Origin: Dehalococcoidia bacterium
GTDB lineage: Bacteria > Chloroflexota > Dehalococcoidia > Bin125
Reading direction: 5' to 3'
DNA length: 64,000 bases
NCBI GenBank assembly: GCA_963663235.2
Contig: CAXXNO010000006.1
Span: 64,001-128,000 of the forward strand
Shown here: piece by piece, positions 1 through 64,000 of the stretch
Position numbering within the stretch: position 1 is the first letter of the stretch
Layout of the letters: each line of letters starts with the position of its first letter
Translations under genes and position numbers: made by a program
Notes under the pieces: generated by a model
Told to the model about the DNA's origin: nothing
Seen by the model: the letters and a program-made list of their open reading frames with translations, nothing else
Database searches by the model: none

Positions 1-818
1 GGCGCGAGTTCCCCGATCGAGTAGCCGTCATCCGGGCAGGCGAGCGCCTCGGCGTAGATCCGGTCCCTATCTTCGCCGGTCACGGCCACGTGCATCGTGC
101 CGCCGCCGAGCTTGAGCGCCTGCTCTACGCTGTCGGCCAGCCGCCCCGCGAGGGCGGCGCGCTCTTCGGGCTCGTCCTCCGCTGAGATCGCGACCCGATC
201 CACCACGACATCAATGCTGTGGCGGCGGCTCTTGGCCATCTTGATGGGCTCGTCGAGAGAACGCACCTCTCCGTCGACGCGCACGCGCACGAAGCCGCCC
301 TTGCGGGCGTCCTCCAAGACCTGCGCATGCTCGCCCTTGCGGTCCTTGACCACCGGCGCCAGGATTATCAATCGACTGTCGGCTGGGATCTCCAGGATGG
401 CGTCCACGATCTGCTGGACGGTCTGCTGCGTAACGGGCTTGCCGCAAACGGGACAATGCGGGCGTCCGGCGCGAGCGAACAGCAGGCGCAGGTAGTCGTA
501 GATCTCGGTCACTGTCCCCACAGTCGAGCGGGGGTTGTGGCTGCGCGACTTCTGATCGATCGAGATGGCCGGAGAGAGGCCTTCGATGTAGTCGACATCG
601 GGCTTTTCCATCTGCCCCAGGAATTGGCGCGCGTAGGCCGAGAGTGACTCGACATAGCGACGCTGCCCCTCGGCGTAGATGGTATCGAAGGCCAGCGACG
701 ACTTCCCGGAGCCGGAGATGCCCGTGATCACCACGAGCTTGTCTCGTGGGAGAGTGACGTCGATGTTCTTGAGGTTGTGCTCTCTCGCTCCGCGGACGAC
801 GATGCGGTCTAGCGGCAC
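1..818 (-). CDS. uvrA: Excinuclease ABC subunit A, 5' part (runs off window start)
   Basis: Reverse strand from GTG 818 reads [21 protein letters not shown]...[28 protein letters not shown], the UvrA N-terminus with Walker A. Absent from the ORF track because no stop falls in the window. Confidence 0.96.
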
Positions 819-935
819 GGACCTCGGGCTCCTCGGGTGTGGCGCGGGCGGCTTGGGGCGCTCTCTCCTGGGTCGAGTGTAGCATCGGGCGTCCGCATCA
901 GCCGTTTTCCAGGCTTGCCGGCGCGAAGCGGCCGG

Positions 936-1565
936 ATGGCGGGGCAAGACGAGGTGGCGATTATCTCCGTCCGGACGTTCGCGGCGCTCGCCGCGGTGCT
1001 CGCCCTGGCGATGGCGACGCCCGTAGAGTCGTCGGAGCCGGCCGGAGCGGGGGAGCCGGGGGCGGCGCTGCTCTCCCTGCTCAATCCCGGCGGCTCGACC
1101 CGCGTCGCCACCGTGCGCTCCGGCGGTGAACCGGGCGGCGGGGATCTCGTGGATACGCTCGCCGTCCCTGCGCTCGACACCGTCACGCTGGAGGTGCTGG
1201 TCCCCGCCGAGCCCACCGAGTTCAACGTCACCTGCTCAGGCTGCCACAGCGTGGTGTTCGCAGTCGCCGCGGGACAGCGGATCATCGTCATCCTGGCCGG
1301 CGACGGCGATCCGCCGCCCTTCCGCAGCGACCTGGTGGTCGCGAACGAGAGCGCGGTTCGCCATGTGGGAGCGCTGCGCACGGGCGCACGGTCGGGCACG
1401 GGGCGTGCGCTGTTGCGCTTCGATTTGGCTCCGGGCGAGGCAGTGTCGGTGGGGCTGCGCCTGCCCGCGGATCGCCTGCTGGACCTCAATCTGGCCTGCC
1501 CGGCGTGCGCGCCACAGGCCGCTCGCATCGGCAACGGCGTCGACCTCGAGATGGTCATCCGATAA
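936..1565 (+). CDS. Hypothetical exported protein with two CxxC motifs
   Basis: Signal-peptide-like [15 protein letters not shown], then a beta-rich sequence containing CSGC and CPAC. Start uncertain (ATG 936 or GTG 954). Confidence 0.6.
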
Positions 1566-1588
1566 GCCCCCAGCCGTATACTCGCGGC

Positions 1589-4348
1589 GTGAGCCGGCCT
1601 GCTGCGAAGGAACCGTCGACGGACAAGAAGCTCGTCATTCTGGACGGGCATGGCATCATCTACCGCGCCTATTTCGCCGTGCGGGAGCCGCTCATCGTGC
1701 AGCGGAGCGGCGAGACGGTGACAGCGGTTTACGGTTTCACGAACACGCTGCTGCGGGTGATCGACGAGCTCAAGCCCACGCATGTGGCGGTGGCAATGGA
1801 CACCCCCGGCCCCACGTTCCGCCACGAGCGCGATGCGACGTACAAGGCGCATCGCGCTGAAGCCCCTGAGGATCTGGGTCCTCAGATCGAGCGCACGCGC
1901 GACGTCATCGAGGCGTTCAGTATCCCCATCTATGAGGCTCCCGGCTTTGAGGCGGACGATGTGCTGGCGACGCTGGCCGACCAAGGCACGGAAGCCGGCG
2001 TCGAGACATGGATCGCCACGCTGGATAGCGACCTGCTGCAGCTGGTGCGCCCCGGCGTCAGCGTGTTCATGTATCGCCCCTACCAGCGTGACACTGTTCT
2101 CTACGACAGCGCCGAGCGCGTTCGCGATCGCTACGGTGTCGATCCGCTGCAACTGATCGACCTCAAAGGCTTGAAAGGGGATGCGTCCGACAATATCTCT
2201 GGCGTGCGTGGCATTGGCGAGAAGACCGCCGTGAAGTTGATTAAGGCGTTCGGTTCGGTCGAGCAGGTCTACGAGCGCCTGGATGAAGTCGCGCCGGAGC
2301 GGGTGCGGAAGGCGTTGGTGGAGGGTCGAGAGGCGGCGTTCCACTCCAAGGAGATGGTGACGATCCGCCACGACGCGCCGGTCACCCTGGACGTGGACGG
2401 TTGCGCCATCCATGCGTACGACCGAGATCGCTTGCTGAAGCTCTTCCTGGAGCTGGAGTTTCGCAGCCTCATCGATCGCTTGCCGGAGTCCGCCATGGAA
2501 CCGGCGGTCGGCGCACGCCAGGAACCAGAGGAGACCGACTACGCGGTGCTGCGCTCGTCCGAGGCGCTCAAGGCGTGGCTGGAAAATGCACGGAAGGCGC
2601 CGCTTCTGGCCGTGGACCTGGAGACATCCAGCCAGGACACCCTGCGCGCGCGCATAGCGGGCTACTCGCTCTCCGTTGCTCCCGCGCAAGCCGTCTACGT
2701 GCCGGTGGAGCACGCCGACGACGGCGAACCGCAGCTCGACCCCGAGGAGGCGCGGATGATCCTGCAGCCCGTGCTGGAGGACCCGTCGATCCCCAAGGTG
2801 CTGCACAACGCCAAGTTCGACATGAAAGTGCTTGCTCGCCACGGCGTGAAGCTGGGCGGCCTCCAAGACGACACGATGATCGCCGCCTATCTCTTGGGCG
2901 AAGCGGCGCTGGGACTGAAGACGCTGGCATTGGAGCGCTTGGGCGTCGAGATGACGCCGATCACCGATCTGATCGGCACCGGCAAAGATCAGCGCACGAT
3001 GTGCGATGTGCCCGCCCGCGATGCGGCCGCGTATGCCTGCGCCGACGCCGACATGACGCTGCGGCTGCAGGCCTACTACGCGGAGCGCTTCATGCAGGAG
3101 CCGCAACTGCATCAACTCTACCGCTCGCTGGAGATACCGCTGGTCCAGGTACTGGTCGAGATGGAACTGCGCGGCGTCGCGCTGGACGCGGACGCTCTGC
3201 GCGATATGGCCGTCGACCTGGAGAGCGCTATCGGGCGCAGCGAGCAGTCGATCTACGAATCGATTGGGCATGAGTTCAACATCGCTTCGCCCAAGCAACT
3301 GGGCAGCGTGCTGTATGAGGAGCTGCAATTGCCCAAGGGCCGTAAAGTGGCTCATGGGTACAGCACCGACGCTCGCACGCTGGAGCGGCTGGCCGGCGTC
3401 CATCCGGTGGTTGAGCAGATCCTCCAGTACCGTGAGCTGACCAAGCTCAAGTCGACCTACGTCGCCACGCTGCCCTGTCTGGTCAACTCGGAGACCGGCC
3501 GGATTCACACAGATTACAAGCAGACCGTGGCAGCCACGGGCCGCCTTTCCTCGGAAAATCCCAACCTGCAGAACATCCCGGTGCGGACGGAGCTGGGGCG
3601 TGAAATCCGTCGCGCCTTCGTGGCGCGCGACGGCGAGGCGATGCGTTTTCTCAGCGCCGATTACTCCCAGATCGAGCTGCGCGTGCTGGCTCATCTTTCC
3701 GGCGATCCGGGATTGATCGAGGCCTTTCGCCGCAACGAGGATATCCACGCCGCCACCGCTGCCGGAGCGTACGGCGTCGAGCCCGGCGACGTAGACGACG
3801 AGATGCGCCGCGTGGCCAAGATGATGAACTTCGGCGTGATCTACGGATTGACGGACTTCGGCCTGGCTCAGCGATCGGGCATGGAGCGCAAGCAGGCGCA
3901 GGAGTTCATCGATGGCTACTTCGCTCGCTTCGCTAAGGTGCGCGACTGGATCGAGGCGATCAAGGCGTCGACGCGTGAGCGCGGCTATGCCGAGACGCTG
4001 CTGGGCCGTCGGCGCAATATCCCGGAGATCCGGTCACCGAACTTCCAGGCGCGTGCGGCCGCGGAGCGCGTGGCAGTGAATATGCCGGTTCAGGGCACCG
4101 CCGCCGACGTCATCAAGAGCGCCATGCTGCAAGTCAACGAAGCCTTGAACGAGCGCGAGATCGAGTGCCGCATGCTTCTCCAGGTGCACGACGAGCTGAT
4201 CTTCGAATTACCCGAGCGTGAGGCGCCGGAAGTAGCGGCGCTGCTGGAGGCCGTGATGCCGAGCGCGATCGAGATGGTGGCGCCGCTGCAGATCGATCTC
4301 AAGCTCGGCCCTAACTGGGGAGACATGACGCGCTACATTCCCGCGTGA
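1589..4348 (+). CDS. polA: DNA polymerase I
   Basis: 5'-exo motifs (LVILDGH, EADDV, GDASDNI), 3'-exo VDLET/HNAKFD, polymerase motifs ADYSQIELR and QVHDEL. Probable GTG start 6 nt after TATACT. Confidence 0.97.
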   Translation: MSRPAAKEPSTDKKLVILDGHGIIYRAYFAVREPLIVQRSGETVTAVYGFTNTLLRVIDELKPTHVAVAMDTPGPTFRHERDATYKAHRAEAPEDLGPQIERTRDVIEAFSIPIYEAPGFEADDVLATLADQGTEAGVETWIATLDSDLLQLVRPGVSVFMYRPYQRDTVLYDSAERVRDRYGVDPLQLIDLKGLKGDASDNISGVRGIGEKTAVKLIKAFGSVEQVYERLDEVAPERVRKALVEGREAAFHSKEMVTIRHDAPVTLDVDGCAIHAYDRDRLLKLFLELEFRSLIDRLPESAMEPAVGARQEPEETDYAVLRSSEALKAWLENARKAPLLAVDLETSSQDTLRARIAGYSLSVAPAQAVYVPVEHADDGEPQLDPEEARMILQPVLEDPSIPKVLHNAKFDMKVLARHGVKLGGLQDDTMIAAYLLGEAALGLKTLALERLGVEMTPITDLIGTGKDQRTMCDVPARDAAAYACADADMTLRLQAYYAERFMQEPQLHQLYRSLEIPLVQVLVEMELRGVALDADALRDMAVDLESAIGRSEQSIYESIGHEFNIASPKQLGSVLYEELQLPKGRKVAHGYSTDARTLERLAGVHPVVEQILQYRELTKLKSTYVATLPCLVNSETGRIHTDYKQTVAATGRLSSENPNLQNIPVRTELGREIRRAFVARDGEAMRFLSADYSQIELRVLAHLSGDPGLIEAFRRNEDIHAATAAGAYGVEPGDVDDEMRRVAKMMNFGVIYGLTDFGLAQRSGMERKQAQEFIDGYFARFAKVRDWIEAIKASTRERGYAETLLGRRRNIPEIRSPNFQARAAAERVAVNMPVQGTAADVIKSAMLQVNEALNEREIECRMLLQVHDELIFELPEREAPEVAALLEAVMPSAIEMVAPLQIDLKLGPNWGDMTRYIPA

Positions 4349-4390
4349 GCGTTCGGCCTCAGAGTCCACCCGTGGTAGTGTGAGCCGGCC

Positions 4391-5245
4391 ATGTTCAGAA
4401 GTTTTGGCAACACCTGGAAACTCATCAAGATCTCCTGGCAGGTCCTGCGAAAGGACAAAGAGCTGATCTTGTTCCCGATCATGTCCGGGATCGGATTGGC
4501 GATCGTCGCTGGAGTGACCGTGGCGATCTTCGCCGCCAACGGAGCGCTCGACCGCATCGACGCGGAAGAGGGCGAATCGGGGCTCACGGGCGTCGACGCG
4601 GCAATCGGGGTCATCGGCCTGTTCGTCGGGTTCTTCATCATCAACTACTTCAACGCGGCGCTGATCGGCGCCGCCCGGGTCCGCCTCAAGGGCGGCGACC
4701 CCAACATCTGGACCGGATTCGCCGCGGTCAACAAACACATCCCGGCGGTGGCCGGCTGGGCCGTGATCTCGGTCATCGTGTTCCTCGTCCTGCAGTACCT
4801 CCGCAGTCGGCGCGGCGGGTTCATCTACAACATCGTGATCGGCTTGGTCGGGGCCGTCTGGGCGTATATGACGTTCTTTGTGATCCCGGTGCTGATCGTG
4901 GAGGGCGTCGGGCCGATCGAGGCGATCAAGCGTTCCTCCGCCTTATTCAAGCGGACCTGGGGCGAGCAATTGGTGGGCAACTTCGGCTTCGGGATTCTCT
5001 ATATCGTGGTCGGTCTGATCGTGGCGATCCCGATCGGCATCGCGTTCGCCATCTCGCCCATTGTCGGGTTCATCGTCGCGGTGCCTCTGGCCGGATTGGC
5101 CATCGCCGCCATTCAGACGATGGAGGGCATCTTCAAGGCGGCCCTGTACGACTACGTGGCTGAGGGGGTGACACCGGAGCTCTTCCCGGAGGACACCCTG
5201 CGCGACGCCTACGCCCCCGGGCCCACCGCCTACCGCGGCATGTAG
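4391..5245 (+). CDS. Membrane protein (DUF6159-like)
   Basis: Multiple TM helices; SWQVLRKDKEL and SSALFKRTWGE motifs recalled from this family. Confidence 0.7.
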   Translation: MFRSFGNTWKLIKISWQVLRKDKELILFPIMSGIGLAIVAGVTVAIFAANGALDRIDAEEGESGLTGVDAAIGVIGLFVGFFIINYFNAALIGAARVRLKGGDPNIWTGFAAVNKHIPAVAGWAVISVIVFLVLQYLRSRRGGFIYNIVIGLVGAVWAYMTFFVIPVLIVEGVGPIEAIKRSSALFKRTWGEQLVGNFGFGILYIVVGLIVAIPIGIAFAISPIVGFIVAVPLAGLAIAAIQTMEGIFKAALYDYVAEGVTPELFPEDTLRDAYAPGPTAYRGM

Positions 5246-5270
5246 GCCCATCACCGTCTAGGGAAGCCCA

Positions 5271-5294
5271 GGCCGCCCCATCGGGCGGCTTTTT
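5271..5294 (+). terminator. Intrinsic terminator
   Basis: GCCGCCC-CATC-GGGCGGC hairpin followed by TTTTT, just after the stop at 5245. Confidence 0.8.
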
Positions 5295-5887
5295 GTCCCC
5301 CCGGGGGAAATTCGATCTCGGGCCATTTCGCCCCCTGCTCCAGATAGAGCGGTGGCCGATTTGGGTGTGGGGTGACAGAAACCGGCAGGGTTCCGCCACG
5401 TTTCCGCCAGGTTCCGCCAGGTTCTTGCACGGTGGCGGCAGGTTCTCGCCTCAGCGTCGTTGGGCGGCCGTGCGGCGGCGGAAAGGTCGCGGCGGGGCAC
5501 GATAGAGGGGGATGTCGAGGAGAGGCTGTGGAAGATTCCCTCATGAGCGTATTATAGTACGCGATACGCGGAGTCACAATGAGCCTGTGAGGCAGTCGGA
5601 GGAAGATGATTTACATAAGGAATGGCTCAGGCTGGCCGGGGAAAGGGAAAGGGAGTCGGAGGCAGCACGGGTGTGGGGCGGTCCGCGCACGGGGAGCGGT
5701 GGCGGTTCTGGACGCGATGCCAGTGGGCTGCACTGGACCCGGGGGCGCTGGAGGAGCAGCGCGGGAGGGGTGCGGAGAGCGCGTAGAGCCGTAACCCTCA
5801 ACAGGAGGCTCGGTGGGTGGCGTCCGTCGCGGCGACGGCGAGGCGAGGCGGTAGTTGGTCAGGGTGAAGGCGGGAGGCGGCGTGATG

Positions 5888-6541
5888 CTAGGCCGCTGGC
5901 CAGTACATGAACCCCGTCTGCACGACGGTGCGGTCAAAGACGTCGAAAGAACTCGCTTCCCAGTAAATGTCGAAGCCCGAAGCGCCGTCCCCCTCGATCT
6001 CGCCACCCGAGTACAACCATGGAATGGGGCGGTGCTCGTCAGCTGGGCCAAGAGCGTCCCAAGTTCCTGCAATGAACGGCGAGCCAAGACCCGCAGAGGT
6101 GGGGAGAGGCGGCGCCGGCGGGATGCCGGGTGCGCGATCGCGCACCGGGGCTATCCATACTCGAATCTTTATCGACCGCGCAGGCCCCGGGCCGACGTTC
6201 CGAAGAGCCGCCCGAACCCGGTACAGGCCGGCGAAGGAGAAGTCTTCCTCCGTGCGCTGTTGCGCTGGCTGGAGATCGAGCCGAACGACAGGCATGAGGC
6301 TGTCCAGCCGCGTCCGCCGCTGCTCGCGCACGCTCAGCCAGGCAAACCACCCCGCCAGCCCAGCAAGGAGAGCGAGGGCGTAGGCGGACCAGGCGCTGAG
6401 GGCATCGAGGGAACGATCGCTGATCCCTGCCGGATCTTCCCAGAAGGACAGCAGACTCAAGACCAGCAGTGTCACGCCAGTGCCCACGCCGATAGGCGCG
6501 ATAACGATGAACAAGCGGTGATTGACGAGTCGGCCCAACAC
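5888..6541 (-). CDS. Hypothetical membrane-anchored protein
   Basis: Two N-terminal TM helices, then a 'LRNVGPGPA' beta domain. TACACT lies 6 nt before the GTG (leaderless layout). Confidence 0.65.
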   Translation of the reverse strand: MLGRLVNHRLFIVIAPIGVGTGVTLLVLSLLSFWEDPAGISDRSLDALSAWSAYALALLAGLAGWFAWLSVREQRRTRLDSLMPVVRLDLQPAQQRTEEDFSFAGLYRVRAALRNVGPGPARSIKIRVWIAPVRDRAPGIPPAPPLPTSAGLGSPFIAGTWDALGPADEHRPIPWLYSGGEIEGDGASGFDIYWEASSFDVFDRTVVQTGFMYWPAA

Positions 6542-6600
6542 GAGCGAAGTGTACGACTACTCCGCCGATGGATCCGTCGTAGGGATCGAGTTCATCAACG

Positions 6601-7404
6601 TCAGCGGCGTTGGTGACCTCGCGACTTCCGTCGTCCGCGCCGCCGTTTAGGCGAAGGCGGCTGAAGTGGAGCGCGCTCATCAAAGAAGCCAGAGAAGAGT
6701 GGGATTACTTCATCACGGACGAAATGATGCATTGTGAGCAGACCACTGGGGCTGATGACCTCGTTCTCGACCGCGATACCAACGAGGGCCCCGATGCTTA
6801 CTGTGTATTCCTCATCCGCTGGGGCGAGATCGAGCCTAAGTATATCGCCGTCTTTGACGTACCCCGCGAGCCAGACTTCACTCCCGGTGCTGCTCCGAAT
6901 GTGGACACGACCGGCGACATAGTTGAATGTCCGGTGCTTGTCTCGATTGGCGAGTTGATTGATCAGCCAGAGATAGTAGAGCTCAGACCAGTCCGTGCGG
7001 TGGTACGGCTGAAGGCACTCGATCAGATCCCATGCCTCGACTGGGACGCTCTGCAACGCATCCGGCGCTCGCTCGGGGTAACGCTTCTCATTGAGGACGA
7101 TAGGAAACGCGGTCCGAATGCTGATCCGATCTTCGCCGCAGACGAGCAGCGCCAACTGATAGGCCAAGTGGTCGAGGCTAGCCCTGATATTAGTGACAGC
7201 GTCGCCGAACACTGATCCGACGTGGTCGGGCGCGGGGCGCACCTGAAACCGGAGGAGGAAGTAGCCCGGTCTCTGTGGGTCGCGTTCTTGCGAGGCGCCA
7301 TATGGCTCAGTCCCCTTCCAGGCGTCGTACTCCCGTTCGAAGTCACGGATATGTTCCTCAGCCCGCTGGAGTTTGAGGAGTGGGCCGTCCAGTGGATGAG
7401 GCAT
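6601..7404 (-). CDS. Hypothetical protein (possible HEPN-like fold)
   Basis: Lower GC than flanks, GAGGA SD. Motifs LKLQRAEEHI, GDAVTNIRASLDHLA, FPI, QPY and LANRDKHR. Confidence 0.7.
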   Translation of the reverse strand: MPHPLDGPLLKLQRAEEHIRDFEREYDAWKGTEPYGASQERDPQRPGYFLLRFQVRPAPDHVGSVFGDAVTNIRASLDHLAYQLALLVCGEDRISIRTAFPIVLNEKRYPERAPDALQSVPVEAWDLIECLQPYHRTDWSELYYLWLINQLANRDKHRTFNYVAGRVHIRSSTGSEVWLAGYVKDGDILRLDLAPADEEYTVSIGALVGIAVENEVISPSGLLTMHHFVRDEVIPLFSGFFDERAPLQPPSPKRRRGRRKSRGHQRR

Positions 7405-7660
7405 GAGGTATCCTCACTCGTGAGGGACGCCTTGGCTGCGAGGCTTGTGGGGAGAGGGACGATCGGGCAACTCGACCTCCATGCACAGCGACTCCTGCGT
7501 TACGATCTGGAGGAACGCACGCCACGCTTGCGCTTCCCGCGCGCCCGGCCGGCGGCCTGGCGGACCTTCTGCACCTTCCACGTCTTGACGCTGTTGGCGC
7601 TCAGCAGGAGCGGCGACCCGGCCCCGTTCGTCGCCGCTAGCAGGTAGTGCGTCAGTTTGA

Positions 7661-7867
7661 CTAGAGAGAGTTCATATACGTCTGAAAAGCCGCCCACGAA
7701 ATCGTCTTACCATTTCCACGTTTCGTCCGGCCCTTGCACCATATGAGCTGCGTCTTGGTAACGACCAGATCACCAAGAAACTCGCCTTGGGGATTCCTGA
7801 TCTCCAACTCGATACCACGGTTCTTGAGTTCCATATCGACGTTGAGGCTCTTGATCGTCACCTGCAT
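7661..7867 (-). CDS. Small hypothetical protein (68 aa)
   Basis: GGAG SD, lower GC, natural-looking sequence (GIELEIR...LGDLVVTKTQLIWCKG). Confidence 0.7.
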   Translation of the reverse strand: MQVTIKSLNVDMELKNRGIELEIRNPQGEFLGDLVVTKTQLIWCKGRTKRGNGKTISWAAFQTYMNSL

Positions 7868-7968
7868 CAGACAACTCCGATCCAGCGGTGGGGCTTGGCA
7901 CGATCCCTCTGTATTCTGACGGGCAGTCTACTCGTCTTCGGAGCGTGTCGTTGCCTGGACTTAGAAAA

Positions 7969-9174
7969 CTACTCCTCGCCGAAGAAGCGCCGCCGTGCCG
8001 TCTCGTCGAGCGTCGCATCCGGGCCACTGACGAGAACATCGAGCCGGCGGGTGCGGTCTTTCGCCTGCAGCGGAAGGGCTCTCGCGCGGCGGGCCGCCGC
8101 TTCCGGGCCGGTCCGCAGAAATAGGTCCGTGAACCAGCCCTCGTACGTGTGAAGGACCCCGTAGTAACGGTCGTGCGCCGCCGCGTAGGCGTGCCCGGCC
8201 GCCTCCCAGTCCGGGCTGCTCAGCAACTGATCCCGCAGGACGCGGACGTCGCGGAGCGCCAGCGACAAGCCCTGGCCGTGCGACGGATCGCTGGCCGCGG
8301 CAGCGTCACCGATCACGGCGACGCCATCTCGGTACGGATGGTCGACCCAGAAAGGGGCGCCTTCAAAGGTCGCGAGAGGACCGAGCACTTCGAGCCCGGC
8401 GTAGAACTCCGCTGGCATCCCCGCCTCGATCGAACGGGCGATAAAGGCCGGCATGTCGCTCGGTCCGCTCAAGCGATGTTCCCACTGGGTGGTGCTGACG
8501 AAGTAGGCGCGGACGCGGCCGTGACCCTGCGGGAAGAGGATCGCGATGTGGCCAGCGTCGGGGTTGACGGCCAAGTGCACGGCGTCGTCGGGCGCAGGAC
8601 AGTTTCCCACCAAGACGCCGGCGATCAGCGTCGCGTCCGGGTCCCGATGCACCACGAATCCGGCCTGCGTCCGCGAGGCGGAACGCCGCCCGTCGGCGAT
8701 GACGACGAGGCGGGCCGCCAGCGCGTCGATACGGCCATCTTGCTCAACATCGAGTGTCGGACGCAGCCCCGGCCGGACGCTCAGCACCCGCGCGCCGCGG
8801 CGGACCTCCGCACCCGCCTCTCGCGCCGCCGCCAGGACGGTTTCCTGCATCGCCGGGTGGAAGAAGCCAAGCCCCGGCGTGTGCTTCGGAGTCGTCGCGA
8901 TGAGGTCGCGATGGCCGGCGCGGTCCCCGCTTCGATAGGTGTCGAACCAACGGTGCTCGTGTCCGCACCTCGCCAGAAGCGGCGCCAGGAGGCCGAGGTC
9001 GCCCGCTTCGGCGGCGCCCCAAGGCATCAGCCCTTCCCCGCGCACCCGATCCTTGAACTCCGTCTCGCGCTCCAGCACCAGCACTCGGACGCCGTTCTCC
9101 GCCATCGTTTTGGCGAGGGCTGCGCCGCCCAGACCGCCGCCGACGGTGATGATGTCGTAGTCCGGCAGTGCCAA
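7969..9174 (-). CDS. FAD-dependent monooxygenase/oxidoreductase
   Basis: GGGLGG dinucleotide-binding motif, ADG motif, IGDAAAASDPSHGQG. Confidence 0.9.
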   Translation of the reverse strand: MALPDYDIITVGGGLGGAALAKTMAENGVRVLVLERETEFKDRVRGEGLMPWGAAEAGDLGLLAPLLARCGHEHRWFDTYRSGDRAGHRDLIATTPKHTPGLGFFHPAMQETVLAAAREAGAEVRRGARVLSVRPGLRPTLDVEQDGRIDALAARLVVIADGRRSASRTQAGFVVHRDPDATLIAGVLVGNCPAPDDAVHLAVNPDAGHIAILFPQGHGRVRAYFVSTTQWEHRLSGPSDMPAFIARSIEAGMPAEFYAGLEVLGPLATFEGAPFWVDHPYRDGVAVIGDAAAASDPSHGQGLSLALRDVRVLRDQLLSSPDWEAAGHAYAAAHDRYYGVLHTYEGWFTDLFLRTGPEAAARRARALPLQAKDRTRRLDVLVSGPDATLDETARRRFFGEE

Positions 9175-9259
9175 CGCGACCCTCCTTGCGCCGGCTCAAC
9201 CGCTCGGCAGCCAAGGGCGCGAGGATCATACTGGGGCTCTGGACCGATAGGATCGCCGC

Positions 9260-10180
9260 ATGCCCGAGCTCCCCGAAGTCGAAACGATCCGCCGCGATCT
9301 AGCGCCGCGAGTCGCCGGTCGCACGATCACCTCGCTCACGGTCATGCCGGGCGCCAAACGGATGCTGGTCGGCGTGCCGACGAGGCGGGTGCGAGCCCGC
9401 CTCGTCGATCGACGGATCGAAGGCATCGAGCGCCGGGGCAAGTACCTGCTCTTCCAGCTGGATTCGGGATCGGTTTGGGTGATGCATCTGCGGATGACCG
9501 GCACGCTGCGCCATCGGTCGACCGGTGGCGAGCCGGATCCCTTCCAGCGGATCGTCGTGACCCTGGATGACGGCTCCGAGTTGCGCTTCACCGACGTCCG
9601 CAAGTTCGGCACCTTCGAGGTACTGGAGAGCGCAGAGGAAGTGACGTGCAAGTTAGGCATCGAGCCGCTCACGCAGGCGTTCACCGAGGAAGCGCTCTGG
9701 TCCGCGCTGCACGGACGAAAGGCGCCGCTGAAATCGACGCTGCTGGATCAGCGCCGGATCGCCGGCCTGGGCAATATCTACGTCGATGAGGCGCTCTTCC
9801 TGGCTCGGCTCCACCCCGCCGTGCCCGCCGGATCGCTCCGACCGGCCGAGCGCAGGGCCCTGCATGCCGCCATCGAGGAAGTGATTCGAGAGGGAATCGC
9901 GCACCGCGGCGCCTCCTTCCGCGACTACACCGACGCCGAAGGGAAGGACGGCAGGCAGCAGTTCTTCGTTCGTGTCTTCCGTCGCACGGACGAACCGTGT
10001 GACGTCTGCGGCACGCCGATCCGACGCACGGTCATCGGAGGGCGCGCGTCGCACTGGTGCCCGCGCTGTCAACCGGCGCGCCAGACATCGCGCCGCGTCC
10101 CGCGCAAGCGGGCGAGAAGGAGCGCGTCCATCGACGGGACCGATGGCGTAGATTGCAGGCGTAAGGAGCGTCGCCGATGA
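9260..10180 (+). CDS. mutM: Formamidopyrimidine-DNA glycosylase
   Basis: MPELPEVE N-terminus, RRGKYL, HLRMTG, GLGNIYVDE, C-terminal CDVC/CPRC zinc finger. Confidence 0.97.
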   Translation: MPELPEVETIRRDLAPRVAGRTITSLTVMPGAKRMLVGVPTRRVRARLVDRRIEGIERRGKYLLFQLDSGSVWVMHLRMTGTLRHRSTGGEPDPFQRIVVTLDDGSELRFTDVRKFGTFEVLESAEEVTCKLGIEPLTQAFTEEALWSALHGRKAPLKSTLLDQRRIAGLGNIYVDEALFLARLHPAVPAGSLRPAERRALHAAIEEVIREGIAHRGASFRDYTDAEGKDGRQQFFVRVFRRTDEPCDVCGTPIRRTVIGGRASHWCPRCQPARQTSRRVPRKRARRSASIDGTDGVDCRRKERRR

Positions 10181-10956
10181 CCTCGGATGCCGCCAAGGCT
10201 CGCTCGGTCGCGGACGGTGGGGCCGACGATCGCCATCCCCAGGCGGCCTTTGCGAATTACTTGACGACGCTGGAGCCTGCGTTCCTGGAGAATTATTCGC
10301 GCTTCGGCGCTCGATCGCAGCGCGTGGTGGCGGAGGCGCTGCTGCGCGAGTTGGTCCTGGCCCCGCCCGACGACCGGAAGATTCTGGGCATGCGCATCGT
10401 CGAGGAGTACCTGGACGCCGTCGGCGGGATCATGGCGCTCCACGCGGCGTTCCTCCGGCGTGACCGGGCACCGCTCCTGGCGACGTTCCTGGCCCACCGG
10501 CTCAACGTCGGTTCCATTGCCGCCTTCAGCGCGCAGGTGGCCGAGCGTCTCCCTGAGCACATCCTGCGCGACCTGGGACTCCCTACCGGCGACGACGTGG
10601 AAGCGTTGCGTCCCGAGGTCTCGAAAACGGAATACCGGCAGTTGCGGGCAGCCGTTGAATCCGTTCCGCAAGGGTTGACCCGCGCCGCCCGTGCCGAACA
10701 GAGCGTGTTGCTGCAATTGGCGGAAGGGTTGCGCAAGTCGAGCACCCTCACGAATACGCTCGACTGGCTGCCGGACCGATCGATGGCCCCCGACCAAGTC
10801 GCGTTAATGGTCCTGGAGGAGAAGCGCTACCGACTGGCGACCCATTCCCTGACGATCAACGAACAACAGTTGGAGCAATTCGTCCTGGCGATCGGCACTA
10901 TCAGCCAAGCCGAGCGTGACATGTGCTGGCTCTCCCTTCGCGCCCACGACTCCTGA
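10177..10956 (+). CDS. Hypothetical protein
   Basis: ATGA overlap with the mutM stop, AAGGAG SD, genome-typical codon usage. Confidence 0.7.
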   Translation: MTSDAAKARSVADGGADDRHPQAAFANYLTTLEPAFLENYSRFGARSQRVVAEALLRELVLAPPDDRKILGMRIVEEYLDAVGGIMALHAAFLRRDRAPLLATFLAHRLNVGSIAAFSAQVAERLPEHILRDLGLPTGDDVEALRPEVSKTEYRQLRAAVESVPQGLTRAARAEQSVLLQLAEGLRKSSTLTNTLDWLPDRSMAPDQVALMVLEEKRYRLATHSLTINEQQLEQFVLAIGTISQAERDMCWLSLRAHDS

Positions 10957-11019
10957 CCCTTGTCTGACCCGACCGTTGCCTCCACACTGCGCGCCATGCG
11001 GAAGTGGGCCGGAGGCGCC

Positions 11020-11250
11020 CAAAGCGCCGATCCGGGTGAACTGCGTGGCGCCCGGCTGGGTTGCGAGCGAGCTCACCAGCGAGCCCCCGCGCTGGTACGT
11101 TGAGCGCTCCGAGCAGCACGCCGCCATGCGACGCTTTGCGCAGCCGGAGGAGGTGGCAGGAGCCGTGGTCTCTCTTCTCTCAGACGCGGCCGGTTACGCG
11201 ACGGGCTCGGTCATCGACGTGAGGGGCGGGTACGGGATGTGGTCGCTGAA
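11020..11250 (+). pseudogene. C-terminal remnant of a short-chain dehydrogenase/reductase
   Basis: IRVNCVAPGW...RFAQPEEVAGAVVSLLSDAAGYATGSVIDVRGG is the SDR C-terminus; the Rossmann and YxxxK parts are absent. Confidence 0.75.
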
Positions 11251-11281
11251 TGCATCGCCGCCGGAACAGGGCGGTTGACGC

Positions 11282-12283
11282 GTGCCGGACGCGATCACCG
11301 CCGTCCCGGGGATCAAGGTGGGGCACTGGAGCGACCGGGGCGGCGCGACCGGCTGCACCGTTGTGCTCTGCGAAGATGGGGCCGTGGCCGGCTACTCCTC
11401 GCGGGGCGGTGCACCCGGCACCATCGAGACGGACCTGCTCCGGCCCGAGAACGCGATCGCCAAGGTGCATGCCGTCCTCCTCACAGGTGGGAGCGCCTTC
11501 GGCCTGGCCGCAGCGGCGGGCGTGCGCGAGGCGCTGGCTGAGCGCGGGGCCGGGCTGCGCCTAGCTTTGGACTTGCCGCCCATCCCCATCGTCACCGGAG
11601 CCGTACTGTTCGACCTCCGCATCGGTTCATCGACGGCGCGTCCGACGGCAGAATCCGGCCGGCTGGCGGCGGAGCGGGCGAAGAGCGGCGCGGTGGCGCA
11701 GGGCAGCGTGGGTGCGGGGACGGGGTGCACCGTCGCGAAATTGGCGGGGGCGGAGTTCGCGCTCAAGGGCGGGATCGGGACCGCCGCACTGGCCCATCGC
11801 TCTGGCTTGGTCGTCGGGGCTCTGACGGCCGTCAACTGCATCGGTGACGTGCACGACCCCGATAGCGGCGCACTCATCGCCGGGCCGCGCGGTCAGCGTC
11901 GAGGAGAGTTGCGCTCGGGCGCAGACGTACTGGCGGCGCAGGCGTTCCCGCCGCAGGCAGCCGAGGCCGTCACGAATACCACGATCGCCGTCGTCGCGAC
12001 GAACGCCCGCCTCGATAAGGCTCAAGCCACGCGACTGGCGCTGATGGCGGAGGACGGCTTCGCGCGGGCGATCCGTCCCGCGCACACGCCCCTCGACGGC
12101 GATTGCGTCTTCGCGCTCGCGACGGGCACGCTTGGGGTCAACTTGAACCTGGAACGTCTGACGCTGCTCGGCAGCATGGCGGCTACGGCGCTGGCGGACG
12201 CGGTCGTGCGTGGGGTGACGGAATCCACGCGGCTGGCCGGCGTACCGGCCATCCGGAACTGGCGAGCCCCGGCCGGCCACTAG
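11282..12283 (+). CDS. P1/S58 (DmpA/ThnT-like) hydrolase
   Basis: ITAVPGIKVGH, TGCTVV, GGAPGT, LTGGSAFGL, the NTT autoproteolysis motif and HTPLDGD. Confidence 0.9.
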   Translation: MPDAITAVPGIKVGHWSDRGGATGCTVVLCEDGAVAGYSSRGGAPGTIETDLLRPENAIAKVHAVLLTGGSAFGLAAAAGVREALAERGAGLRLALDLPPIPIVTGAVLFDLRIGSSTARPTAESGRLAAERAKSGAVAQGSVGAGTGCTVAKLAGAEFALKGGIGTAALAHRSGLVVGALTAVNCIGDVHDPDSGALIAGPRGQRRGELRSGADVLAAQAFPPQAAEAVTNTTIAVVATNARLDKAQATRLALMAEDGFARAIRPAHTPLDGDCVFALATGTLGVNLNLERLTLLGSMAATALADAVVRGVTESTRLAGVPAIRNWRAPAGH

Positions 12284-12340
12284 GCGGTCGCTCATCGTGG
12301 CGCTCATAGCGGCGCGCACAGCGGCGCTCATAACGGGTCG

Positions 12341-12370
12341 TTGACAGCCGATCGTCGGGCTGGTTACATT
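12341..12370 (+). promoter_or_regulatory. Sigma70 promoter for panBC
   Basis: TTGACA (12341) then 18 nt then TACATT (12365). Confidence 0.7.
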
Positions 12371-12374
12371 GCCC

Positions 12375-12498
12375 GCGCAGCCGACCGCGAGCACGGCGGT
12401 GAGCAATGCGCGCTATCTCTCGAGGCCGCCGTGATGGCGACCAGTGGCTCCAGGCGTCGCCAGCTCACGCCCGCTCGTATCGCTCGCGGGCGTTTTTT
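12375..12498 (+). ncRNA. pan-motif-like leader RNA with intrinsic terminator
   Basis: Two tandem hairpins (12392-12433, 12435-12462), then terminator ACGCCCGC/GCGGGCGT plus T-run, upstream of panB. pan motif RNAs are known from Chloroflexi. Confidence 0.7.
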
Positions 12499-12591
12499 GT
12501 GCGCGCCGCCGCGCTGTGAGCAGGCGGCCGGGAGCGTGTCCGAGCCGGGGCGGCGAGTTGCCCCTCGGAGGCGGATGGAAGGAGAGCCCGC

Positions 12592-13470
12592 ATGTCCCGA
12601 CGTTCCATCCACTCCCTCAAAGCGATGAAGCGCCGCGGCGAGCGCTTTGCGATGGTCACCTGCTACGACTATCCCACCGCCCGCCTTGCCGAAGAGGCGG
12701 GGATTCCCGCGCTGTTAGTGGGCGACTCGCTGGGTACGACCGTGCTGGGCTACGAGACGACCGTTCCCGTGACGCTGGACGAGATCCTGCACCACACGAG
12801 ACCCGTGGTGCGCGCGACCAGCCGGGCAGTCGTGGTGGCGGATCTCCCGTTCGGCACGTACCAGACCGGCCCCGAGGACGCCATCCGCAGCGCCACGCGC
12901 CTGCTGCAGGAGGGCGGGGCGACGGCGGTGAAGCTGGAGGGCGGCAGCCACATTGCGCCCACGGTTGAGCGACTGGTCAAAGTGGGCATCCCGGTGATGG
13001 GCCATATCGGCTTGACGCCGCAATCGGTCAACCAGCTCGGTGGCCACAAGGTGCAGGGCAAGACCGCCGCGCAGGCCGTCAAGCTTCTGAACGACGCCCT
13101 GGCGCTGGAGGCGGCCGGATGTTTCGCGGTTGTTCTGGAGGCGATCCCGGCGCCGGTCGCGGAGATCATCAGCAAGCGGCTGGAGATGCCGACCATCGGC
13201 ATCGGGGCGGGCCCGCATTGCGACGGCGAGATCCAGGTCCTGCACGACATCCTTGGCTTGCTGGAGGACTTCCGCCCGCGGCACGCGAAGCGCTATGCCG
13301 AATTGGGCTTGCGAATTCGTGAAGCGCTCACAGCCTATCGTGACGAGGTCGCCGCCGGCGTGTTTCCCACCATGAGCCACGCCAGTGCCGTCGATGACGA
13401 GGCCATGGCCGAGATCGCGAGCCTCGCACGGACGAAGGAGCCGACCACTCCGACCGCCTTCGACTGGTAA
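12592..13470 (+). CDS. panB: 3-methyl-2-oxobutanoate hydroxymethyltransferase
   Basis: TCYDY, LVGDSLG, ADLPF, VKLEGG, GHIGLTPQ. Confidence 0.97.
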   Translation: MSRRSIHSLKAMKRRGERFAMVTCYDYPTARLAEEAGIPALLVGDSLGTTVLGYETTVPVTLDEILHHTRPVVRATSRAVVVADLPFGTYQTGPEDAIRSATRLLQEGGATAVKLEGGSHIAPTVERLVKVGIPVMGHIGLTPQSVNQLGGHKVQGKTAAQAVKLLNDALALEAAGCFAVVLEAIPAPVAEIISKRLEMPTIGIGAGPHCDGEIQVLHDILGLLEDFRPRHAKRYAELGLRIREALTAYRDEVAAGVFPTMSHASAVDDEAMAEIASLARTKEPTTPTAFDW

Positions 13471-13483
13471 CGGTGACGCGAGC

Positions 13484-14347
13484 ATGGAAACGTTGGGTAC
13501 CGTTGCGGCCGTCCGCGCGTGGCACAGAGCGGTACAGGGCGACGTAGGATTTGTCCCCACGATGGGGGCGCTGCACGATGGGCACCTGGCCCTGGTGCAT
13601 CGCGCGCGGCGCGAAAACGACCAGGTGATCGCCTCCATCTTCGTCAATCCGTTGCAATTCGGCCCCAGCGAAGACGTCGATCGCTATCCGCGCGCTATCG
13701 AAGACGACAGCCGTCTGTTACGCGAGAACGGCGTGGACGCACTGTTCCTTCCCCAGGTCCAGGAGATATACCCCGATGGGTTCCGCACCTCGGTGGAGGT
13801 CACCGGGCCGCTCACGGCCGTCCTGGAAGGCGCGGCCCGGGCGGGACATTTCGCCGGCGTGACGACCGTCGTCAGCAAACTGCTCTTCATCACACAGCCG
13901 ACGCGTGCATATTTTGGGATGAAAGACGCCCAGCAGCTCCTCGTCATCGCGAAGTTCGTCCATGACTTGGACATCGCTGTCGAGATCGTTCCCGTTCCAA
14001 CGGTCCGGGAACGAGACGGCCTGGCGATGAGCAGCCGCAATCGCTACCTGTCGGCTGAAGAGCGCAAGGCGGCGGCTGCCATCTCCCGCGCGCTCGAGGC
14101 GGGGCGGGCGCTCTTTGACCAAGGAGAGCGCGACGCGGCCGCGTTGCAGAGCGCAGTACACGAAGTGCTGAACGCCGAACCGTTGCTGCAGACGGAGTAC
14201 GTGTCCTGCGCCCACCTGCCGACGCTGCGCGAACTCGATCAGATCGACGAGCGGGCGCTGCTATCGCTGGCGGTGCAGTGCGGAGCGGCTCGCCTGATCG
14301 ATAATCGCTGGCTCGGGGTCCGCGGAGATGCCGTTCCTCTGCATTAG
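13484..14347 (+). CDS. panC: Pantoate--beta-alanine ligase
   Basis: FVPTMGALHDGH, SIFVNPLQF, GLAMSSRN, RLIDN. Confidence 0.97.
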   Translation: METLGTVAAVRAWHRAVQGDVGFVPTMGALHDGHLALVHRARRENDQVIASIFVNPLQFGPSEDVDRYPRAIEDDSRLLRENGVDALFLPQVQEIYPDGFRTSVEVTGPLTAVLEGAARAGHFAGVTTVVSKLLFITQPTRAYFGMKDAQQLLVIAKFVHDLDIAVEIVPVPTVRERDGLAMSSRNRYLSAEERKAAAAISRALEAGRALFDQGERDAAALQSAVHEVLNAEPLLQTEYVSCAHLPTLRELDQIDERALLSLAVQCGAARLIDNRWLGVRGDAVPLH

Positions 14348-14392
14348 GACGGCGGTCTTGGCACGCCCGGCCGCTTGGCCGATGATGAGAAT

Positions 14393-15154
14393 GTGACCGA
14401 TCGGCCCCTGATTCTCGTCAGTAACGATGACGGCATCGACGCCGATGGCCTGTGGGCGCTGGCCGAGGCCATGCAGAGCGTGGGCGAGGTATGCGTGGTG
14501 GCGCCGGCCTTCGAGCAGTCGGGAATGGGCACGGCCTTCACGCTTCACCGCGAGCTCCAGTCGCAGGAGGCACGGAGCCGCCTGCCCGGCGTAGAGGCCT
14601 GGCAAGTGGACGGAACGCCGACGGACGCGGTGATCATCGGCCTGCGCCGGCACGTTCCCCGTCGCGTCAGTCTGGTGGTGTCGGGCGTCAATCCGGGCCC
14701 CAACCTGGGCGCGGACGTGATCCACTCGGGAACGGTCGGCGCGGCCATGCAGGGGCACCACCGCGACTTACCGGCCGTGGCCGTATCGTCACTGGGCCGA
14801 TCCCCGGCGCGGCTCCGGGCGGCCGCGTCGGTTGGCGCAGGGATAGCGGCTTCACTGCTGGCGTCGGGCGAGCGGCTGTTTCTGAACGTCAACGTGCCCG
14901 ACCGTCCCTCCCCGGAGCTCGGCCAGGCCGTGGTGACGGAACTGGCGCCACGCGGCGTCGCACGCCTAATCGAAGCGGAAACAGCGGAAGGGTTGATCCG
15001 GCCTCGACGGGAGTACCAGATGGAGGGAGTCGAAGCGGCCAGTGGGTCGGACGTGTGGGCCATCCTGCAAGGGAAGATCTCGGTCAGCCCGCTGGAGACC
15101 GATCTCAGGGCGCGTCCGGAGACCGCCGAGAAGGCACGAACGATCCTGAGCTAG
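14393..15154 (+). CDS. surE: 5'/3'-nucleotidase SurE
   Basis: ILVSNDDGI, DGTPTD, VSGVNPGPNLG, SGTVGAA. Confidence 0.95.
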   Translation: MTDRPLILVSNDDGIDADGLWALAEAMQSVGEVCVVAPAFEQSGMGTAFTLHRELQSQEARSRLPGVEAWQVDGTPTDAVIIGLRRHVPRRVSLVVSGVNPGPNLGADVIHSGTVGAAMQGHHRDLPAVAVSSLGRSPARLRAAASVGAGIAASLLASGERLFLNVNVPDRPSPELGQAVVTELAPRGVARLIEAETAEGLIRPRREYQMEGVEAASGSDVWAILQGKISVSPLETDLRARPETAEKARTILS

Positions 15155-15195
15155 CCGGATCGGCTCGGCGCCGCCCGGGCAGTCCAATGGCAGCG

Positions 15196-15220
15196 TGATA
15201 CCATTCCGAACGTCCGTGCG
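15196..15220 (+). promoter_or_regulatory. Extended -10 with LexA-like box upstream of yebC-ruvC-ruvA
   Basis: TGaTACCAT (15196-15204) followed by CGAACGTCCGTGCG (15207-15220), one mismatch to CGAAC-N4-GTTCG. Confidence 0.55.
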
Positions 15221-15248
15221 ACTGCGGACGGCACCCGAGGAGTAGCGG

Positions 15249-16007
15249 ATGTCTGGTCATTCCAAGTGGTCTCAGATCAAACGCCAGAAAGGCGTGACCG
15301 ACTCGCGCCGAGGCAAGCTGTTCACGAAGATCGGGCGCGAGATCGAGGCCGCCACGCGCGGCGGCGGCCCACAGGCCAGTGAGAACCCGGTGCTTCGACT
15401 GGCCCTCTCCAAGGCCCGACAGGCGAATATGCCCAAGGAGACCATCGAGCGGGCGATCAAACGCGTCACGGCCGGTGGAGGCGGCGCGAGCTGGGAAGAG
15501 ATCCGCTACGAGGCCTACGGACCCGGCGGTGCGGCCCTGCTCATCGACACGCTTACCAACAACCGCAAACGGACCGTTGCCGAGGTGCGCGCCATCCTCT
15601 CGAAGGGGAACGCCAGCATGGGCGAGAACGGTAGCGTGGCTTGGGTCTTCGAGCCCCAGGGCGTGATCGCCATCGACGTGCAAGACGGCGTTGATCCGGA
15701 CGCGATCGCGCTCCAGGCGATCGACGCCGGCGCGGACGATGTGTCGGTCGACAAGACCCTGATCGAGGTGCTCATGGCCCCGCCTGATCTGGAGGCGGTG
15801 CGTGAACGGCTGGAAGCGGAGGGCGTCCCGCTGGCCTCTGCGGAGGTCACGATGCGGCCCACGACTACGGTCCCCCTGGACGGGGAGCAAGCACGATCGC
15901 TGCTGCGGCTCCTGGACAGCCTGGAAGAGCTGGACGACGTTCAGCGCGTCCACAGCAACGCGGACGTCCCCGAAGCCGTGATGGTCGAGTCCGAGTCGGC
16001 GGCCTGA
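15249..16007 (+). CDS. yebC: YebC/PmpR family protein
   Basis: MSGHSKWSQIKRQKG, YEAYGPGG, LEELDDVQRVHSN. Confidence 0.96.
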   Translation: MSGHSKWSQIKRQKGVTDSRRGKLFTKIGREIEAATRGGGPQASENPVLRLALSKARQANMPKETIERAIKRVTAGGGGASWEEIRYEAYGPGGAALLIDTLTNNRKRTVAEVRAILSKGNASMGENGSVAWVFEPQGVIAIDVQDGVDPDAIALQAIDAGADDVSVDKTLIEVLMAPPDLEAVRERLEAEGVPLASAEVTMRPTTTVPLDGEQARSLLRLLDSLEELDDVQRVHSNADVPEAVMVESESAA

Positions 16008-16516
16008 TGCCCACGCCCGCTGGTTGTGTTCTCGGTGTCGATCCCGGACTCCGGGTGACCGGCTGGGCGCTGCTGGACGCGCGCGAGAGCGCTCCGCGCA
16101 TCGAGTATGGGGTCATCCGGCCGCCGCGCGGCGCCGCCACCGCCGTGCGGCTGCGCGCGATCACCAACGGCCTGCTGGAGGCTATCGACGCCCACGGCCC
16201 GAGCGCCGTGGCGGTGGAGCGACCCTTCGTCAAGGAAAATATGCGAACGGCGCTGGCGTTGGGACAAGCGCAGGCCGCGGCGTTGCTTGCCGCCGCCTGG
16301 CGCGAGCTCGAGGTTTTTGAATATGCGCCGCGCGAGATCAAGCAGACCGCCGCGGGGGACGGAGGGGCGACGAAGGAAGCGGTCGCCGAGGCGCTTCGCC
16401 GCCAGCTGCGCCTGGAGGCGGGCCCACGCCCTCTCGACGCCTCGGACGCGCTGGCAGTGGCCTACTGCCACCTGCTGGCATCGTCCGGCCGTCGCCGCCT
16501 CCTGCCGCAGCGATGA
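16007..16516 (+). CDS. ruvC: Holliday junction resolvase
   Basis: LGVDPG, VAVE and DASDALAVA catalytic motifs. Confidence 0.95.
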   Translation: MPTPAGCVLGVDPGLRVTGWALLDARESAPRIEYGVIRPPRGAATAVRLRAITNGLLEAIDAHGPSAVAVERPFVKENMRTALALGQAQAAALLAAAWRELEVFEYAPREIKQTAAGDGGATKEAVAEALRRQLRLEAGPRPLDASDALAVAYCHLLASSGRRRLLPQR

Positions 16517-17142
16517 TCTCCCGGATCCGCGGCCCCGCGCGTCAGTGGAATCCCGCCAGCCAAAGCGTGGAGGTGGAAGTCGGCGGTCTCTGGTACGAAG
16601 TGCACCTGCCCGCGTACGGCTGGCGGGCGCTGGAGCATCGACCGGCCGAAGTGGACCTGTTCATCTACTACCACGTTCCGGATCGCAACCCTTCCCCCGT
16701 GCTCATCGGCTTCCTGCGACGCACAGAGCGCGAATTCTTCAAAAAGTTCATGCACGTGCGTGGGATGGGCTCGACAAGCGCGCGGCGAGCGTTGGCGACA
16801 TCGATCTCAACGATCGCGCACTGGATCGAGGCGGAGGATAAACGCGCCCTCTGCCAGTTGCCCGGCGTCGGCACGCGGCAGGCCGATCAGATCATCGCGG
16901 AGCTCAAAGGCAAGGTCGTGGAGGAGGCGCTGCTGGTGGACGAGCACTACGCCGCGCTGGCGACGGAACCGCAGCGAGAACGCGGCCGGGCGCTATCCGA
17001 AGCGGTTGAGGCGCTGGTCGGGCTCGGCTACCAGCGCAGCGAGGCGAGAGATTGGGTGAACCGCGTGGCCGATGAGACGGTCGAGCCGGAGACGGAGGCC
17101 GTACTGCGGGCCGTCTTCCGGGGCATGGCTGAGCGGGACTAG
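16513..17142 (+). CDS. ruvA: Holliday junction branch migration protein
   Basis: MISRIRG, VGGLWYEV, HhH motifs GMG and PGVG, C-terminal ALVGLGY. Confidence 0.9.
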   Translation: MISRIRGPARQWNPASQSVEVEVGGLWYEVHLPAYGWRALEHRPAEVDLFIYYHVPDRNPSPVLIGFLRRTEREFFKKFMHVRGMGSTSARRALATSISTIAHWIEAEDKRALCQLPGVGTRQADQIIAELKGKVVEEALLVDEHYAALATEPQRERGRALSEAVEALVGLGYQRSEARDWVNRVADETVEPETEAVLRAVFRGMAERD

Positions 17143-17219
17143 ACGCGGATTCCCGGATGGGGATGTGTAGGGTTCGCCAGCCCCTGCTGCGGGCGCCCCC
17201 CGACGTATCAGGCCCTGCC

Positions 17220-18062
17220 GTGACGGATAATCGCCGTGTGGATCTCCCCTGGATCCGACGGGCGATTTTGCGCCACGCTCTCCAGGCTCTGGCCCTGGCG
17301 GCGGTCGGGATCGCAGCGGCGCTGGCGGCGCTCCTGGACCTGGGCGTGTGGCTGGCCGCCCGATCAGGCGTCGCCCCGGCCGTGGTCGCCGGAGGGGTGG
17401 TGCCGCTGGCCGTCGCGATGGTGCTGCTGGGGGTGGATTCCCTGCGAGAACGGCGGCTCCAGCATCGCTCTCAGCGGAACCTGATTCAGACGAATCGCCG
17501 CCTGCGGCAGAGCGCCGCCGATCTGGCACGTTTCGCGACCTTCGATTCTCTCACCGGGCTGTACAACCGGCGGGCTTGGCTGGAGGCGCTGGAACAGGAA
17601 TGGCGGTGGTCGGAGCGGTACGGAACGGCGCCGGCCGTTGTGATGATCGATCTGGACCGATTCAAGGAAGTCAACGACCGAGGCGGGCACGCCGCCGGTG
17701 ACGCGGTGCTGCGGGCGTTCGCCGAGTCGCTGGGCGAAACGCTGCGATCATCCGACATCATGGGCCGGCTGGGTGGCGACGAGTTTGCGGTGCTCTTGCC
17801 CGAAGCCGACAGCGAGGATGCGCGCGTGGTCGCGGAGAAAATCCGTGCCTGTTTCAGCGCGCGCCGATTGGACTTCGCAGCCGGACCCATTGCGCTGACG
17901 CTCTCCGCCGGTATCGCCTGCGGGCGCAGCGAGCAGGTGCGCGAGGCGCAGGATCTTGTCCGGATCGCCGACGAGGCCTTGTATGATGCTAAGGCGGCCG
18001 GTCGAAACCGCGTGGTCGTGGCGGCGGATGAGCGTACCGCGCCCCTGCAGATCAGCGCCTGA
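17220..18062 (+). CDS. Membrane-anchored diguanylate cyclase
   Basis: Two TM helices, [20 protein letters not shown], RxxD I-site and intact GGDEF. Start uncertain. Confidence 0.9.
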
Positions 18063-18087
18063 GTGGACCGGCCGCCCTCGTGGGGCC

Positions 18088-20184
18088 GTGACCGAAACCT
18101 TTCAGACCAGCAGCGAATTCAAGCCGACGGGGGACCAGCCCGCGGCGATCGCCGCGTTGGTCCAGGGAGTCGAGCGGGGAGATCGCGCCCAAACGCTTCT
18201 GGGAGTCACCGGCTCCGGGAAGACGTTCACGATGGCGAACGTCATCGCCGCCACGAACCGGCCCGCCCTGGTGCTGGCGCCCAACAAGACGCTGGCTGCG
18301 CAGCTGGCCACCGAGTTCAAGGAATTCTTCCCGAACAACTCGGTGGAATACTTTGTCTCCTACTACGACTACTACCAACCGGAGGCGTACATTCCCCGGA
18401 GCGACACCTATATCGCCAAGGACGCCGCGATCAACGAAGAGATCGACAAACTCCGCCACTCCGCGACGCGGGCGCTCTTCGAGCGGCGGGACGTAGTCAT
18501 CGTGGCCTCCGTCTCCTGCATCTATGGCTTGGGCGAGCCGGGAGAGTATCAATCGCTCGTGCTCACGCTGAAGGTCGGCGAGCGAGTGGAGCGGTCGCGT
18601 ATTCTGCGTCATCTGGTTGACGTGCAGTACCAACGCGATGAGATGACGGTGACCCGCAACAAGTTCCGCATCCGAGGCGACTCACTCACGATCCAGCCCT
18701 CGTACGAGGAGTTGGCCGTGCGAGTGGATTTTTGGGATGAGCAAGTGGAGCGGATCGTGGAACTCGATCCGCTCACCGGCGAACTCCTGGCCGAGCGGGA
18801 CCGGGTGGACATCTATCCGGCCAAGCACTTCGTCACCTCATCGGACCGTCTGGAGGCGTCGCTCGGGGAGATCGAGGCGGAACTGGGCCAGCGCTTGGAA
18901 GTGCTGCGGGCCGAACAACGAATCCTGGAAGCGGCCCGGCTGGAGGAGCGTACGCGCTACGACCTGGAGACGCTGCGGGAGACCGGATATTGCGCGGGGA
19001 TCGAGAACTATTCGCGTCACTTGGCGCGGCGGGCCGCGGGGAGTCCGCCCTGGACGCTGCTGGACTACTTTCCCGATCGCTGGCTCTTGTTCGTCGATGA
19101 GAGCCACATGGCGATCCCCCAGGTGCGGGGGATGTATTTCGGCGACGTCAGCCGCAAGCAAACCCTGGTGGACTACGGCTTCCGCCTCCCGTCCGCCATG
19201 GACAACCGGCCCCTCAACTTCGACGAGTTCAACGCGCACATCGACCAAGTGATCTTTGTGTCCGCCACTCCCGGCGATTACGAGCGCGACGTCTCGACGC
19301 AGGTCGTGGAGCAGGTGATCCGGCCAACGGGGCTCGTGGATCCGATGGTTGAGGTGCGCCCGACCGACGGCCAGATCGACGATTTGGTGGGGGAGGTGCG
19401 GAGCCGAGTGGAGCGGGGCGAGCGCGCACTGATCACCACGCTGACCAAGAAGATGGCCGAGGATCTGGCCGACTACATCCGCGAGGTGGGCATCAAGACC
19501 CACCACCTGCACAGCGAGCAGGACACCTTCCAGCGCGTGGAAATCCTGCGCGACCTCCGCCTTGGAGTCTTTGACTGCGTTGTCGGGATCAACCTGCTGC
19601 GTGAGGGTCTGGACCTGCCGGAAGTCAGCCTGGTCGTCATACTGGACGCCGACAAGGAAGGGTACCTGCGCAACACGAGCTCGTTGGTCCAGACCATCGG
19701 CCGGGCAGCCCGCCACGTGAACGGACACGTGATCATGTACGCGGACACGGTAACGGCGTCGATGCGCCGTGCCATCGACGAGACGGATCGTCGCCGCGTC
19801 ATCCAGACTACCTACAATGAGGCACACGACATCTCTCCGACCAGCATCCACAAAGCGATCCGCGACATTACCGACCAGATACGCGAGGTACGTCAGGTCG
19901 CAGAGGCGTCCGCCTCCTATGAGGCCGGCGGCGATGTGAGCCGGGTACCCAAGAGTGAGATCGCTCGTCTGGTGAAAGAGCTGGAGAAGCAGATGAAGCA
20001 GGCCGCGAAGGCGTTGGAGTTCGAACGGGCGGCGCTGCTACGCGATCAGATCGTCGAGCTACGCCGCGAGCTGGTGGGCGACGCCGACGCCTTGGCAGAA
20101 TGGGTCAACACATCGTACGGACGCCGCGGCCGACGGCCGATCACGGGGGGCGAGCCGGCGGTTGGGTCGCAGCGGCCCACTTGA
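18088..20184 (+). CDS. uvrB: Excinuclease ABC subunit B
   Basis: [29 protein letters not shown]-terminal UVR domain. Confidence 0.98.
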
Positions 20185-20299
20185 CAGACTCCCCAAACGG
20201 CCTGAACGTTCTTCCGAGCCGAATGATGGCGGGGGTGACGGTGTTGTGCAGGGACGGCCAAGCGGGTCTGCGCCCGCCGCCGTATGGGTACAGGGTGTC

Positions 20300-21058
20300 G
20301 TGACGGAGCCGGACGGCCCGCAGAAGAGTGCGCCGCCGCGGGTGCCGGAGTGGCTGGCGCCGCAGGCAACGGCGCGAGCCGAGGCGCGGCGAAACGTCTG
20401 CGCGTTCTGCGGAGAGGAAGCGCCGCCCGATTCGGCTTTCTGCCCCCGCGACGGACGGGCGCTGAGCGCGGCGCTGGTGCCGGGCGGTGGACGGTCGCTC
20501 ACCGTCCTGTTCACGGATATCGAAGACTCTGTCCGGCTCAACGAGCGGTTGGGCGATTTGAAATGGGCCGACATCGTGGATGAGCACAACCTGCTCGTGA
20601 GGGCTGCGGTCGATCGTTTCGCCGGCTTTGAGGTCAAAATCACGGGTGACGGCTTTCTGGTGGCGTTCGCCGAGCCGGCCAACGCGGCCCACTGTGCTAT
20701 CACGATCCAGCAGCGGATCACCAGGCACGCCTCCGGCAGAGTGGATTGGCCCGTGCGAGTACGGATCGGGATCCACATGGGCGAGGTGATCGTGCGGCGG
20801 GGTGGGGACATCCTGGGGCGGACGGTGAACCTTGCCGAGCGCATCCTGGGGAAGGGCGCCGGCGGTGAGATTTGGGTCTCCGAGCGGGTCTACGCGGACG
20901 TGCGAGGTCTCATCGCAGCCGAGCACTGGATCGACCGCGGGATGCGGCGCCTCAGGGGTGTATCGGGCCGGCAACACCTCTATCAGCTGGAGTGGGGAGA
21001 GGACGTGCAGCCACCGAGACCTGCCAGCGCCGACGCTGCACGCTCGGTGGTGGCCTAG
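20300..21058 (+). CDS. Class III adenylate cyclase with N-terminal zinc ribbon
   Basis: CAFC...FCPRDG ribbon, LFTDIEDS, KITGDG, RIGIHMG, DILGRTVNLAERI. Confidence 0.88.
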   Translation: MTEPDGPQKSAPPRVPEWLAPQATARAEARRNVCAFCGEEAPPDSAFCPRDGRALSAALVPGGGRSLTVLFTDIEDSVRLNERLGDLKWADIVDEHNLLVRAAVDRFAGFEVKITGDGFLVAFAEPANAAHCAITIQQRITRHASGRVDWPVRVRIGIHMGEVIVRRGGDILGRTVNLAERILGKGAGGEIWVSERVYADVRGLIAAEHWIDRGMRRLRGVSGRQHLYQLEWGEDVQPPRPASADAARSVVA

Positions 21059-22908
21059 TCGACGGGGATGCTATGCGCATCGTCGTCGGGCTCCGGCGCT
21101 GGGGAAGAGCGAAACAGCCGCAGCACCTTCTCTCGCATGCGCCGCCGCACAGAGCGGCGAAAGTCGCGGATGTTGCGGCTGAGGCTGACTCGGAAGAAGT
21201 TCTGGTAGATCCCCATGTCGCGGTACTTGCGGTAGCGATCGCGGAGGAGCTTGGACGTCGGTGTGCCATGCAGGTCATCCAGTTCCTGCCGGATGGCCGC
21301 CTGCAAGAACGCCGCTGCGGCGTCGTGATCGCGGTGGGCGCCCCCCTCGGGCTCGCGGACGATCCGATCCATCACGCCGAGATCGAGCGCATCCGCGGCC
21401 GTCAAGCGGAGCGCCTCGGCGAGGAGATCGGCGCGGGTGGGGTCGCGGTAGAGCATCGCCGCGGCCCGCTCCGGCGAGGCGACGGAGAAGATGGCGTGCT
21501 CCAGCATCAGGATCCGGTCGGCCACGGCGAAGGCCAGAGCCCCTTCGCCGCCCCCCTCGCCGATAATCACGGCCACCACAGGCGTGCGCAGGCGCATCAT
21601 CGCCGCGAGGTTTTCGGCAATCGCATGCCCAATACCGTGCTCTTCGGCTTCACGACTCGGGCGAGCGCCACGATTATCGATGAGGGTGACCACGGGGATT
21701 TTGAATTTCTGCGCCAGCCGCATCGCGCGCAGCGCCTTGCGAAAGCCCGCCGGGTCGATCCAAGGCGGCCCTTGCTCACCCTCCGTGACGCGCTGCTGGC
21801 CAATGAGCATCACGGGCTCCCCGTGGATGTCGGCGAAGCCCGTCACGATCCCGGGGGCATCCCCCTGGGCGCGGTCGCCGTGCAAGTCCACGAAGGTCGT
21901 GGCTATCCGTCCGATGTAGTCGAGCGCGGAGGGCCGTCGTTCGTGACGCGCCAACTGGACCTCTTGCCAGGGGCTGATCGTGCGAGACGGCCGCCAGGTG
22001 AACGGTTGCAGCCCTTTTTTAATCTGGAGGCGCTGGGCGGGCGTGGTGAGATCGATGAGCGAAGCGAGGAGATCCGGCTGCCGCTCCCTGGTCACCACCT
22101 GATCGATCAGGCCGTGTTGCAGGTGGGATTCGGCCGTATGGGTGTCGGGTGGCAAGGTTCCGCCCTCGGTCTGTTCGAGGTCGCGCAGAGTGACGAAGCC
22201 CATCAATGCGGCGGGCTCGCCCACAATCACGTCGGCGAGGTTTGCGAAGGAAGCGAACACGCCGCCCGTGGAGGGGTTGGCCAGGATCGTGAAGTGGGCC
22301 AGTCCCCGTCTACTGTGTTGTTCGGCGGCGGCGGCCGTCTTGCCCATCTGCATCAAGGCCAGCACGCCCTCGCGGACTCGCGTGCCGCTGCTCGTAATCA
22401 CCGACACCACCGGCAGTTGGTGTCGCGCGGCGTATTCGAAGGCCAGCGTGACGCGCTCGCCAACCACGACCCCCATGCTGCCGCCCAGGAAGCCGAACTC
22501 CATGATGATGATGACCGCGGGCCGGCTGCGAATCTCGCAGACGCCCGTGATCAGGGCCTCGCGCAAGCGTGTGCGGCGGAAGGCTTCCCGCAGCCGGTCG
22601 CGGTAGTCCCCACCCTCGGGAAAGGACAGTGGATCGATCGAGGTAGTGGATGCATGGATCTCGCGGAAGGTCCCGACGTCCGTGAGGGTCTTGATCCGTT
22701 TCCAGGCCGAGATCGCGTGGTGGTAGCCGCAGACCGTGCAGACGCCGAGCGTCGCGTAGCTCTCCATGTCCGCGGTGGCGGCACCGCAGAGCACGCAGGA
22801 CTCGCGCTCCGCCTCGATCTCCGGCTCTAAGGGTTTGGGGGCGCGCCAGGCGGCAACGAGGTCGGCGAGTGCGCGCATGGCGCCAATCCGCTCGGAGGCT
22901 GTTTGCAC
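21055..22908 (-). CDS. Fused acyl-CoA carboxyltransferase beta/alpha (AccD-AccA)
   Basis: C4 zinc finger and GGSMG (AccD half), then ARHERRP and IIGEGG (AccA half) in one ORF. Confidence 0.9.
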   Translation of the reverse strand: MQTASERIGAMRALADLVAAWRAPKPLEPEIEAERESCVLCGAATADMESYATLGVCTVCGYHHAISAWKRIKTLTDVGTFREIHASTTSIDPLSFPEGGDYRDRLREAFRRTRLREALITGVCEIRSRPAVIIIMEFGFLGGSMGVVVGERVTLAFEYAARHQLPVVSVITSSGTRVREGVLALMQMGKTAAAAEQHSRRGLAHFTILANPSTGGVFASFANLADVIVGEPAALMGFVTLRDLEQTEGGTLPPDTHTAESHLQHGLIDQVVTRERQPDLLASLIDLTTPAQRLQIKKGLQPFTWRPSRTISPWQEVQLARHERRPSALDYIGRIATTFVDLHGDRAQGDAPGIVTGFADIHGEPVMLIGQQRVTEGEQGPPWIDPAGFRKALRAMRLAQKFKIPVVTLIDNRGARPSREAEEHGIGHAIAENLAAMMRLRTPVVAVIIGEGGGEGALAFAVADRILMLEHAIFSVASPERAAAMLYRDPTRADLLAEALRLTAADALDLGVMDRIVREPEGGAHRDHDAAAAFLQAAIRQELDDLHGTPTSKLLRDRYRKYRDMGIYQNFFRVSLSRNIRDFRRSVRRRMREKVLRLFRSSPAPEPDDDAHSIPVD

Positions 22909-23008
22909 GGCGTTTTGGGAACCAAGCGCCGCGCCTCTTTCCTCACCATCTTAGGTCAAACGTCGCGGTTGCACGACCCGCGCGGGGTCCGGCCGGAGCC
23001 CGCGCGCG

Positions 23009-25390
23009 CTAGGAGGGCTCGCGTTCGTCCACGCCGGCCAGCACACGGCGGGATTGCCCGCCCTCTGCCGCCCCGATCACGCCCGCCGACTCAAGATCAT
23101 CAATCAGGCGCGCCGCTCGCGGGTAGCCGATGCGGAGGCGCCGCTGTAGCAGTGACGCGGAGACGCGGGTGTGATCCAAGGCCAAGGTATGCGCGTCGTC
23201 GTAGAGGGCGTCGCGGCCGGCGCCATCGCCGTCTCGGGCGCGGCGGGAGCCATCGGAATGCGCGGCTCCGCTCTGCGCCGTCCGCACGGCTTCCTCCAGT
23301 TGATGGTCAAGCGTTGGGCGGGGGATCTGTGTGAAGCGGTCTTGGGTCCAGAAGTCGATGACTTGGCGAATCTCGTCGTCGGAGACGTAGCAGCCCTGAA
23401 CCCGTCGCGGTTGCAGCGAGTCCGTCGCCAGAAAGAGCATGTCGCCGCGGCCGAGGAGCTTCTCGGCGCCGGCGCGGTCCAGGATGACGCGGGAATCGGT
23501 CTGCGACGAGGTGGCGTAGGCGATGCGGGTTGGGAAGTTGGCCTTGATCAGGCCGGTCACGACGTCGACCGATGGGCGCTGCGTGGCGATCACGAGGAAG
23601 ATCCCGGTCGCCCGCGCCAGTTGCGCCAGCCGGACGAGTTGTTGCTCCACCTCCACCGGCGCGGTCATCATCAGGTCGGCCAACTCGTCGATGACCACCA
23701 CCCAGTAGGGCAGATTCCCTTCCGGGCGATCTTTCTCGTTGTAGACGGTAATGTTGCGGACTTGCTCGCTCTCGAAGCGCCGGTAGCGGCGCTCCATCTC
23801 CGTCACGACGACCCCCAGAACACCGACCAATTCGTCCGGTTCCGTGATCACCCGCGAAAAGACAAGATGGGGCACGTCGCCGTAGCCGGTAAGCTCCACG
23901 CGCTTGGGGTCCACCAGCACCAACCGCAGTTGTTCTGGAGAGAAATGCATCAGCAAGCTCACGATAAAGGTGTTGATGCCCACGCTTTTTCCGGAGCCGG
24001 TTGCGCCGGCGATCAGCAGATGGGGCATCTGCGCGAGGTCCGCGACGACGGGAGCGCCTGTGACGGCGCGACCGAGCGCGATCGCGACGGCGGCGCTACC
24101 GGCCACCTTCCTGTACTGCGGCGACTCCAGAACGCCTCGTAGCGAGACCAAGCGAGTCTCTCGGTTCGGCACTTCGATCCCAATCACCGGCTTGCCCGGC
24201 ACGGGCGCCTCCATGCGGATCGATGGGGCCGCCAGCGCGAGAGCGAGATCGTTGGACAGGCGCGTGATCTTGCTGACGCGAACACGCGTGCGGGAAACTT
24301 CCTCTTCGCGCGTCTGGGGTTGGCCGTTGCCATCCATGAGGGGACGGCCGGATTCGTCGCGGAGGGTGACTTTCCGCATCCTGACCTCCCAGCCCGGCTC
24401 GATGCCGAAGCGGGTCACGGACGGTCCCTCGTTGATATCCGCTATGCGTGCATCGACGCCGAACGAGGCCAGCGTGTCGACGATGAGTTGCGCCTGGAGG
24501 CCGGCCTGGGCGTTTCGACGGGCAGGAGCGTCAGGGCGGAGGAGGTCCAAGGATGGCAACTGCCATCCGTCGGCGCTGCGCCGCCGTTTCCCTGATCGCG
24601 CAGAGGCTCGTTTTTCCGTTGTCGATTGCTGCTCTGCTTCATCTGATGCCGGAGCCGCGTCGGTCGCGGCCTGAGGGGGATCCGCCGCCGCCGGTTTGTG
24701 GGTGAGCGAAGCGGGCGATGTGGAGCCGGTCGGCTGGTCGGTGTCCGCTGCGATCGCCGGGCGATGCGTCGCCCTGCGATAGCGCTCAGCGATGATGCGC
24801 CACAGCCGGCGGAGCGGCGGACGGAGCATCTGGGCGAGGAGCGTCGCAACGGCGAACTGGAAGCGGATGGTGGCCCGCGGCGCGATCAGCATCGACGCCA
24901 GGGTCGCGAGGCCGAGCATGACGAAAGCGCCGATCGGCGAAGTGAGTGCATCGCCGAGCTCGCCTCCGACCGTCACACGCCCGAGATCGACGCCGCCGAG
25001 GTCCCAATGGGGACGGAAGAGCCCCGCGATCCCGACGGCGAACAGCCCGAGCAGCAAACCGGCCGCCAAACGACGAAGCGCGAGGCTTCCGAGCCGCCAG
25101 CGCGCGCCGGCGGCGATCCAGAGGCCGAGGAAGAGCACCAAGCCGATGATCAGGAAGACCCCAACCCCCAACGCTTCGACGAAGGCCTCACGGACCGACG
25201 TCACCACGCCGAGCGGCGCGATCACCCAGTTCACGAGTGCGGCGGCGCCGACCACGCAGGCCGCGCCGGCAAGCGGCAGCAGGGGAGGGCGCCAGGACAG
25301 TTGGAGGGACCAGGGGGGACGGTACAGCCGCAGCCCCGAGAAGCGGCGGGAGCGGCGTCGAGATGAGCGGCGAACCGCAGCGCGAGGCAT
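23009..25390 (-). CDS. ftsK: DNA translocase FtsK
   Basis: N-terminal TMs, PHLLIAGATGSGKS, IDELADLMM, ATQRPS, gamma domain LQRRLRIGYPRAAR. Confidence 0.96.
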   Translation of the reverse strand: MPRAAVRRSSRRRSRRFSGLRLYRPPWSLQLSWRPPLLPLAGAACVVGAAALVNWVIAPLGVVTSVREAFVEALGVGVFLIIGLVLFLGLWIAAGARWRLGSLALRRLAAGLLLGLFAVGIAGLFRPHWDLGGVDLGRVTVGGELGDALTSPIGAFVMLGLATLASMLIAPRATIRFQFAVATLLAQMLRPPLRRLWRIIAERYRRATHRPAIAADTDQPTGSTSPASLTHKPAAADPPQAATDAAPASDEAEQQSTTEKRASARSGKRRRSADGWQLPSLDLLRPDAPARRNAQAGLQAQLIVDTLASFGVDARIADINEGPSVTRFGIEPGWEVRMRKVTLRDESGRPLMDGNGQPQTREEEVSRTRVRVSKITRLSNDLALALAAPSIRMEAPVPGKPVIGIEVPNRETRLVSLRGVLESPQYRKVAGSAAVAIALGRAVTGAPVVADLAQMPHLLIAGATGSGKSVGINTFIVSLLMHFSPEQLRLVLVDPKRVELTGYGDVPHLVFSRVITEPDELVGVLGVVVTEMERRYRRFESEQVRNITVYNEKDRPEGNLPYWVVVIDELADLMMTAPVEVEQQLVRLAQLARATGIFLVIATQRPSVDVVTGLIKANFPTRIAYATSSQTDSRVILDRAGAEKLLGRGDMLFLATDSLQPRRVQGCYVSDDEIRQVIDFWTQDRFTQIPRPTLDHQLEEAVRTAQSGAAHSDGSRRARDGDGAGRDALYDDAHTLALDHTRVSASLLQRRLRIGYPRAARLIDDLESAGVIGAAEGGQSRRVLAGVDEREPS

Positions 25391-25434
25391 GGCGTCGTCA
25401 CCCCCTATATGGAGCGCCGCTCACCCCGCCATCG

Positions 25435-27102
25435 TCAAACCTCTACAGCCACCGGCAATACCATAGGGCGTTGTCGCGTTTCGCGGTACAGGAAGGCGGA
25501 GATGCTCTTCTTGAGGGAGTCTTGGAGGACGCTCCACTCCACCGGGTGGTCTTCCCCTGACAGCGTGTTGCGCACCCGTTCGACCGTGCGGTCACGGAGC
25601 TCGGAATCCTCTTCGACGCCGGCGAAACCGCGGAAGACGACGTCGATTTGGCCCATCACTTTGCCGGTGCGGTGGTCAATGGGCACGACGATGACCACCA
25701 TTCCCTCCGTCGCGAGGTGGAGCCGGTCGCGGAGGACGGTGTGGTCGACGCCGCCGACCGTCAGGCCGTCGACGTAGACGTACGAGGCCGGCGCGCGGCC
25801 GAGCACCTCACTGTCATCGGGCGTCAATTGCAGGATGTCGCCATCCAGCAGGAGGTGACAGTTATCCGGCGGTACGCCCATGGTGACGGCAAGCCGCACG
25901 TGCTGAGCCAAGTGTCGATATTCACCATGTACCGGCACGAAGTGTTGGGGCCGCGTGAGGCTCAGCACGGTCTTGAGCTCTTCTTGGGCGGCGTGTCCCC
26001 GGACGTGTACGTTCTCGTCGCCGCCGCCCACGTAGCGCACATCGGCGTCCAACTGGAAGAGGTTATTGATCGTGCGGTTGACGGCGGCCTCGTTGCCCGG
26101 GATGGGGCTGGAGGAAAGCACGACGGTGTCGCCGGGCTTGATGGTCACGTCGCGGTGGTCGCGCGTCGCCATCAGAGAGAGGGCCGACATCGGTTCTCCC
26201 TGGGCGCCCGTGCACACGATCACGACATCGGGATCGTCGAAGCCGCCGAGTTGTCCGATATCGCGGAGCCCTTGTTCGCCGGTGGTGATGTATCCGAACT
26301 CACGGGCCATGCGCGAGTTTTGCACCATCGAGCGGCCGGTGACGAAGACCGTGCGGTCCGCGGCCGCGGCGCCGTCGATGATTTGCTGGAGCCGGGCGAT
26401 CTGAGAAGCGAAGGTGGCGATGATCACGCGTCCCGGGGCGGTGAACATGATCTGCATCAGCGCTTCGCCCACCAATTGCTCCGAGGGCGTGTGGCCGCGA
26501 TGGTCCGCATAGGTGGAGTCGCTGAGAAGGAGGCGGACTCCTTCCTGTCCGTATGCCGCCAAGCGGCCAAGGTCGGTGGGGACGCTCATCACCGGCGTGT
26601 GGTCAATCTTGAAGTCGCCGGTGTGGACGATAAGCCCAGCCGGAGTGCGTAGCGCGAGCCCCAGGGCGTCCGGAATCGAATGGGCCACGGCGAAGTATTC
26701 CACCTGGATGCTGCCGAAATCGCTGACGGAGTCGGGAGTGATCGTGATCAGTTCGGCGTCCCGGATGCGGGCCTCGCGCAACTTGACGCTCATCAACCCC
26801 TGAGCCAGCCGTGAGGCGTAGACGGGCGCTGGGAGGTCGGGCAGGACGTAGGGCAGCGCACCGATGTGGTCTTCGTGCCCGTGGGTAATGACGTAGGCGC
26901 GCAGTTTGTGTCGCCGCTCCTGCAAGTAGGAGACGTCGGGGATGATTAGGTCGACGCCCAGCGCCTCGGCGGGGGGGAACATGATCCCGGCGTCGATCAC
27001 GATGATGTCTGAGGCGCTCTCCACGACCATCATGTTGCGGCCGATGTCCCCCAGGCCGCCCAGTGGGATGAGGCGCAGGCTGTCGGCGGGGGTGTCGGGC
27101 AT
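25435..27102 (-). CDS. rnj: Ribonuclease J
   Basis: IPLGGLGDIGRNM, THGHEDHIG, HTGDFK, PVHGEYR. Confidence 0.96.
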   Translation of the reverse strand: MPDTPADSLRLIPLGGLGDIGRNMMVVESASDIIVIDAGIMFPPAEALGVDLIIPDVSYLQERRHKLRAYVITHGHEDHIGALPYVLPDLPAPVYASRLAQGLMSVKLREARIRDAELITITPDSVSDFGSIQVEYFAVAHSIPDALGLALRTPAGLIVHTGDFKIDHTPVMSVPTDLGRLAAYGQEGVRLLLSDSTYADHRGHTPSEQLVGEALMQIMFTAPGRVIIATFASQIARLQQIIDGAAAADRTVFVTGRSMVQNSRMAREFGYITTGEQGLRDIGQLGGFDDPDVVIVCTGAQGEPMSALSLMATRDHRDVTIKPGDTVVLSSSPIPGNEAAVNRTINNLFQLDADVRYVGGGDENVHVRGHAAQEELKTVLSLTRPQHFVPVHGEYRHLAQHVRLAVTMGVPPDNCHLLLDGDILQLTPDDSEVLGRAPASYVYVDGLTVGGVDHTVLRDRLHLATEGMVVIVVPIDHRTGKVMGQIDVVFRGFAGVEEDSELRDRTVERVRNTLSGEDHPVEWSVLQDSLKKSISAFLYRETRQRPMVLPVAVEV

Positions 27103-27117
27103 GGGCGTCCGGACCGT

Positions 27118-27747
27118 CTAGAGGAGTTGCAGTTGGGAAGCGCTGGGTTGATCAGCGGCGGCGGCGGGCGCGCCGCTGGCAGCGGCCGGGCGCTCGGCGG
27201 CGGCGACGATCTCTGGGATGCGGCGGAAATCGTCGCGGAGCACCTGGGCCAGCGACGCCTGGCGGAGCGCAGCCGCTGGGTGATAGACGGGATAGAGGAG
27301 GTAGGGATCTACGCGGGTCGCTTGCCCGTGGGTGCGGGAGATGGAGGCGGTGGGCAGGAAGTAGTTCATGGCGAACCGCCCCAGTGTGACGATGAGCTTC
27401 GGCCGGACGCCGCTGATCTGCTCGCGCAGGAACGGTTCGCAGCTGGCGATCTCGTTGGGCAGAGGGTCGCGATTGCCCGGTGGACGGCACTTGACCACGT
27501 TGGTGACGAAGACGTCGGCGCGAGTGAGCCCGATCCCGTCCAAAAGCTGATCCAGGAGGCGCCCCGCCTGGCCGACAAAAGGGCGGCCCTGCTGGTCCTC
27601 GTGGAAGCCGGGCCCTTCCCCGATGAACATGATCTCCGCGTCCGGGTCGCCGTCGCCGGGGACGGTCTGAGTGCGGTCGCGGTGCAGCCCGCAGGCGGTG
27701 CAGGGGGCGATGCGCGCATTCAGATCGGCAAGGTCAGCAGGATTCAT
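27118..27747 (-). CDS. Family 4 uracil-DNA glycosylase
   Basis: [30 protein letters not shown]. Confidence 0.94.
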
Positions 27748-27908
27748 CGGCGCCTTCCGCACTCGGCGGGGTGGTTCCTCGCGCGTCGCCAGCCCGCCGG
27801 TTTCCCGCCGGCTTGCCCAAGGGCGATCGCCCATCTCGGTAAAGACTATCAGGCAACCGCGTCAGCGATGCGCCGCACTATGTCGCCGTTATCCGGGTCA
27901 GGTCGCGG

Positions 27909-28703
27909 TTATGGCTGTTCGACGCCGGCCTTGTGCCGCTCCACGAGCCTGACGAGGACGATGCCCAATGCATACAGACCGATCAGCGGCACTGCCACCG
28001 CGGCTTGCGTGATCGGATCGACCGAAGGGGTGATGAAGGCCGCGAGCACGAATGATCCGATAATCGCCCAGCGCCAGGTCCGAATCAGGCGGCCGGAGGT
28101 GACCAGACCCATGTAGCCGAGTCCCATGAGGACCAACGGCGTTTCAAACACCACGCCGGTCCAGAACATGAACCGCGTGAGTTTGCTGATGTAGTCGTTG
28201 ATCCGGATCTCGGCGCGGGCGACGTCGGTCCCGAAGTTGAGGAGAAACTCCAGGGCCGGCGGCCAGGCCACGTAATAGGCGAAGGAGGCGCCACCGGCGA
28301 AGGCGACGGTGGCCAGCGCGATGATCGGCAGAATCCAGCGGCGCTCTTGCGATGTGAGCGCGGGATTGAGGTACATGACTGCTTGGTAGAGGATCATCGG
28401 CATGGCCCCCGCGATGCCGATGAGCAGCCCGACTTTGATGTACGCCCCGAAGAAGCCCAAGAGCTCGGTGAAGATGGGCTGAAAGTCCGGGTCGGCGTCT
28501 CGAGCGGGACCGGTCAGGTATTCGATCACATCCTGGGCGAAGACCAAGGCGACCACGGTCGTGAGCACCAGCGTCAGGGCGGCGATAGTCAGGCGTTGGC
28601 GGAGCTCCCGGAGGTGCTCGATAACGCTGACGACCTTATCGCCGCGTTGGAGGGCCTCTATCGCCTCGGGGTCGTCGCCGGCCGGGTCGAGTTGTGTCGC
28701 CAT
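27909..28703 (-). CDS. tatC: Twin-arginine translocase TatC
   Basis: EHLRELRQRL, six TMs, FETP, AAFITP. Confidence 0.95.
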   Translation of the reverse strand: MATQLDPAGDDPEAIEALQRGDKVVSVIEHLRELRQRLTIAALTLVLTTVVALVFAQDVIEYLTGPARDADPDFQPIFTELLGFFGAYIKVGLLIGIAGAMPMILYQAVMYLNPALTSQERRWILPIIALATVAFAGGASFAYYVAWPPALEFLLNFGTDVARAEIRINDYISKLTRFMFWTGVVFETPLVLMGLGYMGLVTSGRLIRTWRWAIIGSFVLAAFITPSVDPITQAAVAVPLIGLYALGIVLVRLVERHKAGVEQP

Positions 28704-28709
28704 CGGCGC

Positions 28710-29204
28710 TTATGAGGTCGGCGGCCGGCGGTTGATGGAGATCACGTTGCTCGGTCGAGCAACCGGCGCGTCGGCGCGTCGGCGGGCGCGCCGACGCGCT
28801 GGAGTCGTCCGAGATGGCGTGGAGGGTTCGGCGGTGGAGCTGGGGGCGGTGGTTGAGCCCGTGGTCGCGGCGGTCGCCTCCGCCTTGGCATCGGCCACCG
28901 CCTCATCCGCGTCCGTGCGGGCTTCCTCCACGGCGCTGCGGATGTCCGCGTCCGCTTCCCGCAACTCCTCCTGAAACTCCCGGTTATCTTGTTGCAGCTC
29001 GTGCCGGATCTCCAAGTAGTCTTCCTTGGCTTCTTCGAAGTCGACCAGGTACTCATCGCGGAAGTCGCGGGCGTATTCCCGCAACTCGCGGACGGCGCGG
29101 CCCATCTGGCTGGCGAGTTGGGGCAGGCGGTGGGGGCCGAAGATGATCGCGGCCAAGAGGAAGACCGCCATGATCTCCATGACCCCGATGCCGAAGATCT
29201 CCAT
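28710..29204 (-). CDS. tatB: Twin-arginine translocase TatA/TatB
   Basis: FGIGVME...IFGPHRLP plus amphipathic helix, next to tatC. Confidence 0.85.
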   Translation of the reverse strand: MEIFGIGVMEIMAVFLLAAIIFGPHRLPQLASQMGRAVRELREYARDFRDEYLVDFEEAKEDYLEIRHELQQDNREFQEELREADADIRSAVEEARTDADEAVADAKAEATAATTGSTTAPSSTAEPSTPSRTTPARRRARRRADAPVARPSNVISINRRPPTS

Positions 29205-29316
29205 GGGCGCAGCGACTCCTTCTGTAACGATACGCCCGCGGCGAGAGGCTCTCAAGGCCTGCGCGAGCGGCCCGGCGGGGAGAAGGCAGTGGCGGGGCGG
29301 TGTGGAGCCGGCGGGT

Positions 29317-29574
29317 CTACTGGTCCGAGACGCCTTTTTGCTTCAGGAAGTTGATGGCGTCGCCCACGGTGGCGAGCCCTTCGGCCTCTTCGTCGGAGAT
29401 CTCCAGCGAGGGAACTTCCTCTTTGAACTCGTCCTCGAGGGCCATGATCAGTTCGACGAGGTCCAGGGAGTCGGCGCCGAGGTCGTCGATGAACGACGCT
29501 TTCGGCGTGATGGCATCGGCGTCGACGCCCAATTGGTTTTCGATGATCGTGCGAACGCGCTCAAGCAAGGCCAC
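29317..29574 (-). CDS. acpP: Acyl carrier protein
   Basis: [14 protein letters not shown]. Confidence 0.97.
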
Positions 29575-30022
29575 GGGGCTCCTCCGTCTCTTGGACTGCC
29601 GCTACGGGCACGGCTACCCGTTCGCGGCTGATTGTTCCGAGGACGCCATTGACGAACCGCCGGCCTCCGTCGCTGCCGTAGGTCTTGGCCAGCTCGACAG
29701 CCTCGTTAATCACGGCGCCGCTGGGAACGGCGGCATTATTGAACAAGAGTTCGTAGAGCGCAATGCGCAGCGCCGTGCGGTCAACCGGGGAGATCTGCGC
29801 TACGGGCCAGGCCGGGGCCGTCTCTTGGATGCAGCGATCAATTTCTTCCCGGTGCGTCTGGGTCTCCGTCACCAGATGCTCCGCGTAGCGCGCCTCTGAG
29901 GAGGACAGGGGCTCGTCGGCCTGGCGCCGGGTGAGCACAGCCATGGCTTCCATGAAACCGAAGTCGGCTTCGAAGAGCGTCTGAAAGGCGCGCAGGCGGC
30001 CCTTGCGGAAGAGGTTCGCCAC
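29561..30022 (-). CDS. nusB: Transcription antitermination factor
   Basis: [27 protein letters not shown]. Confidence 0.96.
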
Positions 30023-30048
30023 GAGATTCCTTTTCGAGACCGCACTGG

Positions 30049-30990
30049 CTAGCGGTCGGATCCGATCGACCGTGCGTCACTCAAGTTCACGAGAATGGGC
30101 TGCACCTGCGGTGCGATCCGTTTGACCAGTCCGGTCAACACCATTCCGGGCCCGAATTCGAGGAAGCGGCGCACCCCATGTTCCACCATGAACTCAACCG
30201 AATGCTGCCAGCGAACTGCCTGAGCGACCTGCCGCTTCAGCTCATCGCGGACCGCCTCGACGGAGCGTAGCGCCTCCGCGGTGACGTTGGCGACCAGAGG
30301 CACGTCCGGCTCGCGGAGATCTAAGCGGTCGAGTTCGGGGATCATGGCCGTGGCGACCGGCCGCATCAAGGACGAATGAAACGCCGCGCTGACGCGCAGG
30401 GGCAGGGCGCGCCGGGCGCCGCGCGCCTTGGCGAGGTCGATGGCGCGGACGACCGCGGAGCGGGATCCACCGATCACGATCTGAGTGGCGGCATTGATGT
30501 TGCAGATCTCGGCGCCGGTTTCCCGACAGACGGCCTCCACTTCCTCTTCGTGCAAGCCCATGATGGCGGCCATGGAGCCCGGGTTGGCCCGGCCCGCTTC
30601 TTGCATCAGGCGGCCCCTCTCCTGGACCAAGCGGATGCCGTCTTCTAGGTCCAAGGACCCGGCGGCGATCAGGGCCGTGTACTCGCCAAGGCTGTGCCCG
30701 GCGACGAAGGCCGGCTCCTGGTGCAGATGGGGATTGACCTGCCTGGCGATGGCCAAGCAGACAATACTGGTAACCAGGATGGCCGGCTGCGCGTTGACGG
30801 TCTGGCGCAGGCTGTCTTCGGGGCCCTCAAAGATGATCTGGGAGAGGGGTCGATCCAGGGCCTTGTCGGCGCGTTCAAAGATGCTGCGCGCCTCTGGGTA
30901 GGCTTCCCACAGGTCGCGTCCCATGCCGACTTGTTGCGCGCCCTGTCCGGGGAACAGCCAGGCGCAGTCCGAGGCGGCGACTGGGCTCAC
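30049..30990 (-). CDS. fabD: Malonyl-CoA:ACP transacylase
   Basis: FPGQGAQ, GHSLGEY, AFHS. Confidence 0.97.
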   Translation of the reverse strand: MSPVAASDCAWLFPGQGAQQVGMGRDLWEAYPEARSIFERADKALDRPLSQIIFEGPEDSLRQTVNAQPAILVTSIVCLAIARQVNPHLHQEPAFVAGHSLGEYTALIAAGSLDLEDGIRLVQERGRLMQEAGRANPGSMAAIMGLHEEEVEAVCRETGAEICNINAATQIVIGGSRSAVVRAIDLAKARGARRALPLRVSAAFHSSLMRPVATAMIPELDRLDLREPDVPLVANVTAEALRSVEAVRDELKRQVAQAVRWQHSVEFMVEHGVRRFLEFGPGMVLTGLVKRIAPQVQPILVNLSDARSIGSDR

Positions 30991-31178
30991 TCCCCGGCTT
31001 CCTCGACCTTGAGGACTGCCCGCCCTCGATAATTGCCGCAGACATAGCAGACGTGGTGCGCCACGGTCAGCGATCGGCAGGTGCTACAGGTGACGACCGT
31101 CGCACGGCGCTGACGCAGGTGTTGGCGGCGCAAACGCTGCCGCGTCTTGGCGTATTTCCGTTTCGGCAACGGCGCCAT
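30987..31178 (-). CDS. rpmF: 50S ribosomal protein L32
   Basis: MAPLPKRK...CSTC...HHVCYVCGNYRG from ATG 31178 with AGGAG SD. Confidence 0.93.
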   Translation of the reverse strand: MAPLPKRKYAKTRQRLRRQHLRQRRATVVTCSTCRSLTVAHHVCYVCGNYRGRAVLKVEEAGE

Positions 31179-31207
31179 TGGTGGGCTCCTCTTCTCCGCG
31201 CGCCCGT

Positions 31208-31708
31208 CTACTCCAAGTCGCCTCGCAGCGCCTTGAGCGCCTGCCAGCGGCGGTCGTCGCCGGCCTCGCGTTCCTCGCCGCGCTGGGGGGCAGCGCTGGC
31301 GACGCCCGGACAGGCCGGACCGCAGAGCGGCCGCATTGGTCGCGTCATCTCGCCATATTGGCGCACAGCTTCCGTGAGGTCGAGGATGCCTCCGACAATC
31401 GGGAAACCTTCGCGCTCCTCGGGCACCAGCACTCGCTCCCGTGTGAGCGGCTGATACTCGGGCCAGAACTCCTCGCTGAAAGCGACCTCCAGGCTCACGG
31501 GAACGGGCCGCAGGCAATCGCTGCAGCGCTCTGTGATGGTGGCTCGAAGCCGGGTGGTGGCGAGGATCGAGCCGTCGGTTCGGAGGAGGTCCACGTCGCC
31601 GCTGAGAGTTGTCGCGTGACCGTAGAAGTCGAAGGGCTCCGCAGCCAGCGCGTAGCGGCGACGGCTCCCAATCGGCTGCTGTAACAGGGTGGAGACGTTG
31701 AAGTGCAT
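31208..31708 (-). CDS. yceD: YceD/DUF177 family protein
   Basis: CSDCL, LDLTEAVRQ, PLC, DRRWQALKAL, upstream of rpmF. Confidence 0.88.
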   Translation of the reverse strand: MHFNVSTLLQQPIGSRRRYALAAEPFDFYGHATTLSGDVDLLRTDGSILATTRLRATITERCSDCLRPVPVSLEVAFSEEFWPEYQPLTRERVLVPEEREGFPIVGGILDLTEAVRQYGEMTRPMRPLCGPACPGVASAAPQRGEEREAGDDRRWQALKALRGDLE

Positions 31709-31782
31709 GCTGCTCCCGCCCGGATTGAGCGCTTGCGGGCGGCGGGTTTCACCGTATCAGAGGGGCACGGAGGGGTCGGATC

Positions 31783-31811
31783 TTGCGCCAACGAACATCG
31801 GTTCGTATGCT
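31783..31811 (+). promoter_or_regulatory. Sigma70 promoter with perfect LexA (Cheo) box in the spacer
   Basis: TTGCGC (31783) then 17 nt then TATGCT (31806). The spacer contains CGAACATCGGTTCG (31792-31805). Confidence 0.75.
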
Positions 31812-31843
31812 CCAGATACCCTAATCGAAGCGGACAAAACGGC

Positions 31844-32542
31844 GTGATCGACGTCGGTGACCTGTCTTACCTCCAAGAGATCGACCTCCAGCTGGACGTC
31901 GTGCAGGATGCACTTCGCGAAGTGGAGGCGCGCTTGGGCGGGAATTCGCTGCTGCCCGCCCTTGAGGCGGAGGCCCAGGCCCAGGCGCAGTTGTTGGACG
32001 CGGCTCGTCAGGAGCGCATAAGCGTGGAGACAACGGGCGACGACGCCCGGAGCAAGATTGAGGCCGAGGACGGGAAGCTTTACGGCGGCACCATCAAGGA
32101 TCCCCGAGAACTCCGAAACCTGCAGGAGGAGATCTTCGCGCTGCGCCGGACGCTCAAGGCGCAGGAGGACGACCTGCTGACGCGTATCGAAGAGGAGGAG
32201 GGGGCGGATGTGGCCGGAGCGCACGTGCAAGGGCTGGTGAAGGCTACGACCGTCGCCTGGGAGGCGGAGCAGCAGGAGTTAGAGAAGCGACGCGCGGAGC
32301 TGACCACCGAGGCAGCGGGCGTCCAGGCTGAGATCAAGACGCACCGCGCCGAGATCCAGCCGGAGGGGCTCGCTGCCTATGACAGCCAGCGCCGCATCAT
32401 GCCGGTCGCCATCGCGCGCGTGCAAGGAGGCGCATGCAGCGGCTGTCGGCTGACGCTGCCGATCTACGCCATCAACCGAGCGCGACGCGGGCAGGCTGCG
32501 GTGCGGTGTCCGTCCTGCCAGCGGATCCTGTACGTGGCGTAG
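31844..32542 (+). CDS. Coiled-coil + C4 zinc-ribbon protein (DUF164/HP0958/CT398-like)
   Basis: LQEIDLQLD, long coiled coil, KLYGG, CSGC...CPSCQRILY. Confidence 0.88.
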   Translation: MIDVGDLSYLQEIDLQLDVVQDALREVEARLGGNSLLPALEAEAQAQAQLLDAARQERISVETTGDDARSKIEAEDGKLYGGTIKDPRELRNLQEEIFALRRTLKAQEDDLLTRIEEEEGADVAGAHVQGLVKATTVAWEAEQQELEKRRAELTTEAAGVQAEIKTHRAEIQPEGLAAYDSQRRIMPVAIARVQGGACSGCRLTLPIYAINRARRGQAAVRCPSCQRILYVA

Positions 32543-32549
32543 AGTCACG

Positions 32550-33965
32550 ATGCACGCCGTCGGCTACTTCAGCGAGAGCCGCCCGAGCGAGCAGGCCTGC
32601 TCGCTCTCCGACCAAAACGATGCCTTCCTGGACACTTGCAGGCAACAGGGCTATGAGCCTACGGCCTCCTTTCTCGATACCGCTCTCGACGGCGACCGCC
32701 CCGGCTTTGAGCAACTCCTCAACTACCTCGGCCGGCCCGACCGCGGCTTCATCGTGGTGGTCGTTATGGCGTTCGCGCACTTGGGGGCGGCACAGATCGA
32801 AGCGGCGCGCACGTACTACCAACTGATCGCGCGCGGCGCCAAAGTGGTCAGCATCAAGGAAGGGCCGCTGGATGAGGCGCGATTGCTGGAACTCTGGGCG
32901 GCAGCGAGCCCCACGGACGCGATGCGGGAGCGGGTCCGCAATGCCATGCGCCGGCGCGCGGTATCCGGCCAGGTCCTGGGACGTCCCGCGTACGGCTATC
33001 GCGTGGGGCCGGACCGACGCCTGGAGTTGGTGGAAGAGGAAGCGGTGGTGGTGCGCCATATTTTCTCGCTGTACTTGCAGGAGGGGCTGGGAGTCCGGCG
33101 TATCGCCAAGCGACTCAACGAGGATGGCTTCCAGACCCGTCGCCGGGCCAACTGGAGCATGGTCACCATCCGCGACATCCTGCGCAATCGGGTGTACCTG
33201 GGCACCTACGCCCGCTTCGGCGTTCGAGTGCCCGGCAGTCACCCGGCGATCGTGAGCGAGGAGGATTTCCGCAAGGTCCAACAGGGGTTGGAACGCCGTC
33301 GCACGGTGGCGGCGCCCGCCACGCGCAGCAATTATCTCCTTTCGGGGCTGGCGCACTGCGATGCCTGCGGGAATCGAATGATCGGCGTTTCACGCCGCCA
33401 GCAATGGACCCGTGGCAACGGCGAGACCGTCAAGCAGACCTACCGCTATTACCAGTGCGAATCGAGAACGAATCAGTCGATGTGCGATTACCACACGCGT
33501 CGCGCCGACGAGCTGGAGGCGGAGGTGGTGGCGCACGTGACGGGGGCGGAGCCGGGCGCACGGCGGCCGTCGGTCATCAGCGCAGGCAACGCGGACGCCG
33601 TGGCGGCGGAGACGGCAACGGCGACGGCGCGCGTCCGTGGACGTCTGCGGCTTCTCGATCGACGCCTCTCCGAGCAACTCACGCGGGCGGCGGCCGGCCA
33701 GCTCTCGCGCGATCGGCTCCGCGCGATCGCCGACTCCCTGGTCGCCGAGCACCAGGATGCGGAGGAGGAGTTGCGCGGGCACCACGACCGGGCGTCGCTG
33801 CAGGTGTCGGCTATCGCCCGCCGCCAGCATCAAGAGCGGCAGGTGGAGCGCATCCGCGGCGAATGGTCTCGTCTCTCCTTTGCCGCGCGGCAGGCGATGG
33901 TGCGCGATCTCGTTGAGAAGGTCGTCGTCAGCGATGACGAGGTCACGACGGTGCTGCGCCCATGA
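32550..33965 (+). CDS. Large serine recombinase-like protein with degenerate catalytic domain
   Basis: Resolvase-like N-terminus (SLSDQ, DRPGF), recombinase domain (PAYGY, IAKRLN, ILRNRVYLG, HPAIV), zinc ribbon (LLSGLAHCDACG, YYQC), coiled coil. Confidence 0.9.
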   Translation: MHAVGYFSESRPSEQACSLSDQNDAFLDTCRQQGYEPTASFLDTALDGDRPGFEQLLNYLGRPDRGFIVVVVMAFAHLGAAQIEAARTYYQLIARGAKVVSIKEGPLDEARLLELWAAASPTDAMRERVRNAMRRRAVSGQVLGRPAYGYRVGPDRRLELVEEEAVVVRHIFSLYLQEGLGVRRIAKRLNEDGFQTRRRANWSMVTIRDILRNRVYLGTYARFGVRVPGSHPAIVSEEDFRKVQQGLERRRTVAAPATRSNYLLSGLAHCDACGNRMIGVSRRQQWTRGNGETVKQTYRYYQCESRTNQSMCDYHTRRADELEAEVVAHVTGAEPGARRPSVISAGNADAVAAETATATARVRGRLRLLDRRLSEQLTRAAAGQLSRDRLRAIADSLVAEHQDAEEELRGHHDRASLQVSAIARRQHQERQVERIRGEWSRLSFAARQAMVRDLVEKVVVSDDEVTTVLRP

Positions 33966-33975
33966 CCGCCCTCTC

Positions 33976-34389
33976 GTGCGGCTAGTCGCTTACGCGGACG
34001 GCGCCTCGCGCGGCAACCCGGGGCCGGCCGCCTATGGTGGTGCTCTCTACAGCGAAGCGGGGGTGGAAGTGCGTGCCGTGGCGCGGGCGATCGGTCGCGG
34101 GACCAACAACGATGCGGAGTATCAGGCCGCCATCGCGGTGCTCGAAGCGGCGCTGGAGATGCAGGCCACGGAGGTCGAGTTGCGCTTGGACTCGGAGTTG
34201 GTGGTGCGGCAAATCACCGGGATCTACCGGGTCCGCAGCGAACGGTTGCGCGGCTACTACGATCGGGTCTTGGCGCTCATAGAGCAACTGGAGCGTTTCC
34301 ACGTGCATCACATCCCGCGCGAGCAGAACCGCCGCGCCGACGCACTGGCGAACGGGGCGCTGGATGGCCGGCCCGCGAGCGCACCGTAG
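33976..34389 (+). CDS. rnhA: Ribonuclease HI
   Basis: YADGASRGNPG, TNNDAEY, DSELVVRQ, HIPREQNRRADALAN. Start at GTG 33976 or ATG 33934. Confidence 0.92.
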   Translation: MRLVAYADGASRGNPGPAAYGGALYSEAGVEVRAVARAIGRGTNNDAEYQAAIAVLEAALEMQATEVELRLDSELVVRQITGIYRVRSERLRGYYDRVLALIEQLERFHVHHIPREQNRRADALANGALDGRPASAP

Positions 34390-34402
34390 CGGAGCCGTAG
34401 TA
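34325..34402 (+). repeat. 78-bp direct repeat, copy 1 (3' end of rnhA)
   Basis: Matches 35799-35876 at 77/78 nt. Confidence 0.95.
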
Positions 34403-35798
34403 CGCAGCATTCCATATCGATGAGAATCGACGGCTGACAGGCCGTGCTGTTTACATCTGGACACACTGGTAACTAGGGTTTCGTCTGTCGTCCAATGAAA
34501 GGGCGTGCCAACGACTCCGTTGGCAATTGGTTGGCAACGACGTGCCTACGTCCGCGCCGGCAACGCGTCTTACCGCCGCTGGCTTCTCCGACGCGCGTGA
34601 ATGATCGCCTCTGCCTTCGTCTCTGTGGGCAGCAATCCATCGGTGCTGCAGCGGGGCTCGCGGAGTTCGTCTTCGCTGGCGTCTCCTCGCTTCGGCATGG
34701 CCGACGCTACGGTATACTCGCGCTCCCTCAGTTCTGACAGAGTCCTCTGAAGGAGACTCTCATGTCCGCCAGCGTATCTGACATCGAACTGCACGGCCCA
34801 GGCGGCGGCGCACGCCGGGGGAACAAGATCGAAGCCAAGGAGTTGTCGGCGACCTTCACGGTGACCGTGGATACCGATGGTTGCTACGCGATCTTCGTCT
34901 CCCTCTGGGAAGATGACGACAACTTGCTGTGGTTCTTGAATCCAGACGAGAAGGGCCTGGGATACGAGAAACGCAATCGAATGCCACTGCCTAACGGCGG
35001 GCGAGGCCCAGGAGTTCGAGATTGGGGCGACCGCGTCGGAGGACCCCGCCGAACCCCCGGCGCCGGACCCGGACTCCAGCGTCATCCCTCTGGCGCCGAT
35101 GAAGGGGAATTGGCCCAAGTCGGATGCGGGAGGGGAAATCGAGTTGCGCCTCGAAGTAGAGGTCAAGCTCTGCACGCCGAATTGTGGCAAGGAGTGTGAT
35201 GACTACAACTACTTTACGGATAGTTTCGGCGATCCAGTCGGCAAGGGAAGCTCGGAGCTGGTGGACATCCCTCTTCCCGGCGGCAAGGAGCCGCATGAAA
35301 TCATGAAAGAGGCCGTCAAGGCGGCTGCCCCATCGGTCATCGGCGAGTTGATGAAGTCTACCCGTTCGGAAGAAGCGACTGAGGCCGTGTCTGCAGATCT
35401 CGCGTGGAGAGAAGGCGTGTCGAAGCAATTGAGGGCCCTCCAGCGAAGCGTCCGGGCGACGGAGGAGCGCATGATCTCGGAGCGCGCGAGAGTGAAGCGC
35501 GCTCGCTCCGAACGTCGTAGGCGGAGGCCCCGTGAACGAAGCTAAGTCCGACGAGAGAGCTGCGTAGCCCACGTCGGCCAGGACCAGCGTCTAGATCCGC
35601 GCTGACAATGTCCGCAGAGTCGTAGGCCGTGGGGTGTTGCGCTACGACGAGGGGAAGAGGAAAGGGGGGTCGGAGGCCGGCTGGGGGCGCTAGGGCTTCT
35701 GGCTTCGACGTGACGGGTGGCATGGGGCTCTCCACGCTGGACCCGTTGCTGGGCCGTGTGCAGGTGCGATTGGTGTGCATCCAGACGTGCCACCCTGT
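34403..35798. mobile_element. 1.4-kb islet bounded by 78-bp direct repeats
   Basis: Flanked by the duplicated rnhA 3' end, atypical composition, no mobility gene inside. Confidence 0.65.
34762..35545 (+). pseudogene. Frameshifted hypothetical gene (islet cargo)
   Basis: AAGGAG SD and ATG 34762. Protein-like sequence continues in the +1 frame from ~34960 (DTRNAIECHCLTAGEAQEF...) to the stop at 35545. Confidence 0.55.
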
Positions 35799-35876
35799 AG
35801 AACCGCCGCGCCGACGCCCTGGCGAACGGGGCGCTGGATGGCCGGCCCGCGAGCGCACCGTAGCGGAGCCGTAGTA
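35799..35876 (+). repeat. 78-bp direct repeat, copy 2 (overlaps rnpB promoter)
   Basis: Matches 34325-34402 at 77/78 nt and runs into TAGGAT (35875-35880). Confidence 0.95.
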
Positions 35877-35886
35877 GGATCAAGAC

Positions 35887-36258
35887 GGGCCAGGTGGCCG
35901 GGTGGCTGCGGTCCTTCCGGCAGTGGAAGGGCTGAGGAAAGTCCGAGCTCCACCGAGACGGGGCGCTGGGTAACACCCAGGAGGGGCGACCCTACGGAAA
36001 GCGCCACAGAAACATACCGCCCTTCCCGAAGGGGAAGGGCAAGGGTGAAATGGTGCGGTAAGAGCGCACCAGCGGCCGGGCGACCGGCCGGCTGGGCAAG
36101 CCCCGCCCGGAGCAAGACCACGTAGGAGGGCTATGGGAGTCTCGGCCCGCCCTCGGGTAGGTCGCTTGAGGCGGCGGGTAACTGTCGTCCTAGATAGATG
36201 GCCACCCCCTGTCGCTACGGCGGCGGGGACAGAACTCGGCTTACAGGCCACCTGGCCC
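35887..36258 (+). ncRNA. rnpB: RNase P RNA (class A)
   Basis: GAGGAAAGTCC, AGCGCCACAGAAA, GGTGCGGTAAGAGCGCACC, AGAACTCGGCTTA. P1 helix GGGCCAGGTGGCC/GGCCACCTGGCCC. Confidence 0.97.
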
Positions 36259-36280
36259 ACTTCTCTTTCAGGCGAAGGCC

Positions 36281-37822
36281 GTGCCTAGGGCTGCCGTGGG
36301 CCGTGCGTTGCCCGATTTGCTGAATGCGACGCGGGTGCTGGCGGTGCATGGGCGGCCGCCGGCCCAGCCCGCGTCCCAGCTGAGCCAGGACTCGCGCGAG
36401 ATTGCTCCGGGGGCCTGCTTCGTGGCGGTGCCCGGCTTCCACGTCGACGGGCACGCGTACCTGGAGGAGGCGCTGGCGGCGGGAGCGGCGGCGGTGGTGG
36501 TGCAGGCCGATCGCCGGGCGTTGTGGGAGCCGCTCCTCGCGCGACCGCAGATCACAGTGGTCGAGGTTCCCGATACCCGCGCGGCGCTGGCGGACCTGGC
36601 CGCGGCCTTCCATGGATTTCCCGCTCGCTCGCTCACCGTGGTCGGCGTCACGGGCACCGACGGCAAGAGCACCACCAGTTATCTCATCTCCTCGATTCTC
36701 GAGGCGGCCGGAGGCCGCACCGGAATGATTAGCGGCGTGCAGTTCAAGGTCGGTGGCGAGTGGCGGATGAACGACCTCACCCAGACCAGTCCAGAGGCAC
36801 CGCTGGTGCAGGCGCTCCTGGCAGAGATGGTCGAGGCTCGTGTGACGCATGCCATCATCGAGTCGACGTCGCACGGGCTGGCGCTCCACCGGCTGGACCA
36901 CTGCGAGTACGACGTTGCGGTGTTCACCGGTCTGAGCGACGACCATTTGGATTTCCACGAAACGCGTGAGGCGTATATCGCGGCCAAGGCGGGTCTCTTT
37001 GCCGCCCTCGATCAGGCGTGCGACAAGGGCGTGCCGAAGCGCGGCGTCGTCAATGCGGACGATCCCCATGCCGGCGCGATGCAGGCGGCCACCCGAGCGT
37101 CGCTCATTCGCGTTGCTCTTGACGCGCCGGCGGTGGATGTCACCGCCACCGATCTCATGGAGGGGGCGGACGGCACGGAGTTTCTCTTGGTGACCGACGT
37201 GGGAGACGCGCGTGTCGACCTGCCGCTGCCGGGTCGGTTCAACGTGCGCAACGCCCTCGCTGCCGCGGGCGCCGGCCGTGCGCTGGGTGTTGCCCCCGAG
37301 GTGATTGCGCGCGGCCTCTCGAGCGTCGGCGGCGTGCCGGGGCGGATGGAGCGGATCGACGGCGGGCAGCCCTTTACCGTCGTCGTCGATGCGGCCGCAA
37401 CGACTGACGCGTTCCGTGTCGTGCTCGGCTCGATCAAGCCGCTCGTGACCGGGCGCCTGATCGCGGTTTTCGGCTGTGCCGGCGAGCGCGATCCCGGCCG
37501 CCGGCCGGGGATGGGCCGCGCCGCGGCGGAATACGCCGATTACACGGTGATCACGAGCGAGAATCCGCGCTCGGAAGAGCCGGGCGCCATCGTGCGGGAG
37601 ATCGCCGTGGCGATGGAGGGCGCCGGGCGCCGGACAGGCGTCGATTTTGAGGAGGAGCCCGACCGCCGGTCGGCCATCGCGCGGGCTCTGGAGTTGGCCG
37701 AAGCGAACGATTACGTCCTGATCGCCGGCAAGGGCGCCGAGCAGTCGCTCATCGTGGGCGACAGCGTGCAGCCCTGGGACGACCGCACCGTCACGCGCGA
37801 GTTGCTCGCCCAGCGTGGGTGA
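36281..37822 (+). CDS. murE: MurE-family amino acid ligase
   Basis: DSREI, VDGH, VTGTDGKSTT, STSHGL, DHLDFH, VPGRME, FGCAGERD, IAGKG. Confidence 0.88.
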   Translation: MPRAAVGRALPDLLNATRVLAVHGRPPAQPASQLSQDSREIAPGACFVAVPGFHVDGHAYLEEALAAGAAAVVVQADRRALWEPLLARPQITVVEVPDTRAALADLAAAFHGFPARSLTVVGVTGTDGKSTTSYLISSILEAAGGRTGMISGVQFKVGGEWRMNDLTQTSPEAPLVQALLAEMVEARVTHAIIESTSHGLALHRLDHCEYDVAVFTGLSDDHLDFHETREAYIAAKAGLFAALDQACDKGVPKRGVVNADDPHAGAMQAATRASLIRVALDAPAVDVTATDLMEGADGTEFLLVTDVGDARVDLPLPGRFNVRNALAAAGAGRALGVAPEVIARGLSSVGGVPGRMERIDGGQPFTVVVDAAATTDAFRVVLGSIKPLVTGRLIAVFGCAGERDPGRRPGMGRAAAEYADYTVITSENPRSEEPGAIVREIAVAMEGAGRRTGVDFEEEPDRRSAIARALELAEANDYVLIAGKGAEQSLIVGDSVQPWDDRTVTRELLAQRG

Positions 37823-37892
37823 GGCGGCACAGGCGGAGCGGCGCAGCGCGGGCGGATGCAGTACTCTCGCCCGAACGAAGAGAGGGAGGCGC

Positions 37893-39245
37893 ATGGACCG
37901 GGCTACCTACGAGGAATTGGTCGCGCTGGACACGGCGCATTGGGTGCATCCACTCAATCATCCGGCGTCGCAAACGCAGCCGATTCTGATCGAGAGCGGC
38001 GAGGGCATCTACCTCAATAGCGCCGACGGCAAGCGCTACATCGACGGGCTCTCCGGGCTGTGGAACGTTGGGGTGGGGCATGGCCGGACCGAGCTGGCGG
38101 AGGCGGCCGCCCAGCAGATGGGCAAGATCGGCTTTAACAGCAATTACGCCGGCTATTCCAACGAGCCGGCGATCCGCCTGGTCAAGCGGCTGGTCGATCT
38201 GACATACGACAACATGAGCGCGGTGTTCTTGGCCAACACCGGCTCCGACTGCAACGAGTCCAATTTCAAAGCGGCCCGGTTCTACTGGGAAGTGAAGGGC
38301 AAGCCAGGCAAGGACAAGATCATCAGCCGGGCCCAGGGATACCACGGGACCACAATGGCTGCGATGAGCGCGACTGGCATGAACGTCTACTGGGACATGT
38401 TCGAGCCGCGCGTCGCGGAGATCACCTCGGCGCAATGTGCCTTCCGCCCGGAATGTGCCATGTGCCGACTGGCCGGCGAGTGCAACGGGTGTCTGGACGC
38501 CATCGTGGAGGCGATCGAGCGGGCGGGACCGGACAGCGTGGCCGCGATCATTTCGGAGCCGGTGCAGGGCGCCGGCGGCGTCTACCCGCCGGAGGCGGAC
38601 TACTTTCCTCGACTGCGCGAGATCTGCGACCGCTACGAGATCTTGTTGATCGCGGACGAGGTCATCACCGGGTTCGGCCGCACGGGGAAATGGTTCGCGC
38701 TGGAGCACTGGGGTGTGCAGCCAGACATGATTTCGCTGTCCAAACAGATCACGAGCGGCTACGTGCCTCTGGGCGCCGCCGTCTGGTCCAGAGAGGTCCA
38801 CGAGACAATCGTCAGCAGCGATCCGAACCGCAAGTTCATGCACGCGTACACCACGAGCGGGCATCCCGTGACCGCCGCCGTCGCGCTGCGAAATCTGCAG
38901 ATCATCGAAGAGGAGAACCTGGTCCAGAACGCGGCCGAGCGCGGCGCGCAACTCCTCGCGGGCCTGCAATCGATGACGGAACTGCCGTACGTCGGGCACG
39001 CCCGCGGGTTGGGGCTGATGTGCGGCATCGAACTGCTGGAGGACCCGGAAGCTGAAACCCGGTTCGACCCGACGCGTGGCCTGGGCGCCAAATTGATAAA
39101 TGCCATGAAAACACGGGGCCTGATCACCCGCTTCCGCAACGACAACGTGGTGTTCGCCCCGCCCCTGATCATCACTGCCCAGCAGGTGGACGATATTCTG
39201 GCGATCGTGCGGGATAGCGTGAAAGAGGTAACAGCCGAGCTCTAG
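37893..39245 (+). CDS. Class III PLP aminotransferase (omega-transaminase-like)
   Basis: DGLSGLWN, YHG, EPVQGAGG, DEVITGFGRTG, SKQITSGY. Confidence 0.92.
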   Translation: MDRATYEELVALDTAHWVHPLNHPASQTQPILIESGEGIYLNSADGKRYIDGLSGLWNVGVGHGRTELAEAAAQQMGKIGFNSNYAGYSNEPAIRLVKRLVDLTYDNMSAVFLANTGSDCNESNFKAARFYWEVKGKPGKDKIISRAQGYHGTTMAAMSATGMNVYWDMFEPRVAEITSAQCAFRPECAMCRLAGECNGCLDAIVEAIERAGPDSVAAIISEPVQGAGGVYPPEADYFPRLREICDRYEILLIADEVITGFGRTGKWFALEHWGVQPDMISLSKQITSGYVPLGAAVWSREVHETIVSSDPNRKFMHAYTTSGHPVTAAVALRNLQIIEEENLVQNAAERGAQLLAGLQSMTELPYVGHARGLGLMCGIELLEDPEAETRFDPTRGLGAKLINAMKTRGLITRFRNDNVVFAPPLIITAQQVDDILAIVRDSVKEVTAEL

Positions 39246-39303
39246 CCATCCGCCCGGCCACGGTCCGTTGCCAAGGCCTCGAGCGGGGTGGTAGCGTGGC
39301 TGT

Positions 39304-39460
39304 AGGAAAGGAGGTGATGCTCGTTGAGACATAGTGGTTTAGATCGAGGAAGTTGGGTCCGGAGCATCGCCCGCCTTCACCTAGAGGTGAGCGCGGGCTA
39401 GGCGACAGGCTCAGCAAGGACAACAGCGACGCCCCCACCATCGTGGTGGGGGCGTTTGCT
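39304..39460 (+). ncRNA. Putative small RNA or small-ORF transcription unit
   Basis: Own promoter (TTGCCA 39268, TGgTAGCGT 39289-39297), GAAAGGAGGTGAT at 39306, 25-codon ORF 39324-39401, internal hairpins, terminator. Confidence 0.5.
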
Positions 39461-39461
39461 T
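39429..39461 (+). terminator. Intrinsic terminator
   Basis: ACGCCCCCACCA-TCG-TGGTGGGGGCGT 12-bp stem followed by TTGCTT. Confidence 0.75.
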
Positions 39462-39492
39462 GTCCGCCGCAGCGCCACCTACCGTTGAGGCC

Positions 39493-40299
39493 ATGAACGC
39501 GACGCTCGATGTCGAGGCGATGCGAGCGAGGCTCCGTACCCGCGTGATTGCCCGCCGGTTCATCTACCGCGAGCGGACCGGTTCCACCATGGACGACGCT
39601 CGGGAGGCCGCGCTGGCGGGCGCGGCCGCTGGGACGGCGATCTTGGCCGAGGAGCAGAGCGCCGGTCGCGGGACTCACGGTCGCGGCTGGGTGTCACCGC
39701 CGGGGCAGAATATCTACTGCACCATCGTGCTGCGGCCCACGGCGCAGAAGGCGCGCCGGCTGAGCATGGTGACGCCTGTGGCCATCGCCACCGCCGTGGA
39801 GCAGATGTTGGGTCTCTTCCCACGGATCAAGTGGCCCAACGATCTCCGGCTGAGCGGCAAGAAGTTCGCCGGCATCCTTATCGAGACGGAATGGAGCGGC
39901 AGCCGGCCGCTCTACGCGCTGGTCGGCGTTGGCATCAACGTGAACTTCGACCCGGCCGCCTATGAGGCGGCGATCGCGCAGCCGGCGACCAGCCTGGCGC
40001 TGGAGCGCGGGAGGCCGATTCAGCGCGAGCCGTTGCTGGCGGCGACGTTCAGCGCCTTCGAACGCGCGTATGAGGGCGCCGAGAGCGATGCTCTTTTCGA
40101 TGGTTGGCGCGCGCGGCTCGAGACGCTGGGACGGTCCATTGCGGTAAACACGAGCACGGGCGCGCTCGAAGGGGTCGCGGAAGCCGTCGGGGAGGATGGG
40201 TCGCTGCTGGTGCGGCGCGCGGACGGCGTGCTTGTCCCGCTCAGCGCCGCCGAGGTGATGGCTGCACCAGGAGACGTGGCGGAGTCGCTGCGGAGCTAG
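39493..40299 (+). CDS. birA: Biotin--protein ligase (no HTH)
   Basis: GSTMD, QSAGRG, KWPND, KKFAGILIE, GVGINV. Confidence 0.93.
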   Translation: MNATLDVEAMRARLRTRVIARRFIYRERTGSTMDDAREAALAGAAAGTAILAEEQSAGRGTHGRGWVSPPGQNIYCTIVLRPTAQKARRLSMVTPVAIATAVEQMLGLFPRIKWPNDLRLSGKKFAGILIETEWSGSRPLYALVGVGINVNFDPAAYEAAIAQPATSLALERGRPIQREPLLAATFSAFERAYEGAESDALFDGWRARLETLGRSIAVNTSTGALEGVAEAVGEDGSLLVRRADGVLVPLSAAEVMAAPGDVAESLRS

Positions 40300-41690
40300 A
40301 GCGGGGCCTGGGGTTGCGGTTCGCGGGCCGGCGGCGGGCCCTGCTCCGGCTGTTCCAGGGGCTCGACGATCAGGCAGAGTCCTTCCATCGCCAGCACCCG
40401 CACGCGCGTGTCGGCGGGAATCGGGGAACCGACGCTTCGTGCCGTCCAGAGTTCGGAGTCGATGAGCACGGTGCCTTCTGGGGCCAATGGTGTACGCGTT
40501 CGGCCCTCGTGCCCAACGAGTCGCTCGGTCAGGCCGGGCTGCCGGTGATGCTCACGGCGGGCGCCCAGGACCACCAGCCATGCACCGATGAGCGTGGCCA
40601 CGACCCCAACGCCGACTCCAGCCAGCACCCACAGCGACACTTGCTCTGCATCCGGCGCATCCGAAATCAGAAGGATTCCGCCCAAGATCAACGCCACGAT
40701 GCCGCCGATCCCAAATACACCGAATCCGGCCGCGAATACTTCGGCGAGGAAGAGCACGAATGCGAGCAGAACGAGGACGATGCCGGCCGGGTTCGTGTCC
40801 AACGTGCCCAACGAGAAAAAGGCCAGCACCATCGCGATGACGCCAAAAACTCCAGGTGCGATGAGACTGAACCCGCTGAGGATCTCGATAAAGATCGCCA
40901 GCCCGCCGAGGCTGAGCAGCAGGAAGGCGATGTTCGGGTCGCTGAGCAGGTCGAGGAAGCTCTCGAAGAACGTCATGTTGGTCTCGACGCGGGGGGCGCC
41001 GGCGGTGTGGATGGTGACGAGTTGCTTCCCCGGCGCCAGCTCCACCTCCCGGCCATCGATCTGGGCGAGGAGGTCGTCCAGATCGGTGGCGATGAGGTCG
41101 ATCACGTTGAGCTCGAGGGCCTCGCTCGACGTGGCCGAGATCGCCTCGCGGACGGCGCGCTCGGCCCAGTCGGCGTTGCGGCCGCGCAGCTCCGCGATCG
41201 CGCGGATGTCGGCAGCGGCGTCGTTGGTGATTTTGTCGCCCAGGGCGCCTTCGATGTCCTCACCGCCGCCGCCGATCGGCGTAGCGGCGCCGATCTGCGT
41301 GCTGGGGGCCATCGCCGCGATGTGGCCCGCCATCGTGATGAACGTGCCCGCGGAGGCGGCGCGAGCGCCCAGCGGGCTGACAAACACGGCGACGGGGACG
41401 GTGGAGGCCTCGATCCGCTGGACGATGTCGTCGGTGGCGCTGATCAGGCCGCCGGGTGTGTCGAGTTGAATCACGGCCACCGTGGCGCGGGTGTCCCCCG
41501 CTCGGTCCAAGGCGCGGTCGAGGAAGTCCGCCGTCACAGGGTTGATGTCACCGTCGATGGTGATGACATGGACGGCACCGTCTGGGGCGTCGTCGCCGCC
41601 GCAGGCGAACGCGACCAGCCCCAGCAGCAGGAGGAGGCCGGAGAAGCCACGCCGCACGTGACGTGCTGGCGGAAGACGAGATCCCGTCAC
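40296..41690 (-). CDS. nfeD: NfeD family membrane-bound serine protease
   Basis: LDTPGG, AASAG, IGAATP, TM block, C-terminal OB fold. TATAAT and GGAGG upstream of GTG 41690. Confidence 0.9.
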   Translation of the reverse strand: MTGSRLPPARHVRRGFSGLLLLLGLVAFACGGDDAPDGAVHVITIDGDINPVTADFLDRALDRAGDTRATVAVIQLDTPGGLISATDDIVQRIEASTVPVAVFVSPLGARAASAGTFITMAGHIAAMAPSTQIGAATPIGGGGEDIEGALGDKITNDAAADIRAIAELRGRNADWAERAVREAISATSSEALELNVIDLIATDLDDLLAQIDGREVELAPGKQLVTIHTAGAPRVETNMTFFESFLDLLSDPNIAFLLLSLGGLAIFIEILSGFSLIAPGVFGVIAMVLAFFSLGTLDTNPAGIVLVLLAFVLFLAEVFAAGFGVFGIGGIVALILGGILLISDAPDAEQVSLWVLAGVGVGVVATLIGAWLVVLGARREHHRQPGLTERLVGHEGRTRTPLAPEGTVLIDSELWTARSVGSPIPADTRVRVLAMEGLCLIVEPLEQPEQGPPPAREPQPQAPL

Positions 41691-42002
41691 GCTCGTACCT
41701 CCGTCTCGATTATAGGCGAGCGCCGATGCCGTCTCCGGCGACCAGAGTGCCGGGCAATCGTTGGCCGGCGCCTCTCTCTGGATCTGGCCGTTGGATCCGG
41801 CCGCCGGCCCGGCGGCCCGTAGGCCCGACGCCCCCAAGTCTGATGGCGAGCATCGCGCTGGCGAAGGTGCAGCCGTCCTCTCGGCGGTGGGCCGAATGAC
41901 TCATATCGCGTCGAGCAGTCGCGGCCTCAGGCGTCGAGGGATCCAGCGTCGTCAAGTGGCGGACCTGTAGACTGATGCGGGAGTCCGCTGGAGGCGTCAG
42001 GC

Positions 42003-42767
42003 ATGCCCCCGTTGGTCACGCACATGGTGGCGGCGCGTCGCGCGGCGGCGCAGGTCGACGGCGGCGCCGGCACCGGCCCCGGCGACTGGGGCGCATACCT
42101 GCTGGGCGCCACGTCACCAGACGTCCGTATGTTGACCAAGTGGGATCGGTCGCAGACCCATTTCTTCGACCTGGACAACTTCGAGCACCAAGATAGCGTG
42201 GCGCAATTCTTCGCGGCCCAGCCGCAACTGCGCGACGCCGGGGACCTGAATCCAGCGACCCGCGCGTGGGCGTGCGGATTCCTCACGCACCTCATCATGG
42301 ATGAGCGCTATATCGACGCGATCTATCGTCCGCATTTCGGCGTGCGCTCACCGCTGGGTGGCAGCCAGCGGGCCAACTTGCTGGACCGCATTTTGCAGTA
42401 CGAGCTGGACCGACGGGAGCGTGAGGACCGCGAAGCGATGAGCGAGATGCGCGCGCAGCTGTGCGCAGCAGGCGCGGCGATCGAATGCGGGCTGATCGAC
42501 CGGCCGACGTTGCAGCAGTGGCGCGATGTGAGCATCGCCGTGACCGAGAACCCGCCCGACTGGGGGCGCTTCGCCAAGGTCGCGTCGCGGCACTTGCAGC
42601 GGGCCGGGATCGAGTCGGAGCCGGAGCTCAACGCTTTCCTCGAACAGGTGCCCCAGTTGCTGGATGAAACGATCGGCAGCGTCGGGATGGCGACCGTAGA
42701 AGCGTTCTTCGAAGAAGTAGAGGAGCGCACCGTCGCCTGCTTGCGAGAGTATCTGGGATCTCCATGA
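42003..42767 (+). CDS. Zinc-dependent phospholipase C/S1-P1-like protein
   Basis: MPPLVTH, LLGATSPD, THF and GFLTHLIMD metal-binding pattern. Confidence 0.7.
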   Translation: MPPLVTHMVAARRAAAQVDGGAGTGPGDWGAYLLGATSPDVRMLTKWDRSQTHFFDLDNFEHQDSVAQFFAAQPQLRDAGDLNPATRAWACGFLTHLIMDERYIDAIYRPHFGVRSPLGGSQRANLLDRILQYELDRREREDREAMSEMRAQLCAAGAAIECGLIDRPTLQQWRDVSIAVTENPPDWGRFAKVASRHLQRAGIESEPELNAFLEQVPQLLDETIGSVGMATVEAFFEEVEERTVACLREYLGSP

Positions 42768-44101
42768 CGGCGCTCCCTATCGTCCGCGGAGCGGAGGCCG
42801 CGCGCCGTTCCGTGCTTTGCCGTCGGCCGCTAGAAGAGATCGCGCTGCCAGCGGCCGTGGCCGCCACGCTGCGACAGGTGTTCGGCCGCGACGTGAGCGC
42901 AGAGGAGGCGGTGCGACTAATCATCGACGCGGTCCGCCGGGAGGGGGACCAGGCACTGCGGCGCTTTGCGGTCGCCATCGACGGGCACGCGCCCGACACC
43001 TGGGAGACCAGCGAGGAGGAGTTCCGCGCGGCCGCCAAGGAGGTGGACCGCGAAACCATCGGCGCGATCCAGATTGCGGCCGAACGGGTGCGGCACTTCC
43101 ACGAACGGCAACTTGCGCACGCGGCGAAGTCGTTTTCGGAGGACGGGTTGGGACAGGTAGTGCGGCCCCTCCGCCGGGTGGGCTTGTACGTCCCGGGGAC
43201 GGCGGTGGTCTATCCGTCGACGGTGCTGCACACGGCGATCCCCGCGGTGGTGGCAGGCGTGGAGGAGGTGTGCATCGCGAGTCCGAGCAGCCCCGGCGGA
43301 GCGGGCGTGTCGCCGCTCAAGCTGGTAGCGGCGCAGATCGCCGGGGTTGAGATTGTCTACAAGGTCGGAGGCGCGCAAGCGATCGCGGCGCTGGCCTACG
43401 GGACGGAGTCGATACATCGAGTCGATAAGATCTTCGGGCCGGGCAACATATTCGTCACGCTGGCGAAGCGATGGGTGTTCGGCGATGTCGGCATCGAAGC
43501 GCTCTATGGACCCACCGAGGCGGTGATCGTGGCGGACGAGAGCGCCGACCCCGAGCTCTGCGCCGCCGACCTGCTGGCTCAGGCCGAGCACGACGAGTTG
43601 GCGTGTCCGATCTTGATCACGCCGTCTGAACGGCTTGCGAACGAGGTGGCACGTATCGTTCCTGAGCGTGCAAGCGTGATGGAACGCAGTGAGATCGCCC
43701 TGGCGGCGTTCGCAAACCGCGGGGGAATCGTACTGGCCGAAGATCTGGAAACCGCTCTGGCGCTGGCGAACGAGTTTGCACCGGAGCATCTTTCGCTTCA
43801 AATTGCGAACGCCGAGGAGCGGGCAGGGTCGATCCGAAACGCCGGCGGACTGTTCGTGGGGGAGGCGTCGGCGGAGGCGCTGGCGGACTACGTGGCCGGC
43901 CCGAGCCATGTCATGCCCACCGGGGGAAGCGCGCGTTACGCCTCGCCGTTGAGCGTGGGGGACTTTCTCAAGACCACCACAGTCGTCAACGTGTCCTCGG
44001 ACCTGCTGCGGGAGGTGGGGCCCGCGGCGGAACGCATGGCTCAGGCGGAGGGACTCGGGGGGCACGCGCGCTCGCTGGAGATACGCCGCAGCGATCGATA
44101 G
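42764..44101 (+). CDS. hisD: Histidinol dehydrogenase
   Basis: GLYVPG, GGAQAIAALAYG, GPGN, QAEHD, APEHL, GPSHVMPT. Confidence 0.97.
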   Translation: MTALPIVRGAEAARRSVLCRRPLEEIALPAAVAATLRQVFGRDVSAEEAVRLIIDAVRREGDQALRRFAVAIDGHAPDTWETSEEEFRAAAKEVDRETIGAIQIAAERVRHFHERQLAHAAKSFSEDGLGQVVRPLRRVGLYVPGTAVVYPSTVLHTAIPAVVAGVEEVCIASPSSPGGAGVSPLKLVAAQIAGVEIVYKVGGAQAIAALAYGTESIHRVDKIFGPGNIFVTLAKRWVFGDVGIEALYGPTEAVIVADESADPELCAADLLAQAEHDELACPILITPSERLANEVARIVPERASVMERSEIALAAFANRGGIVLAEDLETALALANEFAPEHLSLQIANAEERAGSIRNAGGLFVGEASAEALADYVAGPSHVMPTGGSARYASPLSVGDFLKTTTVVNVSSDLLREVGPAAERMAQAEGLGGHARSLEIRRSDR

Positions 44102-44145
44102 AGTGACGGTCACCTCGCGCGTCGCATCTGCATGGATTGTGCCGA

Positions 44146-45264
<1,119 letters not shown>

Positions 45265-45336
45265 CGCGATTCCCTCCTGCCTGCGACGATGAGTGTGTCG
45301 CGAAATTGGGAGTCCCCGGCGGGGGCGGAGCAGGTC

Positions 45337-45930
45337 ATGCGCGAGAGCACCATCCACCGCACCACGCGAGAGACTGAAATCGACGTCGCGCTGAACCTCG
45401 ACGGATCGGGGCGCTACGAAGTTGAGACCGGGGTCGGGATGCTCGACCACCTGATCGAGCAACTGGCGCGTCACGGCGCCTTCGACCTGACCCTGCGAGC
45501 GACGGGAGACCTCGATCGCGACGCGCACCACACGGTGGAGGACGTCGGGCTGACGCTGGGGAAGGCGCTCGACGAAGCGCTCGGCGATCGCGCCGGAATC
45601 GCGCGGATGGCAAGCGCGCTCGTGCCGCTCGACGAAGCGCTGGTGCAGGTGGCGGTGGACCTCAGCGGCCGGGCCCACGCGGCTATCGACCTACGATTCC
45701 CCGGTGACACGATGGGGCAACTGCCGACGCAACTCGTTAGTCATCTGCTGGAGTCGATCGCGCAGGCGGGCCGGCTGACGCTGCACGTGCGCTCGCTGGC
45801 CGGCGAGAACGATCACCACATCGCCGAGGCTGCCTTCAAGGCGCTGGCTCGGGCGCTGCGGGACGCGGTGGCCCTGGATGCTCGCGCGGCGGGCACTGTG
45901 CCAAGCACCAAAGGCACGCTTACGACGTAG
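45337..45930 (+). CDS. hisB: Imidazoleglycerol-phosphate dehydratase
   Basis: RTTRET, HHTVED, NDHHIAEAAFK, PSTKG. Confidence 0.97.
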   Translation: MRESTIHRTTRETEIDVALNLDGSGRYEVETGVGMLDHLIEQLARHGAFDLTLRATGDLDRDAHHTVEDVGLTLGKALDEALGDRAGIARMASALVPLDEALVQVAVDLSGRAHAAIDLRFPGDTMGQLPTQLVSHLLESIAQAGRLTLHVRSLAGENDHHIAEAAFKALARALRDAVALDARAAGTVPSTKGTLTT

Positions 45931-45970
45931 GCGATTCCGCCACGGCCGCGACCGTGTAGCGGTAGTCCTC

Positions 45971-46044
45971 GACCTCACCCCCTGGCCCCCTTCGACAAGC
46001 TCAGGACAGGCCCTCTCCATCGGCAAGCGATGGAGAGGGGGAAG
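45971..46044 (+). repeat. Composite REP-like hairpin repeat with 22-nt insert
   Basis: ACCTCACCCCCTGGCCC[CCTTCGACAAGCTCAGGACAGG]CCCTCTCC...GGAGAGGGGGAAG, same family as the 62.6-63.1 kb repeats. Confidence 0.85.
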
Positions 46045-46056
46045 AGGCGCCGGGCG

Positions 46057-46332
46057 TTAGGTGCCGCCGGGTTTGGCCTCTTCTGCGGGGTGGACGGTGT
46101 AGCGGTAGTCCTCGATCACCGGGTTGGCGAGGAGCTTGTCGCACATGGCGTCGGCTTGGCGCTCGGCCGTGGCCTGATCGGGCGCGTCCAGCCAGATCTC
46201 GATGTACTTGCCGGCACGCAGGTCGGTCACACGGTCGAAGCCGAGGTCGGCCAGGCCCATCTTGATCGTCAGCCCTTGCGGGTCGTTGACCGTGCGCTTG
46301 AGGGTGACGAAGATGTCGGCTTTGAACTTCAT
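46057..46332 (-). CDS. purS: FGAM synthase subunit PurS
   Basis: VNDPQG, GKYIE, LLANPVIEDY. Confidence 0.96.
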   Translation of the reverse strand: MKFKADIFVTLKRTVNDPQGLTIKMGLADLGFDRVTDLRAGKYIEIWLDAPDQATAERQADAMCDKLLANPVIEDYRYTVHPAEEAKPGGT

Positions 46333-47249
46333 CGCTCTTGCGCCGGAGGGCTGAGCAACTCACGCCCGGTGATCCGTCGGAACGCCTCCCGGTAGCGATG
46401 CTGGACGTCGCTCACCACGTCGGGCGGCAACTGCGGCCCTGGAGGTTGCTTGTTCCAGCCGCTGGCCGTGAGCCAGTCGCGCAGCGGCTGCTTGTCGTAG
46501 GAGGGTTGGGGCCCGCCCGGCTTGTAGGTGTCCAGATCCCAGAATCGCGACGAATCCGGCGTCATGGCCTCATCGATGAGGATCGGCTCCGGCTCGGCGT
46601 CTTCGCCGGGAAGCAGGCCGAACTCGAACTTGGTGTCGGCGATGATGAAGCCGCGCTGCCGGGCTCGCTCTGCGCCGTAGGTGTACAGAGCGAGGGAGCG
46701 CAGCTTCACGACATTAGCGATGTGCTCTCCCACAATCGCCTCAGCCTGCTCGTAGGTGATGTTCTCGTCGTGGCCGGTTTCAGCCTTCGTCGAGGGGGTG
46801 AAGATTGGCTCGGGCAAGGGGTCGGACTCGCGCAAGCCGGGCGGAAGCGCGATGCCGCAGATTCGGCCCGTCTCCTGATACTCCAGCCAACCGCTGCCCG
46901 ACAGCGCGCCGCGGACGATGGCCTCCAGCATTACCGGTTCCGCCTTGCGCACCAGCATGGCGCGGCCGATGTACTCCGGACCCAGAGGCACAGGGATGTC
47001 CGGGTTCAGCGTGGAGTCGATGACGCGGATCATGTGGTTGGGTACGACCTGCTCCGTCATCGCGAACCAGAAGGCGGACATCTGCGTCAAGACGCGGCCC
47101 TTGTCCGGGATTCCGTTGGGCAGCACGACGTCAAAGGCCGAGATCCGGTCCGTGGTGACGATGAGGAGACGGTCGTCAAGGTCGTAGACGTCGCGGACCT
47201 TGCCCTGTCGCTTGGGCAAGGGAAGATCGGACTGCAACAAGACGTCCAC
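46329..47249 (-). CDS. purC: SAICAR synthase
   Basis: GKVRDVY, DRISAFD, TPSTKA, DTKFEFG, TPDSSRFW. Confidence 0.97.
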   Translation of the reverse strand: MDVLLQSDLPLPKRQGKVRDVYDLDDRLLIVTTDRISAFDVVLPNGIPDKGRVLTQMSAFWFAMTEQVVPNHMIRVIDSTLNPDIPVPLGPEYIGRAMLVRKAEPVMLEAIVRGALSGSGWLEYQETGRICGIALPPGLRESDPLPEPIFTPSTKAETGHDENITYEQAEAIVGEHIANVVKLRSLALYTYGAERARQRGFIIADTKFEFGLLPGEDAEPEPILIDEAMTPDSSRFWDLDTYKPGGPQPSYDKQPLRDWLTASGWNKQPPGPQLPPDVVSDVQHRYREAFRRITGRELLSPPAQER

Positions 47250-47256
47250 CGGCCCT

Positions 47257-48549
47257 CTAGATCCCCAAGCGCTTGAACGTCGCGTCGATGTGGCGGAGGT
47301 AGTAATTGGGGTTGAAGCACTCGCGCAGATCATCCTCGGAGATGGCCTGCTGGATCTTGGGGTCGACGAGTATGAGGTCGAAGAAGGGGGTCGTGGTCTT
47401 CCAGGCGGTCATGGCGTGCTGCTGGACGATGCCGTAGGCCTCATCCCTGGGCATTCCCGCCTCCACCAAAGCCAGCATCACTCGTTGCGAGTACACCAGC
47501 CCGCCCGTGCTCTCCAGATTCTCGCGCATCCGGTCTGGATAGATTGCGAGCCGTTCCATAATCCAGGCGAAGAGGTCCAGCATGTAGTCCAGCAGGATGC
47601 AGGCATCGGGGAGGATGATCCGCTCGCTGCTGGAGTGGCTGATGTCACGCTCGTGCCAGAGGGCCACGTTCTCCAACGCGCTAGTGCTGTAGCCGCGCAG
47701 CACCCGGGCCAAGCCGCAGATCCGTTCGCATTTCTCCGGGTTGCGCTTGTGGGGCATGGCCGATGAGCCGGTCTGGCCCGGAAGGAATGGCTCCTCCACC
47801 TCGCGCACCTCGGTGCGCTGAAGGTGCCGGATCTCCAGCGCGAACTTCTCCAGCGATGCGCCGATCAATGCCAACGTACTCACGAACTGCGCATGCCGGT
47901 CGCGCTGGACGATCTGGTTCGAGGCCGCCTCCGGCGTCAGCTCCAACTCCGCGCAGACCCGCTCCTCGACGGAGGGCGGCACGGTCGCGTGCGTGCCCAC
48001 GGCGCCGCTGAGCTTCCCGACGGCGATCATGCGCTTGGCTTCGGCGAGGCGCGTCTGATGGCGGCGCAGCTCATCGACCCAGACGGCGAGTTTCAGGCCC
48101 AGGGTGGTGGGCTCGGCGTGGACGCCGTGCGTTCGCCCCACCATGAGGGTTTGCTTGAAGGCCCGCGCCTGCCCGACCAGCAGCATGTGCAGGTGCGCGA
48201 GATCGGCCTCGATCAACGTGGCGGCGTCGCGGAGCTGGAGGGCCGTGGCCGTATCCCACACATCGGACGACGTCAGGCCGTGGTGGACCCAGCGTCCCTC
48301 CGGGCCGAGGTGATCGTTGACGGAGCGCAGGAATGCGGTGACGTCATGGTGGGTCTCGGCCTGGTAGCGCTCGACATCCTCAAGCTTGAAGGCGGCCTTG
48401 GCGGCGATTGCGTCGGCGTCGGCGCGGGGCACAACGCCTTCCTGCACCCAGGCGCCGACGGCCGCCACCTCCACCTGGAGCCAGAGTTCGTATTTCGCCT
48501 GGTCCGACCAGATCGCAGCCATCTCAGGCCGTGAGTAGCGGGGGATCAC
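47257..48549 (-). CDS. purB: Adenylosuccinate lyase
   Basis: MIPRYS, GRTHGVHAEP, SSAMPHKRNP. Confidence 0.97.
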   Translation of the reverse strand: MIPRYSRPEMAAIWSDQAKYELWLQVEVAAVGAWVQEGVVPRADADAIAAKAAFKLEDVERYQAETHHDVTAFLRSVNDHLGPEGRWVHHGLTSSDVWDTATALQLRDAATLIEADLAHLHMLLVGQARAFKQTLMVGRTHGVHAEPTTLGLKLAVWVDELRRHQTRLAEAKRMIAVGKLSGAVGTHATVPPSVEERVCAELELTPEAASNQIVQRDRHAQFVSTLALIGASLEKFALEIRHLQRTEVREVEEPFLPGQTGSSAMPHKRNPEKCERICGLARVLRGYSTSALENVALWHERDISHSSSERIILPDACILLDYMLDLFAWIMERLAIYPDRMRENLESTGGLVYSQRVMLALVEAGMPRDEAYGIVQQHAMTAWKTTTPFFDLILVDPKIQQAISEDDLRECFNPNYYLRHIDATFKRLGI

Positions 48550-48586
48550 GCGCGAACCTCCAGCAGGAACCGCCGCGCCCGGAAGG

Positions 48587-48925
48587 TCATCGGTCTAGGT
48601 ACTCCTCCCGGACCGGCGAAAAGATGTCAACGGCGATGGAGTCCTCCAGCGCCGTCACCTTGTGTGGCACGCCGCCGGGGATCAACCAAGAATCGCCGGG
48701 CTCGAGCTCGCGACGCAACCCGGGCATCTCAAAGAGCAGCCTCCCGGAGACCAAGTAGCCGGTCTGCTCGTGCGGGTGGTCGTGCTCCGGGACCACGCCA
48801 CCCTTCAGCAGCGTAACTTCGGAGAGCGTTGTGCGGTCGCCGCTGTTCAGCGTGCGGCGCGTGACGCGATCCACCATCTGGACCGCGCGGACGGCATCAT
48901 GGGCTTGCAGGGTCGCTTTGGCCAC
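48587..48925 (-). CDS. Cupin domain protein
   Basis: PEHDHPHEQ and IPGGVPH cupin motifs, DIFSPVREEY. Confidence 0.88.
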   Translation of the reverse strand: MAKATLQAHDAVRAVQMVDRVTRRTLNSGDRTTLSEVTLLKGGVVPEHDHPHEQTGYLVSGRLLFEMPGLRRELEPGDSWLIPGGVPHKVTALEDSIAVDIFSPVREEYLDR

Positions 48926-48937
48926 AGCATCCTCCAA

Positions 48938-49402
48938 TCAGCCACCGCCGGACTGGCGGCGGCGAAATTGCGCGTAGCGCTCGCGGATCGATTCGTGATG
49001 GAGGGCCAAGATCTCCACGGCGAGATAGGCGGCGTTGCGGGCGCCCCATGAGCCGACCGAGACGGTGGCGACCGGGACGCCCGGCGGCATCTGCACCATG
49101 CTGAGCAGCGCATCCATGCCGCGGAGGTCACTCGATGAGAGGGGCACGCCGATGACCGGCAGCGGTGAGTGCGACTTCACCGCACCGGGGAGGGCCGCGG
49201 CCCCGCCGGCCGCGGCAATGATCACCTCGTAGCCCCGCTCGACCGCCGTGGACGCGAATTCGCGGAGCGCATCCGGTGCGCGGTGCGCGGAGAGCACGTG
49301 GGTGCTGTGCTCGACGCCGAAGTCGTCCAGGATCTCGGAGGTTTTTTCCATCACCGCCCGGTCCGACTCGCTGCCCATGAGGATGGCGACCAGCGGCGGC
49401 AT
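48938..49402 (-). CDS. purE: N5-CAIR mutase
   Basis: [27 protein letters not shown]. Confidence 0.96.
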
Positions 49403-49420
49403 GATGACGCTCCGGTGGCC

Positions 49421-50680
49421 CTACAGCTCGCGCAGGGCGATGTCTTGGCGGAAACTCCGGCCCTGGAACTGGATGCGCTCCGCGTTGGCGTAAGCGCGCT
49501 CACGGGCCTCGGCCAGGGTCGGAGCTTGGGCGACAACGGTCAAGACACGGCCGCCGTCGGTGATGACTGTGCCGTCCGCATCCTTCTTCGTGCCCGCGTG
49601 AAAGACGTTCACATCGGCGTCCACCGAGTCGAGGCCGGCGATCCGCTTGCCGGTCTCGTATTCGCCCGGGTAGCCGCCGCTCGCGAGCACCACGCCAACG
49701 GTGGCGTCGTCTCGCCACTCGACGTGTTGCTGGTCCAGGCGGCCATCGACGCACGCATCGAGGACGTCCAGGAGGTCGCTCTTGAGGCGGGGGAGCACCA
49801 CCTGCGTCTCCGGGTCTCCGAGGCGGCAGTTGAACTCCAGAACCGAGACGGAGCCTTCCGCGACCATCAACCCTGCGTAGAGCACTCCACGGAAGCGGCG
49901 ACCCCCCTTGCTCAGCGCCGCCACGGCCGGCGCATGCACCGAGGAGAAGATGGCCGGTGCGGCGTTCGCCGGCATGAAGCCGGGCGGGGTGTAGGCGCCC
50001 ATGCCGCCGGTGTTGGCTCCACGGTCACCGTCCTCCGCGCGCTTGTAGTCGCAGGAGAGCGGCATCGGGGCGATGTGTTCGCCGTCGACGAAGGCCATCG
50101 CGCTGGCTTCGAGGCCGCAGAGCCGCTCCTCGATCAGCACGGTTTCCGAGGCGGCGCCGAACCGGCCGCCCAGCATAGCCGCCACGGCCGCGTGCGCCTC
50201 CTCCGCCGTCGCCGGGACGACCACGCCCTTTCCAGCCGCGAGCCCGTCGGCTTTGATGACCGGTGGACGGTCAAACGAATCGACATAGGCGTGCGCCTCG
50301 GTGGCGATGCAGAACGCGGCGCCGGGCGCGTGCGCCACTCCGGCAGACGTCATCAACGACTTGGCGAAGCGCTTGGACGCTTCGATCTCGGCGGCGGCGC
50401 GGCTCGGTCCGAAGGCCGGGATGTCGCGCGCCTCGAGCGCATCGACCAGGCCGGCGGCGAGGGGCACTTCCGGCCCTACGACGACGAGGTCAATGCGATG
50501 CGAGATAGCCGCCGAGACGACGGCGCTTTGGTCTTGGACTTGGAGCGGCAGGTTCACTCCGAGGAGTCCGGTGCCGGCGTTGCCGGGAGCGCAGTAGAGC
50601 TGCTCCAGCCGGGGGCTTTGCGAGAGCGTCCAGGCGATGGCGTGCTCGCGGCCGCCAGCGCCAATCAGGAGGACCCTCAT
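49421..50680 (-). CDS. purD: Phosphoribosylamine--glycine ligase
   Basis: GGREHA, KADGLAAGKGV, NTGGMG, LEFNCRLGDPE. Confidence 0.97.
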   Translation of the reverse strand: MRVLLIGAGGREHAIAWTLSQSPRLEQLYCAPGNAGTGLLGVNLPLQVQDQSAVVSAAISHRIDLVVVGPEVPLAAGLVDALEARDIPAFGPSRAAAEIEASKRFAKSLMTSAGVAHAPGAAFCIATEAHAYVDSFDRPPVIKADGLAAGKGVVVPATAEEAHAAVAAMLGGRFGAASETVLIEERLCGLEASAMAFVDGEHIAPMPLSCDYKRAEDGDRGANTGGMGAYTPPGFMPANAAPAIFSSVHAPAVAALSKGGRRFRGVLYAGLMVAEGSVSVLEFNCRLGDPETQVVLPRLKSDLLDVLDACVDGRLDQQHVEWRDDATVGVVLASGGYPGEYETGKRIAGLDSVDADVNVFHAGTKKDADGTVITDGGRVLTVVAQAPTLAEARERAYANAERIQFQGRSFRQDIALREL

Positions 50681-51117
50681 GGGCGTGCGTCCGTGGCTGC
50701 GGCTTCGATCCGCGGCGGGATCTTGCGGAGGTCGCCCTCGATCACGACCGGATCCATGGCGTCCATCTCGCTGGCGTAGGGCATCTCGGGTACATGGTGC
50801 ATGAGATAGATCGGCAAGCCGAGGATATGGGCGAAGCCCATCTCCAGGAAGGAGTTCCCGCCGATGTAGTGCTCGATCTCCTTGGCCGTCTCGTTGAGGA
50901 CAAGGATCGCGTCGGACTTTTGAATCTTGCGCCAGTGTTCGCGGATGAGATCGAAGTTGCGCTTCAGCTCCGCGCGTTCGGCGGTGGTGGCCTGCTGGTA
51001 GTCGAACTCCTCGACTTCCACCGGCACGAGGACCGTGTGGCCTAGTTTTTCAAGGTCGCGCTGGACCTCTCGGATGCGGCGAGCGAGCGTCATGCTGGCG
51101 CAGATGGTGATGATCAT
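50677..51117 (-). CDS. Nucleoside 2-deoxyribosyltransferase-like fold protein
   Basis: ITICAS, KIQKSDAILVLN and YIGGNSFLEMGFA resemble the NDT/Rcl pattern. Confidence 0.6.
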   Translation of the reverse strand: MIITICASMTLARRIREVQRDLEKLGHTVLVPVEVEEFDYQQATTAERAELKRNFDLIREHWRKIQKSDAILVLNETAKEIEHYIGGNSFLEMGFAHILGLPIYLMHHVPEMPYASEMDAMDPVVIEGDLRKIPPRIEAAATDARP

Positions 51118-51138
51118 GGCGCGGTTCCCCTCGCCCCC

Positions 51139-52806
51139 TTACTCCCACTCGATGGTGCCGGGGGGCTTGGAGGTAATGTCCAGCACGACGCGATTTACCT
51201 GTGGCACCTCATTGACGATCCGGTTGGCGATGCGCGCAAGCACGTCATACGGGAGACGGGCCCAGTCCGCCGTCATTGCGTCCTCGGCGGTGACGGCTCG
51301 CAGCGCGACCACGTAGCCGTACGTCCGCACATCGCCCTGGACCCCTACCGAGCGGGTGTCCGTCAAGATTGCAAACGACTGCCAGAGCTCGTTGTACAAG
51401 CCGGCGGCCTTGATCTCGTCCATCACGACCCAGTCGGCGCCGCGAAGGATATCGAGCTTCTCACGGGTCACCTCGCCGATGATGCGGATGGCCAGACCCG
51501 GCCCTGGGAAAGGCTGGCGGTTCACGATCTCGTCCGGCAGCCCCAGCGCCTGACCGACGCGCCGCACTTCATCCTTGAAGAGGTAGCGCAGCGGCTCGAT
51601 CAAGCGGAACGCCATCTTCTCCGGCAGCCCTCCGACGTTGTGGTGCGTCTTGATGGTGGCCGTCACGGCCCCATCCGGCCCGCTCTCCACCACGTCCGGA
51701 TAGGTGGTCCCTTGGACCATGGAGCCGACGGAGCCCAGGTCTCGCGCGACTTCCTCGAACACGGCGATAAACGTCTCACCCACTCGCTTGCGCTTGGTCT
51801 CTGGGTCGGTGACGCCCGTGAGCGCTGTGAGGAAACGATCGCCGGCGTCGACGTGACGGAGATCGATCTGAAGGTGCCGGCGGAAAGTGTTGACCACCCG
51901 CTCCGGTTCCTCACGGCGCATGAGCCCGTTGTCCACGAAGATGCAGGTCAGTTTTTGGCCCACGGCGCGGTGCACGAGCGCGGCCGCCACCGCCGAATCC
52001 ACGCCGCCGCTGAGCGCGCAGATCACGCGCTCATCCCCCACCTGGTCCCGGATCAGGCGCAGGCTCTGGTCGATGACGTTGCCCGCAGTCCAGTCACCAC
52101 GGCACTCACAGACGCCGCGGACGAAGTTCTCCAGCAGGCGTGCGCCGTCGCGGGTGTGTACCACCTCGGGATGAAACTGGAGGCCGTAGATACTCGCGTC
52201 GTTGCCGATCACGGCTACGGGCGACGATTCACTGGACGCCAGCGCGCGAAAGCCGGGAGGCAGCTCCGCGATACGGTCGGCGTGGCTCATCCACACGGGT
52301 AGCGCATCCGGCAGGCCATCGAACAGGGCGGAATCCGGCTCGCTGCGGTGGATCACCGCATGGCCGAACTCGCGCGCCGGTGCGGGCACCACTCGACCAC
52401 CCAGTTGATCGACGATGAGTTGCATGCCGTAGCAGATCCCCAACACGGGCAGCCCGCTCTCGTAGATGTAGGCCGGGGCTCGTGGGGCGTTGTCCGCGTA
52501 GACGGAAGCGGGACCGCCCGAAAGGATGAAGCCCTTTGGGTTTAGCGCTTCGATTTGGTCCCAGGTCGCGGTATGAGGGACGAGCTCGCAGTAGACATCG
52601 AGCTCGCGGATGCGACGAGCGATCAGCATGCTGGTTTGCGAGCCGAAGTCGAGGATGACGATCGTCTCGCGCGCCGGCTGGGGCGGCTCGCCCGGTGCGG
52701 GGCGATCGGCCTGCTTGCCGCGGGCACGCTCCAGATACCCGGAGACTTCCAGGTCGTCAGTAGTGCGGATGCGGGGCGCGGGCGTGGTAGTACGGGACTG
52801 CGCCAA
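51139..52806 (-). CDS. guaA: GMP synthase
   Basis: [34 protein letters not shown]. Confidence 0.97.
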
Positions 52807-52890
52807 TGCGCCTCTTGCCTCCAGTAGAATGCACGGTATCGCAGGCGTATACTCGGGTCAAGAACACTTGTCCTAACAGGACGATCCGAC

Positions 52891-53535
52891 GTGGCGAGCG
52901 TACAGATGCAAGCGGAACCGGAAGCGATTGAGCAAGCAGCGCGAGTGTTGCGGGAGGGCGGCATCGTTGCCGTCCCCACGGACACGCAGTACGGTCTCGC
53001 CGCCTTGGCCAGCCACGGCGCCGCTATCATGCGGCTGTTTGCCCTTAAACACCGCTCCGACGACCAAGCGCTACCAATCTTCATCCCGGACCAAAGCTGG
53101 CTCGACACCGTTGCCACTCATGTGAGTGAGGATGTGCGGTCTCTTGTCGACACGATCTGGCCGGGCGGCCTCACGCTGGTGTTGCGACGGAACGCAGACT
53201 GGCACTCTCTGGCCGTGCCGGGTGAGAGCGTGGCGGTACGTATCCCCGATCACCCGATGGCGCGAGCGCTGCTGACAGCGGTGGCAGAGCCCATCACGGG
53301 GACGAGCGCGAACCGTCATGGGCGCCCCGCGGCGGCGACGCCCGAGGCCGTTGTGGAAACGTTCGGCGACGAAGTGGAAATCTTGCCGCCGGGGGACGTG
53401 ACACCGCGAGGCCAGCCGTCGACTATCCTCGACTGCACGGGTGTCGAGCCGCAGATCGTGCGCGGAGGCATCGTGGGCGAGGAGCAGATCCGAGCCATTC
53501 TCGCCGGGGATCCACGGGTCCGGAACGGCGCGTAA
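52891..53535 (+). CDS. tsaC: L-threonylcarbamoyladenylate synthase
   Basis: PTDTQYGL, WPGGLT, AVRIP, GTSAN, PSTI. Confidence 0.93.
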   Translation: MASVQMQAEPEAIEQAARVLREGGIVAVPTDTQYGLAALASHGAAIMRLFALKHRSDDQALPIFIPDQSWLDTVATHVSEDVRSLVDTIWPGGLTLVLRRNADWHSLAVPGESVAVRIPDHPMARALLTAVAEPITGTSANRHGRPAAATPEAVVETFGDEVEILPPGDVTPRGQPSTILDCTGVEPQIVRGGIVGEEQIRAILAGDPRVRNGA

Positions 53536-53587
53536 CGCGCAGGGCGTCGCCGCACGTGGCGCGCCTGGGGCCTAGAGGGGGGCCACG

Positions 53588-54091
53588 GTGCGCATCGCCA
53601 TAGGCAGCGACCACGCAGGCTACCCGCTGAAAATGTTCTTGAAGGCATTTCTCGAAGGCGAGGGGTACGACCTCGTCGATTTCGGGACGGACGGCGAAGA
53701 GTCCGTCGACTACCCCGATATCGTGATTCCGCTGGCGCGCTCGATTGCCGCAGACGAGGCCGATCTCGGCGTGGTGGTGTGCAGCAATGGCGTGGGCGTG
53801 AGTATCACGGCCAACAAAGTAGCGGGCGTCCGTGCCGCGCTGTGTGGCGATCCCTGGAGTGCGCGTCGCTCCCGCGAGCACACCAACGCCAACGTCCTGG
53901 CGCTGGGCGCCCATGCGATCGGGTCGCACGTTGCGCTGGAGGTGTTGGGCGCCTTCCTGGAGGGGGAGTTCCAAGGGGGGCGACACGCGCGACGCGTGGC
54001 GAAGATCGATGCCCTAGACGCCAGCCGGAGCGAGGGCCACCGAGGGCCGGAACCGATCATTGCATCCGATGTCCAAGCTCACCGTTCGTGA
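53588..54091 (+). CDS. rpiB: Ribose-5-phosphate isomerase B
   Basis: GSDHAG, DYP, ANKV, GGRHARRV. Confidence 0.95.
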   Translation: MRIAIGSDHAGYPLKMFLKAFLEGEGYDLVDFGTDGEESVDYPDIVIPLARSIAADEADLGVVVCSNGVGVSITANKVAGVRAALCGDPWSARRSREHTNANVLALGAHAIGSHVALEVLGAFLEGEFQGGRHARRVAKIDALDASRSEGHRGPEPIIASDVQAHRS

Positions 54092-55259
54092 CATTGAGGT
54101 CCAGGGGAAACGCGCGCTCGTACGGGTCGATTTCAACGTCCCTCTGCAGAATGGCGTCGTGGCAGACGACACTCGTATCCGCGCGTCGATTCCCACCCTT
54201 CGCTATCTGCTCGACGCGGGGGCCTCCGTTGTGGTCTGCTCCCATCTGGGCCGGCCGCAGGGACAGGTGCGTGAAGAGTTGCGCATGGCGCCGGTGGGAG
54301 CGCGGCTCCAAGAGGTGCTGGAGCGTCCGGTGAAATGTGCGAGCGACTGCGTCGGGCGACCGATTGAGAAGCAAGCCCGCAAACTGGGCCGTGGGGAGTT
54401 GCTGCTGCTAGAGAACCTGCGCTTCCGTCCCGAGGAAGAGGCGAACGATCGCGAGTTTGCCTGGAGCCTGGCACAGTTGGGCGACTTCTTCGTGAACGAT
54501 GCCTTCGGGGCGTCGCACCGAGCGCACGCCTCGACGGAGGGGGTGGCGCACTTCCTCGGTTCGGTGGCCGGGCTACTCTTGGAGGACGAAGTCGAGCGGC
54601 TCGGCGCGGTGTTCCGGACCGACGCCGGAACGCGGGCGGTCATCAGCGGCGGCGCGAAGATCAGCGACAAACTGGCGCTCTTGCGCCACCTCGTGGAGCG
54701 CATCGACGTTCTGTGTATCGGCGGAGCCATGGCGCATACGTTCCTGCTGGCGCGCGGTGTAGGCATCGGCGCATCGCTGGCGGAGCCGGAACTGGTGGAG
54801 GAGGCTGGGGCCGTGCTCGCTGAAGCGGAGCGGCGGGGCTGCGTCGTCGAGCTGCCGATAGACGGCGTGATCGCCCAAGCGCCGGAGGGACCGCCACAGG
54901 CCCGGCCGGTGGTCTTCGGAGAGGAGGAGGTCCCGGCGGGCTGGCGGATCCTGGATATCGGCCCGGCGACGATCGAGCGCTTCGCCGATGCGTTGCGCTC
55001 CGCGACCGTGGTGGTCTGGAACGGACCGCTGGGCCTCTTCGAGACTCCAGCCTTCGCGGGTGGCACGATGGCGATCGCGCGGCTGATCGCGGAGTTGCCC
55101 GCCGAAAGCATCGTCTGTGGCGGGGAGACCGTGCAGGCCGTGCGCCAGGCCGGCGTGGCGGAGCAGATCAGTCACATCAGCACCGGCGGCGGCGCAGCGC
55201 TGGAGTTCCTAGAGGGGCGCAGCCTGCCCGGCTTGGCGGTCCTGCCAGATCGTGCGTAG
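54069..55259 (+). CDS. pgk: Phosphoglycerate kinase
   Basis: RVDFNVP, SHLGRP, LENLRF, GGAKISDK, STGGGA. Confidence 0.97.
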   Translation: MSKLTVRDIEVQGKRALVRVDFNVPLQNGVVADDTRIRASIPTLRYLLDAGASVVVCSHLGRPQGQVREELRMAPVGARLQEVLERPVKCASDCVGRPIEKQARKLGRGELLLLENLRFRPEEEANDREFAWSLAQLGDFFVNDAFGASHRAHASTEGVAHFLGSVAGLLLEDEVERLGAVFRTDAGTRAVISGGAKISDKLALLRHLVERIDVLCIGGAMAHTFLLARGVGIGASLAEPELVEEAGAVLAEAERRGCVVELPIDGVIAQAPEGPPQARPVVFGEEEVPAGWRILDIGPATIERFADALRSATVVVWNGPLGLFETPAFAGGTMAIARLIAELPAESIVCGGETVQAVRQAGVAEQISHISTGGGAALEFLEGRSLPGLAVLPDRA

Positions 55260-55278
55260 GGGAAGCCGAGTCTGACGG

Positions 55279-56484
55279 ATGGACCTCGATCTCGCTCGCA
55301 CGCTATCGCGGCCAGCGGAGAGCAAGATCGTCCTGCTGGTGCTGGACGGCCTGGGTGGGTTGCCGCATTCCGATACAGGCCTCACCGAATTGCAGAGCGC
55401 CACCAGCCCGAACCTGGACCGTCTGGCCGCAGAGAGTGCGTTGGGATTAACGCAGCCGGTGAGCGTGAGCATCACTCCGGGTTCTGGTCCCGGCCACCTT
55501 GCGCTCTTTGGCTATGACCCGCTGCGGTACCAAGTGGGGCGAGGGATGCTGGAGGCAGTAGGCATCGACTTCGACGTGCGCCCGAGCGACATCGCCGCGC
55601 GGGGGAATTTCTGCACGATCGCAGCGGATGGCACGATCAGCGACCGCCGGGCTGGACGCATCAGCACCGAGCGATCGGGAGTGCTGGTGGAGCGGCTGCG
55701 CGGGATCGACATTGGAGCCGAGATCGAGTTGTTCGTGGAGCCGGTGCGTGAGCATCGGTTTGTGCTGGTCTTGCGTGGCGAAGGCCTGGGCGAATCCCTC
55801 AGCGCGACCGATCCTCAACGAACGGGCGTGCCGCCGCTCCGCAGCCGGGCGAGCGACGTAGCAGGCGAGCCAACCTCCGGGGCTGTCAACCGTTTCACAG
55901 AGGCGGCGGCCGAACGGCTGGCGGACGCAGCGCCGGCCAACGGAGTGTTGCTCCGGGGCTTCGCCAAGACGCCCGAGTTGCCGCAACTGGCAGACGTCTG
56001 GAGCCTGCAAGCGGCGGGCTGCTCGATTTACCCCATGTACCGCGGACTCGCGAAGCTAGCCGGGATGACCGCCATTCCCGCCGGGGAAACGCTTTCGGAA
56101 CAGATCGCGTCCGTACACGAGCACTGGGACGGTTACGATTTCTTCTTCGTGCACTACAAGTACACCGACTCCGCGGGTGAAGACGGCGATTTCCCCGGGA
56201 AGGTGGCCCGGATCGAGGAGGTCGACGCGCAGATCCCGGCGTTGATGGATCTGAATCCGGACGTCCTGATCGTGACGGGCGACCACTCGACGCCGGCAGT
56301 GATGGCGGCGCACTCGTGGCATCCGGTGCCGTTCCTGCTGCGGTCGCAGACCGTGCGCCGTCATGCGCAGGCCACGTTTGACGAAGAGTGCTGCGCCCGA
56401 GGCTCGTTGGGGGTCTTCCCGGCGCAAGAGGTCCTACCACTGGCCATGGCGCACGCAGGCCGGTTGGCGAAGTACGGGGCCTGA
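55279..56484 (+). CDS. apgM: 2,3-BPG-independent phosphoglycerate mutase (archaeal type)
   Basis: LDGLGG, PGSGPGHLALFGYDP, TDSAGED, TGDHSTP. Confidence 0.93.
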   Translation: MDLDLARTLSRPAESKIVLLVLDGLGGLPHSDTGLTELQSATSPNLDRLAAESALGLTQPVSVSITPGSGPGHLALFGYDPLRYQVGRGMLEAVGIDFDVRPSDIAARGNFCTIAADGTISDRRAGRISTERSGVLVERLRGIDIGAEIELFVEPVREHRFVLVLRGEGLGESLSATDPQRTGVPPLRSRASDVAGEPTSGAVNRFTEAAAERLADAAPANGVLLRGFAKTPELPQLADVWSLQAAGCSIYPMYRGLAKLAGMTAIPAGETLSEQIASVHEHWDGYDFFFVHYKYTDSAGEDGDFPGKVARIEEVDAQIPALMDLNPDVLIVTGDHSTPAVMAAHSWHPVPFLLRSQTVRRHAQATFDEECCARGSLGVFPAQEVLPLAMAHAGRLAKYGA

Positions 56485-56494
56485 ACGGAGTCTC

Positions 56495-57259
56495 ATGCCC
56501 GCACGGACCCCAGTGAGCGCCGGAAACTGGAAGATGCACGCCACGAACGCCGAAGCCGACGCGCTCTGCGAAGGGCTGCGCGGGATTGATGCGATCGCAG
56601 GCGTGGAAGTGGTGCTGGCGCCGGCTTACCTGCAGCTGGCACGTGTGGCGGATCGCTTCATCGGTTCAGGAGTGGGGATCGCGGGCCAGAACATGCACTT
56701 CGAAGAGCAGGGCGCGTTCACGGGCGAGGTCAGTCCACGGCAACTGGCCGAAGTGGCCGACTGGGTGATCATCGGGCACTCGGAACGCCGGCAGTATTTT
56801 TGCGAGGACGACCGAAGCGTCAACGCGAAAGTGCGCGCCGCGCAGAGCCACGGTCTGAAGCCGATTCTCTGCGTGGGTGAGCAACGGACAGAGCGGGAAG
56901 CCGAGCGCACCGAGGCGGTGTTGCGCCGGCAGCTGCACGACGGACTCGATGGTCTCGAACTTCCTCCGGGCTTCGTGGTCGCTTACGAACCGACGTGGGC
57001 GATCGGCACGGGCATCCCCGCGACGGGAGAAGTGGCGCAGCAGGCCAGCGCGTTGATCCGCGACCTGTTGGCGGAACTCCAGAGTCCCGAGATAGCGGAG
57101 ACGGCGCGCATTCTCTACGGCGGATCGGTGAAAGCGGAAAACATCGCCGAGTTCGTGGCGCAGCCGGATATCGACGGAGCATTGGTCGGGGGTGCGTCTC
57201 TAGACGCAGAACAGTTCACCGCGATCACGCGCGCCATTGCCGCCGCCAAGAGCAGTTAG
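56495..57259 (+). CDS. tpiA: Triosephosphate isomerase
   Basis: GNWKM, GHSERR, AYEPTWAIGTG, LVGGASL. Confidence 0.97.
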   Translation: MPARTPVSAGNWKMHATNAEADALCEGLRGIDAIAGVEVVLAPAYLQLARVADRFIGSGVGIAGQNMHFEEQGAFTGEVSPRQLAEVADWVIIGHSERRQYFCEDDRSVNAKVRAAQSHGLKPILCVGEQRTEREAERTEAVLRRQLHDGLDGLELPPGFVVAYEPTWAIGTGIPATGEVAQQASALIRDLLAELQSPEIAETARILYGGSVKAENIAEFVAQPDIDGALVGGASLDAEQFTAITRAIAAAKSS

Positions 57260-57281
57260 CCTCCGGATCGTTCGCAAGGCC

Positions 57282-58187
57282 ATGGCTGAGGCAGAACCAC
57301 CGTTGATCGCCGTCGTGGGGCCGACGGCGTCCGGCAAGAGCGTCTGGGGTCTGGCGATCGCCGAGGCGGGTGGCGGCGAGATCATCGGGGCCGATAGCCA
57401 GCAGGTGTACCGCGGCCTCGACATCGGCACGGCCAAGCCGAGCGCGGAAGATCGGGCGCGGGTCCGGCACCACCTCATCGACCATGTTGATCCGCGCGAG
57501 CGCTACCACCTCGTGCGCTTTTTGCGCGAGGCGCGCGCAGCGATCGCCGACGTTCGTGGGCGGGGCCGCCGGCCCGTGCTAGTGGGGGGCACCGGCCAGT
57601 ACGTGCGAGCGCTGTTGGAGGGCTGGTCGGCGCCAGAAGTGGAGCCGGACATGACACTGCGTGCGGAGCTGACGGAGCAGGCCGCGCGCCACGGGGCAGC
57701 GGCCCTGCACGCCGAACTGACCGCCGTCGATCCTGTGGCGGCAACGCGCATCGACTCCACGAACATCCGTCGCGTGGTCCGCGCCCTGGAGGTGTACCGC
57801 AAGACCGGCCGGCCGATCTCTTCCTGGCACGACGAGCGGGCGCCACTGCCCGCAGTGATCGTGGCGCCGCTCCTGGACCGCACCGAGATAGATGTTCGTG
57901 TGGAGAAGCGGGTCGAGACGATGTTCGCGCTCGGACTCGTCGAGGAGGTGCGGGCGCTCCTGACCGCCGGCGTGCCGCGAGACGCTCCCGGGCTAGCGGG
58001 CATCGGCTATCGGGAGGTCGTGCGACACCTGGCCGGTGAGATGACGCAGGAGGAAACCGTCAAAGCCGTGAAGGCCGCCACCCGGAAATTGGTCCGGCGC
58101 CAACTGGCCTGGTTCCGGCTCGACGACCCGCGCATCCAGTGGCTGTCACGGGTCGAGGAGGCGCGGGCGCTCGTGGGAGATCCGTAG
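57282..58187 (+). CDS. miaA: tRNA dimethylallyltransferase
   Basis: GPTASGKS, DSQQVYRGLDIGTAK, VGGTGQY, IGYRE. Confidence 0.96.
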   Translation: MAEAEPPLIAVVGPTASGKSVWGLAIAEAGGGEIIGADSQQVYRGLDIGTAKPSAEDRARVRHHLIDHVDPRERYHLVRFLREARAAIADVRGRGRRPVLVGGTGQYVRALLEGWSAPEVEPDMTLRAELTEQAARHGAAALHAELTAVDPVAATRIDSTNIRRVVRALEVYRKTGRPISSWHDERAPLPAVIVAPLLDRTEIDVRVEKRVETMFALGLVEEVRALLTAGVPRDAPGLAGIGYREVVRHLAGEMTQEETVKAVKAATRKLVRRQLAWFRLDDPRIQWLSRVEEARALVGDP

Positions 58188-58243
58188 CGCCAACCCTGGA
58201 GCGACATCGACAATCGTGCTCGGGTCCGTACAATCAGAGGGCG

Positions 58244-59110
58244 ATGCCAATCCCGTTTACCAAAATGGAAGGCGCGGGCAACGATTTCGTGCTGATCGAC
58301 GCACGAGCCCAGCGGGCGGATTGGGCCCGTTTGGCGCCGCCGATGTGCGACCGCCACTTCGGGATCGGCGCGGACGGCGTGCTGGTGATGGAGAATTCCG
58401 AGAAAGCGATCATCCGGATGCGACTGTTCAACGCCGACGGCTCCGAAGCCGAGATGTGCGGGAACGGCCTGCGCTGTGTAGCGAAGTGGGCTATCGAGCG
58501 GGGCGGAGCGTCGCCGTCCGACGAGGGGCTGGCGATCGAGACCGGCGCCGGCGTTCTTTCCGCGACGGTCACCGCGCGTGCGGAGGGGACAGGTGCGATC
58601 GAACGAGTCCGTCTGGCGATGGGCGCGCCGCGGTTCGCGCCGGCGGAGATCCCCGTCGTGGCGGAGGGTCCCGGGCCCGTCAAAGACTTGCCGATTGCGA
58701 TCGATGGCAGCGAGATCCGGGTGACGTGTCTGTCCATGGGCAACCCTCACGCGGTGCACATCACGGATAGGCCGGTGGACCAGATCGATTTGGCGCGTCT
58801 GGGTCCGCTGATGGAGCGTCACGATCGATTCCCGCAACGGACCAACTTCGAGGTCGTGAACGTCGAGTCGCCGCAGCACTTGCGCGTGCGCGTATGGGAG
58901 CGCGGTGTGGGATTGACGCTGGCCTGCGGCTCGGGCGCATCCGCGGCGATTGTCGCCGCACGGCTGCACGGCCTCGCAGGGCAGCGGGCCACCGTGTCGC
59001 TGCCGGGTGGCGATCTGGAGCTGGAGTGGGACGCGGAGGGTCCGGTGTACCTGGAAGGGCCGGCAGCCTACGTCTTTGAAGGTGAGTGGAGCATCGATGG
59101 TTATTCCTGA
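58244..59110 (+). CDS. dapF: Diaminopimelate epimerase
   Basis: GAGNDF, EMCGNG, MGNPH, ERGVGLTLACGSG. Confidence 0.97.
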   Translation: MPIPFTKMEGAGNDFVLIDARAQRADWARLAPPMCDRHFGIGADGVLVMENSEKAIIRMRLFNADGSEAEMCGNGLRCVAKWAIERGGASPSDEGLAIETGAGVLSATVTARAEGTGAIERVRLAMGAPRFAPAEIPVVAEGPGPVKDLPIAIDGSEIRVTCLSMGNPHAVHITDRPVDQIDLARLGPLMERHDRFPQRTNFEVVNVESPQHLRVRVWERGVGLTLACGSGASAAIVAARLHGLAGQRATVSLPGGDLELEWDAEGPVYLEGPAAYVFEGEWSIDGYS

Positions 59111-60026
59111 CAGCTCGAGCTTTGTGCAGGACCGCAGCCCGGGACTGGTCCGCGAATTGCATCGGACGCTCCAGGAAAGCGAGTTGCACTATCGCAATCT
59201 CAGCGGCGTCGATTACGAGGCCCTGATCGAGGATCCGACCGTCATCGCCGCACAGACGGAAGAGGGCTACCTACTGGGAGCGCCCTACGGGCGAGAGTTG
59301 CGCCTCTACTACCACTTCAACGATCTGCGCGCTGCAGAGGTGTCACTGGGCGCCTTGGTTACGGACCTTGCTGAACTGGCGTCAGAAGAGACAGCCTGCA
59401 ACACGATGGTGATGGACCACGACCATGGGCACCGCCACATTGTCCACCTCGTCCTTCTGGGCGCCGACTTCGCCGAGCCAGAGCCGTGGTCGCTGATGCG
59501 TTGCCGCGACATACGGGAGGCACCGCTGCGAGACGAGGCCGCGAACGCCACGGTGCGGAAGGCGACGGCCGCGGATGCGACGACCGTCATGCAGCTGGAC
59601 GGGTCGGTCCGAGGCGAGCGATCGATCGCGCCGCCGCTGCCCGCGGGGTTCATCGAAGATGCGCGCTGGCTCGGCCTGGCGGAGATCGAAGGGAAGCCAG
59701 CCGGCTACTTGCGGATCGTGGATGCGGAGAAACGAGGGCTTCGGGGCGACCACTTCATCATCGACCCAGACCTCGGAGCGCACGACGCCGGGGGAGCGTT
59801 GCTGCGGGCAGCCATCATCCACGGCCGCGAGGACAATCGCCGCGCGCTGACGATCGAGACGCCGGAGGAACAGACGAGCGAGCCGTACTTCGGTCCCTAC
59901 GGATTCAAGCGGGTTGGAGAGCGGTTGCGCTACCGCCGCCCCGTCGACATCGAAGAGATCCGCCGCGCCCATCGGGACAAGGCTCAGCGCTACTTCAAAG
60001 TGGGCAAGATTTGGGGCACGTGGTAA
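59097..60026 (+). CDS. Hypothetical protein with C-terminal GNAT-like fold
   Basis: VRKATAAD, GGALLRAA and YGFKRVG pattern; overlaps the dapF stop. Confidence 0.6.
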   Translation: MVIPDSSSFVQDRSPGLVRELHRTLQESELHYRNLSGVDYEALIEDPTVIAAQTEEGYLLGAPYGRELRLYYHFNDLRAAEVSLGALVTDLAELASEETACNTMVMDHDHGHRHIVHLVLLGADFAEPEPWSLMRCRDIREAPLRDEAANATVRKATAADATTVMQLDGSVRGERSIAPPLPAGFIEDARWLGLAEIEGKPAGYLRIVDAEKRGLRGDHFIIDPDLGAHDAGGALLRAAIIHGREDNRRALTIETPEEQTSEPYFGPYGFKRVGERLRYRRPVDIEEIRRAHRDKAQRYFKVGKIWGTW

Positions 60027-60103
60027 ACGGCTTGCACGGCGTCTGCTCGTCCATCCATTCCCCGAGACTGCGCGATCCGGGCTGGTAGCGAAGAGAGGGC
60101 GTC

Positions 60104-61267
60104 ATGCAGGTCGCCAAGCGTGTTGAGTCGCTGCCGCCGTACCTGTTCGTCGAGATCAGCAAGAAGATCGCGGCGAAGCGCGCGCAAGGGATCGACGTCA
60201 TCAGCTTCGGGATCGGCGATCCGGACCGGCCGACGCCGACGCCGATCCTGCAGGCGCTCCACGCCGCCAGCGACGATCCGCAGAACCATCGCTACCCAGA
60301 GTCCGACGGATTACCCGAGCTGCGTGCGGCGATCGCAGATTGGTATGCGCAGCGCTTCGGGGTTCGCCTGGACCCGAACGACGAAATCCTGCCGTTGATC
60401 GGGGCGAAGGAAGGGATCGCGCATATCGCGCTGTGCTTCGTCGACCCCGGGCAGGTGGCGCTGGTACCGGATCCCGGCTATCCGGTGTACGCCATCGGCA
60501 CCATGTTTGCGGGAGGCACGTCGCATTTCCTGCCGCTGCGGGAAGAGAACGACTGGCTGCCGGACTTCGCCGCGATTCCCCGGGACGTGCTGGACCGCGC
60601 CACGATCCTGTGGCTGAACTATCCCAACAACCCCACCGGCGCCGTGGCGCCGCGGGAATTCTACGACGAGGCGGTCGCGTTCGCGCGGCGTCACAACCTG
60701 GTGATCTGCCACGACAACGCCTACAGCGAGGTAGCGTACGACGGCTACCGACCGCCCTCCTTCCTGCAAGCGGAAGGGGCGCGAGAGACAGGGATTGAGT
60801 TCCACTCGTTGAGTAAGTCCTACAACATGACGGGTTGGCGGATTGGCATGGCGGTCGGTAATCGAGACATCATCAACGCCCTGATGCGAGTGAAATCCAA
60901 CATCGATAGCGGCATCCCCCAGGCGATCCAACGGATGGCGATCGCCGCCTTGAGCGGCGATCAAACTGTGATAGCCGAAAGCAACGCGATCTTGCAGAGG
61001 CGACGCGATCGAGTAGTGGAGGCGCTGCGCGGCATCGGGCTGCGCGTGCAGATGCCAAAGGCCGGGTTGTACGTGTGGGCGCGGGTTCCCGACGGCTTGA
61101 GCAGCGTCGAATTCGCCACACGGCTGCTGGAAGAGCAGGCGGTAGTGGTGACACCCGGCAACGGCTACGGCGAGTCCGGCGAAGGGTACGTGCGACTCTC
61201 GCTCACGACGCCGGACGATCAGTTGGAAACCGGCCTGCAGCGCATCGCCCAATGGACCACGGGCTAG
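60104..61267 (+). CDS. dapL: LL-diaminopimelate aminotransferase
   Basis: LPPYLF, GIGDPD, NYPNNPTG, DNAYSE, SLSKSYNMTGWRIG, next to dapF. Confidence 0.9.
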   Translation: MQVAKRVESLPPYLFVEISKKIAAKRAQGIDVISFGIGDPDRPTPTPILQALHAASDDPQNHRYPESDGLPELRAAIADWYAQRFGVRLDPNDEILPLIGAKEGIAHIALCFVDPGQVALVPDPGYPVYAIGTMFAGGTSHFLPLREENDWLPDFAAIPRDVLDRATILWLNYPNNPTGAVAPREFYDEAVAFARRHNLVICHDNAYSEVAYDGYRPPSFLQAEGARETGIEFHSLSKSYNMTGWRIGMAVGNRDIINALMRVKSNIDSGIPQAIQRMAIAALSGDQTVIAESNAILQRRRDRVVEALRGIGLRVQMPKAGLYVWARVPDGLSSVEFATRLLEEQAVVVTPGNGYGESGEGYVRLSLTTPDDQLETGLQRIAQWTTG

Positions 61268-61309
61268 GGCCAATCCGGTACTCTGGCACCGAGCGCGGAG
61301 GAGAACCCG

Positions 61310-62554
61310 ATCACCCGAGCGACGAAGGACAAACCGCTGCACACCACCGCTCCCCCAGCGGAGCGCGCCATTCTGGTCGCCGTCGACAGCGCCCGAACAC
61401 AGCACTGGAACGTCAACTCATCGCTCGACGAACTGTCGATGCTGGCGGTCAGCGCCGGCGCGCGGCCGCTAGCCCGCGTGAGCCAACGGCTGAAGCATCC
61501 CGACGTGCACTCGTACGTCGGCAAGGGGAAATTGCAGGAGTTGGTACAGCTACGCGAAGAGTTGGGCTACACACTGGCGCTCTTCGACGATGAACTGACA
61601 CCGGCGCAGCAGCACACATTGGAACGAGCGCTCGCGGTCAAAGTGATCGATCGCACAGCGCTGATCTTGGACATCTTCGCCCAGCGCGCCCATACGCGAG
61701 AGGGCGCATTGCAAGTGGCGCTGGCGCAGCACGAGTACCTCTTGCCGCGCCTGGCCGGGCAGTGGTCCCACTTGGAGCGGATGGAAGGCGCGATCGGCGC
61801 GCGAGGACCGGGCGAAACGCAGTTGGAGACGGACCGCCGGCTGGTGCGCCAGCAGATCAAGCGCCTCAAGCAGCAGATCGGGCAGGTGCGGCAGCACCGG
61901 AGCCAGTACCGTCGCCGGCGGCAGCGGGCCGGCATCGCGGTCGTGGCGCTGGTGGGGTACACGAACGCGGGGAAGAGCACGCTGATGAACGCGCTGACGC
62001 GGGCCGGCGTGCGCGCGCACGACCGCATCTTCGAGACGCTGGACCCGGTCACGCGTCGGTGTCCGTTGCCGGACGGCGGCACCGTGCTGTTGACCGACAC
62101 GGTGGGCTTCATCGAGAAGTTGCCCACGCAGCTGGTGGTGGCGTTCCGCGCCACGCTGGAGGAGTTGGAAGACGCAGACCTGCTGCTGCACGTTGTCGAC
62201 ATCACGCATCCCGACGCGGCGGAGCAGAGCCAGACCGTCGAGAACACGTTGGCCGAGCTGGGGCTGGAGACGCGGCCGCGGTTGACGGTCCTCAACAAGG
62301 TCGACCAGGTACAGAGCCCGGCGGGGCGCGCGCCGCAGGAGTTCGCCGACTTGCGGGAGTTCACGGAAGAGGTCACGCGGGAACGGCCCGACGCGGTCCT
62401 GCTGTCCGCGGAGAAGCGATGGGGGCTGGAGGAGTTGCGCGAGCGGATCGTGAGCGTGCTGAAGGGGGGCGATACGGCGCCCTCGGAGGAGAGTGACACC
62501 GGGGTGAGCGTCGATCCGCTGCGGCAGGTTCGGGTGGTCACGCGGGCGGGCTAA
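61310..62554 (+). CDS. hflX: GTPase HflX (probable ATC start)
   Basis: ERAILV, GKGK, DIFAQRA, GPGETQLE, GYTNAGKS, DTVG, NKVD. The conserved N-terminus precedes the first ATG (61439). Confidence 0.9.
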   Translation: MTRATKDKPLHTTAPPAERAILVAVDSARTQHWNVNSSLDELSMLAVSAGARPLARVSQRLKHPDVHSYVGKGKLQELVQLREELGYTLALFDDELTPAQQHTLERALAVKVIDRTALILDIFAQRAHTREGALQVALAQHEYLLPRLAGQWSHLERMEGAIGARGPGETQLETDRRLVRQQIKRLKQQIGQVRQHRSQYRRRRQRAGIAVVALVGYTNAGKSTLMNALTRAGVRAHDRIFETLDPVTRRCPLPDGGTVLLTDTVGFIEKLPTQLVVAFRATLEELEDADLLLHVVDITHPDAAEQSQTVENTLAELGLETRPRLTVLNKVDQVQSPAGRAPQEFADLREFTEEVTRERPDAVLLSAEKRWGLEELRERIVSVLKGGDTAPSEESDTGVSVDPLRQVRVVTRAG

Positions 62555-62592
62555 GGCCGGCGGTTCGCTTGAGGCGGAGGGTGGGGAAGAGA

Positions 62593-63064
62593 AACCTCAC
62601 CCCCCGGCCCCCTCTCCATCGCAAGCGACGGAGAGGGGGAGTTTTATTCCATCGCGGGCGGAGCGTGGGGGACAGCGCAGCGGGGGTCGCGCGCGGCGGG
62701 GGCGTGAACCTCACCCCCCGGCCCCCTCTCCATCGCAAGCGACGGAGAGGGGGAGGAGAGGGGGCGACGGCAGGCTACTTGGCGTCGAGGTCGCGGAGGG
62801 CGGGGAAGAGAAACCTCACCCCCTGGCCCCCTCTCCATCCTTCCCAGGAGGGAAGGATGGAGAGGGGGAAGAAGGACGGATCACAGGGCCGCCCCGTTCT
62901 CCTTCGACCCTTCGACAAGTTCAGGACAGGCTTCGCTCAGGACGAACGGGGCGGGAGAGGGACCTCACCCTTCCGCTGAACGAAGGGCGCAAGCGCCTCC
63001 TGGCCCTCCTTCGACACGGCTCAGGACAGCCCCTCTCCGTTGGAGAACGATGGAGAGGGGGAAG
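62593..63064 (+). repeat. Cluster of REP-like hairpin repeats, partly nested
   Basis: Identical 49-mers at 62593-62641 and 62707-62755, variants at 62812-62869 and 62961-63064, and a second family at 62891-62952. Confidence 0.9.
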
Positions 63065-63093
63065 AAGAGGGAGTGATGGAACGCGGCCCGCAC

Positions 63094-63630
63094 TCATGGC
63101 AGCGGTTGGCGTTTCAATCGCAGGGAGATCTGGGCTACCCGCTTGCCTAACACGCGGGCCTGGCGGCGGTCGATGTCGCGGACGGCGCCGTGGGCGGTGG
63201 CGCCGTAGTAGGATCCCGACTCGCGCATGTCGTCGGACCAGGGCAGGCCGACGATCACCATGCCGTGCGCCATGAGCAGGTGGATGAGCTGCAGGAGCGT
63301 CGCTTCGGTGCCGCCGGAGCGGGACCAGCCGGCGGTGAAGCAGGCGCCGACCTTGCCGGCCAGCTCCCCGCTCTCCCAGAGATCGCCGGAGTAGTCCATC
63401 CAGTCCTTGAGCCTGCCGGTCATCCCGCTCCAGTTGGGCGAGCCGAGGATCAGGGCGTCGCAGGCGAGGAGGTCGGCGTGCTGGGCCTCTTCCAAGGAGC
63501 GTTCCCAGGCGACGGCGCCCTGGATCTCGCGGACGCCGTCGAGGACGGAGGTGGCCAGCTCCTGGGTGAGGCCGCGGCCGTCGTAGAGGACGAGGACCGT
63601 GGCGCGGACGTCGGCGGCGGCGGCGGTCAT
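63094..63630 (-). CDS. Flavodoxin/WrbA-like NAD(P)H:quinone oxidoreductase
   Basis: ILGSPNW, LAGKVGACF, GGTEATL, GSYYGA. Confidence 0.85.
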   Translation of the reverse strand: MTAAAADVRATVLVLYDGRGLTQELATSVLDGVREIQGAVAWERSLEEAQHADLLACDALILGSPNWSGMTGRLKDWMDYSGDLWESGELAGKVGACFTAGWSRSGGTEATLLQLIHLLMAHGMVIVGLPWSDDMRESGSYYGATAHGAVRDIDRRQARVLGKRVAQISLRLKRQPLP

Positions 63631-64000
63631 TCGGGGTCCGCGCCGAGGTCGGCGACGAACCAGCCGGCCTGCCCCGGCATCTCCTCAACACCGACCTTCA
63701 ACCTAAGCAGAGCGTGGGGCGCCTCGGTGGCCAAGGCGCGGATGAGTTGGCCCGCGACGTACTCCGCCAGGCGCTCGGCGGTGGTGTTGTCGATGGGCAA
63801 GGGGGCGCAGTCGCGCTTGGGGAGGCGGTAGGGCGGCTCCTGCTTGTAGCGGATCTCGTAGTGGTCGCCGTCGTCGCGGATGGTGAGGACGCGCGAGTGC
63901 ATCTGGAGCAGAAACTTGTGGTCGAGGGTTTGGCAGACCTCCCGGGCCAAGCGCTTCAAGAGTGAAAAATCGACGACCCAGGACTCGTCGGTGAGCGGCC
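63627..64000 (-). CDS. 6-pyruvoyl/6-carboxy-tetrahydropterin synthase family, 3' part
   Basis: WVVDFSLLK...LDHKFL...NTTAERLA...VEE. Runs off the window end. Confidence 0.8.
   Translation of the reverse strand, partial: PLTDESWVVDFSLLKRLAREVCQTLDHKFLLQMHSRVLTIRDDGDHYEIRYKQEPPYRLPKRDCAPLPIDNTTAERLAEYVAGQLIRALATEAPHALLRLKVGVEEMPGQAGWFVADLGADPE

What the first reader, a model, noticed from the sequence alone, without database searches (positions are those of the whole stretch)
31783..34389. Candidate new system: SOS-controlled operon of zinc-ribbon protein + recombinase-like protein + RNase HI
Seen: a perfect CGAAC-ATCG-GTTCG palindrome inside the 17-nt spacer of a TTGCGC/TATGCT promoter. Three tightly packed genes follow (gaps 7 and 10 nt), then rnpB. 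Known: GAAC-N4-GTTC is the LexA box of Firmicutes, Actinobacteria and Dehalococcoides, and zinc-ribbon/RNase H/rnpB linkage occurs in Actinobacteria without a recombinase gene. The recombinase gene has host-like composition and no phage or ICE genes nearby. Inference: a domesticated damage-inducible module in which a DNA-binding or synapsing protein works with RNase HI, for example on R-loops or stalled forks.
Basis: partly seen in the sequence, partly recalled or inferred. Interest (0 to 1): 0.8.

Follow-up and report, generated by a model that had tools for sequence, protein, structure and literature searches.

The report
Dead integrase in a core operon
A gene that looks like a phage integrase has lost its cutting residues and become a stably inherited core gene of many Dehalococcoidia, always placed between a zinc-ribbon protein gene and an RNase H gene, and in this organism and a few close relatives the operon carries a DNA-damage (LexA) switch.

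Summary
CGAACATCGGTTCG (31792-31805) fills the 17-nt spacer of TTGCGC/TATGCT. Three genes follow with gaps of 7 and 10 nt. rnpB lies 1.5 kb further on, behind a foreign 1.4-kb insert flanked by 78-nt direct repeats.

GAAC-N4-GTTC also sits upstream of lexA, recA and imuB-dnaE2 in this genome, so it is a credible LexA box. The full box is kept in only 4 of 10 close-clade loci and in none of the distant ones at that position. SOS control is therefore lineage-specific.

The main finding is the recombinase gene. It is a full-length large-serine-recombinase homologue whose catalytic Ser and Arg positions are not conserved. It was found in 318 species genomes, only in the window's own class (record titles read mostly Dehalococcoidia or Chloroflexota). 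It diverges as slowly as MurE and in step with its neighbours. It follows the CT398-type zinc-ribbon gene in 80 of 80 loci (median gap 3 nt). An RNase H gene follows it in 74 of 78 evaluable loci: RNase HI in 62, RNase HIII in the same slot in 12. Genomes of the class without it have zinc-ribbon-RNase HI-rnpB directly adjacent.

Best reading: a domesticated, non-catalytic DNA-binding integrase relic working in an RNA:DNA-hybrid/transcription module. The mechanism is inferred, not shown.

The parts
31783..31811 (+). Promoter-like element TTGCGC-17 nt-TATGCT with the LexA-type box CGAACATCGGTTCG (31792-31805) in the spacer, ending directly at the -10 hexamer (the GAAC-N4-GTTC core ends 1 nt before it)
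   Evidence: The imuB-dnaE2 promoter of the same genome has the same layout, TTGACA-spacer with box-TATCTT. The 14-mer is identical in L024 and G245/L119, and the core box GAAC-N4-GTTC is exact in L026.
31812..31846 (+). 5' leader holding CCTAATCGAAGCGGA, conserved in the close clade; includes the ribosome-binding site
   Evidence: Upstream sequences compared by eye.
31847..32542 (+). Zinc-ribbon coiled-coil protein, 231 aa, CT398/CdsZ/FlgZ/MSMEG_4306 family
   Evidence: Pfam Zn_ribbon_9 37.5 bits (cut-off 29.1) and CT398_CC 30.7 bits (cut-off 27). The four Zn cysteines are invariant in 27 sequences.
32550..33965 (+). Large-serine-recombinase homologue, 471 aa, with a degenerate catalytic domain (1-~145), recombinase domain (162-250), zinc beta-ribbon (263-330) and a long coiled coil (348-441)
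33976..34389 (+). RNase HI, 137 aa, RVT_3 / Rv2228c-N-terminal type; the only type-1 RNase H found in this assembly
34325..34402 (+). Left copy of a 78-nt direct repeat (3' end of the RNase HI gene plus 13 nt)
   Evidence: 99% identical to the right copy.
34403..35798 (.). Foreign 1,396-nt insert: single copy, GC 62% against 67% for the window. It holds two overlapping ORFs that look like one frameshifted gene, with no family match
   Evidence: Absent from G245 and G333, where rnpB follows RNase HI closely.
35799..35876 (+). Right copy of the 78-nt direct repeat, ending 13 nt before rnpB
35890..36259 (+). rnpB, RNase P RNA class A
   Evidence: Rfam RF00010, 298.6 bits, E 1e-96.
31208..31708 (-). 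yceD, divergent upstream neighbour; a conserved flank of the cluster
   Evidence: Pfam YceD; found upstream on the opposite strand in most of the 80 loci.
36281..37822 (+). murE, conserved downstream flank
   Evidence: Pfam Mur ligase domains.

Best explanation
SHOWN. The region is a conserved core cluster of one large part of the window's class (record titles: mostly Dehalococcoidia or Chloroflexota). The order is yceD(-) | zinc-ribbon protein -> recombinase-like protein -> RNase H -> rnpB -> murE.

The middle gene descends from a phage-type large serine integrase. It keeps the whole fold, but the nucleophile serine and the catalytic Arg/Asp positions are no longer conserved. It is inherited vertically and is under purifying selection as strong as that on MurE. 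It was inserted into an older zinc-ribbon-RNase H-rnpB cluster that still exists without it in other genomes of the class.

INFERRED. It no longer recombines DNA. It serves as a DNA-binding or scaffolding subunit next to the zinc-ribbon protein, whose family is reported to associate with RNA polymerase, and next to an RNase H activity. The slot after it holds either RNase HI or its analogue RNase HIII, so the module most likely deals with RNA:DNA hybrids formed during transcription or replication.

In this organism and three relatives the promoter has a full LexA box over the spacer and -10 edge, so the operon is probably repressed by LexA and induced by DNA damage. That control is a recent, lineage-specific addition, not part of the module.
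For: Box and LexA:
- GAAC-N4-GTTC lies upstream of lexA, recA, two imuB-dnaE2 copies and a radical-SAM gene in the same genome.
- It also lies upstream of lexA and recA in three same-family genomes.
- The genome holds 43 boxes against 15 and 14 for two control patterns. Box followed by [GT]TA occurs 7 times against 0.
- The 14-mer is identical in the window, L024 and G245 while the flanking bases differ.

Dead enzyme:
- The position of the nucleophile serine varies across members (by my reading of the alignments S, T, M, R, V, P, G, C, Y or N).
- The positions aligned to gamma-delta resolvase D67/R68/R71 are A/H/A in the window and not conserved in 24 + 27 aligned members.
- Pfam Resolvase matches 27 of 27 N-termini, and in the window protein only from profile position 11.

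Fold:
- The C-terminal part aligns to A118 integrase (5e-18) and SPbeta integrase.
- It matches phrog_95 integrase at 2.9e-72.
- The AF2 model (pLDDT 80.5) matches full-length SPbeta, Bxb1 and PhiC31 integrases at E down to 2.7e-21.

Domestication:
- 318 species genomes encode a relative, and 80 loci were fetched.
- The zinc-ribbon gene is immediately upstream in 80 of 80, with a median gap of 3 nt (n=78).
- REC pairwise distances correlate with those of MurE (rho 0.86, n=32), ZnR (0.90, n=74) and RNase HI (0.83, n=59). Mean divergence is 0.48, the same as MurE.
- Own family 25 of 25 genomes, and 250 of 401 in the class at E<=1e-20.
- At E<=1e-50 there are 7 of 301 matches in a phylum sample, all in the same class.

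Older cluster: ZnR-RNase HI-rnpB or ZnR-rnpB lie adjacent in genomes of the class that lack REC.

RNase H slot: RNase HI follows in 62 loci. RNase HIII follows in 12 (full-length match to 2d0a, 3e-36). Together that is 74 of 78 evaluable loci.

Zinc-ribbon family and RNA polymerase (passages read):
- PMC7092591: MSMEG_4306 co-purifies with RNAP beta and is DNA-associated.
- bioRxiv 10.64898/2026.07.15.738315: predicted beta' binding.
- PMC3372290: flgZ synteny with rnhA and rnpB.
Against: - No direct evidence of expression, co-transcription, LexA binding, DNA binding by REC or any protein contact was obtainable.
- The right half of the box (GTTCG) and the -10 are conserved in all 10 close-clade loci, including those without a full box. 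Part of the palindrome may therefore be promoter sequence rather than operator.
- G138/L025 and G333 use the same LexA motif at lexA and recA but lack the box here.
- Genome-wide enrichment of the 12-mer is modest, and GAAC-N5-GTTC is even more frequent (58).
- Two loci (L025, L100) have REC followed directly by rnpB with no RNase H, and two others (L090, L101) have other genes.
- In family f6 a truncated REC-like gene persists away from the cluster, in genomes where no zinc-ribbon gene was found. REC is therefore not strictly dependent on either partner.
- No conserved candidate binding site for REC was found in the flanking intergenic regions.
Confidence: 0.6

Rival explanations
1. REC is a stand-alone sequence-specific DNA-binding protein (transcription factor or nucleoid protein) derived from an integrase. 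Its position between the zinc-ribbon and RNase H genes is only a frozen accident of where the ancestral element integrated.
For: The DNA-binding domains are the best conserved parts, with invariant residues clustered in 183-224 and 263-318. A truncated REC-like gene survives in f6 genomes outside the cluster and without a zinc-ribbon gene. L025 and L100 lack an RNase H gene after REC.
Against: 80 of 80 loci show adjacency to the zinc-ribbon gene, with a median gap of 3 nt, over divergence equal to that of MurE. The downstream slot was refilled by an analogous RNase H, which argues for selection on the arrangement. No conserved operator-like site was found near the cluster.
Confidence: 0.2
2. 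The palindrome is not a working LexA operator. The GTTCG half is promoter sequence, the GAAC half arose by drift, and the operon is constitutive housekeeping.
For: The right half and -10 are conserved in all 10 close-clade loci, but the left half is exact in only 4. Same-family genomes with LexA boxes at lexA and recA lack it here. The operon holds the only type-1 RNase H found in the assembly and sits among housekeeping genes. 15 of 100 window shuffles give at least one 14-mer match somewhere.
Against: The 14-mer, including its ATCG spacer, is identical in three genomes whose REC proteins are only about 61% identical and whose flanking bases differ. The register of the box relative to the -10 is the same as at imuB-dnaE2. 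Only about 2.75 such 14-mers are expected in the whole genome.
Confidence: 0.3
3. REC is an active integrase of a mobile element or prophage remnant.
For: Best PHROG match is integrase. The locus has received foreign DNA: a 1.4-kb insert with 78-nt repeats.
Against: Catalytic residues are not conserved. There are no other mobile genes within about 13 kb. The position between the same neighbours is fixed in 80 of 80 loci. Divergence tracks MurE. The 78-nt repeats flank a segment that does not contain REC.
Confidence: 0.02
4. REC is an attachment-site guard. A dead integrase occupies an attB-like site near rnpB and blocks integration by related phages.
For: It keeps the DNA-binding domains of integrases. 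The RNase H-rnpB junction is an integration site in this genome.
Against: The 78-nt identity segment is longer than the short crossover core that I recall for serine integrases, which points to a different class of integrase (recalled knowledge). No conserved site was found in the RNase H-rnpB spacers of 48 loci. Very slow, MurE-like evolution is unusual for defence genes. No PADLOC match.
Confidence: 0.05

Closest known systems
Large serine recombinases / phage serine integrases (A118 Int, SPbeta SprA, Bxb1, PhiC31)
   Same: Full domain order: N-terminal resolvase-type domain, recombinase domain, zinc beta-ribbon and an inserted coiled coil. Profile and fold matches.
   Different: The nucleophile Ser and the catalytic Arg/Asp positions are not conserved. 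There is no mobile element and no att duplication around the gene. It is single-copy in most genomes, vertically inherited and sits in a housekeeping operon. The zinc cysteines are lost in one subgroup.
CT398 (CdsZ) / HP0958 (FlgZ) / MSMEG_4306 / Rv2229c zinc-ribbon coiled-coil proteins and their synteny with rnhA and rnpB
   Same: The first gene is a member by Pfam. Linkage of this family to RNase H and the RNase P RNA gene in diverse bacteria is described in PMC3372290 (passages read). The RNase HI here resembles the RNase H domain of Rv2228c (3hst, 2.5e-27).
   Different: No recombinase-like gene is described in those clusters. Here one is wedged between the two genes in hundreds of species.
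LexA (Cheo-type) SOS regulon of Gram-positive bacteria and Dehalococcoides
   Same: The GAAC-N4-GTTC palindrome overlaps the promoter and is also present at lexA, recA and imuB-dnaE2 in this genome. That Dehalococcoides LexA recognises this motif is recalled from the literature and was not retrieved here (one search found no such paper in the library).
   Different: The target operon (zinc-ribbon, dead integrase, RNase HI) is not a classical SOS member as far as I recall. The box is confined to a small sub-lineage.
Host-recruited serine recombinases such as XisF and SpoIVCA
   Same: Large serine recombinases taken over for a host function. XisF is the best, though weak, NCBIfam match (71.8 bits against a cut-off of 375).
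   Different: By recalled knowledge those enzymes remain catalytically active and excise a DNA element. This family lacks the catalytic residues and has no element to excise.

Membership tests
Large serine recombinase (LSR) | N-terminal resolvase-type catalytic domain fold | tested here: met
   Pfam Resolvase matches 27 of 27 N-termini (best 8.9e-17; window 8.2e-10). Foldseek matches full-length integrases, gamma-delta resolvase and the TP901-1 catalytic domain.
Large serine recombinase (LSR) | Catalytic residues: nucleophile Ser plus the conserved Arg and Asp residues (gamma-delta R8, S10, D67, R68, R71) | tested here: not met
   The Ser10 position is variable. The positions aligned to D67/R68/R71 are A/H/A in the window and not conserved across 24 and 27 aligned members. 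R8 is S in the window and R in most others.
Large serine recombinase (LSR) | Recombinase domain, zinc beta-ribbon and coiled coil | tested here: met
   PF07508 83.1 bits and PF13408 46.3 bits. Aligned over residues 151-471 to A118 integrase 4kis. Long helical hairpin 348-441 in the model. The zinc cysteines are replaced in one subgroup.
Large serine recombinase (LSR) | Residence in a mobile element with att sites; patchy distribution | tested here: not met
   Fixed between the same neighbours in 80 of 80 loci. Housekeeping surroundings. Distances track MurE.
LexA regulon member | Operator matching the motif found at lexA and recA of the same genome | tested here: met
   Exact GAAC-N4-GTTC at lexA, recA and imuB-dnaE2 and at 31793-31804.
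LexA regulon member | Operator conserved upstream of orthologues | tested here: inconclusive
   Of 10 close-clade loci, 4 are exact, 3 have one mismatch and 3 lack it. Of the other loci checked, only L040 has an exact box, at -185.
LexA regulon member | LexA binding and damage induction | not testable with these tools
   Read data could not be obtained.
CT398/FlgZ zinc-ribbon family | Coiled-coil hairpin plus C-terminal CxxC...CxxC ribbon | tested here: met
   Both Pfam models score above their cut-offs. C197, C200, C221 and C224 are invariant in 27 sequences.
RNase HI (type 1) | RNase H fold with the acidic catalytic residues | tested here: met
   PF13456 75.1 bits and PF00075 45.6 bits. Aligned to 4e19 and 3hst, with the ADG, AEY, DS and RAD motifs identical in query and solved enzymes. 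Which residues are catalytic is recalled knowledge.
Anti-phage defence system | Match to a known defence protein family | tested here: not met
   No PADLOC match for any of five proteins.

The most novel reading that the evidence does not exclude
A phage serine integrase was captured early in the radiation of one large part of the Dehalococcoidia. It lost catalysis and became a core genome-maintenance factor. Using its att-binding domains and coiled coil, it positions an RNA-polymerase-bound zinc-ribbon protein and an RNase H (HI or HIII) on DNA to remove R-loops at transcription or replication conflicts. In one sub-lineage the module has been wired into the SOS response. This would be the first exapted, non-catalytic serine integrase with a housekeeping role.
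Probability: 0.3. Interest if true: 0.8.

Novelty: new variant of a known kind. Interest (0 to 1): 0.62.

Why it matters
Serine integrases are known as mobile-element enzymes and as genome-engineering tools. A catalytically dead one that is conserved as tightly as MurE across hundreds of species, always coupled to an RNA-polymerase-associated zinc-ribbon protein and an RNase H activity, would be a clear case of exaptation of an integrase into core cell biology.

It also gives a handle on the unexplained CT398/FlgZ/Rv2229c-RNase H-rnpB linkage seen in many phyla. The in-place swap of RNase HI for RNase HIII shows that RNA:DNA-hybrid cleavage is what the cluster needs.

The LexA box offers a simple experimental entry point in the few lineages that carry it.

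Tried and rejected
- Complex prediction of REC with the zinc-ribbon protein, each given as an alignment, returned 'no answer' (score 0.00, controls not run). It says nothing either way.
- A search for a conserved REC binding site by 9-mer sharing was run on 65 yceD-ZnR spacers and 48 RNase H-rnpB spacers. It found only GGATTATAGAC-type words. I read these as the -10 region of a minus-strand yceD promoter.
- The sigma-70 consensus scan found no promoter in 31500-36400. It found 4 terminator-like sites against 2.3 +/- 1.3 in shuffles, none between the three genes.
- The insert ORFs gave no match in Pfam, PHROGs, NCBIfam or PADLOC.
- Literature searches for a catalytically inactive or domesticated serine recombinase of this kind, or for this cluster in Dehalococcoidia, returned nothing relevant. 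One search did not retrieve the paper I recall on the Dehalococcoides LexA box. Supplementary files were not consulted.
- The idea that REC belongs to the 78-nt-repeat insert was rejected, because REC lies outside the repeats and is present in relatives that lack the insert.
Full report
1. THE OBSERVATION

The sequence is as described. TTGCGC lies at 31783-31788, followed by a 17-nt spacer and TATGCT at 31806-31811. The perfect palindrome CGAACATCGGTTCG at 31792-31805 is the only match in the window. Shuffles gave a mean of 0.16 matches, and 15 of 100 shuffles had at least one.

Three ORFs follow: 31847-32542, 32550-33965 and 33976-34389, with gaps of 7 and 10 nt. Pfam names them as follows:
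- Zn_ribbon_9 plus the CT398 coiled-coil hairpin.
- Recombinase plus the recombinase zinc beta-ribbon.
- RVT_3/RNase_H.

Two corrections are needed:
- By my count the promoter matches only 7 of 12 consensus positions, and a 9-of-12 scan does not pick it up.
- rnpB lies at 35890-36259 (Rfam 298.6 bits), 1.5 kb downstream rather than directly after the operon.

2. IS THE PALINDROME A LexA BOX?

The assembly is 2.75 Mb in 14 contigs, GC 67-70% per contig, 91.9% complete. It holds 43 copies of GAAC-N4-GTTC. Controls give 15 for the reversed pattern, 14 for swapped halves, 15 for N3 and 26 for N6. N5 gives 58, which I cannot explain. Base composition predicts 23.5.

After fetching 16 promoter-like sites and scanning their flanking ORFs, boxes lie upstream of these genes:
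- lexA (Peptidase_S24 plus LexA_DNA_bind).
- recA (424 bits).
- Two copies of an imuB-type Y-family polymerase gene followed by a PHP-domain polymerase gene.
- A radical-SAM gene.

The imuB promoter reads TTGACA-spacer with box-TATCTT. The box ends one base before the -10, the same register as here. Three genomes of the same family also have exact boxes upstream of lexA and recA. Two genomes of other families do not. The motif is therefore this lineage's LexA operator by the usual comparative criterion. Binding itself is not shown.

3. IS THE BOX CONSERVED AT THIS OPERON?

Ten loci form a close clade: the window, L024-L030, G245/L119 and G333/L120. They share the -35, the GTTCG-TA(T/A/G)(A/G)CT -10 region and the leader CCTAATCGAAGCGGA(G).
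- The full box is exact in four: the window, L024, G245 and L026. In the first three the 14-mer is identical while the flanking bases differ.
- Three have one mismatch in the left half: L028, L029 and L030.
- Three lack it: G333 (which I read as two mismatches), L025 and L027.

L025 appears to be the same genome as G138, which has exact boxes at lexA and recA. In the remaining loci checked (75, including seven of the close clade) only L040 has an exact box, at -185. One-mismatch hits are scattered.

SOS control is therefore plausible for this organism and three relatives. It is not a property of the gene cluster.

4. THE RECOMBINASE-LIKE GENE

Size of the family. The protein search returned 844 proteins at E<=0.001 among 8,000 scored candidates. 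The best 120 listed are 401-523 aa, 48-65% identical to the query apart from the window's own 100% entry, and cover 85-100% of it. Where a source names them, the name is only 'recombinase family protein' or 'site-specific DNA recombinase', and the organism names that appear are all Dehalococcoidia.

Fold:
- The C-terminal two-thirds align to A118 integrase (4kis, 4.9e-18) and to SPbeta integrase.
- The best PHROG is integrase (2.9e-72).
- An AlphaFold2 model built from 24 sequences (pLDDT 80.5) matches full-length SPbeta, Bxb1 and PhiC31 integrases at E 2.7e-21 to 1e-16. It also matches gamma-delta resolvase and the TP901-1 catalytic domain.
- The N-terminal domain is a resolvase domain by Pfam in 27 of 27 members. 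In the window protein the match starts only at profile position 11.

Catalytic residues. In the alignments and in the profile alignments to TnpX, TP901-1 integrase and gamma-delta resolvase:
- The nucleophile-serine position varies; by my reading of the alignments it is S, T, M, R, V, P, G, C, Y or N.
- It is followed by a loop of variable length.
- The positions facing D67, R68 and R71 are A, H and A in the window and are not conserved.
- None of the invariant residues of the domain (G5, Q22, F26, C30, F41, Q55, F67, L78, W116) is a plausible replacement nucleophile in that pocket.

The recombinase domain, in contrast, holds a dense block of invariant residues (183-224). One subgroup has also lost the zinc cysteines. 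The family is a non-catalytic descendant of an integrase.

5. INHERITANCE

A scan of one genome per species found 318 encoding genomes, and 80 loci were fetched. Their record titles read Dehalococcoidia, Chloroflexota/Chloroflexi, Tepidiformales/Tepidiformaceae, Ca. Amarobacillus, 'uncultured Chloroflexia' or 'uncultured Anaerolineaceae'.

Distribution:
- Class sample: 250 of 401 genomes match at E<=1e-20 (the tally includes the unpublished genome G244). The own family scores 25 of 25, and several families score 0.
- The listed E-values look two-tiered: presumed orthologues below about 1e-40, and weak hits near 1e-20 to 1e-29 that are presumably mobile integrases.
- Phylum sample of genomes at least 90% complete: matches at E<=1e-50 occur in 7 of 301, all of the same class.

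Rate of change. Pairwise divergence of REC correlates with that of MurE (Spearman 0.86, n=32 loci), the zinc-ribbon protein (0.90, n=74), RNase HI (0.83, n=59) and YceD (0.72, n=64). MurE against YceD gives 0.84. Mean divergence of REC is 0.48, equal to MurE and lower than the zinc-ribbon protein at 0.61. Related genomes are not independent, so these are descriptive figures, not tests.

The window's surroundings from 19 to 49 kb are accA/D, ftsK, RNase J, UDG, tatCA, nusB, fabD, murE, birA, his and pur genes.

6. CONTEXT

In all 80 loci the zinc-ribbon gene lies immediately upstream. The stop-to-start gap has a median of 3 nt (n=78; three loci exceed 40 nt).

Downstream:
- RNase HI follows in 62 loci.
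- In 12 loci the same slot holds a 315-aa gene that matches Geobacillus RNase HIII over its full length (2d0a, 3.2e-36). These are L041, L046, L053, L056, L058, L059, L066, L072, L076, L079, L092 and L093.
- Two contigs end too early (L063, L097).
- L025 and L100 go straight to rnpB.
- L090 and L101 have other genes, which I did not identify.

An RNase H gene therefore follows in 74 of 78 evaluable loci. By recalled knowledge, RNase HI and HIII are analogues that rarely coexist. An in-place swap indicates selection for that activity in this operon.

Genomes of the class without REC show zinc-ribbon-RNase HI-rnpB adjacent (G014) or zinc-ribbon-rnpB adjacent (G021, G013). REC was therefore inserted into an older cluster. 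That older linkage is in print for other phyla: flgZ with rnhA and the RNase P RNA gene (PMC3372290, passages read).

The RNase HI here is the only type-1 RNase H found in this assembly. It resembles the RNase H domain of Rv2228c (3hst, 2.5e-27).

7. HOW IT MOST LIKELY WORKS

Shown: the anatomy, the loss of conservation at the catalytic positions, the inheritance and the linkage.

From the literature (passages read):
- MSMEG_4306, a member of the zinc-ribbon family, co-purifies with RNA polymerase and is DNA-associated after cross-linking (PMC7092591).
- A 2026 preprint predicts that ML1638 and CT398 bind the beta' jaw and shelf (10.64898/2026.07.15.738315).

Inferred: REC contributes DNA binding or scaffolding through its recombinase, ribbon and coiled-coil domains. 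It acts beside an RNA-polymerase-associated protein and an RNase H, on RNA:DNA hybrids. The LexA box adds damage induction in a few lineages.

Evidence that weakens a strict three-part machine:
- Family f6 keeps an N-terminally truncated REC-like gene (419 aa) elsewhere in the genome.
- Three f6 genomes (100%, 96% and 94% complete) show no zinc-ribbon gene, either by protein search or by Pfam family search.
- Two loci lack the RNase H gene after REC.

The truncation of the N-terminal domain in the very lineage where the zinc-ribbon gene is missing hints that this domain serves the zinc-ribbon partner. It is a single lineage, so this is only a hint.

8. THE INSERT

A 78-nt direct repeat (one mismatch) lies at 34325-34402 and 35799-35876. 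It brackets 1,396 nt of single-copy, lower-GC DNA: 62% against 67% for the window. Relatives G245 and G333 have rnpB about 50-110 nt after RNase HI with no insert.

The left copy completes the RNase HI gene and the right copy ends 13 nt before rnpB. This is an integration with duplication of the target. The insert carries no integrase. Its two overlapping ORFs read like one frameshifted gene with no family match. It does not contain REC and is unrelated to REC's presence.

9. COMPARISON AND NOVELTY

- The first gene is a member of the CT398/FlgZ family.
- The third gene is an RNase HI.
- The box fits the Gram-positive-type LexA motif.
- The second gene has the fold of a large serine recombinase. 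It fails two defining features that were tested: catalytic residues and residence in a mobile element. I therefore file it as LSR-derived, not as a recombinase.

Searches of the paper library found no description of a non-catalytic serine integrase as a core gene, nor of this cluster in Dehalococcoidia. About 1.7 million PMC articles are outside the searched set, and supplements were closed.

10. VERDICT

Its 'domesticated' inference is strongly supported. 'SOS-controlled' holds at best for a small sub-lineage, and 'recombinase' should read 'dead integrase relic'.

The finding is a new variant built from known kinds. It is of moderate to high interest mainly for the exaptation and for the RNase HI/HIII swap. 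The mechanism is open.

Noticed in passing
window 34325-35876: A 1,396-nt low-GC single-copy insert sits between the RNase HI gene and rnpB. It is flanked by 78-nt direct repeats (one mismatch) that duplicate the 3' end of the RNase HI gene. It has no integrase. ORFs 34762-35199 and 35099-35545 look like one frameshifted gene with no family match.
   Followed up: partly
L041, L046, L053, L056, L058, L059, L066, L072, L076, L079, L092, L093 (about 6410-7375 in most): A full-length RNase HIII gene (315 aa) occupies the slot that RNase HI holds in 62 other loci, directly after the recombinase-like gene and before rnpB.
   Followed up: yes
L121 2883-4142 (G005, family f6): A 419-aa recombinase-like homologue lacks roughly the first 40 residues of the N-terminal domain. 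It lies away from rnpB, RNase H and murE. No zinc-ribbon (PF02591) gene was found in three f6 genomes.
   Followed up: partly
G000 C9:142155 and C12:57060 (L016, L017): Two copies of the LexA-box promoter plus imuB-type polymerase plus PHP-domain polymerase region have identical printed flanks and the same ORF layout. This is either a true duplication or an assembly duplicate.
   Followed up: no
L120 reverse complement, about 425-480: A run of GTGGTGC(T/C)(T/C)GCG units (about five copies by eye) lies immediately upstream of the -35 of the zinc-ribbon operon in G333, the close relative whose LexA half-site is degenerate.
   Followed up: no
window 31821-31836 and the same place in L024-L030, L119, L120: The 5' leader CCTAATCGAAGCGGA(G) is conserved across the close clade beyond what a ribosome-binding site needs.
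   Followed up: no
yceD-ZnR spacers of many distant loci (e.g. L064, L069, L074, L083): A conserved AAGTCTATAATCC...TTGTCCA element reads on the minus strand as a TGGACA-17-TATAGA-type promoter, presumably for yceD-rpmF.
   Followed up: partly
whole genome G000: GAAC-N5-GTTC (58 copies) is more frequent than the LexA-type N4 spacing (43) and than N3 (15) or N6 (26). Unexplained.
   Followed up: no
A1 columns for window residues 270-312: One subgroup of the recombinase-like family (e.g. P0003, P0012, P0015, P0026) has replaced three of the four zinc-ribbon cysteines, so zinc binding is probably lost there.
   Followed up: no

Follow-up and report, generated by a model that had tools for sequence, protein, structure and literature searches.

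A large-serine-recombinase-derived protein lacking catalytic arginines, probably exapted for DNA binding, at a fixed operon position in Dehalococcoidia

The window, a 64,000-nucleotide stretch of a Dehalococcoidia genome, encodes LSRd, a protein of 471 residues derived from a large serine recombinase (LSR). We consider it probable, at roughly 60%, that LSRd is a large serine integrase of phage type that has been exapted, has lost the ability to recombine DNA and acts as a predicted DNA binder, possibly together with a CT398-like partner encoded by the adjacent gene. The residues that cut DNA are lost, yet the gene is kept as a single copy at a fixed position, which suggests that the present function of LSRd is probably to bind DNA and not to recombine it. 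The features discussed below are listed in Table 1.

Table 1. Location of LSRd, its domains and the neighbouring genes (positions are those of the window)
Feature	Position	Strand	Remarks
CT398/DUF164-family gene, 232 aa, coiled-coil hairpin and C4 zinc ribbon	31844..32542	+	Likely GTG start at 31844, TAG stop at 32540-32542
LSRd, large-serine-recombinase-derived protein, 471 aa	32550..33965	+	Without R8, R68 and R71 (reads S8, H77, A80)
LSRd resolvase-fold N-domain and helix E, residues 13-141	32586..32972	+	PF00239, Foldseek; catalytic pocket degenerate
LSRd recombinase domain (RD), residues 162-250	33033..33299	+	Pfam PF07508, E 1.8e-23, 83.1 bits (cut-off 21.1)
LSRd zinc-ribbon domain (ZD), residues 263-330	33336..33539	+	Zn_ribbon_recom PF13408, E 5.7e-12
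LSRd coiled-coil motif, helices 348-381 and 387-417	33591..33800	+	AF2 model (predicted)
RNase HI gene	33973..34389	+	GTG start 7 nt past the LSRd stop; Pfam RVT_3, RNase_H
rnpB, RNase P RNA gene, bacterial class A	35890..36259	+	Rfam RF00010, 298.6 bits

LSRd retains the whole four-part LSR architecture, with a resolvase-fold N-domain, an RD, a zinc ribbon and a coiled coil. Its frame runs from an ATG start to a TGA stop with no internal stops, and is thus open end to end over 471 codons, as an earlier reading made from the sequence only had stated. The PHROG phrog_95 ‘integrase’ matches residues 9-467 (E 2.9e-72), and the top Foldseek matches are full-length LSRs, the SPbeta integrase (9dxd, E 1.3e-20) and Bxb1 (9iu2, 4.7e-16), with further full-length matches to PhiC31 (9rah, 5.5e-16) and A118 (4kis, 1.3e-15). 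The profile alignment with the A118 integrase 4kis spans residues 148-467, including the C-terminal region. Additionally, NCBIfam XisF matched in part (E 5.4e-20), its 71.8 bits falling short of the cut-off of 375.

The N-domain was recognised when residues 1-150 were compared alone with PF00239 (E 7.7e-10, 39.5 bits); the match covers profile positions 11-144 only and skips the YxRxS segment, and PF00239 was not listed at E≤0.1 in the Pfam scan of the full-length protein. The genome contains no other Resolvase match. Foldseek related the domain to the TP901-1 catalytic domain (3bvp_B), gamma-delta resolvase (1gdt_A) and the Tn3 catalytic domain, and in the ESM Atlas (features 0.94) all 30 of 30 matches fell into Resolvase clusters. 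The AF2 pLDDT is mostly >90 over residues 1-110, with a whole-model mean of 84.9. The best-conserved part of the family is the RD, where conservation reaches 90% or more in 54 of the 109 columns that cover residues 147-255; its net charge is +8, and the pI of the whole protein is 9.6. The four zinc-ribbon cysteines are C270, C273, C303 and C312, of which C270 is present in 117/117, C273 in 84/117 and C303 in 84/117 close LSRd members. Pfam, the sequence and the AF2 model together bear out the earlier view that the RD, these cysteines and the coiled coil are intact. A shortened helix E, proposed by the same reading, found no support: the AF2 helices of this region, residues 109-119 and 122-139, amount to about 31 residues, and gaps of 2-4 residues before helix E also occur in a canonical paralogue (par_G035). 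In helix E and the G-R-P-x-Y-G-Y linker that follows it, V129, R130, A132, M133, R134, G144, R145, P146, G149 and Y150 are invariant or nearly so.

The catalytic pocket of serine recombinases comprises the nucleophile Ser10 together with Arg8, Arg68 and Arg71 (gamma-delta resolvase numbering). We read the corresponding positions of LSRd after aligning it by MAFFT with canonical LSR paralogues from related genomes; all five of these have the full catalytic set. Y6, F7, S8, E9 and S10 stand opposite the canonical Y-x-R-x-S, and A76, H77, L78, G79 and A80 opposite D-R-L-x-R; by this alignment, R8, R68 and R71 are lost from the window protein and S10 is kept. The sequence-only reading, ‘Ser kept, Arg lost’, is therefore correct for this protein, but its first half does not extend to the family, as Ser occupies the nucleophile position in just 15/117 close members and in 0/69 SAR202-type members. 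Among the 117, the R8 position is occupied by R in 73, S in 34 and T in 10, whereas Arg is found at the R68 position in 18 and at the R71 position in 26. The full R8/S10/R68/R71 set occurs in none of the 117 close and none of the 69 SAR202-type members. It is likewise missing in 99 of the 105 representatives with 400 aa or more, the canonical ones being only the six lowest-scoring (E 1.9e-35 or weaker), and in a FastTree phylogeny of 97 rows a single branch (SH-like support 98) has all the canonical LSRs on the same side. An alternative register, R11-P12-S13, is seen in the window protein only, R-x-[ST] at that offset occurring in 1/117 members.

Of the 301 Dehalococcoidia genomes sampled, 156 gave exactly one LSRd match (E≤1e-40), all-or-none by family, and a full-length match (E 3.7e-118 or better) was obtained in 24/24 genomes of the same family as the window. 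A sample of 301 genomes across the phylum yielded matches in seven, all within Dehalococcoidia and none outside this class. Marine SAR202-type genomes are among the carriers, as is a cultured strain, Candidatus Lucifugimonas marina JH545. The family comprises about 99 cluster representatives at 50% identity, and its full-length open frames persist across the class at 35-65% identity. The distribution of LSRd, one copy in conserved synteny in many Dehalococcoidia and also in those of SAR202 type, is consistent with vertical inheritance. Purifying selection acts on all its domains: in eight close pairs, dN/dS was 0.07-0.20 overall and 0.08-0.22 for the N-domain. One copy per genome, a locus fixed across a class, low dN/dS and the family-wide lack of the catalytic set agree with the previous proposal that the gene is under selection; it is not decaying. 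LSRd is neither universal nor indispensable, since about half of the sampled genomes of the class have no match at E≤1e-40 and two orthologues are disrupted, one by a GAG-to-TAG nonsense codon and the other split over three frames. Marks of exaptation, namely probable vertical inheritance (judged from distribution, pairwise identities and a gene tree), purifying selection and the loss of mobility functions, are thus found together in LSRd.

LSRd is not part of a mobile element. It holds a fixed position in a housekeeping operon, with the CT398-like gene directly upstream in 20/20 close and 69/71 distant loci (the other two have ≤140 nt of upstream DNA and are unusable), and neither a flanking element nor repeats of its own were found at the locus. 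The sequence-only reading had not taken in this setting, an operon shared with a CT398/DUF164-type gene beside rnpB, which we regard as decisive. The upstream neighbour, whose start was placed by alignment with 18 orthologues, matches two Pfam families over their cut-offs, Zn_ribbon_9 with 37.4 bits and CT398_CC with 30.4 bits, and has the coiled-coil hairpin and C4 zinc ribbon of the CT398/HP0958 (FlgZ)/MSMEG_4306 family (DUF164, COG1579). The spacer between the two genes is 7 nt in the window and 0-6 nt in 63 of the 69 distant loci. Both proteins evolve at a similar rate (mean pairwise identity 0.40 for LSRd vs 0.39 for its neighbour), and their pairwise identities are correlated (r = 0.94, 83 loci).

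Downstream of LSRd, the RNase HI gene is present in 19/20 close loci and absent from 70/71 SAR202-type loci. The rnpB gene lies downstream in 17/19 loci of relatives and in 57/71 distant loci, within less than 300 nt of LSRd in 41 of these 57; in relatives it comes straight after RNase HI or LSRd, whereas in the window it is displaced by a 1.4-kb insert. The adjacency of LSRd to rnpB may have been inherited from the insertion site and may not be functional, since 4/5 genomes that lack LSRd have the DUF164-(rnhA)-rnpB linkage as well. In a FastTree phylogeny of 88 rows built for the CT398-like protein, the five genomes without LSRd fall in an unresolved part; two changes (gain or loss of LSRd) are needed, of which the starred branches force only one. 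An excerpt of PMC3372290 describes genes of the DUF164 family in other phyla as linked to rnhA and to the gene for RNase P RNA; it mentions no LSR-like gene between them and has 0 occurrences of ‘recombinase’. A scan of positions 31000-36500 found no sigma-70-type promoter. By eye, -10-like hexamers are visible 7-10 nt before the RNA start in the spacers upstream of rnpB. In the single RNA run X20, contigs covered only rnpB and two small parts of the insert, and have no bearing on LSRd expression.

If LSRd is a DNA binder as we propose, a dimer held by helix E would bind DNA through RD and ZD without cleaving it, in the way LSRs bind att sites, and might bridge two sites via the coiled coil. 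More speculatively, LSRd could act jointly with the CT398-like protein, and the pair would then link an anchor on DNA with the machinery of transcription. The targets to consider first would be the promoter of the adjacent rnpB gene or the operon of the pair itself. The CT398/DUF164 family has been reported to bind sigma-54, and binding to RNA polymerase beta' is predicted in a preprint. A complex prediction for LSRd and the CT398-like protein gave no verdict (score 0.00, mark 0.32) and speaks neither for nor against binding. An extended version, tentative and in our view rather doubtful, would make the two proteins a two-part transcription module specific to Dehalococcoidia, including marine SAR202, that controls the rnpB promoter or a wider regulon; LSRd would provide att-site-like recognition with a long footprint and coiled-coil bridging, and the CT398-like protein the link to RNA polymerase. 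If true, LSRd would be the first serine integrase to have become a transcription factor without catalytic activity.

LSRd has the same four-part architecture and fold as the LSRs of phages and mobile elements (A118/LI Int, SPbeta SprA, Bxb1, PhiC31, TP901-1), from which it differs by the absence of R8, R68 and R71, by a nucleophile position unconserved in its family and by its setting, one copy per genome in a housekeeping operon of fixed position where no att-like site was found. SpoIVCA and XisF are developmental excisases, i.e., domesticated but active serine recombinases. Invertases of the Hin/Gin type are also serine recombinases recruited to host functions (an excerpt of PMC8987985). All of these serve the host, as LSRd appears to do, but they are catalytic and act by rearranging DNA, whereas LSRd is devoid of the catalytic set. 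The nearest precedent for a regulatory role is TnpR of Tn3/gamma-delta, a resolvase whose dimer, bound beside its own gene, also represses transcription; TnpR is small, active and located on a transposon, in contrast to the large, inactive-looking and chromosomal LSRd. WhiA (LAGLIDADG-derived) and TldR (TnpB-derived) are nuclease-dead exaptations that kept the binding scaffold and became vertically inherited host factors. They followed an analogous path in unrelated folds; the regulatory activity of LSRd is only predicted. No description of an inactive or exapted serine recombinase family was found in the literature searched.

LSRs have been studied as recombination enzymes and tools for genome engineering. 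A large, old, vertically inherited and catalysis-free branch would represent a natural ‘dead integrase’ with the scaffold for DNA recognition and synapsis intact, and could reveal what this scaffold does alone, whether it recognises sites, bridges them or regulates. Few enzymes of mobile elements are known to have become host factors, and a serine recombinase would join them; the fixed pairing may also illuminate the CT398/DUF164 family. The carriers include abundant and poorly understood marine SAR202 bacteria, and the question is experimentally testable, as the cultured strain JH545 has the gene.

It appears unlikely that LSRd guards the genome against mobile elements, by occupying an att-like site upstream of rnpB or by drawing related incoming integrases into inactive mixed complexes, so that integration at this site is blocked. 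The rnpB-upstream region is an insertion site, both for LSRd itself and, in this genome, for the 1.4-kb insert between RNase HI and rnpB, where relatives have 1-142 nt. The insert contig had a lower depth than the operon contig in three DNA runs (6.66 vs 14.8, 3 vs 13.6 and 2 vs 2.8), which hints at a polymorphic element, and helix E and the coiled coil, the pairing surfaces of LSRs, are retained. Crossover by LSRs takes place at a 2-bp core and leaves no long direct repeats behind, whereas the insert is flanked by direct repeats of 78 nt, unlike products of LSR integration; moreover, it entered the site despite the presence of LSRd. Its ORFs have no Pfam, PHROGs or PADLOC match, and PADLOC gave none for LSRd or the CT398-like protein. 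For 67 loci, an inverted-repeat scan (arms of 9 nt, ≤1 mismatch, spacer 0-26) of the 140 nt that precede rnpB produced scattered matches only and no att-like dyad at a consistent position. Among the three roles that had been suggested from the sequence alone, a dominant-negative inhibitor of incoming integrases fits worst, because the DNA-binding domains are the most conserved, with no sign of diversifying change, the gene is ancient, syntenic and not fast-evolving, and a domain search of the genome found no serine recombinase besides LSRd.

We regard as quite improbable a role linked to RNA, in which LSRd would act on RNase P RNA, its precursor or, with RNase HI, on RNA:DNA hybrids in place of duplex DNA. 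The persistent location just upstream of rnpB, with RNase HI between them in close relatives, and the basic nature of the protein would suit such a role. However, in all matched LSR complexes with solved structures RD and ZD bind duplex DNA, the DUF164-rnpB linkage appears to predate LSRd, and RNase HI is missing at nearly all SAR202-type loci. The idea that LSRd replaces the RNase P protein was rejected, since the genome has an rnpA gene (PF00825, 90.4 bits).

That LSRd remains an active recombinase with a non-canonical site, relying on another nucleophile or on residues supplied by a partner, is very unlikely. Some pocket residues do persist: Ser10 in the window protein, Tyr at Y6 in 110/117 members, D36 (D 96, E 21 of 117) and Arg at R45 in 96/117. 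Residual chemistry may be possible in some members, as 21/117 keep Y-x-R-x-[ST] and nine of the 117 have R8, S10 and R71 without R68. On the other hand, no Ser, Thr or Tyr position of the pocket is conserved family-wide, Y6 is replaced by Phe, Leu or Val in 41/69 distant members, and the g15 lineage misses the first strand altogether; the genome holds no second serine recombinase, and the position is fixed without a flanking element or own repeats. Finally, a neutral relic of an old prophage integrase, retained by its operon position only, would account for the decayed catalytic residues and the occasional disrupted copies, but is hardly credible, being already contradicted by the low dN/dS of all domains, by full-length frames that persist across the class and by an evolutionary rate equal to that of the neighbouring gene.

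LSRd, the 471-residue protein derived from a large serine recombinase (LSR), represents a class-wide single-copy family that lacks the catalytic set and is fixed in a housekeeping operon. The Pfam scan of the full-length protein recovered the recombinase and zinc-ribbon domains and gave no Resolvase match at E ≤ 0.1; residues 1-150 alone match PF00239 (E = 7.7e-10, 39.5 bits, profile positions 11-144), leaving out only the Y-x-R-x-S segment. The AF2 model (72 family members) has a mean pLDDT of 84.9, with most of the N-domain above 90. Foldseek searches against PDB placed full-length LSRs at the top (SPbeta integrase 9dxd, E = 1.3e-20; also Bxb1 9iu2, PhiC31 9rah and A118 4kis) and matched the isolated catalytic domains of TP901-1 (3bvp), gamma-delta (1gdt) and Tn3 (5cy1). 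The family profile aligned the A118 integrase over residues 148-467, including the coiled coil and C-terminal strands, and PHROGs assigned the protein to phrog_95 ‘integrase’ (E = 2.9e-72). By its fold and its descent, LSRd therefore counts as a complete LSR.

Features of the LSRd operon and of the adjacent insert (window coordinates unless given as residues)
Feature	Position	Strand	Remarks
CT398/DUF164-type gene	31844-32542		7-nt spacer to LSRd
LSRd ORF	32550-33965	+	471 codons, ATG start, TGA stop; 7-nt spacer to RNase HI
LSR recombinase domain	LSRd residues 162-250		Pfam, E = 1.8e-23
Zinc ribbon	LSRd residues 263-330		Pfam, E = 5.7e-12
RNase HI gene	33973-34389		1.4-kb insert follows
78-nt direct repeat, first copy	34325-34402		flanks insert; copies 77/78 identical
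Insert	34403-35798
Insert ORF, first	34762-35199		overlaps second
Two extra bases in DNA-run contigs	after 34953/34954
Insert ORF, second	35099-35545
RNA-run contig match, first	35246-35409		exact
RNA-run contig match, second	35487-35665		exact
78-nt direct repeat, second copy	35799-35876		flanks insert
-10-like hexamer TAGGAT	within 35860-35890
rnpB	35890-36259		after insert

Five canonical LSR paralogues from related genomes (L021-L025), all of which read Y-R-S ... [D/S]-R-x-x-R, served as reference for the catalytic positions (gamma-delta resolvase numbering). Aligned with them, LSRd has Y6, S8 (for R8), S10, D43 and R50 (for R45), followed in the second motif by A76, H77 (for R68) and A80 (for R71). 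The sequence-only reading, which described a pseudo-enzyme without catalytic arginines, had read these motifs correctly, because the alignment gives the same residues (S8, S10, H77, A80). A shifted register, R11-P12-S13, would restore R-x-S but occurs in the window protein alone (1/117 family members). The supposed shortening of helix E was not supported: the model has helices at 109-119 and 122-139, and one canonical paralogue has the same small gaps ahead of this helix. In essence the original observation was correct, and the finding goes beyond what the window sequence alone could show.

One LSRd copy and no second serine recombinase were found in the genome itself (2.75 Mb, 92% complete), and all genomes of the same family (24/24) carry one full-length orthologue of 47-63% identity. 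Across the class sample, exactly one match (E ≤ 1e-40) was present in 156/301 genomes, one of them unpublished (G259), and in 126/223 high-quality ones, the distribution being all-or-none by family (e.g., 17/17, 17/17, 16/17 and 8/8 vs 0/12, 0/7 and 0/7). The phylum-wide sample had matches in just 7/301 genomes, all of them Dehalococcoidia, and sources in protein searches were named ‘recombinase family protein [Dehalococcoidia bacterium]’. Scanning 1.84 billion representatives yielded 145 clusters with a match at E ≤ 1e-30. A divergent subgroup of 71 loci (SAR202-type, L035-L105), titled Chloroflexota, Dehalococcoidia or SAR202 with one exception (‘uncultured bacterium’), includes the cultured Candidatus Lucifugimonas marina JH545.

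LSRd holds a fixed operon position. All 20 close loci have the CT398-like gene, which encodes a coiled-coil and zinc-ribbon protein of CT398/DUF164 type, upstream of LSRd; 19 of them have RNase HI downstream, and 17 a divergent yceD beyond it; rnpB is next in 17/19 relatives' loci, 1-142 nt past RNase HI. The CT398-like gene is directly upstream of LSRd in 69/71 SAR202-type loci, the remaining two having no more than 140 nt of upstream sequence, too little to use, and the spacer measures 0-6 nt in 63/69. Same-strand rnpB is found downstream in 57/71, at <300 nt in 41 of these 57 and mostly without RNase HI in between. Pairwise identities of LSRd and its CT398-like neighbour over 83 loci correlate at r = 0.94, a figure inflated by kinship, with means of 0.40 and 0.39, respectively. 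The tight link of LSRd is with the CT398-like gene. Four of five LSRd-negative class genomes (L107-L111) have same-strand RNase HI and/or rnpB after the CT398-like gene, which extends to Dehalococcoidia the CT398/DUF164 linkage to rnhA/rnpB noted for other phyla in a 2011 paper (PMC3372290). Because the same linkage occurs without LSRd and in other phyla, DUF164-(rnhA)-rnpB is the older gene order, within which LSRd lies, and LSRd may owe its link with rnpB to the site where it inserted. An RNA-linked role of LSRd is weakened both by this DUF164-rnpB link, which predates LSRd, and by the presence of rnpA in the genome.

Alternatively, LSRd could guard the site against integration. Both LSRd itself and the extra insert mark the region ahead of rnpB as an insertion site, but this insert is present although LSRd is there, PADLOC gave no match, and the conservation pattern of LSRd also argues against a guard. 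The share of columns conserved at ≥90% peaks in the recombinase domain (54/109), ahead of the zinc ribbon (31/80), helix D-E region (14/41), N-domain (21/105) and coiled coil (7/95).

All four catalytic residues occur together in none of the 117 close and none of the 69 SAR202-type members. The R8 position holds Arg, Ser or Thr in 73, 34 and 10 close members, and Arg, Ser or other residues in 29, 25 and 15 SAR202-type ones. At the nucleophile position (S10), Ser is found in 15 close members (Pro in 27, Ala in 17, others in the rest) and in no SAR202-type member. Arg is kept at R68 in 18 and at R71 in 26 close members; in SAR202-type members Arg at R71 does not rank among the eight most frequent residues (E 25, D 18). 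The R68 position is His in 67/69 SAR202-type members, within a conserved motif I-P-D-S-x-H-L-A-x-D-L-E, and in 26/117 close members, including the window protein. Loss is not uniform, however: Y-x-R-x-[ST] is kept in 21/117 members, and nine of the 117 retain R8, S10 and R71 but not R68. Cryptic recombinase activity is opposed by the absence of a conserved nucleophile from both sets, and by genus g15, in which LSRd matches only from about residue 85 (16/16 genomes) and the first N-domain strand is absent from the open frame. The full set is missing from 99/105 representatives of ≥400 aa, the other six being the weakest matches (E = 1.9e-35 or weaker). In a FastTree phylogeny of 97 rows, one branch with SH-like support 98 has the 11 canonical sequences all to one side. 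Given long branches, a small outgroup and the FastTree method, the tree is compatible with a single origin of the dead type.

Every LSRd domain is under purifying selection: Nei-Gojobori estimates for eight close pairs with dS of 0.15-0.46 put dN/dS at 0.07-0.20 for the whole gene and at 0.08-0.22 for the N-domain, where constraint is no weaker than in the DNA-binding domains. These values exclude the neutral decay considered in the sequence-only reading, and with it a neutral relic.

Helix E and the G-R-P-x-Y-G-Y linker are conserved in the family. We infer that LSRd would dimerise via helix E and use its recombinase and zinc-ribbon domains to bind duplex DNA in the manner of solved LSRs, but leave the DNA uncut; two bound dimers could pair via the retained coiled coil. 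More speculatively, LSRd may act together with the CT398-like protein. A preprint predicts with AlphaFold3 that the mycobacterial homologue of the latter lies across RNA polymerase β′ (bioRxiv 10.64898/2026.07.15.738315). A DNA anchor (LSRd) combined with a polymerase-binding protein would form a regulator, and its first candidate target would be the neighbouring rnpB promoter or its own operon; no conserved dyad was found in the rnpB-upstream region. TnpR, WhiA and TldR provide analogies. The literature searched contained no account of an LSR family that is inactive and fixed in its hosts, and the accessible part of a review of mobile-element recruitment names only catalytically active serine recombinases (PMC8987985).

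The g15 loci (L026, L027) lie in another neighbourhood, which includes an oppositely oriented methyltransferase/Maf-like gene and, downstream, a PIN-like gene; neither the CT398-like gene nor rnpB was found near them. Damaged-looking copies are rare, with two orthologues affected: in the G001 orthologue (L013) codon 254 reads TAG (nonsense) in place of GAG, and the G030 gene (G030:C1:1956957-1958395) is distributed across three reading frames. Either could reflect real loss or assembly error.

The 1.4-kb insert, located where relatives have 1-142 nt, is of lower G+C, unique in the genome and without an integrase of its own. Its flanking repeat is a duplication of sequence from the RNase HI 3′ end and from the region upstream of rnpB. 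Depth of the insert contig was below that of the operon contig in three DNA runs (6.66 vs 14.8, 3 vs 13.6 and 2 vs 2.8), and the insert therefore may be present in part of the population only. Its two ORFs, which had no Pfam, PHROG or PADLOC match, are one gene split by a 2-nt difference; the two extra bases in contigs of all three DNA runs join the frames. An intact 261-aa form (P0269, 99% identity) was the sole match in the protein collection, and two RNA-run contigs match the gene. A -10-like hexamer was located in each pre-rnpB spacer (L002-L104), 7-10 nt before the RNA 5′ end (TATCAT, TACCAT, TATTCT or TACACT outside the window), and rnpB therefore seems, from these motifs, to have its own promoter, the upstream part of which extends into the end of the gene before it. 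The insert entered just before the TAGGAT hexamer.
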